IMG/VR virus record: IMGVR_UViG_3300008255_000209
Location: 1 to 42,694 of that record
Length of the DNA stretch: 42,694 nt
DNA from: a virus
Lineage: Duplodnaviria > Caudoviricetes
Reading direction: 5' to 3' (one strand)
The position numbers and the translations under genes were made by a program. This document shows positions 1 through 42,694 of this stretch, one piece after another (position 1 is the first letter of the stretch; every line of letters begins with the position of its first letter). The notes under the pieces are model-generated. The model was given only the letters and a program-made list of their open reading frames with translations, was not told where the DNA came from and ran no database searches.

Positions 1-377
1 AGCTTTGCTTTGTACTCTTCTAAGAATGTAGAGTACCCAATGTGTTCCAGTGCCACCCTTCTTTGCTCCACATCCTCGATCCCCATGACCTCTTTAGCTG
101 AGAGTTCTTTGTTTTTCAATCGGGTCAGTTTGTCAAGAGTCCAGGCTTTAAAATAAACATTCTTGAAGCCACATACGACACTATATTTTGAGAAAGCTTC
201 TTTGAGGAGTGGTAGGGGCAGAATATCACAAAAGAAACTCCCACCCACCTCCTTCGGCGCACCCTCTAATGTGGTAAGGGAGTTGTTGGCGCAGGTGAGG
301 GAGTTGTTGTGGTAGTAGGAATCCCCCCCCACCTTTTCCCCCCTCTTGTCTCCGTATTCTTCGGTGAATGTTGGCAT
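1..377 (-). CDS. Protein with degenerate LRR-like repeat and DUF6745-like segment (runs off the left edge)
   Basis: Manual translation from ATG at 377: MPTFTEEYGDKRGEKVGGDSYYHNNSLTCANNSLTTLEGAPKEVGGSFFC...EVMGIEDVEQRRVALEHIGYSTFL; no stop before position 1; not in the ORF track. Confidence 0.8.
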   Translation of the reverse strand, partial: MPTFTEEYGDKRGEKVGGDSYYHNNSLTCANNSLTTLEGAPKEVGGSFFCDILPLPLLKEAFSKYSVVCGFKNVYFKAWTLDKLTRLKNKELSAKEVMGIEDVEQRRVALEHIGYSTFLEEYKAK

Positions 378-381
378 GAGA

Positions 382-750
382 TTAGTCTGTAACGATTTGA
401 TAGCCTTGAGGTAGGTATTCTCGTTGTCTTCCTACGTGATACAGCCCTGGCTCAAGCACAATAGGCTCATGTTCTGTTGTCCATTCTTTTGTTTGGGTGT
501 GAACATGGCGCAGCTCTGTCTGCTGGTTCACCTTAAGGATGCTTATGGTGGTGTCTTCTTCGTCGGCAGGCTCGTACACTTTTATATCACCACTCACGCA
601 ATGCACATGATGAGTGGCTTCACTATGCAGAAAAATAGTCCCAACGCCTTCCACCCGCTCCATTTTTTTTATTGTCGGAGTGAAAGGAAAATAATCAGGT
701 AGCCGGATGAGCATACAGTCACCTTGCCTGAGTGTTTGGAGTGTTTCCAT
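382..750 (-). CDS. Conserved His-rich protein (RQGD...EATHH.H...EH...RQREY family), usual neighbour of DUF6745-like genes
   Basis: Motifs RQGD, HSEATHHVH, EHEPIVLEPGLY, RQREY. Confidence 0.75.
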   Translation of the reverse strand: METLQTLRQGDCMLIRLPDYFPFTPTIKKMERVEGVGTIFLHSEATHHVHCVSGDIKVYEPADEEDTTISILKVNQQTELRHVHTQTKEWTTEHEPIVLEPGLYHVGRQREYLPQGYQIVTD

Positions 751-785
751 AAAGAGAAAAATAAAGAATAAGAAGGAGTATCTCT

Positions 786-814
786 AGCTTACTCCCTCCG
801 CCAAGTAAAGTCAA
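786..814 (-). promoter_or_regulatory. Sigma70-type early promoter P1
   Basis: TTGACT-17 bp-TAAGCT on minus strand; -35 is straddled by a perfect 9-bp inverted repeat (803-811/817-825). Confidence 0.8.
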
Positions 815-977
815 GTACTTTACTTAAGATAAGTATCTCGCGCACCCCTCCACCCATGACTCTTTTAGGGTTGGAACTGAATCGGAAGGGGTGTGGGCCG
901 GAGGGGAATCTATCCCCTATTTTTACACTTCTCCGCCAGCTCGGAGTCGAGCAACCTGTATAAAGAGTATTCAGGAA

Positions 978-1127
978 TCAGTGTTTACCGGGTTGATAAT
1001 AATGCCTCTTCCACCACTTTCCCCATGTAGAGCAACCTCCTTCTGAGTCCTTTGCTCCTTTAAGTGCTCCGCACCTTACGCATGTTCTTTTCTCCTCGGT
1101 CAAAGCGGTCAGTTTTGTGGGGGGCAT
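978..1127 (-). CDS. Small putative zinc-binding protein (49 aa)
   Basis: Manual translation MPPTKLTALTEEKRTCVRCGALKGAKDSEGGCSTWGKWWKRHYYQPGKH; CxxC...C...H; U-rich leader. Confidence 0.6.
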   Translation of the reverse strand: MPPTKLTALTEEKRTCVRCGALKGAKDSEGGCSTWGKWWKRHYYQPGKH

Positions 1128-1213
1128 ATAAAAAGTTTAGAAATTATTGCTTCAATCACGCCATTGATATAATCGCAGCCCCCCCACCCCGCTAAATAAT
1201 GAAGCATGTTTCA

Positions 1214-1492
1214 TTATATTTTATTTTCTATGATCAAATCATACGTTTTAATGAAAATTTCATCTTTAACAGGATATGTCTCCCCACAAATTCCTTTAAC
1301 TATCCAGTCGCCTTTTTGTGCTGTCATTTTACCTTCGGGAGTTGTAATCTCCACATATTTTACCTCTTCTTCCGAATACACAATCACAATGGGTGTTTTT
1401 TTTGTAGACCATGACAATATTTCTTTAAGGTCGTCTTTATCGTTGCTCAAACGTATGGCCTCTACTCGTATTGCTCGTTTTTGTACTTTCAT
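1214..1492 (-). CDS. Widespread small phage protein (T.EG.M.A..GDWI.KG..GE.YP.K..IF..TY family)
   Basis: ITTPEGKMTAQKGDWIVKGICGETYPVKDEIFIKTYD. Confidence 0.8.
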   Translation of the reverse strand: MKVQKRAIRVEAIRLSNDKDDLKEILSWSTKKTPIVIVYSEEEVKYVEITTPEGKMTAQKGDWIVKGICGETYPVKDEIFIKTYDLIIENKI

Positions 1493-1513
1493 AGATTAAA
1501 ATTAAAAAATAAA

Positions 1514-1876
1514 TTACTTCATTAAATCTTCCAAAGTCTCTATCGCCTCATCCACACCCCTGCATACAAAAGCCAATACTCCGGCCCCCTGAATCGCGTC
1601 GATCCATTCCTGCTGTTCTTCCGACACCCTACCCCCTTTCTTCCTTTTCATTTCAAGGAATAAAAGGAGTGGTCTTTTGGTTTGGGTTTTGTGTTGAGGG
1701 ATGATAATTAAATAATCCAAAACCCCCTTCCTAACCCCCATTGCCTTGTTCTTCGCCTTCTGCGCCCACGACTTTGTATAGGTCTCCTGTGCCAAATGGC
1801 TGAACCTAAACCCTTGGTAGTCCATCCACTCAACCAGTGTCTTGCAGTCGTCTGATTCGTGAGGAGTGATGTTCAT
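1514..1876 (-). CDS. VRR-NUC domain nuclease (putative resolvase)
   Basis: GVRKGVLDYL...FLEMKRKKGGRVSEEQQEWI PD-(D/E)XK/VRR-NUC signature. Confidence 0.88.
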   Translation of the reverse strand: MNITPHESDDCKTLVEWMDYQGFRFSHLAQETYTKSWAQKAKNKAMGVRKGVLDYLIIIPQHKTQTKRPLLLFLEMKRKKGGRVSEEQQEWIDAIQGAGVLAFVCRGVDEAIETLEDLMK

Positions 1877-1879
1877 AGT

Positions 1880-2056
1880 TCAAGAGATTGGCTTCCAATA
1901 GAAAGGTTCAGGATCACCATACTTTAGTTTTTTTCGGGTGTCAGGGTCATCAATAGAAGTACAGCCTATCAACTCGAACTTAAAAATATCGTTATAGGTG
2001 TATGGCTCACCGGAGAGCTGAATTGCCTCGATAATGAATTGTCTTTTTTTAGCCAT
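1880..2056 (-). CDS. Hypothetical protein (58 aa)
   Basis: ATG at 2056 after U-rich leader; N-terminus MAKKRQFIIEAIQLS resembles MKVQKRAIRVEAIRLS of 1214..1492. Confidence 0.55.
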   Translation of the reverse strand: MAKKRQFIIEAIQLSGEPYTYNDIFKFELIGCTSIDDPDTRKKLKYGDPEPFYWKPIS

Positions 2057-2323
2057 AAAACATTTTATTCTAAAGGGGTAACACTCAGCCACGCCAGCAG
2101 ACCAAAAGTAACGACCATGGCAAGAAAAGAAAGAAATGAAATCATAATCCTGATTATGTGAGTAATGAAACCATATTGTTGCAATAGAAATATAAAAGAA
2201 TAAGAACACGCCTTGTTTTTTGAGGGATTTTTATATATGTTATAAGGGTAAAGAATAAGACACTTTTACTCCTGGACTTACCGATCCCCCCCGAGACCGT
2301 CTGTTTCGGGAACCTTTAAAGGT

Positions 2324-2872
2324 CTAAAGTCTGGTTGAAAGAATATCTTCAGCGTAAATTCTCACTCCATCCACTTCCTTCTCAGCCTGAATGATTTTTG
2401 CCATCAAGTTGACCTTACTTTGATCAACAATAAAAAGATCGGGATTTGCCCTGAAGGCCTTCGCCCTATCCACCACCTCCCCCTTCCAGACCTTTTTAAG
2501 TGAAGTTAAGCCTTTTTCTGTTCTGGTACTTCTTTCAGGAGCAGGAAGAGGAACATCAGAGAGAGCATTTTGTTTTTTAGCTGCTTCCTCTTCTTCTTTT
2601 TTATACGCCAGCATTCCCTGGTCGAGCGTTCTCAGTAAATCAGCCAGCGGGTCAAGATAGGTTTTAAAAAGGGTATTCACCTCTCTTTGTTTTTGAAGAT
2701 AAGGCCTTGTCATTAAAGTCCTCGCTTCATCCAGTTTTTTTATACGCTCCTTAATGACCCCTCTTAGGCTCGCCCCTTCGACATACTGAATTTCAGTAGT
2801 AATAAAGAGGGAAGACACTTTTTCGGCCAGAAGAGTATTTCCTTCCTCTATTTTTTTTACATCAAGGGCCAT
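2324..2872 (-). CDS. Coiled-coil phage protein (Gp157/Gam-like, recombination module)
   Basis: Long helical N-terminus, VDGVRIY C-terminal motif, adjacent to nuclease and SSB-like genes. Confidence 0.55.
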   Translation of the reverse strand: MALDVKKIEEGNTLLAEKVSSLFITTEIQYVEGASLRGVIKERIKKLDEARTLMTRPYLQKQREVNTLFKTYLDPLADLLRTLDQGMLAYKKEEEEAAKKQNALSDVPLPAPERSTRTEKGLTSLKKVWKGEVVDRAKAFRANPDLFIVDQSKVNLMAKIIQAEKEVDGVRIYAEDILSTRL

Positions 2873-2881
2873 AAAAAAAGA

Positions 2882-3553
2882 TTAGGTAACTTGAGAAATG
2901 ATCTTGTAACAGACTTCATCATCAAAATAAAAACCATCTATGTCTCCCATACTTATCCCTGTCCTGAGTGAAAGCAGCCACATATACCGCCAAACTTGCG
3001 ACGCGGCCTTTGTTTCTTTTGAGGCTCCCGGCTTAAAATCAAGCACCTGAACTCTTCCATTCGGCATATACCGGATAAGATCAATATGGCCATGAAGGAG
3101 GCTTTCACCCCCTAGTCCATCCTTAAAATCCTCTATCACAGACCAGACGGGAATTTCAGAAGCAATCGTGAAGGGGCAAGAGGAGTGAAGATGGTCCTGC
3201 ACCCTCGTATGTTGTTTTTTCCCCAAACCATGATACATCGCCGCTGAAGCAAGGCCCGTTAGATCAGACTCAACACACTCTTTTTCAATCATTATTTTTT
3301 TCTGCTGAGAAACAGACCCTTTCCCAGAAGGGTTAGGGGTCCCGTACCTCATCAGCATGGAAAAATACTCGTTTAATCTTTTCAGGTTTTTTTTGCCCTC
3401 TGCTTCGGGTATGGGCTCATAGATGGAAACCCTGCACCTGAAGGGATAGACCATTATAAACCCATTCCCACGATCAATATGAAACTCCCTTCCGAGAAGA
3501 GGGACAGCATTAAGCATTGATTGAGTCGTTAAAATTTTCCCAGGGATCTCCAC
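2882..3553 (-). CDS. PD-(D/E)XK (RecB/Cas4-like) nuclease
   Basis: E.PVW, GHIDLI, VLDFKP, QVWRY motifs; no Cas4 Fe-S cysteine cluster evident. Confidence 0.85.
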   Translation of the reverse strand: MEIPGKILTTQSMLNAVPLLGREFHIDRGNGFIMVYPFRCRVSIYEPIPEAEGKKNLKRLNEYFSMLMRYGTPNPSGKGSVSQQKKIMIEKECVESDLTGLASAAMYHGLGKKQHTRVQDHLHSSCPFTIASEIPVWSVIEDFKDGLGGESLLHGHIDLIRYMPNGRVQVLDFKPGASKETKAASQVWRYMWLLSLRTGISMGDIDGFYFDDEVCYKIISQVT

Positions 3554-4412
3554 CTTTTGGTTCTACTGAGTCAAGCCCTGGCAAGTCCGAGACATCAAGA
3601 AACTCTTCCCCCCCCTCGTCCTGTCCTTCCCTATCCTCAATTATAGGCTGTCCTGAAGCTAACGCCCCCCCATACTTTTTCTTTTCAAATTCTGAAAGGG
3701 TATGGCAAAGAAGATTAAAATTTTCAAGACTCTTTTTCACTTTTTTATTTGCTCCCGACTCCCGAAACTCAAAAGTAAAAAACTTCACGGTATTATTGCC
3801 TATTTTTGCTTCTTTAGGGACAGATATGGCAATCACTTCGGAGTTAATGGGATGAACCTGACGTTTCCAAAAGGAGGACATCAGCCATTCCAGAGAAAAC
3901 TCAACAGGAGGTCCATACGACCCGTCTTTTTTCTTATTGTCCCCCTGGACACACGATTTGGGAAGATTGATCCGATATATTTCACCGTTCATCTCCACGT
4001 ACAGGATATGCTTAAGTTCGAGTAAGTGTCTTCCCTTGCCATACGGCCAGTTTTGCATAAAGAAGGGTTTTATTTCTTCTTTGTAAAGCCCCGTTTTGAT
4101 TACTTTCCCTTCTGTCATCACATGAAGAGGCTGATCCCAACTTTCAAACTCATTGGTATTCACAGCTACCCTATTGGTTGTCTGGTCAAAGTAGAGAAAC
4201 TGCATTCTTTTTTTCAGGATAACCATATTGATTTGGTTGGCCTTGGTATCTTTCTCGTGTTTTTCCCACTTACCATCTTCATTTTTCTCTTTGGTTATCG
4301 TGACAATTGTTCCTGTTTCCTGAGAGATTTTAAGTGCAGGGTAGACGGGGTATTCGATGGTGTTTTTGGCAAATGTTTTATTCAGATCATCGAGTGAAAA
4401 TGTATTGTTCAT
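3510..4412 (-). CDS. Putative ssDNA-binding/annealing protein
   Basis: Beta-rich core, acidic tail (EDREGQDEGGEEFLDVSDLP), directly upstream of the nuclease; family not recognised. Confidence 0.45.
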   Translation of the reverse strand: MNNTFSLDDLNKTFAKNTIEYPVYPALKISQETGTIVTITKEKNEDGKWEKHEKDTKANQINMVILKKRMQFLYFDQTTNRVAVNTNEFESWDQPLHVMTEGKVIKTGLYKEEIKPFFMQNWPYGKGRHLLELKHILYVEMNGEIYRINLPKSCVQGDNKKKDGSYGPPVEFSLEWLMSSFWKRQVHPINSEVIAISVPKEAKIGNNTVKFFTFEFRESGANKKVKKSLENFNLLCHTLSEFEKKKYGGALASGQPIIEDREGQDEGGEEFLDVSDLPGLDSVEPKGGDPWENFNDSINA

Positions 4413-4513
4413 ATGGTAATATTATATATAAATTATTCCTTATAAAGAGGTGCTTCTTTTTTTTTCTTCGACCAGAGAAAAATAAAAAACCAAAAAACCA
4501 AAAACGCTCTTTA

Positions 4514-4699
4514 TCATTCTGTATTTCTTTTTCTTGTTTCCTCTTCTGTTTCTAAAATCTCTGCTCCGATCTTTACCATTTCTCTAATGGTTTGAGCGAA
4601 AGACCAGCCTCTTTCTTTGGAAAGAACCCACGCTTTATCCACATCATTACTGAAGAGATAGCAGCCGACAGGAGTTTTCAAAAGACTCATAAAAAACAT
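4514..4699 (-). CDS. Small ribbon-helix-helix-like regulator
   Basis: Short strand then two helices (…SKERGWSFAQTIREMVKIG); first gene after promoter P2. Confidence 0.55.
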   Translation of the reverse strand: MFFMSLLKTPVGCYLFSNDVDKAWVLSKERGWSFAQTIREMVKIGAEILETEEETRKRNTE

Positions 4700-4711
4700 A
4701 AAAGCTTTTTC

Positions 4712-4740
4712 AGCTTAGTCTTTCCATTAAGTGAAGTCAA
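4712..4740 (-). promoter_or_regulatory. Sigma70-type early promoter P2
   Basis: TTGACT-17 bp-TAAGCT. Confidence 0.8.
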
Positions 4741-4768
4741 GTATTGTTACCTTTACCACCCTGGTCTT

Positions 4769-4981
4769 TTATGGTGTCACGCACTCCTTCCTGATAACCC
4801 CTACCCCTAAGAATCCTCTAGGGCTGGTTTTAATTTCAAACTCCACGGAATCCCCTTTCGCTATTTCATGAAACGGCCCGACACAGCCTGAAGCATGAAA
4901 GAAAACATCGCTTTGAGTTTCCGGAGACCTGATGAATCCATATCCTTTATCGCTGACGTTGGTGACGATGCCTGAGACCAT
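4769..4981 (-). CDS. Cold-shock domain protein
   Basis: RNP1 KGYGFI, RNP2 DVFFH, 70 aa, GDSVEFEI. Confidence 0.93.
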   Translation of the reverse strand: MVSGIVTNVSDKGYGFIRSPETQSDVFFHASGCVGPFHEIAKGDSVEFEIKTSPRGFLGVGVIRKECVTP

Positions 4982-5039
4982 TTCTAATTTTTAAAATCTT
5001 TTCTTCTCCAGGAAGAAAGTTAAAAGATGAAAAAAGAAA

Positions 5040-5084
5040 AAGCAAAAATAAAATAAAAAGACCACCCGTCACGAGATGGTCTTT
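5040..5084 (-). terminator. Intrinsic terminator
   Basis: Minus-strand hairpin AAAGACCATC...GGTGGTCTTT followed by a long U-rich tract, just after 5094..5432. Confidence 0.65.
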
Positions 5085-5093
5085 CCCTCTTTT

Positions 5094-5432
5094 TTACTCA
5101 CCATATTTCTGTTTCACAGTCGCCAACCAGCCATAGACGTTATCTCCGCCTGTATATCGATCAGCGAGAGCATAGTCGGGGAACCGCCCATAGTAGGTAG
5201 ACCAGATCCTAATACAGTCACGCTGGCTGTCTTCAGGCGAGGCATACGTCTTCCCCTCCCGATACCCTCGATCCCATGTCATAATATTATGAAAGTTGTT
5301 CTTGGCGACGGTCTGTTCTCCTCCCCTTGTCTCATGCCAGGCAATAGCGGTACAGAGCTTGTCGACATCCGTACCATCAGGAAGAGTGTTCTTATCAGCC
5401 GCCGTATCAGCGACTAAAGGGGCTTCCACCAC
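5094..5432 (-). CDS. Lysozyme-superfamily (glucosaminidase/GH73-like) domain; probably expressed by frameshift from 5438..5713
   Basis: AIAWHET (helix-end catalytic Glu), KNNFHNI, Y.S.EDS, RYTG pattern; weak GTG start. Confidence 0.6.
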   Translation of the reverse strand: MVEAPLVADTAADKNTLPDGTDVDKLCTAIAWHETRGGEQTVAKNNFHNIMTWDRGYREGKTYASPEDSQRDCIRIWSTYYGRFPDYALADRYTGGDNVYGWLATVKQKYGE

Positions 5433-5437
5433 TCCCC

Positions 5438-5713
5438 CTAAAAATCCAGCTTCATATTGTTCTCGTGAAGCTCAGCTTTCACATAGTCCACCTTCCCTAT
5501 CGACTCTCTCAGGCACTCACCCACGGAGTGCAGCACGTCGAAAGCTTCCTTATTAGAATGCTTCACCTCCCCTATCACATCTCTTTCCGCTCTAGCAGGC
5601 GAAAAGTTCAGAGCTAAAAACGAGATAAAGACCCCTAGTACGATCCCCAGCCCTACCAGAGTTATATTGATCTTCCTTTGCTTAACGTCCGATATGTATG
5701 TTTCTGTGCTCAT
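5438..5713 (-). CDS. Single-pass membrane protein
   Basis: Basic N-terminus then hydrophobic ITLVGLGIVLGVFISFLALNF; ends at G GAT TTT TAG. Confidence 0.75.
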   Translation of the reverse strand: MSTETYISDVKQRKINITLVGLGIVLGVFISFLALNFSPARAERDVIGEVKHSNKEAFDVLHSVGECLRESIGKVDYVKAELHENNMKLDF

Positions 5714-5768
5714 GTGTTTTTGTGAAAGAATAAAAAAGTGATTCCTAAAGAATTACAGAAATCTATCT

Positions 5769-5797
5769 AGCTTACTCTTATTGATGCTCAAAGTCAA
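5769..5797 (-). promoter_or_regulatory. Sigma70-type early promoter P3 (leftward half of a divergent pair)
   Basis: TTGACT-17 bp-TAAGCT. Confidence 0.8.
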
Positions 5798-5807
5798 CCT
5801 TTTGTTC

Positions 5808-5835
5808 TTGAATTTTCTTTCTGAGTGGGTAGAGT
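5808..5835 (+). promoter_or_regulatory. Candidate promoter of the replication operon
   Basis: TTGAAT-16 bp-TAGAGT, back-to-back with P3. Confidence 0.45.
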
Positions 5836-5843
5836 GGGAAAGT

Positions 5844-5941
5844 AATCCTTCACGAATGTGTAACTCCCTATCCACGCCGTCCGGCAACACTTCTACATCC
5901 CGTGAAGGATTTTTAGGTGCTCCGGACGGCTTGAATGGGGA
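5844..5941 (+). promoter_or_regulatory. Structured leader with two interleaved stems
   Basis: 5844-5854/5901-5911 (11 bp perfect) and 5876-5884/5922-5930 (9 bp perfect). Confidence 0.65.
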
Positions 5942-5951
5942 TTTCTAATTT

Positions 5952-6692
5952 ATGGCTTCAAAAACTACAAGGTTCAGAATCTTTGAAAGAGATTGTTTTA
6001 CTTGCCAATATTGTGGACAGAAACCGCCGGAAGTAATTCTTGAAGCTGATCATATTGTCAGCAAAAAGGACGGGGGGAGAGATGACGATATCAATCTCAT
6101 TACCGCTTGTTTTGCCTGTAACAGAGGGAAAGGGGCTAAAAGCCTCAGTATCGAGAAGATAAAAAATAAATCATTCGATAAAGAACTTTCACTTTTGAAA
6201 GAGAAGAAAGAGCAGCTCACTGCTTATTACGAGTTCCTAACAAAGAAAGACAAGCTTGAGGACTCTGAAATGGATATTTATCAAAGGTGCTGGCAGGAAG
6301 CGTCAGGAGGAAAACAAAACCTCACTGATACTGGGTTAAAAAACGTTAAAAGTCTCTCGAGGAGGTATCCGGCTGAGGACATTTTTAAAGCTATGAAAAT
6401 AACATGGTCTAAGGATTGGGCTGACGATGCGAAAGATCATTTTAAATATATGTGTGGTATTTTGAAAAACATGAAACTTGAGCGTGAAAACCCCGAAGAG
6501 CATGAGAGAAGAAAAAAGGCTTACTCAGTGAGGTTCACGGTACTCAATCACTGTTATCAGTACATAAACGAGAAAGTGTTTTGGAGGTGGGTTAATGACG
6601 GAATAGACCTCGACATCGTTGCTGAAAAGGCCATAGAGCTGAAAAAGTGGTCGCTCCTTTCAGACTATATTTCCTCAGAATTTTACGAATAA
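5952..6692 (+). CDS. HNH endonuclease with C-terminal helical domain
   Basis: RDCFTCQYCG...LEADHI...NLITACFACNRGK. Confidence 0.92.
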   Translation: MASKTTRFRIFERDCFTCQYCGQKPPEVILEADHIVSKKDGGRDDDINLITACFACNRGKGAKSLSIEKIKNKSFDKELSLLKEKKEQLTAYYEFLTKKDKLEDSEMDIYQRCWQEASGGKQNLTDTGLKNVKSLSRRYPAEDIFKAMKITWSKDWADDAKDHFKYMCGILKNMKLERENPEEHERRKKAYSVRFTVLNHCYQYINEKVFWRWVNDGIDLDIVAEKAIELKKWSLLSDYISSEFYE

Positions 6693-6694
6693 TT

Positions 6695-7414
6695 ATGGCT
6701 AAACAACGAATGATAGATACAAAGTTTTGGAGTGATCCGTACATTCAAGGTCTTTCCGTTTCGGAAAAACTTTTCTATGTCTATCTCATCACCAATTCCC
6801 ATACAGAAATTTGCGGTGTTTATGAGATTTCTCTTCAAACGATGGTCTTTGAAAGTGGTCTTTCTTTGAAAGAGGTGAAAGCGATTTTATCTCGACTGGA
6901 AAAAGACGAAAAAGTCTACCATCTCTTGGGACTTTACATTTACCTAAAAAACTTTCCTAAACACCAACAGAGGAACCCGAGCGTTGACGAAGGTATCAAA
7001 AGATCGTTAAATAATCTACCACCATCAATCACCGCAGCAATAAGCCACGCAGACAGTCTGTATACAGACTCCCCCCAGTCTGTTGTACTTAACCCTAACC
7101 TTAACCCTAACCTTAACCCTAACTTTAACCCTTCGGGGAGTGGCGGAGCACCGCCCCCGAAAAAAAAATACGGAGAATGCGTGGAGCTCTCAGAAGAAGA
7201 GCATCGTGCGCTAACTGAAAAGTTCGGCGTCCGCCGGGATGAGCGCATTGAGGCTCTTGATAATTACATCGGCTCCAAGGGCAAAAAATACAAAAGCCAC
7301 TACCATACTCTCCTCAGTTGGTGGAACAGAGACCACCCGCAAAATCTTGATAAACAACAACAAGGGGAAACCATGGAGGCGTATCTTGATCGAAGATGGC
7401 CTGGAGAATTTTAA
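6695..7414 (+). CDS. Phage replication initiator (replisome organizer-like)
   Basis: MAKQRMIDTKFWSD winged-helix-type N-terminus, repeat-containing linker, C-terminal KKYKSHYHTLLSW domain; start reassigned to ATG 6695. Confidence 0.8.
   Translation: MAKQRMIDTKFWSDPYIQGLSVSEKLFYVYLITNSHTEICGVYEISLQTMVFESGLSLKEVKAILSRLEKDEKVYHLLGLYIYLKNFPKHQQRNPSVDEGIKRSLNNLPPSITAAISHADSLYTDSPQSVVLNPNLNPNLNPNFNPSGSGGAPPPKKKYGECVELSEEEHRALTEKFGVRRDERIEALDNYIGSKGKKYKSHYHTLLSWWNRDHPQNLDKQQQGETMEAYLDRRWPGEF
7088..7132 (+). repeat. Hexamer tandem repeat (AACCCT/AACCTT) x7, candidate origin iterons
   Basis: aaccct aacctt aaccct aacctt aaccct aacttt aaccct inside the initiator gene. Confidence 0.8.
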
Positions 7415-7422
7415 CTATCACC

Positions 7423-7983
7423 ATGAAAAACTTCATCTACGACGCGCTCCTTCCCGGAACAAAGGTCCAGATCAGCACGGTAAATCACGTTGTTGCTGAG
7501 ATCATGAGTCTTGACGATCCCATCCCCGTGCTGTCGGAAAAGCAAAACCTGTATTGGCTTGGAGGAGTTCATCCCGATAAGGTCGGGAGAGCCGGCGATG
7601 ATGACATCATCGCGAAGAATTATTTTTACGTTGATTTTGATATCCGATCCCACAATGAACACATTACAATAACCGATCAGGATATCAAGGATGCCTGGAG
7701 CTGGATGAAAGCCGGTCTTGACGCCCACGAGCTCTTGAAGTCCTGGAGCTATTGCGTGTTCTCAGGGAATGGTCTTCACGTGTATTATTTTCTCCCCGAT
7801 AGTTTTACCGACAAAAAAGAATACGCCGCCGCCGTTGGATCAATCGCCGTTTTGGCGGGAAAAGAAACAATGTGCCTGAACGAGGTTGATACTTCGTGCG
7901 TGAATATCGGGAGACTTGCGAGGCTCCCCGGCTCGATAAACCAAAAAACAGGCCAGCGTGTTGTCTTAATTGATTCACAATGA
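7423..7983 (+). CDS. Archaeo-eukaryotic primase (AEP) catalytic domain
   Basis: Motif I YVDFD, motif II SGNGLHVY, RLARLPGSIN; start reassigned to ATG 7423. Confidence 0.85.
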   Translation: MKNFIYDALLPGTKVQISTVNHVVAEIMSLDDPIPVLSEKQNLYWLGGVHPDKVGRAGDDDIIAKNYFYVDFDIRSHNEHITITDQDIKDAWSWMKAGLDAHELLKSWSYCVFSGNGLHVYYFLPDSFTDKKEYAAAVGSIAVLAGKETMCLNEVDTSCVNIGRLARLPGSINQKTGQRVVLIDSQ

Positions 7984-9233
7984 ATGCTCAAGACTTGAGG
8001 GACATAGCGGCCATAGCGTTTGCTGAGGAAGAATTGAAAAGTTTCGCACCCCTCAAACAATCCGATGTATTCGACAAAATTGACCAAGTCCCTATCGCCA
8101 CACTGGTTGAGAATCATTTTGGCTGGGAGTTCGACGGAAAGAATTTCAAAAAAGGCGACGGAAAAACAGTGGGGTGTTTTGTTCCGGAAGGCAAGAATTT
8201 TCTTGTTCACGGCGGGACAGAGCATCTACCGCAGGAGAAGAAAGGCTACAGCCCGTTCCTTTTCGTTAAAACGGTCAATTCTTTGGATAACAAACAAACC
8301 TTTGCGTGGTTTGCCGACCGATACGGGATTAAGGCTGAAAAATTATCACAACAAAAAACAGGGGAGAAGCATGGTAAAACTTTCCATCCGGGAAAAATGA
8401 AAGATGAGATTCTCGCTTCCATGCGCTCAGGTATCGGGACCCCCTACACGTGGGGGACCCAAAAACTCAATGATGCGTTTTCTCCGATTGAGCGTGGGAA
8501 TTATATTGTGCTCGGCGGAGAAACGGGACTTGGCAAAACGGTTTTTTCTTTGTTTCTCGGTCTTCAGAACGCCGCTAAGGGGCTAAAGGTTCTTTATCTC
8601 TCGTTCGAGATGGCGAACAAGGGGCTGATTCGGAGGTATGCCCGGGACGTAGCGGGTATCTCAGAGCGGGAATGGGAATCAGGGAAGATTCCCGAAGAAA
8701 AAATTTTAAAAGCTGGCGAGGCAGTTAGCTCTTTTCCTGATGGTTTTTTTCTTCACGAATTTGATACTGATACTCCCATCACGGTTGAAGCCGTTCGGAA
8801 GGTTCACGAAAAAGACGGGCCATTCGACATGATTATTATCGACAATCTCGGTTTTTTGGATGGAGAGGGAGAGCAAGAGAACGTCCGGCAATCCAAGGTA
8901 TCGAGGGATATTGTTAAGCTCAGTAAGGAGCTCTCAAACCAGGCTTGTGTTATTGTTCTTCATCACTTTAGGAAGGGTGGGGACGGCAAGCCCAGGACGA
9001 TCAACGATCTTTTGGGCTCAGGGAAGATAGGCCATGACGTTTCGTATTTTGTTCAGGTCTGGAGAAATCAGGATGAAGATATTGCATATGAGGAAAAAGC
9101 GAAACTACTGGTGCTTCTCCAAAAAAACAGGGAATGGGGGCGTTTTGGGAGGGAGACCGTGTTTTATCACGCAGGGGGATTCCATGATCACGATCAACGG
9201 TTATTGCCTGCCGCCAAACGTTTATTTTCTTAA
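7980..9233 (+). CDS. DnaB-like (SF4) replicative helicase
   Basis: Walker A GETGLGKT, LSFEM, Walker B IIIDNL, GSGKI, KNR; ATGA overlap with the primase. Confidence 0.92.
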   Translation: MNAQDLRDIAAIAFAEEELKSFAPLKQSDVFDKIDQVPIATLVENHFGWEFDGKNFKKGDGKTVGCFVPEGKNFLVHGGTEHLPQEKKGYSPFLFVKTVNSLDNKQTFAWFADRYGIKAEKLSQQKTGEKHGKTFHPGKMKDEILASMRSGIGTPYTWGTQKLNDAFSPIERGNYIVLGGETGLGKTVFSLFLGLQNAAKGLKVLYLSFEMANKGLIRRYARDVAGISEREWESGKIPEEKILKAGEAVSSFPDGFFLHEFDTDTPITVEAVRKVHEKDGPFDMIIIDNLGFLDGEGEQENVRQSKVSRDIVKLSKELSNQACVIVLHHFRKGGDGKPRTINDLLGSGKIGHDVSYFVQVWRNQDEDIAYEEKAKLLVLLQKNREWGRFGRETVFYHAGGFHDHDQRLLPAAKRLFS

Positions 9234-9463
9234 TTTTTTTATATGGATCCCGATTTTGGCCTAAGGGCGGAAGAAGATTATGAGCTCGAGACCTAAACTA
9301 GACACCCCTCCATTCTTCACCTGCTGCCCGTAGCGAGGAGAAAGGGGTATAAGTGGTGTCGTCTATCCACTTGACTATTTTTAGCGCTTAAAACGAATCG
9401 TAGGAGGTAAAAAAGAGAAGGCCGCAGGATTGCCCCTACGACCTCTTTGTGTCGTAACACCTT

Positions 9464-10063
9464 TTATTCTTCTTTTTTTGCCATCAGCAAGCCGCTGAGC
9501 TCCTCCCATTCCACCATGATGGGTTTCTCAGGGCTTGAGACCGTGAGTTTGATTGCGTCTTTCCCCTCAAAGGCTTTTAGCAGTTTTATCAAAAGCTTAG
9601 GGTCGAGTGTGACGGAACGCGTGTCGGATTCAGGCCCGTAAAAAAGTTTATCCATCGGGCCTGTCTCAGGAAAAGTATCAGTCTCTTTTTGGAGCGTTAT
9701 TGATCTTTTATCCATGTTGTCGTCGCATGTTGTAATCTCAATACTGTTTTCTGTTTCGTTTGTGAAAATAGCCTGTTCCAGAATAGGGAGTTTTTGTTTT
9801 TTATTGAATTTGAGGCTTTTCGTTATTGCCGCGCCGTTGAGCAGAATTGGGCTCGAAAGTTCTGCTTTGCTTGTGTCAGGAAAGTCCGGAAATTCGCTGA
9901 TGTCCGTGCTCTTTTCTTTTGTTCTGTCGATTCTTAACATGAGATATGAGTCTGTTGCGTATATTTTCGCCTTATCAATATAGACGTTTCCAAGGGCCGG
10001 CCTGACTGAGTTTTTAGAAACCAGCTTTGCTGCTTCGATGATGGTGGGAGTAAGGGTTTTCAT
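9464..10063 (-). CDS. Truncated DNA polymerase III beta-clamp-like protein
   Basis: RPALGNVYI...ATDSY, FPD, LDPKLL, KPIMV...GLLM resemble DnaN domains 2-3; only 199 aa. Confidence 0.7.
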   Translation of the reverse strand: MKTLTPTIIEAAKLVSKNSVRPALGNVYIDKAKIYATDSYLMLRIDRTKEKSTDISEFPDFPDTSKAELSSPILLNGAAITKSLKFNKKQKLPILEQAIFTNETENSIEITTCDDNMDKRSITLQKETDTFPETGPMDKLFYGPESDTRSVTLDPKLLIKLLKAFEGKDAIKLTVSSPEKPIMVEWEELSGLLMAKKEE

Positions 10064-10073
10064 GAGGTAATTG

Positions 10074-10436
10074 TTAGGATTTAACGGGAAGAGCTTTGAT
10101 AAAGCATTTTAATTGGAAGATGATGCCTTTATAGAGTTCTGAAAAATTGTTGAACTCTTCAGGAGTTAGTTCTTGTAAGTCGGTGTAAATATCAAGTATG
10201 GCTACCGTTTTATGTGTTGCCAGTATAGCTTTTTGTAGTTCTTTTTTAGCTTGTTTTGGTAGGAGTGCGGACGCTTCCGCAACATGTAGGACAATACTCG
10301 TTGAAGTGTTCACGAGGGCAGGGTAGAGACTGCTTTTCTCGAAAATTTCTTTCATGTTTTCGAGTTCGATGAATATTTTTTTCGCCTCCTGATAAACCTT
10401 GTAATCGAGGAAGCGGAAGGTGGTATAGGTTTTCAT
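10074..10436 (-). CDS. Four-helix bundle protein (23S rRNA IVP / Avd-like fold)
   Basis: FRFLDYKVYQEA, SIVLHVAEAS, 120 aa all-helical. Confidence 0.75.
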   Translation of the reverse strand: MKTYTTFRFLDYKVYQEAKKIFIELENMKEIFEKSSLYPALVNTSTSIVLHVAEASALLPKQAKKELQKAILATHKTVAILDIYTDLQELTPEEFNNFSELYKGIIFQLKCFIKALPVKS

Positions 10437-10478
10437 GGAGTAAAAATTAAGAAATAGGAAAATAAAACTACTTCCGAA

Positions 10479-11042
10479 CTAAGGGAGGTCGTAGACTTGT
10501 TGGGGGTTGCAACACTCGTAAGCTTCCTCCTCGGTCTCGTAGATCTCCCCAATATTATCTTGCCACGCGGCTATTACCGTTCCTCCTCTCTCTGCCTCCG
10601 GTTGCTCTTCATAGGCTGCAGCTATGTAGGATAACGACCCATCCTTTGCCCTTTCAGCCCAAATGTAGGTGATTGTGGAGTACCATATTTTCGTCGCCGC
10701 CTCCGGTTCAGGGGAGTATCCTTCATCGTTGTCAAAGATAATGCTGTCATTATCCGCATAGTATTCCCCTCCGTGTGGTCTTCTCTTGCCGGTGTTCGAT
10801 CTGTGGCTGTCTATGGTAGGCGAGGATTCTATGGGTACTTCGTACCGCTCAACTGTGAAGCTCTCTCCACGCCCTCGACCCCCGTTGAAGCTCTCTGCAT
10901 TTATCGCCTCCCAGAGCTTATCTGTTTCTTCTTTTTCGAATATCCGTATAGAGCTATTATTATAATAGCGAGTGCGGAGCGCGTATATAGACTTGGTTGT
11001 AGCCGACGCATCGGCTCCGATATGTGATGTCTCTGGTCCCAT
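10479..11042 (-). CDS. Hypothetical acidic protein
   Basis: 187-aa ORF directly downstream of promoter P4. Confidence 0.65.
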   Translation of the reverse strand: MGPETSHIGADASATTKSIYALRTRYYNNSSIRIFEKEETDKLWEAINAESFNGGRGRGESFTVERYEVPIESSPTIDSHRSNTGKRRPHGGEYYADNDSIIFDNDEGYSPEPEAATKIWYSTITYIWAERAKDGSLSYIAAAYEEQPEAERGGTVIAAWQDNIGEIYETEEEAYECCNPQQVYDLP

Positions 11043-11072
11043 AAGATGGAATTAAAGAATAAGACTACAGCG

Positions 11073-11101
11073 AGTATATTCCCTCTCTCAGGTGAAGTCA
11101 A
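11073..11101 (-). promoter_or_regulatory. Sigma70-type early promoter P4
   Basis: TTGACT-17 bp-TATACT. Confidence 0.82.
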
Positions 11102-11145
11102 GTAGATTACTGTATACAGATTAAGTTATATGTGTTGTAGTGTTG

Positions 11146-11154
11146 TGGTATAGT
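11146..11154 (+). promoter_or_regulatory. Extended -10 promoter candidate for terS
   Basis: TGnTATAGT with no clear -35; a similar TGnTACAGT lies at 12078-12086 before terL. Confidence 0.5.
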
Positions 11155-11180
11155 GAGAGAGATATTCGTAATAATTATGT

Positions 11181-11621
11181 ATGAGGAATCCGGACACTTT
11201 TACTGACCGAGAAAACGCTCTTCTCCAAAAAAAAAGACAGCTTGTCCAAATGAGAAAAAATAAAAGAGCACCCTCCGCAAAACAGTTTAACGCGATGAAA
11301 AATCTGGTCGTGAATGGAGGAAACGTGGCTAAGGCGATGCGTGACGCAGGCTATTCAGCGCAGACAGCGAAGTCTCCGGCCAAGTTGACAAAAAGCGAGG
11401 GGTTTAGAGCGTTATGCGATGAGCTGAAGTTTGATAACCGTTTCGTTATTTCCGCACTTAAAGACGATGTGATGAATAAGCCAGGACATAGAATCGGTGA
11501 ATTGACCTTGGCAAGCCGTATTCTGGGCCTCGTCCAGCCTCCACAAGTGAAAACCACCGTGAATGTTCTGAACACGACAATATCAGAGGATCGGAAAAAA
11601 GAGATACTTGATATCCTCTGA
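11181..11621 (+). CDS. terS: Terminase small subunit (putative)
   Basis: HTH-like KAMRDAGYSAQTAK; upstream of TerL. Confidence 0.7.
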   Translation: MRNPDTFTDRENALLQKKRQLVQMRKNKRAPSAKQFNAMKNLVVNGGNVAKAMRDAGYSAQTAKSPAKLTKSEGFRALCDELKFDNRFVISALKDDVMNKPGHRIGELTLASRILGLVQPPQVKTTVNVLNTTISEDRKKEILDIL

Positions 11622-11624
11622 GTA

Positions 11625-11650
11625 TTTCGCACAAGGTATTTTGTGCGAAT
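11625..11650. repeat. Inverted repeat TTCGCACAA/TTGTGCGAA
   Basis: Perfect 9-bp arms immediately after terS. Confidence 0.7.
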
Positions 11651-11903
11651 TACTCATTATCAATGGCTTGTTTATGCGCTTAAATCGTAAGGGGTTGACT
11701 GTTGCCTTGTGGCGAAAGATATATTATACCACTTTTGGAGCTTGAATCGGGCCACCTATATCGAGGGGAGGGTGTCTATGCCCATATGTTCATTTTTGTT
11801 GTTGTATAGACACTGAGAACATAATCTATGAATAGATTATCATTAAGCTTGGCTACCCCTACCCCCCCGCTTGGGACTCCTGTATGTATGTATAAGCATT
11901 CCT

Positions 11904-12077
11904 AACTCCACCGCTCTACCTGCACCACTCACCTTTTTCAAAAAATTTTCCAAAAAAAACTCCACCGCTCTACCTGCACCACTCACCTTTTCTAAAAAAA
12001 ATCCAAAAAATCTCCAACTCTCTCTACTCTCACATTTACCTTTTCTAAAAAAACCCAAAAAAAAATCCAAAAAAAAA
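11904..12077 (+). repeat. 34-bp direct repeats with A-tracts (candidate packaging/terminus region)
   Basis: aactccaccgctctacctgcaccactcacctttt at 11904-11937 and 11958-11991; degenerate third copy ~12012-12044. Confidence 0.8.
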
Positions 12078-12109
12078 TGGTACAGTGGGCGTGATATTTA
12101 AGAAGCCTT

Positions 12110-13795
12110 ATGCTTAATCCGGAAAGACTCAGGTTTAAAAGAGAAGTTGTAACAAAGATGTTGGAAGGCACTGTGGACGAGCGCAAGTTTATTTGCGAGC
12201 AGGAGTTCAAGTATTTCTGCATCTATTACTTCTCCGATTTTTTCACTCATAAGACAGCGGACTTTCACTTTGAGGCGTACAATGATCTCAAGTTTGAGAA
12301 ACACAAGTACCTTATCTGGGAGTGGTTCAGAGAATCCGGCAAGAGTTCTATGGCCAAGATGTTTATCATCTGGTGCATTTGTTTTTCAAAAAAGAGATAC
12401 ATAATTTTCGTATGTTACGAGAAGGACACGGCCAAATCAAGGCTCTATGATATAGCGTTCTGGCTTCAGACCAACAAATATATTCTGGAAGACTTTGGAC
12501 AACTCTTTTTTGAAGACGACGCGAACAGAGGCAAGTTTTCGAGGAAGAAGTCAATAGGGGAGTTTATCACGACGAACAAGATCAAGATTGAAGCGAACAG
12601 CACCCAGGAGCCGCTACGAGGCCGCGTTTACGATCAGTACAGGCCCGACTTAATATTTTTCGATGATTTTGAGAATGAGCTGACGAAAAGATCATTTCCG
12701 ATCACTCAGAACATTATTCGCAATATGGATGAGGCGATGACGGGGTTGGGCGGGGATGGGAACATGGTATTTTTATGCAATTACATTAGCGATATGGGGG
12801 CGGTTGAGCGACTACACCAGATGGCCGAGAAAGACCCCTTATTCAAGCTTCATCATGTTGATTTAGTGGAGGAAATAGGGGAGACGGGGGAGCTGAGAAC
12901 GGGAAAGATTGCGTGGCCCACGAAGTATGTGTTTACTGATGTGGAAGCAAAAGCGATAAATGCGATGGTAGAGGATAAAAAAAAGCATGTTATTTCGATA
13001 GAGGAGAAGAAGAGGACGTTTAATTCGACGGGGGGAAGAAAATTATTTGAGCAGGAGATGCTAAACCAGCCCATTGTGAGGGGGGAGAAGCTTTTTGATC
13101 CCGAGGTGATCAGGAAGATGATAGCGGCTGACGCGAGGCCCTGCGAGAGTGTTGTGGGGGACTGGCAGTTTTGGGGGAAGTATGAGCCTCATCACAGGTA
13201 CGGGATGGGGGCTGACGTAGCTGAGGGGATAGGGGGTGACGCTTCGGCAGCGGTTTTATTTGATTTTTCAGCGCATCCAAGGGCAAAAGTGGTGGGGGTG
13301 TACAGTTCTGACCGGATAGCCCCTGATCTATTTGCGTATGAATTGGATAATGTTGGGAGGAAGTTTGGGGAGTGCCTGATAGCTCCTGAGAGGAACGGCG
13401 CGGGGTATTCGACGGTCTCGAAGCTGGTGGAATTGTATAATAATGTGTATGAGCAGGAAGAGGGGGGGGATATGATCAATGCCGGGGAAAGAGCGCCTAC
13501 AAGGTACGGGTTCCAGACGAACGGGAGGACGAAGCCGATGATTATTTTTGATTTGAAGAGGGACGTGGAGGACGGGCTGATAGAAGTTCCCGACATAGGG
13601 CTATTGAATGAGCTATTGTCGTATAATCAGGACGAGTTAAGGACAGCAAAGACGAGGGAGGGGACAACAAAACATTTTGATAAACTGATGGCAATGGCTA
13701 TAGCATGGCATTTACGGGCTTCAGCTACGATCAGAGGGCTGAAGAGAGTTCCTGAGACACCACTTGATAAAGAATCCCGATTCGACATTATTTAA
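12110..13795 (+). CDS. terL: Terminase large subunit
   Basis: Walker A RESGKS, Walker B IFFDDFE, RNase H-like GADVAEG.GGDAS, HFDKLMA. Confidence 0.95.
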   Translation: MLNPERLRFKREVVTKMLEGTVDERKFICEQEFKYFCIYYFSDFFTHKTADFHFEAYNDLKFEKHKYLIWEWFRESGKSSMAKMFIIWCICFSKKRYIIFVCYEKDTAKSRLYDIAFWLQTNKYILEDFGQLFFEDDANRGKFSRKKSIGEFITTNKIKIEANSTQEPLRGRVYDQYRPDLIFFDDFENELTKRSFPITQNIIRNMDEAMTGLGGDGNMVFLCNYISDMGAVERLHQMAEKDPLFKLHHVDLVEEIGETGELRTGKIAWPTKYVFTDVEAKAINAMVEDKKKHVISIEEKKRTFNSTGGRKLFEQEMLNQPIVRGEKLFDPEVIRKMIAADARPCESVVGDWQFWGKYEPHHRYGMGADVAEGIGGDASAAVLFDFSAHPRAKVVGVYSSDRIAPDLFAYELDNVGRKFGECLIAPERNGAGYSTVSKLVELYNNVYEQEEGGDMINAGERAPTRYGFQTNGRTKPMIIFDLKRDVEDGLIEVPDIGLLNELLSYNQDELRTAKTREGTTKHFDKLMAMAIAWHLRASATIRGLKRVPETPLDKESRFDII

Positions 13796-13842
13796 GAACG
13801 TGAATAGAATAAAAAAGTAAAAGAACTGATAATTTTTTGGTT

Positions 13843-15849
13843 ATGGAAGACTATATGAAGACAGGGGAGGTCTGGCAAAGGAATGATATTCAGAAACCTG
13901 AGTACAGTGAGGAGGAGGAGGGGTATCGGACGTTTGTGGTGGCACGGCTTCAGGACGCGAAGACGAGGAGGGATCAGGCATGGCCTGAGTTTAATGATAT
14001 GGACTATCAGACCTGGTGGGTCACGAACAATAAGGCAGGGCATTCGTATATCCGGCCCAAGCAGAACCAGGCGGATACGAGGGTTGTAACGGGGACAACG
14101 GAAGAGAAGGTAAACACGCTGCTTTCGGCGGCATTGAATAATAATTTCGCTCCGAACGTGATGGCGTATGACAAGTACAACTTGCCCTTAATTGAGACGG
14201 GGAAGGTCATGGAGAATATGATTAAGAAGAGTAGGGAGATAGAAGACCCCTGTTATGATGAGTTTCGGATTGGGGCGTATGAGGAGTTTTTCAATCAGGG
14301 AACGGTTTTTATTGAGGAGCGGTATTTGGAGTTAAGGATACCTCAGAAGCGATTGAACAAGTTGGACTGGGCGGAGGTGGGGGATATTAAAAAAATTTCA
14401 TGGGAGACAAAATTTGAGACACGGAAGCAGTGCCAGTCGGTTGTGATTCCGGGGGTGAATGTGTATTTGGGGTCAATGAAAGAGTTTTATATGAGCAGAC
14501 AGCCCTACGTCTTCACGAGAGAGATTATCACGAGGGGTCAGGCCAAGGCGTTGTATGGGGGCTGGGAGAGGTGGAAGAATGTGCCTTTGGGGGCTGAGGC
14601 GTTATTTGACACGGATGACACCAGTAAGCCCTATAATGATTATATGAAAGATGTTCAGCCGACGAAGGGGGTAGAGGATGAGAAAGTGGAAGTGATCAGG
14701 TATCAGGATAAATGGAATAATGAGTTTATGGTTTTCTTGAACGGGGTAATGATGCTGCCGATCAGGTTTCCTCTATCGGCTCTTTTAGGGGAGGCTGATT
14801 ATACGATTGCGAAAGGTGATGCGTTTCCTATTTCAGCTCATTTTGCGTATTCCAAGAGTGTTCCTGCCAAGACGAAGGTGGAGCAGGCTGTATTTGATGA
14901 ACTGATGCGGTTAATGGTTTTAAAGACACAGCAGTCGTTTCAGCCTCCCATGGCAAACAACACGGGCAAAATTCTTTCAAGGAATGTTCTTTTCCCGGGC
15001 ATGATGACGGAAGACATTGATGCCAATAAGCTGAAGCCATTAACGGATTCCAGAGGGGTAAGCCCCTCAGAGTTTGATTCTCTATCGTTTATGAAGTCAA
15101 TTATTGACGGGAAGAGCGTGAATCCTATTATGGAAGGGCAGGCGGCTTCGGGTGAGCAGACAGCAAGAGAGATTATTGAGCTGAAACAACAGTCCATGCA
15201 GAAGATGGGGCTGCCGATTCTGGGCCTTGTGAACCTGGAGCGCAAACTGGCGTGGTTGCGCCTGAAGAACATTATTCAGAACTGGACTTCTCCTGTTGAT
15301 AAAAAGGTGGCAGGGATAGGTGGAGAGCTTGTTGATGTCTTCAGGAATATCACGGTTGATACGGAGCTGGAAGACGGGTCTAAAGGGCAGATGATCATAC
15401 AGATGGGAAAGGGGTCTTTTCCTGATTCAGGGCAGGTTATGGCTGAGGAAGAATTGCTCTCAAGGCGGTTTAGGAAGAACACGAGAAAGGTGTACCTATC
15501 CCCAAAACAGCTCACAAGCGTGACTCATACATGGTTTATTTCTGTTGTTCCGACACAAAAAGAAAATTCAGAGCTGAGGGTGGCGATGTTTAATGAGACT
15601 ATTCAGGCGGGGTATGCTCTTTTTGGGCCTCAATCATTCAATAACGAACACATTAAGTCGAGATGGGCGATTCTAAACGGAGAAGACCCTAGTAAAATGT
15701 TTCTTCAACAAAGTCCGCAAAACGCAAATGGTATGGTTGGTCAACAGGAAGGGATAGGAACTAATATCAATCAGCAGTTGACTCAGGGGCAGAGGCCCCA
15801 AAGAACACAAAAGCAGCAGCAGGGGGTTAATGCTCTTGTGAATGCTTAG
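13843..15849 (+). CDS. Portal protein (P22-like)
   Basis: ~670 aa after TerL; GEQTAREI motif; Q-rich tail. Confidence 0.85.
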   Translation: MEDYMKTGEVWQRNDIQKPEYSEEEEGYRTFVVARLQDAKTRRDQAWPEFNDMDYQTWWVTNNKAGHSYIRPKQNQADTRVVTGTTEEKVNTLLSAALNNNFAPNVMAYDKYNLPLIETGKVMENMIKKSREIEDPCYDEFRIGAYEEFFNQGTVFIEERYLELRIPQKRLNKLDWAEVGDIKKISWETKFETRKQCQSVVIPGVNVYLGSMKEFYMSRQPYVFTREIITRGQAKALYGGWERWKNVPLGAEALFDTDDTSKPYNDYMKDVQPTKGVEDEKVEVIRYQDKWNNEFMVFLNGVMMLPIRFPLSALLGEADYTIAKGDAFPISAHFAYSKSVPAKTKVEQAVFDELMRLMVLKTQQSFQPPMANNTGKILSRNVLFPGMMTEDIDANKLKPLTDSRGVSPSEFDSLSFMKSIIDGKSVNPIMEGQAASGEQTAREIIELKQQSMQKMGLPILGLVNLERKLAWLRLKNIIQNWTSPVDKKVAGIGGELVDVFRNITVDTELEDGSKGQMIIQMGKGSFPDSGQVMAEEELLSRRFRKNTRKVYLSPKQLTSVTHTWFISVVPTQKENSELRVAMFNETIQAGYALFGPQSFNNEHIKSRWAILNGEDPSKMFLQQSPQNANGMVGQQEGIGTNINQQLTQGQRPQRTQKQQQGVNALVNA

Positions 15850-15873
15850 CTAGAGATATTTAAACGATAAAAA

Positions 15874-16119
15874 ATGTTTTGTCAGAACTGTTCCATTGAG
15901 AAAGAAGACGGGCACAAGTGTTATATTGACGTGGATGAGAAGTATTTTAACGAAAGCATCATGGATGCTTTTTTTATCAGATGCTCTCTCTGTCAGACCT
16001 GTTCGGGTTTAGGCGCTGTCAGGAAGTCGGGGCAGTGGAAGAGGATACAAAACACAAGAAATGTTGATTTTTCAAAGGGGTATATTTGCCCTGTCTGTGC
16101 TTCAGGGCTTCATTTGTAA
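15874..16119 (+). CDS. Small Cys-rich zinc-finger protein
   Basis: Three CxxC pairs. Confidence 0.7.
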   Translation: MFCQNCSIEKEDGHKCYIDVDEKYFNESIMDAFFIRCSLCQTCSGLGAVRKSGQWKRIQNTRNVDFSKGYICPVCASGLHL

Positions 16120-16122
16120 AAC

Positions 16123-16497
16123 ATGAAACGATGGCTCCAAAACATTATAAAAGGCTGGTACATGCGTTTTTGTGATCCTGATATTGTGGCCATGACAAGG
16201 ACTCAGCTTTATGGCGTTGGCCCGACCGACCTTCTTTTAACATTAAGCAAAGAGAACTATGATCTTTTTGTCAAAGATTGTGATAATCTGATGAAGAACC
16301 CCACGTTTCATTTGGTCATAGACCATATTATGATGACTCAGCGTGATTATGCCATGAACAAAGCCCGCGAGTGGGAGGAGGTGAAGTTCGCGAGGGGCCA
16401 GATATCAGGGGCTTCTCTGGTGAGGGAGTTTGTACAGGCAAAATCTTCCGATCTCCCAAAAGCACCCGCCTGGTTTGACAAGAATGATGTTATTTAA
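16123..16497 (+). CDS. Hypothetical protein (head module)
   Basis: Tightly packed ORF between portal and scaffold. Confidence 0.7.
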   Translation: MKRWLQNIIKGWYMRFCDPDIVAMTRTQLYGVGPTDLLLTLSKENYDLFVKDCDNLMKNPTFHLVIDHIMMTQRDYAMNKAREWEEVKFARGQISGASLVREFVQAKSSDLPKAPAWFDKNDVI

Positions 16498-16502
16498 AAG
16501 TT

Positions 16503-16781
16503 ATGGATATCAATTGGTCAGTCCGCTTTCCTGCTATTCAGGTGAAGCCCTGTGAGGGGTGTGATGGGACGGGGGCGCAGGTAAATGAGTTTGGTATGAT
16601 TAAGATGTGTGAGGTGTGCGGAGTGGATTACAGGGGCTGGCAGAATAAGTATGGCTCAGACCGTGCCGAGTTTCCTGTTTTTTATGTGGACACGGAACAG
16701 AACGTGAAGGTGCTGGTGGATAAGAGCAAGGATTATATTTTACTTCCAAACGGAGAAAGTATTCCGTCATTTACTTCTTAA
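16503..16781 (+). CDS. Zinc-ribbon protein
   Basis: CEGCDGTG...CEVCG. Confidence 0.65.
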   Translation: MDINWSVRFPAIQVKPCEGCDGTGAQVNEFGMIKMCEVCGVDYRGWQNKYGSDRAEFPVFYVDTEQNVKVLVDKSKDYILLPNGESIPSFTS

Positions 16782-16790
16782 TATTTTTAT

Positions 16791-17339
16791 ATGGCAGATG
16801 AAATCAATAAAGATCAGGAAGAGGATCAGGAAGATGAAACCGAAACGATGGAAGAGGTGGTAAAACGGCTTGAAGAAGAGGTAAAAAACCTTAAAAGCGA
16901 GAAAGAGTCCATTAAAGATTTGCGGAAGGTTGCGAATAAGGCGAAAGAGGGGGAGCAGTCGCTTGAGGGGCGGCTGGAAGTTATTGAAACGGAAAGACAG
17001 AAGGAATTGGAGTCACGAAGGGCTGCCGTAGAAGGGGTAAAAGGAAAGGTGCTTGACAGAAGAGTTGGGGATGATGCTGATGACAGGGCTAAGGTGGAGC
17101 GTGAGTTTTCCCTGCTCAACATGCCCTCCAATACACCTGAAGAAGCGGAATTGAAGTGGGAGAAAGCGGTCTCGATGGTTCCTGATTCATCCCGTATTAA
17201 CCCTATGAACCTTGGTACGCCAATGGCTCCTGAGCCTGATATTGTAACGGCAAGAGATAAGCAGTTTATTGATACGGCAGATGGGAAAATGCTGGCGAAA
17301 CAATTGGGAATGACTTCGCTTTTGGCTAAAGCAAAATAA
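16791..17339 (+). CDS. Capsid scaffolding protein (putative)
   Basis: Acidic coiled coil, C-terminal LAKQLGM helix, position upstream of capsid genes. Confidence 0.65.
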   Translation: MADEINKDQEEDQEDETETMEEVVKRLEEEVKNLKSEKESIKDLRKVANKAKEGEQSLEGRLEVIETERQKELESRRAAVEGVKGKVLDRRVGDDADDRAKVEREFSLLNMPSNTPEEAELKWEKAVSMVPDSSRINPMNLGTPMAPEPDIVTARDKQFIDTADGKMLAKQLGMTSLLAKAK

Positions 17340-17360
17340 TATTTCTTTATTTTTTTCATT

Positions 17361-18110
17361 ATGTCACGTTTACAAGACCTGAGAGTGAAAGGCTGGCCCA
17401 ATCTTAATATTGATGAAAAACGGGAGTACCAATCGCTTTTAGCGCAAGAAAAAGAAGAGGGTAAGCTGGTGGAAAGAGCAAAGATCACTATGGCCGCACA
17501 GGAGGATTCGTCTGAAGCTTCAGACGGTGATAAACCTGATCTGATACAGGTGGATAAACAGACGCTTTCTGATCTTATTGCCCGTATTGAAGGGCTGGAA
17601 CAGGAGAAAATATCGCATCGGAAACAGGTCGGTTTGTATAAACAGGGAACATGGAAGGAGATTGAGCGGAAAGAGAAAATAAGGATGGCTACACTCAGGA
17701 AGTATAGGCCAACGACTGATGATACGTATAAATACGTCTTTGATCTGAAGTTTTTTCAGAATAAATGGAACTCTGAACTGAGGGTTGATGAACAACTGTA
17801 TCAGTTTATGTTGTATGATCCCAAAGATCCTGAGACCCTGAAGGCCGGACATCAGTTAGTTGAGATTTTCTCCTTAAAGTTTTTCGCGGCTTCTTTCGAA
17901 AAAGAACAGGTGAAATTGGTGGACAAAAGGGTCAAAAAGATGAAACAGATGGTGGGGAAAACAGACAAGATTGTCTATGAGTACGATAAGTATAAAGCGA
18001 CCAGCCTGGGCCGCGTTCCCATGTTTGTAGAAAGAGAAGAGGTGGAGTTTCTTGTTGAGATGGAGGACGGCGTGAAGTTTTGGCTGTCTGCTGATCGTTT
18101 AAACCTTTAA
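17361..18110 (+). CDS. Hypothetical protein
   Basis: 249-aa ORF with U-rich leader. Confidence 0.75.
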   Translation: MSRLQDLRVKGWPNLNIDEKREYQSLLAQEKEEGKLVERAKITMAAQEDSSEASDGDKPDLIQVDKQTLSDLIARIEGLEQEKISHRKQVGLYKQGTWKEIERKEKIRMATLRKYRPTTDDTYKYVFDLKFFQNKWNSELRVDEQLYQFMLYDPKDPETLKAGHQLVEIFSLKFFAASFEKEQVKLVDKRVKKMKQMVGKTDKIVYEYDKYKATSLGRVPMFVEREEVEFLVEMEDGVKFWLSADRLNL

Positions 18111-18142
18111 GTGTTTATTTTTAATTTTTTAATTTTTTTCTT

Positions 18143-18556
18143 ATGCCGGAAGATGAAGATAAGTTGAAAGAGGCTGTTATTAAAGAGCAGGCGGCCTCCA
18201 GAGACTACACCAAAGAACGGCAGGAGCGTTGTGCCCCAATCGTAAAGAAGATTTTGAATATGATGTTGGAACAGGACTTGCTTATGTCTGATCTTCATTA
18301 CCTTGAAGATGTCGTAAAACGCCAGTTTGATGCTCTGGCAACACATTTGGTATCGCTCCATGCCGTAGAGATTTTTCAGATGACCAAAGACTCTCTTGAG
18401 ATGGCGTTTAAGAACGCTCAGGAAAGCCTTTTCAAGATAGAAGATATTGATCATGTTTCAGTGAAGGATATCGATACCCAGCTCAGAAGAGCTGATGTGG
18501 AAAAAAAGTATCAGGCAAGTAAAGAAGGAGAAGATGAAGAAAGTTCTGAAAAATAA
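18143..18556 (+). CDS. Hypothetical helical protein
   Basis: 137-aa ORF. Confidence 0.7.
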   Translation: MPEDEDKLKEAVIKEQAASRDYTKERQERCAPIVKKILNMMLEQDLLMSDLHYLEDVVKRQFDALATHLVSLHAVEIFQMTKDSLEMAFKNAQESLFKIEDIDHVSVKDIDTQLRRADVEKKYQASKEGEDEESSEK

Positions 18557-18622
18557 AAGGTAGTGAGATACCTTTTACCTCTTTCAAGAGCCTTAAAACG
18601 AATCCTAATGATTCGTTTTTTT
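18555..18622 (+). terminator. Two tandem terminator-like hairpins
   Basis: AAAAGGTA/TACCTTTT and AACGAATC/GATTCGTT followed by U-tract. Confidence 0.55.
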
Positions 18623-18644
18623 AAAAGTTACGGTTTTTTTATAT

Positions 18645-18673
18645 TTGCAAATGAAATAAAGCCCTTTTAGCAT
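18645..18673 (+). promoter_or_regulatory. Candidate capsid-operon promoter
   Basis: TTGCAA-17 bp-TAGCAT. Confidence 0.5.
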
Positions 18674-18792
18674 TTGAGTACGGGACATGAGCAGCCTTTT
18701 ATCGGGCCAGTACGACAGTTCATGGAAAAAAGGTATTAGAAAGCCGTTTCACGGCAGATATTTGAATCCTTTTATCCATTAGCTTTAATTAT

Positions 18793-19239
18793 ATGTCCTG
18801 GTCACCTTATAGAGGAAAATTTGGGACGGACTGGCAGAATAAGACGGGCTCACAGGTTTTTACCCGTGGTGCTCTTGTTGATGTTGTTTCAGGTCTTATT
18901 ACCGTCTGTACCATTACCCGTGCTCCCCACAGCGGAGTTATTCAAAAAACAGTTCTTTCAACTGATTCCGACTATACAGCTACCACATTTCTTCCGCTTT
19001 TAACGCCCGCCACCCCTCTTTCAGAGTGGAAAGTGAGCGTTCTTTCAACGGACACTCTTGCTACTACTGACGTAGGGAATTTCCTCGATATCGGGGGGTC
19101 TCCTGTTGGAATCGACGTGACAAACGCCACTTCTGCCGATGATGCCGTGGTCTGTACGAAGTTCCTTGGAGCCAACCTTGGTGCTTTCCGACTCAATTCG
19201 TTCAAAGGCACTCAGGTAGGTCTTGGTACTGCTACTTAA
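18793..19239 (+). CDS. Capsid decoration/cement protein (putative)
   Basis: 148 aa, T/G/V-rich beta protein immediately before the capsid gene. Confidence 0.65.
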   Translation: MSWSPYRGKFGTDWQNKTGSQVFTRGALVDVVSGLITVCTITRAPHSGVIQKTVLSTDSDYTATTFLPLLTPATPLSEWKVSVLSTDTLATTDVGNFLDIGGSPVGIDVTNATSADDAVVCTKFLGANLGAFRLNSFKGTQVGLGTAT

Positions 19240-19273
19240 TTTTTAATTTCCTTATTTTCCTTATTTTTTATAT

Positions 19274-20290
19274 ATGGGACAAAGTCTAAACACCGTTGCC
19301 CTGAACGATTTTGTATCTCTTGTGCGAATTAACTGGGTTGCAAGGCAAGACCTGATCCAGGGAAACGCACGACAGATGTATATCGAACAAGACCTCGGTT
19401 TTCACAATGGTGAAAGCAAAAGATTCAAAGAAATTGATCCTGAAGAGTTCGCCTCCCTCAAAAGAGAAGGTGCGGACGCTTCAATCGCTACCGTTGCTCT
19501 GGGGTATGAGAAAGACATGACCGTGCGCCGTTTTGCCAAAGAAATTTCTATTACGCACGAGATGAGGCGTTACAATCATGCTCCTGAAGTCATGTCAAAA
19601 CTTCATTCTCTTCAGTCCTTCGGGCCTCAGAGAATGGAGATTGATTTGACCCATCGGCTCACCTTCGGAACAGCCACTTCTTATACCGATATGGACGGAG
19701 AAACGGTCACAACAACTGTGGGTGACGGGCTTGCTCTGGTAAGTGCTGTGCATACCGTTACAGAGTCAGCTACGACTTATAGCAATATTATTACGGGTAA
19801 TCCTGCCGGCTCTCAGGGCGGTCTTGAGGTGGCTGAACTTCAGGCAAACACTCAGATTCTTGATAACTTCGGGAATTTGAGAGTGATGAACTTCAATGTC
19901 ATTTTTTGTTCCAACGACCCTACGACCGTCAACACCTTCAAGCAAATCCTGAAGTCTTCAGGTGACGTTGATGGAACTCACGCTGGAATTGAAAACGTGT
20001 ACATGAATAAGTACCGTCTGGTCATTCTTCCACGGCTTGCTACTACGGCAGCAGGAGCCTATGACCCTACAAAGAAAGGGTACTGGGGACTGGCTGCTAT
20101 CGGACAAGGGGAAATGGGATGGCAGGCGTATCTGGGAATCTGGGAAGGGGTAAGTCTGAAGACTCCTGCTCCCGGGAATAATGGAGAAGATTTCCATAAC
20201 GATAACTGGTCTTTCGGGACTCGTCTTTCCTATGGAATCGTAACCGTTAGTCCTCGCGGTTTGCTGCTTTCAACAGGTGCAGGTTCTTAA
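19274..20290 (+). CDS. Major capsid protein (HK97 fold, Mu gpT-like)
   Basis: 338 aa; EGA...,  ISITHEM, GDGLALVSAVH motif, C-terminal RLSYG...PRG. Confidence 0.88.
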   Translation: MGQSLNTVALNDFVSLVRINWVARQDLIQGNARQMYIEQDLGFHNGESKRFKEIDPEEFASLKREGADASIATVALGYEKDMTVRRFAKEISITHEMRRYNHAPEVMSKLHSLQSFGPQRMEIDLTHRLTFGTATSYTDMDGETVTTTVGDGLALVSAVHTVTESATTYSNIITGNPAGSQGGLEVAELQANTQILDNFGNLRVMNFNVIFCSNDPTTVNTFKQILKSSGDVDGTHAGIENVYMNKYRLVILPRLATTAAGAYDPTKKGYWGLAAIGQGEMGWQAYLGIWEGVSLKTPAPGNNGEDFHNDNWSFGTRLSYGIVTVSPRGLLLSTGAGS

Positions 20291-20381
20291 TTTGTATTTC
20301 TTTCTTTTTCATTCGTGTACCTTTGAGATTATCTCAGGGGGAGGAGGCGGAGGTGAATGAAAAAGACTAACTTTTCTTTTT

Positions 20382-21386
20382 ATGGCTTCTTTTAATTTTA
20401 ACGCAGGGTATGGACGAGCACTCTTTGATGCTGTTCATGCCTCCGTTCCAACTCCCGGGCGCATCTTTGTTGTGGGTGTTGATGGGGATAAAAATGACGA
20501 CAGGCTTTCAAGCCTTATTAAGGCTGATAACTCAGGCCGTACTCATTATTTTACGTCTTTATCAGACGCTTATGACGCTACTGTCAGTAATCAAAACGAT
20601 GTGATCATCCTTGATGGTCAGAGTACGTTTACGCTTACGGAGATGTTGACGGTTTCTAAAAACCGTGTTCATTTCAGGGGGCTTGATTCTCTTTTGGGGG
20701 TGAACCGAAGATATGGCCAGTCTACAAAAGTAAGTCTTGGCGTGACTACGGCCGCTACTGATATTGCCACTGTTTTGAATACAGGGACTAGAAACTCATT
20801 TAAAGGAATTAAGTTCACGAATTCCAATACCGTTGCTGAAGGGCTTTATTGTTTCGCCGATGGTGGAGAGTACACCTTTATGGAGTTTTGTGAGCTCTAC
20901 AAGTCTACTGATTTGGATCAGACGGGGGCTGCTGAGTTAGTGGCCAATGGTGATTCTTCGCACTACAAAGACTGTTATATCGGGTCAACGGTTGACGCTA
21001 TTTCAGGGGCTATTCTCCGGCCTTGTGTGACCTTTTCAAGAGGTCTGGCTGCTTCAGGGAAGGTGGCTCGTGATGTGACTTTTGAAAACTGTATTTTTGC
21101 CCGTAAGTGTGGGGACACGGGAAACCGGTTCGTGTACGGGGCCGAAGCAAACGCTATTGAGCGTCTGGGATATTTCAAAGAGTGTGTATTCTGGAATGCT
21201 GCTCTGGCTTCTGCCACACCTGCTCAAAACGTGGCCTTTGGAGCTACACAGACTGATGGGTCAGTATTGCTTCATAACTGTACTTCTGTTGGAGCTGCTA
21301 CAGCCATGTCTACTACGACAGGAGTATTTATTGATTCACCTGTTCCCGCTGCCGCCACTTCAGGTATTTCCGTACAAGCTTTTTAA
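20382..21386 (+). CDS. Beta-helix (pectin lyase-like) virion fibre protein
   Basis: TSLSDAYDA...NDVIIL cap motif, repeated F.NC.F. Confidence 0.7.
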   Translation: MASFNFNAGYGRALFDAVHASVPTPGRIFVVGVDGDKNDDRLSSLIKADNSGRTHYFTSLSDAYDATVSNQNDVIILDGQSTFTLTEMLTVSKNRVHFRGLDSLLGVNRRYGQSTKVSLGVTTAATDIATVLNTGTRNSFKGIKFTNSNTVAEGLYCFADGGEYTFMEFCELYKSTDLDQTGAAELVANGDSSHYKDCYIGSTVDAISGAILRPCVTFSRGLAASGKVARDVTFENCIFARKCGDTGNRFVYGAEANAIERLGYFKECVFWNAALASATPAQNVAFGATQTDGSVLLHNCTSVGAATAMSTTTGVFIDSPVPAAATSGISVQAF

Positions 21387-21438
21387 CAGAGAGAATGCCT
21401 AAAGGAGTTTAAGTTTTTATTTTTTTTCTTTTAAACCA

Positions 21439-21660
21439 ATGAGTGACACAACCAGAAATTCCGACCTTCTTGAAATGGGGGTTGATGAGTATCCGGAGCA
21501 GGAAGAGGTAAAGAAGACACGGGGCCGAAGGCCCAAAGAAGTAAGTGAAGAGACTGAGGAGGTGGAGGAGGGTGAGGAAGAGGCTGAAGAGGTTGAAGAA
21601 GATGAAGGGGCTGAAGAAGATGAAGAGGCTGAAGAAGAGGGTGAGGAGGAGGGTGAATAG
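21439..21660 (+). CDS. Small highly acidic protein with RGRRPK motif
   Basis: Glu-rich low-complexity tail. Confidence 0.65.
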   Translation: MSDTTRNSDLLEMGVDEYPEQEEVKKTRGRRPKEVSEETEEVEEGEEEAEEVEEDEGAEEDEEAEEEGEEEGE

Positions 21661-21666
21661 TTTTTC

Positions 21667-21696
21667 AGGGGAGGGTCTTCCCCTCCCCTTTTTTTT
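21667..21696 (+). terminator. Intrinsic terminator
   Basis: AGGGGAGGG-loop-CCCTCCCCT plus T-tract. Confidence 0.88.
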
Positions 21697-21707
21697 ATCT
21701 TATTGTT

Positions 21708-22103
21708 ATGAAAACTCTTTCAGGACTTCAAACAATTTTTTCCGCCGCCGATGCCGCTGCAACAGGAAAAGCTCACTTTGTGGAAAACGCTGATAAAATG
21801 GTTTTTGAGTTTGCCACCGCTTCCAGTGCTAATTTGACGGTAAAGTTTCAGGGGTCAATCAGTGACACACAACCTGATTTTTCTGCTGCTCAGACAGCCT
21901 CTAACCATTGGGACTATATTGAGGTGATTGATCTTGAGGATGGTTCTGCCGTGGATGGGGATACGGGGATAGTTCTGGCTGGAACGGATGATTTTAGGCT
22001 CTTCTCAGCTAACGTGGATGGTCTTCGGTGGGTTTGCGCCACTATTACAGCCAGATCAGCAGGAACACTCACTTTAAAGGTGAAAACATTTGTTAATTGT
22101 TAA
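21708..22103 (+). CDS. Small virion jelly-roll-like protein
   Basis: TVKFQGS...W...LRWV pattern. Confidence 0.6.
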   Translation: MKTLSGLQTIFSAADAAATGKAHFVENADKMVFEFATASSANLTVKFQGSISDTQPDFSAAQTASNHWDYIEVIDLEDGSAVDGDTGIVLAGTDDFRLFSANVDGLRWVCATITARSAGTLTLKVKTFVNC

Positions 22104-22106
22104 TGT

Positions 22107-23873
22107 ATGAGAAGAGATAAACAACTCGATCAATTTAATGAGTTTAATCCTGTTCTGATTGTTACCGCCTCTGAGGGGATCGCTTCAAACGATAACGACA
22201 CGACTGTCCCCACCTCTGCTGCCGTAAAAGCTTATGCTGACAGTGCCGGAGGAACCCCCACAGTGATCACGGTTGCTGATACAGCAGACGCAACAGCTTT
22301 CGTGGCCCTCTTTGAGTCCGCTACAGGTGATCTGGCCCCTAAGACGGACACAGGACTTACCTATGACGCCACGACAGGAACCTTGACGGCCACAGCACTC
22401 GTAGGCCCACTCACGGGGAATGTCACTGGAAATGCCAGCGGTACAGCCGCAACAGTCACAGGAGCGGCACAAGCGGCTATCACCTCAGCTACCGCTCTTC
22501 CATGGACAGGACTAAAAGTAGGGGTGAATGGAGAAATCCCCACCTTTGACGCTTCAGGGAATCCTGCTTTTGTGGCTGTGGGCACGGCAACGCATGTCCT
22601 AACGTCCAATGGTGTAGGGGCTGCTCCGACTTTTCAGGCGGCTGCAGGGGGAGGGTTTGCAGACTGGAAAACAATTGGAACGGGAGGGGATTATGCTGAT
22701 GTACAAGCGATGATTGCTGACTCTCAATACAAGGGGTATCTGCTCAGTGCCGTGACGGAGGATAGCGATATTACGCCGGACGCTAATGGGTTATTCCTTC
22801 ACCTGAATGATTTTGTTTTGACGATGGGGGCCAATAACATTGTCCCCAGTGCCGCTTGCTCGATAACCATTGTTGGCTGGAGCCCTTCTGTAAGTGAGAT
22901 TGACTATACGGCAACAGTGGCTAACGAAGAACTTATAGATACGGGGGCGTTTACAACAAGTGTCGTCGTTTTGGCTAATATTAAGTTTGATAACAACTCG
23001 TCCGCCGCCGGTTGTTATCTCCAAACTTCAACCTCAGTTAAGAAATATACTAATCTTATTATCGAGTGCTCGAATCAGAATGGGAGTGGGATAACTGCCG
23101 CTAATAATGAAGATTCTTTAGATAATATAGCGTTTGTTGGGGGTGGGGCATCTTGCTTAAAAGCTCTGGCTATGGGGGCGGGGGGAACCGCTACAAATCT
23201 TCAGTTTTCAGGGACTTACAGTGGGACTATGGGGGCAATAGATTTTGAGACCGGCGGAGCGGTTCCGATGCCAAGTGTCTCGAACATTAATATTCTCTCG
23301 TTTCTTGGCTTCCGTGTGGGTGGGCAAGTAAGCAATGTGAAAGAGATCGGAGGAACCCTTAATATAGAGGTTGCTGACGGCGATTGTCTTTTGACTAATT
23401 TTGAATGTTCCGGGACTTTCGATATACAAGGGTCAGATAAGTGTCTTTTTTCTAATGGTATTTTTTCGGGAACGGTTGCCATTGACGATATAGGTGATAA
23501 TCAGAATCATTTTTCCAATTGTCAATTTGAGGCTGTTTTTTCTTTAACAGGCGGAAATACTCTTTTCAGCAACTGTCGTTTTGACAGCACCTCCACAATT
23601 ATTAGTGATAATGATCTTTTCAATAATTGTATTTTTACCGGAGCTTTTACAGTGAACGCGGGGGCCGATAATCTTCAATTCATTGGGTGTTACTGGGATG
23701 GGAACGTAAGTATCACGAGTAATAATTCACGGTATGAAGGGTATGTCAATACCGCTAACACCTTCACCCTTGCCTCTACCGCTACGAATAACAAAGTAGA
23801 TGTGACGATTGATCAGGCGGTGGTGGATAGCTCGGGGAATGACTCTAATTCCATAACTGAAATGATTTACTGA
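22107..23873 (+). CDS. Tail fibre/spike with C-terminal beta-helix
   Basis: LTGNVTGNA, VLTSNG.GAAPTFQ fibre motifs; FSNC.F repeats. Confidence 0.75.
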   Translation: MRRDKQLDQFNEFNPVLIVTASEGIASNDNDTTVPTSAAVKAYADSAGGTPTVITVADTADATAFVALFESATGDLAPKTDTGLTYDATTGTLTATALVGPLTGNVTGNASGTAATVTGAAQAAITSATALPWTGLKVGVNGEIPTFDASGNPAFVAVGTATHVLTSNGVGAAPTFQAAAGGGFADWKTIGTGGDYADVQAMIADSQYKGYLLSAVTEDSDITPDANGLFLHLNDFVLTMGANNIVPSAACSITIVGWSPSVSEIDYTATVANEELIDTGAFTTSVVVLANIKFDNNSSAAGCYLQTSTSVKKYTNLIIECSNQNGSGITAANNEDSLDNIAFVGGGASCLKALAMGAGGTATNLQFSGTYSGTMGAIDFETGGAVPMPSVSNINILSFLGFRVGGQVSNVKEIGGTLNIEVADGDCLLTNFECSGTFDIQGSDKCLFSNGIFSGTVAIDDIGDNQNHFSNCQFEAVFSLTGGNTLFSNCRFDSTSTIISDNDLFNNCIFTGAFTVNAGADNLQFIGCYWDGNVSITSNNSRYEGYVNTANTFTLASTATNNKVDVTIDQAVVDSSGNDSNSITEMIY

Positions 23874-23897
23874 TAATGATTTACTAATTTTTATTTC

Positions 23898-24320
23898 ATG
23901 GCAGCAATTCTCAAAAATCAGAATGTCCAGCTCAAGCCTATCCCAGCGACAGACTTGACCTATTCGGGCATAACTGGATCAGTCACGGTTGACACCAATG
24001 CTGTAGGGGTGGGGGCGGCCCTGTATCAGGCAGTGGATGGTAACTATGACGAGGCTGATGCTGATGCTGCTGCTTCCATGCCTTGTTCTGCTCTCGCTCT
24101 TGAGACAGGTGTGGGAACAAAACTGGTCTTGTTCCATGGCTTCATCCGAAACGACGCGTGGGCATGGACGGTGGGAGGCTCTCTGTATGTTTCCGCCACA
24201 CAAGGTACACTTACTCAAACACCACCTGGCACAGGGGATTTTGTTCAAGTCGTGGGTATCGCACAAAGTGCTGACGTGATTTTCTTCAACCCAAGCTTCA
24301 ATTTGACCGAAGTCGCTTAA
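23898..24320 (+). CDS. Virion decoration/fibre-base protein
   Basis: WAWTVGGSLYVS...GTLTQT.P...VQVVG.A motif common in phage structural genes. Confidence 0.6.
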   Translation: MAAILKNQNVQLKPIPATDLTYSGITGSVTVDTNAVGVGAALYQAVDGNYDEADADAAASMPCSALALETGVGTKLVLFHGFIRNDAWAWTVGGSLYVSATQGTLTQTPPGTGDFVQVVGIAQSADVIFFNPSFNLTEVA

Positions 24321-24328
24321 TTATATTT

Positions 24329-26428
24329 ATGGCTGATCGCTACTGGAATCCGGCGGGTGCGGGAAACTGGGGGGATACAAGCTCTTGGGCTGCCTCAGAT
24401 GGAGGGGGTACAGGAGAAACTGTTCCTTCGGCTTCTGATAATGTGGTTTTTACGTCTACGAATGTGAATAACTGCACGGTCAACGTATCAGCTACGTGCC
24501 TTGATTTAAATTTCACAGGAGGAACGGGGTACACAGGAACTTTTGCAGGATCGTCTGCTTTGGCGATTTCAGGGAGTCTTACTTTGGGTGCAGGGATGAC
24601 GAGAACCTATACAGGAGCGATTACTTTCAATGGGGTGGGAGTTCATACGATTACCACCAATACAATTACTGTTGGGGGTAATTGTATATTTAGCGGAACT
24701 GGACAATGGACATTTCAAGATGCGTGGGACTCTGGGCTAAAATCTATTTCGCACACGAATGGAACTCTAGTAACTAATAACCAAACAATCACAAGTGAGG
24801 CTTGGACAACATCAGGCACTAACGCAAGAGCAATAACGTTAGGTTCATCAGTGTTAAATATTAACGGTTGGACATATTCTGGCTCAAATTTAACCTTAAC
24901 GGAAGGCACGGCTGTCCTAAATGTGGGCCAAACGGCTACTTTTGTTGGGAATGGAGAAACGTACTATGAGGTAAATCTTACTTCAACACAAAGCTCAGGA
25001 TGGGGAGCTTTTTCAGGGAATAACACTTTTACTAATTTATCAGTTACTAGTAATACAACTAAGGCACAGGCATTAACTCTTTCTGACAATCAAACTATTA
25101 CAGGAACATTAACAATCAATGGCAATTCTGTAACTAATAGAGTGCTTATTAAATCATCTGTTTTGGGTACAGCAAGAACTCTCACCGCCGCAATAGTTAC
25201 TGTAACTAACGCCGACTTCCAAGACATCACTGGAGCTGGAGCAGGGTCATGGAATCTATCCGCTATCACAGGAGGATCAGGTGATTGTGGAGGAAACACC
25301 GGTATTACCTTCACCACTGCCGATACGAATTATTGGATTGGGGATACGGGATCGTGGTCTGATGCGACGCAATGGTCAACGTCTACCGGTGGCGCAGCGG
25401 ATGGAAGAGTCCCCTTGCCCCAAGATACCGCTATTTTTGATGCCAATTCATTTTCTACAACGTCCCTCACGGTGACTCAGGATATGCCTCGTATCCCAAC
25501 AACTAATTGGACAGGCGCAACGAATACTCCTACATGGACAACCAGTACGCAGGCTACTGTTTACGGGTCAATCACTTTGATCAGCGGAATGATTTTGACT
25601 GCTTCAACTCAAACGTATAGTTTTGAGGGAAGAGGCGTTCACACTATTACAAGTGCTACTTTAACGTGGGCCAAGCAAATCAGTTTGAGTGCGCATGGAG
25701 GGAGCTTGGCACTGCAAGATGCTCTCGTGACGACGCGTGCTCTTTCTTGTTCCTCTGGTCACTTTAACGCCAACAATCAAAACATTACGGCTCTCTCTTT
25801 TTCGGGTTCGGGAACAGGCACAAGGCAGATAACGATGGGTTCGGGAACATGGACACTCACAACGGGGACGACTAACCCATGGACGCTCACGACGACAACC
25901 AATCTTACATTTGACGCAGGGACTTCGACAATTAAGCTTGCGGGAACACTCACGGCAGCCCGAACTTTTGCAGGGGGAGGCCTTACATACAATAATTTCT
26001 GGAACGCTACGACAGGAGCGTTTGCGATCAATATGACGGGTTCAAACACCTTCAATGACTTTAAGATTGATGCAGCACGAACACAAAGGCTCACCGCAGG
26101 GACTACAACAACCGTCACGACTTTTACCGCTACTGGAACCTCTGGCAATGAGATTACGATAGGGAGCATTACGGCCGCTTCCCACACCCTTGCGAAAGCA
26201 GGAGGGGGAACCATTACAGGCGACTATCTGCTCATTTCGTATTCTACCGCTACGCCTGGCTCCACATGGTACGCTACGAACTCTACGGACAATGGGAATA
26301 ATTCAGGTTGGAATTTTGGGGTCGTCCCGACTATCGCTTCTTTTTCAGGAGTGGCGGTAGCCAATATCGCATCCGTGGATGGGGTGGCGGTGGCTAATAT
26401 TGCCAGTATTAATTCCATTTCCAATTAA
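24329..26428 (+). CDS. Adhesin-like beta-solenoid virion protein
   Basis: T/G-rich; two modules each starting YW...W.D...W.....G....P...D...F. Confidence 0.7.
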   Translation: MADRYWNPAGAGNWGDTSSWAASDGGGTGETVPSASDNVVFTSTNVNNCTVNVSATCLDLNFTGGTGYTGTFAGSSALAISGSLTLGAGMTRTYTGAITFNGVGVHTITTNTITVGGNCIFSGTGQWTFQDAWDSGLKSISHTNGTLVTNNQTITSEAWTTSGTNARAITLGSSVLNINGWTYSGSNLTLTEGTAVLNVGQTATFVGNGETYYEVNLTSTQSSGWGAFSGNNTFTNLSVTSNTTKAQALTLSDNQTITGTLTINGNSVTNRVLIKSSVLGTARTLTAAIVTVTNADFQDITGAGAGSWNLSAITGGSGDCGGNTGITFTTADTNYWIGDTGSWSDATQWSTSTGGAADGRVPLPQDTAIFDANSFSTTSLTVTQDMPRIPTTNWTGATNTPTWTTSTQATVYGSITLISGMILTASTQTYSFEGRGVHTITSATLTWAKQISLSAHGGSLALQDALVTTRALSCSSGHFNANNQNITALSFSGSGTGTRQITMGSGTWTLTTGTTNPWTLTTTTNLTFDAGTSTIKLAGTLTAARTFAGGGLTYNNFWNATTGAFAINMTGSNTFNDFKIDAARTQRLTAGTTTTVTTFTATGTSGNEITIGSITAASHTLAKAGGGTITGDYLLISYSTATPGSTWYATNSTDNGNNSGWNFGVVPTIASFSGVAVANIASVDGVAVANIASINSISN

Positions 26429-26462
26429 TTCATTTAGTCTTTACTTGTTTAATTTTTGAATA

Positions 26463-27305
26463 ATGAGAGGACAAGATTCAGCCAGAAAAGGAAAGACCTT
26501 GGGGAAACAGGAGTTTTCAGGGGTTCTTTCCGCGATCAATATGGAAAGAACAAGGCATGAGGAGTTACAGGCCCATTCACAAAACCTTGTTGAAGAAATT
26601 ACAGAGCTACAGGTTTGTAAAAAAAGTCTTGAGAAGAGTTTTGAAGAAAAAAAAGTTGAGATGGACACACTTTCTGAGAAGATAGGAGAGGCTGAAGGCA
26701 CTCTTTCAACCGTGTTAAGAGAAGTGAATAAAGTAAAAGAAGAGCTCCTGCATCAGCAGGATTTTTTCAGGGTTGAAGGATTGAAGCACAAAGAAATAAT
26801 AAAAGAGCTTTCTCTTGAGCTGTATAAAAAACAAAAGGAGATGGAAAAAGAGAAGTTTGAATATAGCGTTGTTTTAAGCGATCTTAAAAGAGAGATAGAT
26901 CAAAAAAGAACAGAATTAAAAGATTTTTCGGAGTATAAGCAACAGGTTTCAGATGAGCTGAAAAAGAGTGAAAGTGCTTTTGAAGCTCAGAAGGAAGAAG
27001 TTTCTCTATTACAAGAAAAAATTGAAGGGCTTAAACAACAGGAGCAGGAATGTGGTGAACGGACAAGGCACGCAAAAGACCATGAGAAGCAAATCGTTCA
27101 AAAACTCGATAAAGTGTTAAATGACCTCAGTTCAGCAGAGGTGGAGTTAAAGGAAAAACAGGTGGAAATGGAAAAATATGATCAGGAAATTCATACTAAA
27201 AAAACGGCTCTCCTTACGCTTATCGCTAAAGAGACAAGGCAGGATCAGTTAAGAACAGAGTTAATACAGCTTTATAAAAAGGCAGGGATTGATATTGTTA
27301 TCTAA
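26463..27305 (+). CDS. Long coiled-coil protein
   Basis: E/K-rich heptads over 280 aa. Confidence 0.75.
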   Translation: MRGQDSARKGKTLGKQEFSGVLSAINMERTRHEELQAHSQNLVEEITELQVCKKSLEKSFEEKKVEMDTLSEKIGEAEGTLSTVLREVNKVKEELLHQQDFFRVEGLKHKEIIKELSLELYKKQKEMEKEKFEYSVVLSDLKREIDQKRTELKDFSEYKQQVSDELKKSESAFEAQKEEVSLLQEKIEGLKQQEQECGERTRHAKDHEKQIVQKLDKVLNDLSSAEVELKEKQVEMEKYDQEIHTKKTALLTLIAKETRQDQLRTELIQLYKKAGIDIVI

Positions 27306-27310
27306 AAACT

Positions 27311-27700
27311 ATGGCTAACCGTGATTCTCAAGTCTGGATAGAAAATACATCGAAAATAAAGATCGACCCTGCTACAGAACAAAAACAGGACGATATTATT
27401 ATTCTCTTGAAGGCTCTTAAAAGTACGGAGATTGGGCATGGGGCCAAAACGATAAAAAAAGCAGGGGAACATGAGGCTTTATCGCTACCTGTTTCTTGCA
27501 AAAAAGTAATAATTCAGGCTTCGCCTGACAACTCAGGGCTTATAGCTGTTGGAGGGGCCGGAGTGTTAGCAACAGCAACAGGTGGAGGAGTGCTTTTAAG
27601 TAAGGGGATGATAATTGAGTTGGAGATAGATAATCTTTCTAAAGTATTTATTGACTCAACCGTTAATTTTGATGGAGTGAGGTATACATGGTTTTCCTAA
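27311..27700 (+). CDS. Small virion beta protein
   Basis: IIQA...NSG.I.VGG...G..L..G...I.NL.KV pattern. Confidence 0.6.
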   Translation: MANRDSQVWIENTSKIKIDPATEQKQDDIIILLKALKSTEIGHGAKTIKKAGEHEALSLPVSCKKVIIQASPDNSGLIAVGGAGVLATATGGGVLLSKGMIIELEIDNLSKVFIDSTVNFDGVRYTWFS

Positions 27701-27720
27701 TTTTTTAATAGGCTTCTCTT

Positions 27721-29226
27721 ATGGCTACTTCCAAAATCCTCCAAAAACCTAAAATCCTCAGTATTCTGGGGTCAACGATCAGGATTGCTCACCCTGATGT
27801 TTCAGGGTACACAAGAACTAACTTGGCCAACTCCATCGCTGCAGCAGGGACAGCTATGACGGTCTACGACAACAATGGTTTTGCTGATGATGATTGGTTT
27901 ATTGTGGGTGTCCCTGGAGACTCTCAAACAGAAGAAGATGACGTGAATGGGGCTGTCACCAGAGGACAAAGTATAACCGTAACCAACACGCTCAGGTTTG
28001 CCCATGAACTGGACGCTCCCGTCATTAAAATTCTTGAGCGTAAAATACGTATTTTTGGAAGTGCTACAGACGGAGGCTCAGGGACGCTGATAGCCTCTAT
28101 TGATGCTTTAGCCGCTGACGCGATCAATATTCAATGGGATAAGCCGTACACGGAGTACACATTAATCTCTACAGACACCACATATGCTTATTACTATGCC
28201 ACTTTTGATGATGGAACAACTCAAAGCAGTGTTTCTGATTACGTATTGGCGGGCGGTATTGCCAGTAATGCCGTTGAACAGTTTATTTTACGAGCACTTG
28301 ATCTCAGCAACTCACAACTGGACGGGTACAAGCTTACGAGAGAAATGTGTGTGCGCTGGACTAATGAGTGTCAGGACGCGATCAAACAGTTTATGTATCG
28401 TGATTCCTTATCCAATAGACTCCGGCCAAAAGACTGGTCTTTTGAGATTACGAGAGATATTACCACTTTGGCTTTAACCCAAAACGAGAACGAGTACGCT
28501 TTATCAGGCCTTTCTCCCGAGCCAAAGTACACGAACACCGCACAGTCTATTATTTCTGTTCAACTGGGCGATGAAGAGCCACTGGAGCGTATTACGGCTC
28601 CCGAGATGGATGATGTGTTAATTGGACAGCACAGAACGGAATTGAGTGTGGCAACGACTGTTGGGGGAACTTCTATTACCGTAGACGACACTTCTTCTTT
28701 CAGCTCTTCGGGGACACTTTCCGTTGGAACTGATACTGGTGTTACCTATACCGCCAAAACATCCACCACCTTCACAGGCATACCTGCTTCGGGTACGGGA
28801 TCTATTACAGCCGTTCATGCTATTGACGCTATTGTCCTTCAGGGGAGAGGGCCAGGGCTTCCCCAACAGTATTGTGTTGATGGAGGAAATATCAGGTTTG
28901 ATGTGGGGGCCGATAGTGATGCCGCAGGGAAAAAGATTAAGATCAGGTATTACAAATCTCTCACAGCGCTTACTGAAACTTCGGATGTGACGGATGTGGA
29001 TTTCACGAATGCCTTCCCTCTTTTTATCGCCGCTAAAATAATGACCAGGCGAAACAAGTTTGATGAAGCGGCGGTTTTTATGAAACAGTTTGATGAAATT
29101 GTTTTGGACAACGCTATGGCTGACCAGATTCTTCCTACTGATTCACATCCCTACCACACGTTTGGAACATGGGATGGGCGAAGGAGAAGAGGGGATGACT
29201 GGTATGATAATACTTTTAACGTCTAA
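27721..29226 (+). CDS. Head-to-tail adaptor-like protein with inserted beta domains
   Basis: W.N..Q.....W, EY.L, P..Y, I.I.YYK, terminal helix pair; upstream of nozzle. Confidence 0.6.
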   Translation: MATSKILQKPKILSILGSTIRIAHPDVSGYTRTNLANSIAAAGTAMTVYDNNGFADDDWFIVGVPGDSQTEEDDVNGAVTRGQSITVTNTLRFAHELDAPVIKILERKIRIFGSATDGGSGTLIASIDALAADAINIQWDKPYTEYTLISTDTTYAYYYATFDDGTTQSSVSDYVLAGGIASNAVEQFILRALDLSNSQLDGYKLTREMCVRWTNECQDAIKQFMYRDSLSNRLRPKDWSFEITRDITTLALTQNENEYALSGLSPEPKYTNTAQSIISVQLGDEEPLERITAPEMDDVLIGQHRTELSVATTVGGTSITVDDTSSFSSSGTLSVGTDTGVTYTAKTSTTFTGIPASGTGSITAVHAIDAIVLQGRGPGLPQQYCVDGGNIRFDVGADSDAAGKKIKIRYYKSLTALTETSDVTDVDFTNAFPLFIAAKIMTRRNKFDEAAVFMKQFDEIVLDNAMADQILPTDSHPYHTFGTWDGRRRRGDDWYDNTFNV

Positions 29227-29228
29227 AC

Positions 29229-30725
29229 ATGGCCCGTTTTCCTTTTTTTTCGTTTATTCAGGGACTCAATACAGGAGTCTCGCCTTTCCTTCAGCCTCAG
29301 TCGTCTTTGACGGTAGCGAATGGGGTGAATACCAGCTACAAGCTGGGGAGTATTCTAAAAGATACGGGGTACTCAAGAGTGAGCACTCAAATTGAAAACA
29401 ATAAATCAATTACGGGCTTATTTGATTTTCAGCAAACAGGGGCTATTCAACGAACCTTTGCCACCGTGAACGATTCAACCGATGATGACACTCAGCTTTT
29501 TGCCAAAGAACCCGCGGGGGCATGGTCTGAAATTGCCGCGGCTGAAACGGCATGGGCCAATAAGGCCAATATCAACGTGGAGATGGAAGAGTTTATCAAT
29601 TATTTGTTTATCGTAGGACATGGGGCTACTGATGGTTTTATCACGCCTTCGTCTGTAACAGGAACAACTTTCTCGACCTCAACCAACGTCACGTCCATGC
29701 CGAATGCCAAGTACATTAAAAAGTTCAGGGACAGGCTGTATATCGCTAATTGTGATATTGCAGGCACTCCTTACCCTTACAGGGTCTATTTCTCTTCAGT
29801 GCCTTCAGCAGGAGCTATTACGTGGACAGTGGCCACTGATTTTTTTGACGTGGGATATAATCTTGATGTTACAGGGATGACGGCCACCTCTGACCTCTTA
29901 TATATTTTTACCAGAGACCAGGCATTCTTTTACGACCAATCACAACTGAGACAAATTTGGCATTACGGATGCTCTAATCACAGGACTATTCAGGCCTTCG
30001 GCCCGTATGCCATTTGGTGTACGGGAGACAATATCGCAATCACTACAGGGGGGCAGCCTCAACTCATTGGAGGCTCTGTCATTGATTTTATCAGAGGCGG
30101 AACAGCACAGTCGTTCTTTTCCGCTCAAATAGACGACGAGTATTATTTGTATGTGGGTACGGTTACGGTGAATGGTCTCACCTACACTAACTGTTTGCTG
30201 ACCTATAACTTTGCCACCGATTCGTGGAGGTCACGGGAACTGGCTGACGATGTCACTATCATGGCAAGGTATTTCGATAATACCAATTGGGAGAACAGAT
30301 TGTATATGGGGGATGCGGACGGGAATGTGTGGGATAAGTCAAAGTATACCGACACGACGATTGCCCAATCTGATTCCGAAACGACTTTAGGAACACCGGT
30401 TACTCCTATCTCTTCTTCTTTTGAGCTGACACTGCCTTTCGGCTCAATGAACTCTGTCAATGAGGTAGATAACTTCGTGGCGTATGCCGATAGGGCTTTG
30501 GGACTGAAACTTAAAATAAGAGTATTGGACAGGAATGCTCGAATCATTATGCCGTATACGCCGATAGGCGAGCTGAAACAGTTTGTGAATACGTTTAATA
30601 TTGAAATAGAAAAAGGGGCTATTATTCAGATTCAGGGATCGGAAACAGGGACTAATCCACACTGGTCTTTTCACGGTTTTGAAATAGAAGTGGAAGACGG
30701 AGGGTCTATTCTTAAAGGTCAATAA
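29229..30725 (+). CDS. Tail nozzle/hub beta-propeller (P22 gp10 / T7 gp12-like)
   Basis: F..GLN N-terminus, DRLY, VYFS, YGC, YNF..DSW propeller repeats; 498 aa. Confidence 0.75.
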   Translation: MARFPFFSFIQGLNTGVSPFLQPQSSLTVANGVNTSYKLGSILKDTGYSRVSTQIENNKSITGLFDFQQTGAIQRTFATVNDSTDDDTQLFAKEPAGAWSEIAAAETAWANKANINVEMEEFINYLFIVGHGATDGFITPSSVTGTTFSTSTNVTSMPNAKYIKKFRDRLYIANCDIAGTPYPYRVYFSSVPSAGAITWTVATDFFDVGYNLDVTGMTATSDLLYIFTRDQAFFYDQSQLRQIWHYGCSNHRTIQAFGPYAIWCTGDNIAITTGGQPQLIGGSVIDFIRGGTAQSFFSAQIDDEYYLYVGTVTVNGLTYTNCLLTYNFATDSWRSRELADDVTIMARYFDNTNWENRLYMGDADGNVWDKSKYTDTTIAQSDSETTLGTPVTPISSSFELTLPFGSMNSVNEVDNFVAYADRALGLKLKIRVLDRNARIIMPYTPIGELKQFVNTFNIEIEKGAIIQIQGSETGTNPHWSFHGFEIEVEDGGSILKGQ

Positions 30726-32185
30726 TGCCTATTATTGGATCACTTAATTTCCGGCACAATAGATCCGATAAACAAAACCCTTCTGTTCCGGACAATTCAC
30801 CGTTAGAAGGGTTCTCTCACAATAACGCTGAACCGATCCGACCTGAGCCTGAACGACAGATTCTTGATATCCAACAGGTTTTTAACGATAAGAGTCTGAC
30901 ATTTAATAAACTGGCCCTTGACCAGTTTTTTGCCAATAACGATATCAAGTCGGCTAATTTCGTTTCAGGGGTATCGGGTTGGCAGATAAAGGGTGATGGA
31001 ACTGCTGAGTTTTCAGGGTTGACTGTCGGGGGGCGTAGTTTTACTTCTGATCCTACGTATGGGGATGGTTCAGATGGAGACGTTGTAATCTCCTCAAACA
31101 CAACGCTAACGGCAGATATGTTTTACGATAACCTGACTATAGATGCCACTTTTTCTCTCAGTACAGGGGGGTACAAAATTTTTGTGGCTGATACCTGTAC
31201 CATCAACGGGACACTGAAGAATGATGGAGGGGCGGGGGGTGCGGGGGGTGATGCGATGGATCAAGGTCCAACGGGAGGCAATAATGTTGTGAGTGGTGGG
31301 AGTGGTGGCGTGGCAGGGACGGCAGCGACGGCAGCGGCGGCAGTAACGGTGGGGGGCGGAGCAGCTTCACCGGCAGGGCAGGTGGGTGGAGCTGGGGGTG
31401 GCAGTTCTTCGGATACAAATACGGCGGATAGCTCACCTAACGCACCCAACGGAATAGCAGGAACAAATATTTCCGTTGCTTTAAGTAATTCTGGACAAAC
31501 AGGAATAGTTCCAGGGGCAGGGGGGGCGGGGGGTAATGGTCAATTTGTGGGGGCTTCGGCAGGGGCGGCAGGTACGGGTGGGGCGGCAGGGATTGCAACT
31601 GCCACAGTTTCTCAACCACGATACATAACAAACGCTGTTTTATTGATTGATAGCACCTCCACATATAATTTATATAAAACAGCAGCTTCTTCAGGGAGTG
31701 GTGGTGGGGCTTCTGGTGGTGGTGGTGGTGGGCCGGGAAGTAGCGCGGGGGGGGCGGGCGGTGGAGGTGGTGGGAGTGGTGCTCCGGGCGCTCCCGGTGG
31801 GATACTACTTCTTGTTGCTAAAACCATTATTATAGGAGCTTCAGGAGTTTTGAGTGCGAATGGAGGAGCTGGTGGCGACGGTGGCGACGGTGGCAATGGT
31901 GGCACGGGGGGTACTGGCGGGCTGCAGACAGGAGGAGGTGGTGGTGGCGGAGGAGGGGTGGGAGGAAGCGGTGGTGAGGGAGGGGTTGTTGTTTATATTT
32001 ACCAGAATTTAACGAACAATGGTTCTATTATAGTAGACGCAGGGGCTTCAGGGGTCAATGGCACTTTTGGAACAGGGGGGCTTCAAGGGTCAGGAGGAGG
32101 GGCTCCGGGTGAAGATGGTAGTAACCCTGCTTCATCCCCTAACGCCGCCTCAGCAGGCGTAATTATTCCCCTTTTATTGCTATGA
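30725..32185 (+). CDS. Glycine-rich tail fibre/needle protein
   Basis: SANFVSGVSGWQI.GDG.AEF, YGDGSDG, long GGxGG repeats. Confidence 0.75.
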   Translation: MPIIGSLNFRHNRSDKQNPSVPDNSPLEGFSHNNAEPIRPEPERQILDIQQVFNDKSLTFNKLALDQFFANNDIKSANFVSGVSGWQIKGDGTAEFSGLTVGGRSFTSDPTYGDGSDGDVVISSNTTLTADMFYDNLTIDATFSLSTGGYKIFVADTCTINGTLKNDGGAGGAGGDAMDQGPTGGNNVVSGGSGGVAGTAATAAAAVTVGGGAASPAGQVGGAGGGSSSDTNTADSSPNAPNGIAGTNISVALSNSGQTGIVPGAGGAGGNGQFVGASAGAAGTGGAAGIATATVSQPRYITNAVLLIDSTSTYNLYKTAASSGSGGGASGGGGGGPGSSAGGAGGGGGGSGAPGAPGGILLLVAKTIIIGASGVLSANGGAGGDGGDGGNGGTGGTGGLQTGGGGGGGGGVGGSGGEGGVVVYIYQNLTNNGSIIVDAGASGVNGTFGTGGLQGSGGGAPGEDGSNPASSPNAASAGVIIPLLLL

Positions 32186-32460
32186 AAAAAAACTTCACTT
32201 ATCGTAAGACGGGACAGGTTGTGATGATCCATGATGAGAAGCCTCAACATGAGAACTATATTGAGCTTGATATTTCAGAAGAGGATTTGGAAAAGTTTAG
32301 GGAAGGGTGTCTTGCTCATATTACAGACAAAAAGATAAACTTTACCGAATCACCTTTCCTCAAAAACAAGAGAAAGAAAGAAAAAATGTATAAAGACCTG
32401 AAAAACCCCACCTTGAAACTTGAAGACCTCAAAGAACTTTTAATTGAATTACTGGACTGA
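32182..32460 (+). CDS. Hypothetical protein (possible fibre chaperone)
   Basis: ATGA overlap with the fibre gene; 92 aa. Confidence 0.6.
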   Translation: MKKNFTYRKTGQVVMIHDEKPQHENYIELDISEEDLEKFREGCLAHITDKKINFTESPFLKNKRKKEKMYKDLKNPTLKLEDLKELLIELLD

Positions 32461-32461
32461 T

Positions 32462-33763
32462 ATGGCTCTTACAGCAGTTGAACAACAGAACATAGGGCTT
32501 TTCCCCGCTGAGATTGCTCAAAGAAAAGCTGAGTTGGAGAACGCAAAAACAAGGAATGTTTCTGAAAACGAGAGAAAGAGTTTGATAAAGCATCTCACAA
32601 ATTTACTCAACCAAGCTCAGTCAACTTATGACGGTTTATTAGCAAAACAAGCCGCATCGGCTTCCACCACACAAAACGGTATCACCAAAACACCTGTAGA
32701 AGGGCAGCCAGGGTTTTCCTTGTTTTCAGCCTCAGGGCAGGCTCCAAACACGATTACTCCTTCAAGTTCCCCTTCTTCAGGTGCAGTGGTGAAGCCTCCT
32801 TCTCCTTCTTCTCAAGGTTCAAGCGGCAGCACTCAGGCTAAACCTGTAAACCCTAATGAAGATGGCAATAAAATTATTGACGCGAGTAATTATCCTGATG
32901 ATGTGAAAGGTCTGTTCAAAAGAATATTAGCAGGATACGGGGGGGAGGATGTGAACATAGAAAACATTATTGCTGAATTTGAAAAATTAAAATCTACAAC
33001 GATTAACCCCGTTTTTCAGGAGAAAGCCAATATTTTTATTGATGAGATGAAAAGAGCCGGAGAGTACCAGCAGCTCCAAAGAAATCTTGAACTGGAATCA
33101 GAAGGGGTTTCTGCTGATGAAAGGGTAAAAAGCGCACAAGCTGATTTTGAACGAAGAGGGCTTACGTTTTCAGGTGAAGCGGCAAGACAGCTTGGCTCAA
33201 GATCAGCGTTTACACCCCATGAAAACATCCCATTCGGAGGGCCTTTACCTGAAGGACTTATTCCACAACAAAACAGGCTTATTGCCACGTCTTCCGAGGC
33301 GAGAGCAAAAAGAGAACGGGAACAACTCCAAAGACAGGCTGAAACAACACTTGGAACGGACGCTTCGGGAAACCTTATTCCCGGCGTCTCAGCTCTTGGA
33401 AATGTTACGGGATCATTACCTTTTGAAAGAGCACAAACTGAAGACGCTTTACTGAGAGAACTTTACCGTAAAGAATTGTCTAATGTTCAAACAAGAAGTG
33501 AATTTGTGGGCGCTCCTGAACTGGCGGCACAAGTAGGGGTTAATCAGGCAACTCCACAGCCACAAGCTCAAGCACAAGTAGGGGTTAATCAGGGAACTCC
33601 ACAGCCACAAGCTCAGGCACAAGTGAAAACCACTCCTATTCCTGTTGCTTCTAAGCCTGCCAAAGGGCGGACAGAAGTGGTTCAAAGCAATCTTACCGGT
33701 GCCGCTTTAGTCAGAGCAAAGAGAGAAGCGAGAAGAACAGGACAAGCCGTACCCGTTAGCTAA
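32462..33763 (+). CDS. Internal virion/ejection protein (putative)
   Basis: Helical and low-complexity; RRGLTFSG motif; position after tail genes. Confidence 0.6.
   Translation: MALTAVEQQNIGLFPAEIAQRKAELENAKTRNVSENERKSLIKHLTNLLNQAQSTYDGLLAKQAASASTTQNGITKTPVEGQPGFSLFSASGQAPNTITPSSSPSSGAVVKPPSPSSQGSSGSTQAKPVNPNEDGNKIIDASNYPDDVKGLFKRILAGYGGEDVNIENIIAEFEKLKSTTINPVFQEKANIFIDEMKRAGEYQQLQRNLELESEGVSADERVKSAQADFERRGLTFSGEAARQLGSRSAFTPHENIPFGGPLPEGLIPQQNRLIATSSEARAKREREQLQRQAETTLGTDASGNLIPGVSALGNVTGSLPFERAQTEDALLRELYRKELSNVQTRSEFVGAPELAAQVGVNQATPQPQAQAQVGVNQGTPQPQAQAQVKTTPIPVASKPAKGRTEVVQSNLTGAALVRAKREARRTGQAVPVS
33527..33624 (+). repeat. 45-bp in-frame tandem repeat (AQVGVNQxTPQPQAQ)
   Basis: Units start at 33527 and 33572, partial third at 33617. 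Confidence 0.85.
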
Positions 33764-33772
33764 TTTTATATT

Positions 33773-35923
33773 ATGGCAACTTCAAAAGAAGAAAGAGCGG
33801 CAAGGTCAGCAGCCAGAAGAGAACAAGGGGCGATTAACAGTGCTGCCAGAGAGACTCAAAGACAGGAAACAGGGTCGGGTCTTCAGTCAGTCCCTCCGGG
33901 TGGTACGTTTAGTCTGCCCGGACGAACCGAGGTTGTGGGAAGTGCTATGAAAGGATCAGAACTTGTTCAGGCAAAAAGAGACGCGAGAGCTGTTGGCGAA
34001 CCTGTCCCCGTGTCAGCGATAGCCGCGGCCGCTTCCAAAAGAAATTATCAGATAGAGCAGGACTTTATTGCCAAAACAGGCGTAACACCTCAAAGCCCTG
34101 AAGAAATAGCTCTTTCAGCAAAAGGCGCGTATGGAACGGAGGGGTTAGGAGCTTTATCTTTTCAGGATAAAAAAGATTTGGGATTAACCGATCCGCAAAT
34201 CTTAAACTCTGTTTTTGACCCCTCAGAGCTAAAAGTCTTGGGGTATTCAGACGAGCAGATAGCAGGTCTTTCAGGGGTCGGCCAGCAGGCGAATCAGGCA
34301 TTTTCCGATCTTCAAGCGGTGGGTGATCCCAGAACTGCTCTTGGAGTGCTGGAAGAAGCCTTGAATGCTAAAAAGAACGTAACCAATCAGAGTATTGGTC
34401 AATCAGAACTTTTTGAGAGGGCAGGGTTGCCTATGGAAGGCACTTTAGGTTTTGCCGTGCTGGAAGGGAACTTACAACAAAGAAGTGCTGAGATGCAGCA
34501 AAACTACAATGCTTTCCGGCAAAGGGTCGATGAGGGGGCGGGAAGTCTTGATGATGCTTTGGCGAGGTATAAGAATGTTATTGATTTGTATAATAAAAAA
34601 CAGGCTGAATTTACTGAAATAAACGCTGAAGCAAGAGCGTTTGAAAGAGAGCTTCAGTTGATGGATAGACAGGCGGAAATCCAGCAAGAATTGCTATCGC
34701 TTAAAACTACCCCTACAGCTGATTCCACAGCTCTTCCGTTGTTAAATGAAGAGGGGGCCAGTAATGGATCACAATTGAACCCCCTACCGTTGATAAGCAA
34801 ACCTGGGGTTGGTTTTATGCTTGGGAACGGAGAAAAGGATGATTTGGTTTTTGATAATGAGGGAAATCGTGTTGGCACGGTCACAAGTACGTTTGGGGCC
34901 GACCACAGCCTTTATTCGGGAGAAAAGTTTCATAAAGGAATTGATATTGTGTTTGATGATGGGGCCGCAAGGGCGTTTACAGAGGGACGGATTGTTAAAA
35001 AAGGATATGCTGATACCACGTATGGGGGTTTTGTCTGGCTTCAGGATTCCAGTGGTAATATTTTTCAATATGGTCATTTAAACGTAGACGATGTAAACAG
35101 GCTTGAAGAAGGGGCTTTCTTCAAGTTGGGGGCAGTAATAGCAAGACACGAAACCGATAAAAGTAAAATGGGGGCTTCAACAGGCCCACATCTTGATTTA
35201 AGAATGATTCAGGAGGGCTCTAAAATTGATTTGCTCGAAAGCGTTCAGCAACGGCTTTCCCGTGCTAATTCGGGAGAGAGTAAACAAGTGAGAGACGGAA
35301 ATAACGAGGCAATCGCACAAGCTTTGGCCACCGGAGATGAAAGTTTCGTAAAAAACACCATTGATGAAGTGGAACGAAAAAAGTTTTTACCTCGATCTGA
35401 AAAGATACTAACTGACTTTGATAAGGGTATTCGTGACTGGGAAGCTATTCAGAATAAATTTAAACAAATGGAAACAGCCCTTAAAGCCAGAGAAGAAAAC
35501 CCTGGAACGGGAAATACGTTTATTGACCAAGCGTTAATCTCTTTGTTTAATAAAATTACAGACCCTGACTCAGTTGTCCGTGAATCGGAATTTAATCGAA
35601 CGGCACAGTCTTTATCTCTCAACTCAAGAGCTCAGGGGTGGATAGAAAAACAGACTTATGGAGGGGGAGGATTAACAGATTTGGAGAGAAAAGAAGCTAT
35701 CCTTATCGCGCGGTCTCTGGCTAATGGAGCTTCAATTACTTTCGACAAAGAACTTACAAGGGCAAGAAGGAGGGGGGAAGCGGCAGGTGTTCCTGACGAT
35801 TTTCTGTTAAAAGTATTGGGGTTAAATGAGCAAGGAGTGTTCCCTGGAAATGAACAGGCTGAAGAAGACCCTTTTGAGTTGATAGATACAAGGCCCCCTG
35901 ACGATATTCTTAACTTGTTTTGA
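33773..35923 (+). CDS. Ejection protein with M23 (LytM) peptidoglycan peptidase domain
   Basis: HKGID, YG, YGHL, STGPHL motifs (~34870-35210); DPDSVVRESEF motif. Confidence 0.82.
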   Translation: MATSKEERAARSAARREQGAINSAARETQRQETGSGLQSVPPGGTFSLPGRTEVVGSAMKGSELVQAKRDARAVGEPVPVSAIAAAASKRNYQIEQDFIAKTGVTPQSPEEIALSAKGAYGTEGLGALSFQDKKDLGLTDPQILNSVFDPSELKVLGYSDEQIAGLSGVGQQANQAFSDLQAVGDPRTALGVLEEALNAKKNVTNQSIGQSELFERAGLPMEGTLGFAVLEGNLQQRSAEMQQNYNAFRQRVDEGAGSLDDALARYKNVIDLYNKKQAEFTEINAEARAFERELQLMDRQAEIQQELLSLKTTPTADSTALPLLNEEGASNGSQLNPLPLISKPGVGFMLGNGEKDDLVFDNEGNRVGTVTSTFGADHSLYSGEKFHKGIDIVFDDGAARAFTEGRIVKKGYADTTYGGFVWLQDSSGNIFQYGHLNVDDVNRLEEGAFFKLGAVIARHETDKSKMGASTGPHLDLRMIQEGSKIDLLESVQQRLSRANSGESKQVRDGNNEAIAQALATGDESFVKNTIDEVERKKFLPRSEKILTDFDKGIRDWEAIQNKFKQMETALKAREENPGTGNTFIDQALISLFNKITDPDSVVRESEFNRTAQSLSLNSRAQGWIEKQTYGGGGLTDLERKEAILIARSLANGASITFDKELTRARRRGEAAGVPDDFLLKVLGLNEQGVFPGNEQAEEDPFELIDTRPPDDILNLF

Positions 35924-35925
35924 AA

Positions 35926-37665
35926 ATGGCAACCCTGAAAGAGGCAATTGATATAGCTAGAAAAGAGCCTAATTCTGAAAGGTCAAAACTCTTGCTTGAT
36001 GGTTTAAAAAGTGGGAAATTTGATCGTATAGCGGAGCAGGAGGGACTTGATCTTGGTCCTTTTAAGCAAAAGATAAGCAGCGTAACACCTCAAGTTGAAG
36101 GAGTTTTAGGGGCGGGATTTGATCAAGGGGCAAAATTTTTAGGGGGAGTCGCTGGAAGTCTTGGGAGTCTTTTTAAAGGAGGATACGATATTGCTGCGGG
36201 AGGATTAAAAACTATTGTTTCAGGAGCTACGGGGGATCAACAAGGTGTTCAGGAGGGGATTAAACAGTTCACTGAACCGGTTATCTCGGCAGGTAAAACA
36301 GTTGCAGATGTCGCCTCCAGGGTTGTTGAACCTATTGATGCGGGGATAGAAGGGTTAAAAGCTCTCCCTGAATTTGCAAGGCTCGTGACAGGACAAGGGA
36401 CTCGTGAAGATTATGAAACTCTTGATGCTGCGGCAAAACGGATGAGGAAATCAATAACGGGAGCTGTCGGCCTCGTCCCCACACCACCAGTTCAAGCCTT
36501 GGTGGGGTTTACGGAACAAAGTATTCAGAGTCTTGAAGAGGGTAAACCACCGAAAGAAGCCCTCACAAAAGGGGTTGTTGAGGGGGCCGGTAGAGCTGCT
36601 TTAATGGGAATCATTAACAAATTAACAGCTCCAAAGTTAAAAACAAAAGTAACAAAAGAACAGATCGCGGAAAGAGCAGCTAAAGAAAATATTTCTGTTC
36701 AGGCGGCAAGAAAAGGATTAATGAAAGAAGAAGTAGCGGGAAGAATTGTGCAGGGGAAAATAAAAGACCGGCCTAAAGCTGTAAAAGCTTTAAGTGAAAT
36801 TGATACTAAAGGGGTAGCTAATTTTGACCAGCTTCAGTCACGATTTAATAGTAGGGTCAAAGACTTATCAACAATTGTTGATGATCTTTTAGATCAAGAT
36901 ATAACTGTTTTCCCCAGAGAGAAATTAACCGTTTCCAAAATGGTGGGGGAGATACCTGTTGTTACATCTTTTATTGATGACTCTCTCACGGCCCTTGGTG
37001 AATTTTATGATGACTCATTAAACGCTGTAGGTAAACAAAAAATCGAAAATTTAATGTCAAAACTAAATACACAAGGACTTACTAAAAAAGAGATAAATGA
37101 TATTTCTATAGAGTTTGGAAACAACTTTAGTCAAAAATCGTTTACCGACGCGGGGGCAAGACGATACGGTGTCACCGCTGATAAAGCCGAAAACATAAGG
37201 AAAGGGCTTAAAGACACTGTGATAGAACTTTCAGATGAAGCTACCGCAAGCCAATACTCCGCCCTGGAAGAGTCTATGAGCAACCTTATTAGAAGCAGAG
37301 AACTTGTTGAAACAGCACAGGAAAAAGCCAATCAGCTTCGTCAAACATTTAGAGACAGGAAGTGGGGGGAGCAGTTTACCGATGTCGTTTTTGAAGCAGT
37401 CGACTTCTTTTTAGGGGGTGGCTTAAGAGGCATTTTATCAAAAACAACCCGAAGGGGGAAAGGCCTAAAAGTTCTCAACAAAGTTGAACTTGAACAGAAC
37501 CTTTCAAAAATGATTCGACTTATGGATAAAATCGATAAAGCTTCTTCTTTTATTCAGGTAAGAGAAGCCGTCAACGCACTGGCAAAATTTCTATCAATCT
37601 CCTCCTTTGTAGTCGAAGAGCCAGAGAAGGAAAGACCCAATCCAGAAGAAAGCGAGAATTTGTAA
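35926..37665 (+). CDS. Ejection/DNA-transfer protein (putative)
   Basis: G/A-rich amphipathic N-half, helical C-half; last gene of the virion block. Confidence 0.6.
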   Translation: MATLKEAIDIARKEPNSERSKLLLDGLKSGKFDRIAEQEGLDLGPFKQKISSVTPQVEGVLGAGFDQGAKFLGGVAGSLGSLFKGGYDIAAGGLKTIVSGATGDQQGVQEGIKQFTEPVISAGKTVADVASRVVEPIDAGIEGLKALPEFARLVTGQGTREDYETLDAAAKRMRKSITGAVGLVPTPPVQALVGFTEQSIQSLEEGKPPKEALTKGVVEGAGRAALMGIINKLTAPKLKTKVTKEQIAERAAKENISVQAARKGLMKEEVAGRIVQGKIKDRPKAVKALSEIDTKGVANFDQLQSRFNSRVKDLSTIVDDLLDQDITVFPREKLTVSKMVGEIPVVTSFIDDSLTALGEFYDDSLNAVGKQKIENLMSKLNTQGLTKKEINDISIEFGNNFSQKSFTDAGARRYGVTADKAENIRKGLKDTVIELSDEATASQYSALEESMSNLIRSRELVETAQEKANQLRQTFRDRKWGEQFTDVVFEAVDFFLGGGLRGILSKTTRRGKGLKVLNKVELEQNLSKMIRLMDKIDKASSFIQVREAVNALAKFLSISSFVVEEPEKERPNPEESENL

Positions 37666-37674
37666 AATGATCAT
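37594..37674 (-). CDS. Antisense 26-aa membrane peptide
   Basis: MIILQILAFFWIGSFLLWLFDYKGGD; own promoter and leader motif upstream. Confidence 0.6.
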   Translation of the reverse strand: MIILQILAFFWIGSFLLWLFDYKGGD

Positions 37675-37698
37675 AAAAAAAGAATAAGACGAGCCTTC

Positions 37699-37727
37699 AC
37701 CCTACCCCATTAAACCTCACCTGTCAA
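37699..37727 (-). promoter_or_regulatory. Antisense promoter P5
   Basis: TTGACA-17 bp-TAGGGT, followed by TCTTATTCTT leader. Confidence 0.6.
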
Positions 37728-37729
37728 CC

Positions 37730-39622
37730 ATGAACCCAACATTCCAACAGATCGAAGACGCAATCAGGAACAGTCCGGCACTGGAAGACCCCTCTGACCC
37801 AAGAGACCTCCCCGTAGGCGAGTTTCTGGGTGATAGGGTGGAACTACCCACTACCTTCTCTCTCAGACCTCAGATGACCCCTGTACGCAACCAGGTGGGC
37901 CGGGGAACGTGTCATAGCGATGACACAGAAGTTTTAACGGATAATGGCTGGAAACTCTTTGAGAAACTAACAGATGAAGATTTACTGGGGACGGTTAATC
38001 CTAATACTTTTTTTTTAGAATTTCAAAAGCCTTCTGAAAGGCAAAAAATATCGTACAAAGGGGAATTATATACTGTTAGGGGGGCAAGTTTAGATTTTTC
38101 TGTTACACCGGACCATAGAATGTTTGTAAGAAAATTTAATCAAAAAAAAAGAACTCTTGAAGAAGACTATCAGTTTGTTGAAACGAAAGAGATTGGTTGG
38201 TATACAGGGCTTCTTCCTACGACACAAGGTTTTAATGGCACAAGAATAAAAAAAATGTTTGGAATTGAGGGGGATGATTTCATGAGATTCTTAGGGATTT
38301 TTATAGCAGACGGATGGATTTATCAAAGACGAGATTCACAGTATGGATATAAAATAGGTTGCTGTTGTTTTGACGAGAGGTACTATGAAGAGATTTATGA
38401 ATTGTTAATTTCTATAGGGTTTAGAGAACAACCCGCCCGCAAAGGCTACTTCTATTTTTCCTGTGGAAAAGAGATGTACGATTATTTATACCATTTTGCA
38501 GGTCAAAAAGCTCTTAAGAAATTTGTTCCTGATTCGATAAAAAACGCATCCCAATATCAAATAAATTTATTTTTAGATTGGTTTGCAATGGGAGACGGTG
38601 GGGTGAATAAGGGGCAACATCGTTATTATACATCTTCTCCGAGACTAGCAGGCGATTTGCAAGAGCTTCTTCTTAAAATTGGGAAGAGAAGCTCTATTTC
38701 TATTCGTGACCGAAAAAACTATTTCTCAATTATAAACGGAAGAAAAATAAAGCAAACAGCCCCTTCGTATACAATTGGACTATGGAGGAAAAATACTCTT
38801 TCAATAATTGCAAAAAAACAAATAGAAATAGAAGAATATGATGGATTTGTATATTGTGCGACTGTGCCGAACTCAATACTGGTTACTCGCCGCAACGGCA
38901 AAATTCTCATTTCAGGAAACTGTAATGCCCATGCCTGTCTTGCAGTAGCTGAGTTTTTCAACGCTCAGGAGTATAAAAACCCCTCCCTCAATCTCTCGGA
39001 AGAATATCTCTATAAGCGGATCAAAGACATTGACGTGCTTGATTATAATTTTGACGGATATGGCTCCTTTGCCCGCTCAGGAATGAAGGCGCTCCAGAAG
39101 TACGGGGCTTGTGAAGAAGTCACTTTGCCATATCAGGGGCAAGGTAAAGAGGACTCATGGAAGACTCTGGAGTTGACGGAGGATATGGATAAAGAAGCCC
39201 TGAAATATAAAAGTGACGGGTATGTGGCCATCCCTATTACCGTTGAACTCTGCAAACGCACCCTCTTTGAGAAAAACGCACCTTTTGTGATGGGGTTCAA
39301 ACTTTACGAAAACTACAGGGAAGGATATGAGACAGGTGTCATCCCTTTCAAAGACGGGCAGAAGGTGGGTGGACATTTCATTGCCGTCACGGGCTGGAAC
39401 GAAACCCATTTTGAGTGTAAGAACTCATGGGGGTCATGGGGAGATCAAGGCTATATCTGGCTCCCCTTCACCATGATTGATCTGTACTTCTCAGCATGGT
39501 CGATTATTGACCGGGTGGATCGGGATGAGATCAGAAGGGTTCTCAGGACAAGAAGAATCATAAGAGACCGCAAACGACGACAACGGGCAAAAAAAACAGG
39601 TCACACTCTTTCCACTCCTTAA
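37730..39622 (+). CDS. Papain-family (C1A) cysteine peptidase containing an intein; putative lysin
   Basis: DPRD, PVRNQ.G.GT|C, LSEEYLY, GGHFIAVTGW, KNSWG.WGDQGY. Confidence 0.92.
   Translation: MNPTFQQIEDAIRNSPALEDPSDPRDLPVGEFLGDRVELPTTFSLRPQMTPVRNQVGRGTCHSDDTEVLTDNGWKLFEKLTDEDLLGTVNPNTFFLEFQKPSERQKISYKGELYTVRGASLDFSVTPDHRMFVRKFNQKKRTLEEDYQFVETKEIGWYTGLLPTTQGFNGTRIKKMFGIEGDDFMRFLGIFIADGWIYQRRDSQYGYKIGCCCFDERYYEEIYELLISIGFREQPARKGYFYFSCGKEMYDYLYHFAGQKALKKFVPDSIKNASQYQINLFLDWFAMGDGGVNKGQHRYYTSSPRLAGDLQELLLKIGKRSSISIRDRKNYFSIINGRKIKQTAPSYTIGLWRKNTLSIIAKKQIEIEEYDGFVYCATVPNSILVTRRNGKILISGNCNAHACLAVAEFFNAQEYKNPSLNLSEEYLYKRIKDIDVLDYNFDGYGSFARSGMKALQKYGACEEVTLPYQGQGKEDSWKTLELTEDMDKEALKYKSDGYVAIPITVELCKRTLFEKNAPFVMGFKLYENYREGYETGVIPFKDGQKVGGHFIAVTGWNETHFECKNSWGSWGDQGYIWLPFTMIDLYFSAWSIIDRVDRDEIRRVLRTRRIIRDRKRRQRAKKTGHTLSTP
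37910..38920 (+). mobile_element. Intein with LAGLIDADG homing endonuclease (337 aa)
   Basis: Block A CHSDDTEVLTDNGW, block B TPDH, FLGIFIADG and FLDWFAMGDG, block F/G VYCATVPN...ISGN|C. Confidence 0.93.
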
Positions 39623-39633
39623 TTTTCTTTTTT

Positions 39634-39840
39634 ATGACACAAGAAAAATACAGTTTCGATCCTGAAACGTGTAAAAAAATCATTAAAGGAGTCCTCCTTG
39701 CCGCTACAGGAGGCTTGGCTATCGGGCTTCTGGATTATATAGGAACTGTCCAGATAGATTCACCTATTCTTGCGGCTATGATAGCCACAATTATACCGGC
39801 AGGAATCAATGCCGTACGAGAATTTATGAAAGGCCAATAA
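39634..39840 (+). CDS. Holin (putative)
   Basis: 68 aa, two hydrophobic helices, adjacent to the peptidase. Confidence 0.7.
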   Translation: MTQEKYSFDPETCKKIIKGVLLAATGGLAIGLLDYIGTVQIDSPILAAMIATIIPAGINAVREFMKGQ

Positions 39841-39851
39841 TCTTTGTTAAG

Positions 39852-40076
39852 ATGAAAGACCAAGGGGAACTACTGGCGGGATTGGCAAATGATATGAGGT
39901 GGGTCAAGGAGATGCTGACCGAACTCAAACAGGAAATGCCTAAGAGATATGCCCAACGCTGGGTTCAGACGGTGGTTACTTTTATCCTGTCCGGCCTTGG
40001 AGCAGTTATAATAGGAGCAATTATGGGGTTAATTCTCACCAAGCCTCTTTTAGTTTTCCTGCTGAGGTTCGTGTGA
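39852..40076 (+). CDS. Small membrane protein (holin/XhlA-like)
   Basis: N-terminal coiled coil plus C-terminal hydrophobic segment. Confidence 0.6.
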   Translation: MKDQGELLAGLANDMRWVKEMLTELKQEMPKRYAQRWVQTVVTFILSGLGAVIIGAIMGLILTKPLLVFLLRFV

Positions 40077-40082
40077 CCCTAC

Positions 40083-40316
40083 TCACAGATCCTCCCCTGT
40101 TTCAGTGTTTACAATTTTACACGCTAACCTCGTTTTGTTGTGTTTGGAATTGTGAACCCCAAAACATTCCTGAAGAGTAAAAACAAGGTTAAGGAAGGCT
40201 CTTTGTTCGCTCTCAAACTCTTCTCCTTTGGGATCAATTTCAAAAACATGTAAGCCGTCTTCCGTTCTCATTAGATACCCGTTTACTCCTTTCTCGACTT
40301 TAACAGAAAATTCCAT
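40083..40316 (-). CDS. Hypothetical protein
   Basis: ATG at 40316 (MEFSVKVEKGVNGY...). Confidence 0.65.
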   Translation of the reverse strand: MEFSVKVEKGVNGYLMRTEDGLHVFEIDPKGEEFESEQRAFLNLVFTLQECFGVHNSKHNKTRLACKIVNTETGEDL

Positions 40317-40493
40317 AGTTTTTTGTAATCGAATAAAAATGCTTTTGTAATTCCCTAAAGTGATTTTTGTAAACCCCTCCACCCCTATGTTTTTTGGTCA
40401 AGTAAAAGACAAAAAAGCCGAAAGGGGGAGAGGAGGAGATCAAAGGCTTTAGTTGTGGGCCTTTGGTCAATTGGAAGGATACCATAAACCCCC

Positions 40494-40523
40494 TTGACTC
40501 CGAAGAGGTAGGGAAGATATGGT
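40494..40523 (+). promoter_or_regulatory. Candidate promoter of the large ncRNA
   Basis: TTGACT-18 bp-TATGGT with no credible ORF downstream. Confidence 0.55.
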
Positions 40524-40529
40524 ATTTGG

Positions 40530-41325
40530 TGTAACTCCAAATCAAGTATGACTAATCAAGTATGACTGCTGAACACACACAACGCAAGCAAAAAACTCCC
40601 CTGACTGTTGATAGGGGGGTAAAGGATTTTTGGGAACGCAAATTGCGGAAATCAATGCCAAAAATAAAAAAAGATAATTCTCCCCCATGGTGGGGAAAAT
40701 CAAAGCTGTGGAGGAAAGACTCACAGCGTATTTATGGGTAGCCAGTATTAAATTTCAGTGATGTCATACTGGTGAGTTCGGTCAAATGTCCTTTGAAACT
40801 TTATTGGGAAACTGCAAAACGCCCTGGACCGAGATGATATGGCCAGGGTAAAACCTCTAAAACTGGAGTGAAATGCCCCTTGGAAGGGGAGATCCAGTAT
40901 AATGAGCTTTAACAATTCTGTATAACCGCGATTCCGTACAGATTTAGAAATAATAAAGACAAGAAGGCAGGTGAAAGGTAGATGCAAAGGCGGGTCTAAC
41001 GAACGTACTTACAAGCTATCCGTTACCAGTGATATTGAACCGCTCTGATAAATCAAGGGCTGCAATCACTCCTGACTAACACCTTCTTTTTTATTTCATT
41101 GGTAAAGCTATAATCACACTTCTGCGAATTCCCCTGGTAGTGCGGGGGCTGGTATAATGAAACCAAGGTAACAAAAGAGGGATAATTCCAATAAAGTAGT
41201 AACAGGTTGAAAAAAGCTCCTTGCTTAAAGGAAGCCTGGACTGAAACCTAATTCAGGGTGGTGGGGGGTTTCTCTCTTCTCTTCACTGAGACCTTTGTAT
41301 CTCTCCTTCCAACCAATAGATACAA
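40530..41325 (+). ncRNA. Candidate giant structured ncRNA (GOLLD/ROOL size class; boundaries approximate)
   Basis: ~800 nt without credible ORF in a gene-dense genome; more than 12 helices, multiloops and apparent pseudoknots. Confidence 0.7.
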
Positions 41326-41326
41326 C

Positions 41327-41827
41327 CTAAGCCGCCTCCCCTTTCACGACATTACTGGGGTTAAGAGAAAGCATTGTCATAGCAAACGAGAAGGAATCCA
41401 GTATCTTCTCTTCATTCTCTTCCAATTGGCCCTCAATAACGGGGATCGCCATGAACCGCTCAAGATTAGCTTTTAGGGGTTCTTTTATGGTTTCGTCCTG
41501 AAACCCACATATCAGGCCATGATTTTCGTTCAGGACTTTTGTGGCTTCCTGCATAGTCCCCCTCAACCTATTCCGAAGACCCTGTACCACGGCCAGGTCA
41601 TAAGCCAGCTCAAAGGTAAGCTTATCAGCCGGCACGACAATGTTTTTCCGGTCACACTTCCCCGCTCTCTGAACCCGCTTCAAACAATCTTCGAGCATTT
41701 CTTTTACCTCTTTGAAAATGGTAAAAATCCGAGCCATAGAATCAAGACTCGCAAGTCTTACTTCATCCCATCTGGAATGAAGAGGTTTGCAACTTTCATA
41801 AATAGTGCTAAGTTTTTGCTCCTTCAT
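41327..41827 (-). CDS. Hypothetical helical protein
   Basis: 166 aa, ATGA-coupled to the upstream gene. Confidence 0.7.
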   Translation of the reverse strand: MKEQKLSTIYESCKPLHSRWDEVRLASLDSMARIFTIFKEVKEMLEDCLKRVQRAGKCDRKNIVVPADKLTFELAYDLAVVQGLRNRLRGTMQEATKVLNENHGLICGFQDETIKEPLKANLERFMAIPVIEGQLEENEEKILDSFSFAMTMLSLNPSNVVKGEAA

Positions 41828-42267
41828 TCGAAAATTTTAAATTTACCCTTGAAATGCAAGTTACATTTTTTCAGGTGGTCAAAAACTTCTTCACGAACTC
41901 CTTTGACCGCCGCCTCAGACGACTGATATCCCTTATCAAGAAGAGGAAGATCAACCCCTCTTTTTGCGTTAATGACTGCTGCTGCGAGGTTGACCCTGAC
42001 TTTGCTTAAAAGGTCTAATAAGTATGGCTTCATGTCCGCGAGGTAGGTGTCTACCGAAATAATGATGAGATACTTCTTCCTCACCCCATCAATATCCTCA
42101 GGCGTTCTGATGACTCTTTGGAGGGCGATGACTTCCTTGAGAGCCTGCTCCAGCCTCCCCCTGATTCCGTCAATGGCCTCAATAACCAACCCCTCAGAAT
42201 TCTCAGTATAGCTGAGAAGGTCTTCGTAGGCGGAAATTAAATCCTTCTGATCGTATTCAGGGTTCAT
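41824..42267 (-). CDS. Hypothetical helical protein
   Basis: 147 aa. Confidence 0.7.
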   Translation of the reverse strand: MNPEYDQKDLISAYEDLLSYTENSEGLVIEAIDGIRGRLEQALKEVIALQRVIRTPEDIDGVRKKYLIIISVDTYLADMKPYLLDLLSKVRVNLAAAVINAKRGVDLPLLDKGYQSSEAAVKGVREEVFDHLKKCNLHFKGKFKIFE

Positions 42268-42270
42268 AAA

Positions 42271-42694
42271 TCATAAAATAGTAATACCTTTATTCTTATC
42301 GAGCTTGAGAGCCTCACTCATGACCTTTCTTCTGATCTCCATAATGATCTCATTTTTGCCTTTCATAAGGCCCTGCTCATACGCACTTTCCTTGTAATCG
42401 TTTCCTTTTTTAGGGTCTGTCCGAACAGGCCCCAGAAGAAACCCCTTTAAGATTCCCTGAATTTTGTTTTTGGCATGGATTTCTTCTCGGGACACCGCAT
42501 AACTGATCCCATCCTCGTGTCCTCTTCCATATGCCCGTACAAGCTTCTCTTTTATTTCTTCTCTCAAGCTTTCCAGTTCCGCCCTGTGCTGTTTTTCGAG
42601 TTCGTCAATGAGAACTATCATTTGGCCCACGTCTCTCGTCTGAGCGGCTCTGAGGAGCTTCCGGTGCGTGCTCTCAGGGGTACTGTAGTACTTG
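42271..42694 (-). CDS. Hypothetical protein (frame open to the right edge)
   Basis: No in-frame stop between 42693 and the GTG at 42630. Confidence 0.65.
   Translation of the reverse strand, partial: KYYSTPESTHRKLLRAAQTRDVGQMIVLIDELEKQHRAELESLREEIKEKLVRAYGRGHEDGISYAVSREEIHAKNKIQGILKGFLLGPVRTDPKKGNDYKESAYEQGLMKGKNEIIMEIRRKVMSEALKLDKNKGITIL

What the first reader, a model, noticed from the sequence alone, without database searches (positions are those of the whole stretch)
40494..41325. Candidate giant, pseudoknotted phage ncRNA next to the lysis cassette
Seen: the longest gap without a credible ORF, preceded by TTGACT-18-TATGGT and tiled with helices on the + strand: ACTCCCCT/AGGGGGGT (40595-40620), GCTGTG/CACAGC (40705-40727), CCAGTAT/ATACTGG (40742-40772), CCCTGG/CCAGGG (40822-40848), ACTGGA/TCCAGT enclosing CCCCT/AGGGG (40862-40898), TCTGTA/TACAGA (40917-40942), long-range AAGAAGG/CCTTCTT (40961-41088) enclosing AGTGAT/ATCACT, TTTCATT/AATGAAA (41094-41162), CAGG/CCTG enclosing a CCTT/AAGG hairpin (41203-41238), TTGTATCT/AGATACAA (41295-41325). 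Crossing pairings TTCGGTC(40777)/GACCGAG(40827) and GTTACC(41022)/GGTAAC(41167) suggest pseudoknots; linkers are A-rich. Known: GOLLD and ROOL are phage-associated RNAs of several hundred nt with unknown function. Inference: a divergent member of such a class or a new large RNA, possibly chaperoned by the phage Csp.
Basis: partly seen in the sequence, partly recalled or inferred. Interest (0 to 1): 0.9.

Follow-up and report, generated by a model that had tools for sequence, protein, structure and literature searches.

The report
Orphan giant phage RNA candidate
A gene-free kilobase at the end of an uncultured phage's structural genes likely encodes a large folded RNA: it carries one hallmark RNA motif that chance rarely gives and matches no catalogued RNA family, but no relative was found, so its fold and job remain untested.

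Summary
It arose in 0 of 2000 shuffles, in 3 of 400 when any of seven motifs on either strand counted, and twice in 1.47 Mb of related phage DNA. Folding extends upstream to about 40370 (z -3.48). Rfam finds nothing, while the GOLLD and ROOL models score positive controls at 261 and 130 bits. No homologue was found in 68 related phage records, five pattern scans or three samples of about 400 genomes, so covariation is untested; no RNA run was listed. Csp chaperoning has no support. Verdict: probably (0.58) a real orphan large RNA, not GOLLD or ROOL; the rival is a promoter/terminator zone with chance helices.

The parts
40370..41325 (+). Candidate large structured RNA; both ends uncertain (5' end 40370-40550)
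   Evidence: ORF-free; purine-rich + strand; folds; no Rfam match
40370..40527 (+).
   Evidence: 40314-40560: z -3.48 on + (0 of 200 shuffles) against -2.18 on -; hairpin 40436-40470 is -17.0 on + and -9.5 on -
40551..40777 (+).
   Evidence: pair probabilities 0.8-0.9 for the 8-bp and 6-bp parts; z -2.68 on + and -3.07 on -; repeat
40790..40809 (+). 5' arm of the bulged-G helix: CCUUU, GAA (40795-97), then a 12-bp arm 40798-40809
   Evidence: (p 0.97)
41186..41206 (+). 3' arm of the bulged-G helix: 12-bp arm 41186-41197, AGUA (41198-201), then ACAGG
40783..41209 (+). Core multibranch domain (427 nt): hairpins 40821-49, 40862-98, 40917-42, subdomain 40961-41088, hairpin 41131-48; three AUAAU linkers, two directly after predicted helix ends (40899, 41110) and one in a hairpin loop (41154)
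   Evidence: ensemble diversity 0.112 against 0.245 +- 0.057 (about 1 of 40 shuffles; minus strand 0.186); helices p 0.75-0.99; TATAAT 3 times, 6 of 2000 shuffles
41022..41172 (+). Possible pseudoknot GUUACC 41022-27 / GGUAAC 41167-72; unproven
   Evidence: present; chance-level length; competes with a nested helix
41210..41325 (+). 3' tail, weakly folded; 41299-41312 can pair with 40880-93 (14 bp) or 41304-12 with 40471-79 (9 bp, a possible closing helix)
   Evidence: z -0.30; helices
40665..40702 (-). Terminator-like hairpin with a U run on the minus strand; central to the rival reading
   Evidence: 11 pairs, tail TCTTTTTTTA
41150..41158 (+). Perfect extended -10 box TGGTATAAT without a -35 box; promoter or chance
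   Evidence: 44 of 2000 shuffles; 3 such boxes in the genome
40083..40313 (-). 77-aa ORF of unknown family, next to and divergent from the element
   Evidence: Atlas hits only 0.85-0.86, hypothetical phage proteins
37730..40076 (+). Context: intein-containing papain-family peptidase and two small hydrophobic ORFs (holin-like by inference)

Best explanation
The gene-free kilobase after the phage's structural and presumed lysis genes likely encodes a large (about 0.8-0.95 kb) folded RNA on the + strand, which would work like the GOLLD and ROOL RNAs as a protein-independent structural RNA made late in infection, without belonging to either family. Shown: no long reading frame, a bulged-G sequence motif in exact register on a 12-bp long-range helix on the + strand only, and no Rfam match. 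Inferred: transcription as the 3' end of the late operon (no + strand terminator-like site between 39974 and 41263), release or protection by the upstream hairpins, a multibranch core whose A-rich linkers and bulged-G arm make tertiary contacts. Inferred by analogy only: self-assembly into an oligomeric cage or scaffold (about 0.25 overall).
For: Bulged-G motif with 11 Watson-Crick pairs inside and 4 of 5 outside: 0 of 2000 dinucleotide shuffles, 0 of 202 other strand-windows of the genome, none on the minus strand. 3 of 400 shuffles when any of seven internal-loop motifs on either strand counts. A looser form occurs 2 times in 1,469,030 bases (both strands) of related phage DNA and once in this window, here. 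The GOLLD control carries a GAA/AGUA pair on a 9-bp helix, and bulged-G motifs are listed for OLE, ROOL and GOLLD structures (PMC12286853 supplement 1). The core domain folds to a well-defined ensemble on +. Confident pairs number 107 on + against 76 on -, and 47-58% of unpaired bases on + are A. 7 of 11 hairpins are more stable on +, by up to 7.5 kcal/mol. Weak global z is no objection, since true ROOL scores -1.09. Size and phage location fit GOLLD/ROOL (PMC5737381, PMC12286853 passages).
Against: No homologue in any search, so no covariation. The motif thresholds were set after I saw the motif; a loose version occurs in 33 of 2000 shuffles and 2 of 202 genome windows, and true ROOL fails my test. 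Local folding is not unusual for this genome. The 5' domain folds as well on the minus strand. No tRNA in this phage, unlike typical GOLLD/ROOL contexts. ORF-poor gaps of 550 nt or more are common in relatives. The best terminator-like site is on the minus strand; there is no convincing + strand promoter or terminator.
Confidence: 0.58

Rival explanations
1. The gap is the zone where late (+) and early (-) transcription converge: terminators, promoters and untranslated tails, with helices that are chance or simple mRNA-stabilising hairpins; there is no single large RNA.
For: Minus-strand terminator-like hairpin 40702-40675 with a U run, 6 terminator-like sites against 2.6 +- 1.7; three TATAAT boxes, one extended, on +; helix counts near chance; similar-sized gaps in relatives hold promoter-like and small-gene sequence; no conservation in 68 related records.
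Against: It does not explain a 12-bp helix spanning 400 nt with a bulged-G motif in register. None of the TATAAT boxes has a -35 box, and two directly follow predicted helix ends. At 42% G+C the gap is richer than 35 of the 36 relative gaps measured (26-41%; one 47%).
Confidence: 0.3
2. The element is a strongly diverged or rearranged GOLLD or ROOL RNA that the Rfam models miss.
For: Size; bulged-G motif; by eye, 40700-40795 has a hairpin-GUAU-GUAGCC...GGUGA order resembling ROOL consensus positions about 300-420 as printed; ROOL has only 10 highly conserved nucleotides (PMC5737381).
Against: No match at E 10, while controls score 130 and 261 bits. Pairwise alignment to the ROOL and GOLLD controls is no better than shuffles (p 0.19 and 0.76). 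My three single-sequence models do not hit either control. The conserved GOLLD 3' end of the consensus is not seen.
Confidence: 0.07
3. The element is a catalytic or mobile RNA (intron-derived ribozyme, RNase P-like, tmRNA-like) or the remnant of one.
For: Large multibranch fold; the phage carries other selfish elements (an intein, an HNH gene).
Against: No match to any Rfam family beyond five chance hits at E 3.6-6.6; ARAGORN finds no tmRNA; it interrupts no gene and has no reverse transcriptase or nuclease gene beside it.
Confidence: 0.05

Closest known systems
GOLLD RNA (Rfam RF02032)
   Same: About 800 nt, phage-borne, A-rich linkers, a GAA/AGUA bulged-G motif with GAA on the 5' side next to a long-range helix (control L175)
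   Different: No model match; here the long helix lies inside the motif, in GOLLD outside it; GOLLD's conserved 3' hairpins are not seen; no tRNA nearby
ROOL RNA (Rfam RF03087)
   Same: Phage-associated, multibranch, weak MFE signal (z -1.09), bulged-G motifs (PMC12286853 supplement 1); a faint by-eye likeness of 40700-40795 to the P8-P9 region
   Different: No model match; about 250-350 nt longer than the 581-nt mean; pairwise score at shuffle level; its three pseudoknots are not demonstrable here
OLE and raiA RNAs
   Same: Large ornate bacterial RNAs of unclear function; OLE has bulged-G motifs
   Different: No Rfam match; known from bacterial chromosomes rather than phages (recalled); no oapA- or raiA-like gene among the neighbours scanned

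Membership tests
GOLLD | Match to covariance model RF02032 (conserved 3' domain) | tested here: not met
   0 matches at E 10; control phage JX01 scores 260.6 bits. Two other sets of hoped-for controls were negative: and 3 of 4 records
GOLLD | Length around 700-830 nt | tested here: inconclusive
   The ORF-free span allows 800-950 nt, but the ends are not mapped
GOLLD | Often beside tRNA genes in phages or prophages | tested here: not met
   Phage yes; 0 tRNA genes in the window; about 4 kb of the genome may be missing
GOLLD | Homo-oligomeric cage through kissing loops and A-minor contacts | not testable with these tools
   Needs cryo-EM or mass photometry
ROOL | Match to covariance model RF03087 | tested here: not met
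   0 matches at E 10; control pMP118 scores 130.4 bits
ROOL | [quoted passage not shown] | tested here: inconclusive
   A multibranch fold is predicted; pseudoknots are at chance level; no homologues for covariation
OLE, raiA, RNase P, group I/II intron, tmRNA | Match to their Rfam models or ARAGORN | tested here: not met
   no separate positive controls were run for these families
Large ornate structured RNA (as a kind) | Recurrent 3D RNA motif in helical register | tested here: met
   Bulged-G motif; the motif consensus is recalled, and its presence in OLE, ROOL and GOLLD was read
Large ornate structured RNA (as a kind) | Covariation among homologues | not testable with these tools
   No homologue found in any search
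Large ornate structured RNA (as a kind) | Expressed as a discrete abundant transcript | not testable with these tools
   No run was available to lay reads on

The most novel reading that the evidence does not exclude
This is the founding member of a third family of giant phage RNAs, up to about 950 nt and so longer than typical GOLLD, in a small tRNA-less podovirus-like phage of an ultra-small (Patescibacteria- or DPANN-type) host, made with the late genes and folding into a protein-free cage or scaffold of a new architecture.
Probability: 0.3. Interest if true: 0.85.

Novelty: new variant of a known kind. Interest (0 to 1): 0.5.

Why it matters
Only two classes of giant phage-associated RNA (GOLLD, ROOL) appear in the papers I read; both form protein-free cages and neither has a known function. 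An unrelated third architecture would address the question, left open in PMC12286853, whether cage formation is general among large natural RNAs. A copy in a phage without tRNA genes would test the idea that these RNAs store or accompany tRNAs. The sequence can be transcribed in vitro and probed at once. As a singleton without covariation or expression data it is a candidate, not a discovery.

Tried and rejected
Homologue searches, all negative. blastn in 50,697 phage records: no match at E 1; sub-segments gave only short hits at E 1-4. Plasmids: best hit 27 of 28 bases (E 0.06) in a cyanobacterial plasmid, flanks unrelated. Capsid relatives (37-64% identity; 18 loci, 70): 18 records and 50 of the 52 new ones searched by BLAST, only 14-27-base hits. 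90 stretches from 43 records searched by nhmmer and three single-sequence covariance models, nothing under E 1 (the better scores are loci preselected as BLAST seeds). Five pattern scans of viral contigs gave 32, 39, 35, 53 and 119 loci, none extending (116/125, 123/125). The pattern was mis-specified and does not match the query itself; one search stopped after 39 of 64 parts. The holin-like ORF found no viral relative; the adjacent 77-aa ORF found only this record in metagenome contigs. Genome samples: 0 of 401, 2 of 401 and 3 of 401 short A-rich hits that do not extend; models 0 of 150, 0 of 33, 0 of 150. These searches had no positive control genome, and single-sequence queries miss homologues below about 65-70% identity. 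GOLLD in 0 of 50 related records; Rfam on 18 of the 90 stretches gave tRNAs only. The search among protein representatives never ran. Earlier findings: no look-alike by sequence, none for this genome. Literature: five searches showed no listing that describes such an RNA; the library lacks most subscription papers, and the GOLLD alignment of PMC12286853 (supplement file S3) could not be read.

Full report
Setting. The window is a whole 42,694-base virus record, linear and estimated 95% complete; a 46,954-base assembly with identical proteins exists elsewhere. It has a terminase, a DnaB helicase, an HNH nuclease, a cold-shock protein, an SU10-type adaptor and an M23 peptidase; 'podovirus-like' is my inference from the gene set. 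Standard code is used and the starts mostly lack a Shine-Dalgarno motif by inspection. Capsid relatives are 37-64% identical. In GTDB they lie on five contigs labelled Taylorbacteria, Woesearchaeota, Clostridia, Gammaproteobacteria and Saccharibacteria, which may be mis-binned. A Patescibacteria-type host is a guess, not a result. The element lies between the end of the + strand late genes (peptidase 37730-39622, two small hydrophobic ORFs ending at 40076), a 77-aa minus-strand ORF (40083-40313) and the stop of a minus-strand gene at 41327.

Observation. Every listed arm is present and the gap is the longest in the window; it is not a recoded gene. The list overstates the structure. Perfect 6-bp helices number 75 against 69 +- 9 in shuffles, so the two crossing pairings carry no weight, and each competes with a nested helix of probability about 0.9. 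Local stems are enriched (11 against 5.1, 1% of shuffles) but 7 of 53 genome windows reach the same count. The whole region folds at z -1.83, and its 200-nt windows are ordinary for this genome (which covered positions 114-27514 only). Controls show that this test discriminates poorly: ROOL of pMP118 scores -1.09 and GOLLD of phage JX01 -3.87. The proposed promoter is one of 57 matches of 9/12 or better in the genome and sits within a hairpin.

New evidence. A 12-bp helix (11 Watson-Crick pairs) joins 40798-40809 to 41186-41197 with probability 0.97. Directly outside it GAA (40795-97) faces AGUA (41198-201), followed by U-A, one mismatch and CCU/AGG. This is the sequence signature of the bulged-G or loop E motif (consensus recalled; bulged-G motifs are tabulated for OLE, ROOL and GOLLD in PMC12286853 supplement 1). 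The strict pattern arose in 0 of 2000 shuffles and 0 of 202 other strand-windows; a loose one arose in 33 of 2000 and 2 of 202. With any of seven motifs on either strand the rate was 3 of 400. An intermediate pattern occurs twice in 1.47 Mb of related phage DNA, both times inside ORFs, and once in this window. The thresholds were chosen after seeing the motif, so these rates flatter it; GOLLD passes only the loose test and ROOL neither. The enclosed 427-nt domain has an unusually well-defined ensemble on + (0.112 against 0.245 +- 0.057; minus strand 0.186), more confident pairs on + (107 against 76) and A-rich unpaired bases. TATAAT occurs three times on + (6 of 2000 shuffles), never with a -35 box, and twice directly after a predicted helix end; it may be a repeated RNA linker or promoter boxes.

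Family tests. Rfam gives nothing at gathering thresholds and five irrelevant hits at E 3.6-6.6. The ROOL and GOLLD models find nothing at E 10 in the record while scoring controls at 130 and 261 bits. Pairwise alignment to both controls is at shuffle level, and models built from three parts of the element do not hit them. A by-eye likeness of 40700-40795 to the ROOL P8-P9 region is noted but not significant. There are no tRNA or tmRNA genes. It is therefore not filed under GOLLD or ROOL.

Homologues. None was found: phage and plasmid collections, 68 capsid-related records, 90 fetched stretches, five pattern scans of viral contigs (one mis-specified, one truncated), a metagenome scan through the adjacent ORF and samples of about 400 genomes each around two possible host groups (models in 109, 135, 139). 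The neighbouring proteins are near-singletons too, so the blank mostly reflects an isolated phage and insensitive single-sequence queries. It leaves covariation untested and shows that the element is not a recognisably conserved feature of the phage group.

Mechanism. Most likely (0.58) the stretch is a gene for a large + strand RNA read as the tail of the late operon: one search shows no + strand terminator-like site between 39974 and 41263. The RNA would be protected by upstream hairpins and fold into a 5' domain, a multibranch core closed by the bulged-G arm, and a loose 3' tail that can pair back to 40471-79. The transcription route and fold are predicted. By analogy with GOLLD, whose level rises during lysis, and with the GOLLD and ROOL cages (PMC12286853, passages; PMC12990946, passages), it would act as a protein-free scaffold or cage late in infection; this step is analogy only (about 0.25). 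The main rival (0.30) is a convergence zone of promoters and terminators: the best terminator-like site is on the minus strand at 40702-40665, an extended -10 box lies at 41150, and gaps of this size are common in relatives. Csp involvement is unsupported: one of 43 fetched relatives has a similar Csp and shows no match to the RNA.

Papers seen: PMC12286853 (12 passages, list of supplements, part 2 of supplement 1 plus search hits, part 1 of supplements 3 and 4); PMC5737381 (8 passages); PMC12990946 (10 passages); PMC6064168 (2 passages); PMC6582537 (5 passages); all others as search listings only. Earlier AI notes of this scan describe other orphan large RNAs in Patescibacteria and phages, but none is a sequence look-alike and none was used as support.

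Verdict. Observation partly confirmed and interpretation partly supported: a plausible orphan giant RNA resting on one strong motif, without covariation or expression data. Interest 0.5; if it proves to be a third giant phage RNA family, 0.85.

Noticed in passing
window 37730-39622 (+); insert about 37910-38920: The papain-family (Peptidase_C1) gene carries a 337-aa intein-like insert with a LAGLIDADG domain, starting with Cys and ending in Asn before a Cys that is probably the catalytic one. Similar long peptidases lie upstream of the portal gene in relatives L045 and L049.
   Followed up: partly
window 40540-40567: Perfect tandem duplication of a 14-mer; either copy can pair with 40763-40770. 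Could be an operator pair or a register switch.
   Followed up: partly
window 40898, 41109, 41153: Three perfect TATAAT hexamers on + within 260 nt (3 of 13 on that strand of the genome; 6 of 2000 shuffles), one an extended -10 box, none with a -35 box.
   Followed up: partly
window 11633-12109: Gap before the terminase gene holds a duplicated 30-nt pyrimidine-rich unit and further degenerate A/C-rich repeats; possibly a packaging or origin region.
   Followed up: no
whole window: Most gene starts are preceded by U-rich sequence without a Shine-Dalgarno motif, a hint at the host group.
   Followed up: no
window 10074-10436 (-), 9464-10063 (-), 4769-4981 (-): Host-like genes: a four-helix-bundle protein (weak 23S_rRNA_IVP hit), a sliding-clamp-like protein and a cold-shock protein.
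   Followed up: no
L031 11174-13172 (G005): A related 48.8-kb phage carries an array of 16 tRNA genes without GOLLD or ROOL.
   Followed up: no
L253-L254 (G039): A related phage has many long stretches without a table-11 ORF of 85 aa, which may mean stop-codon recoding.
   Followed up: no
window 21439-21660 (+): 73-aa ORF ending in a very long acidic, Glu-rich tract after the capsid-associated genes.
   Followed up: no
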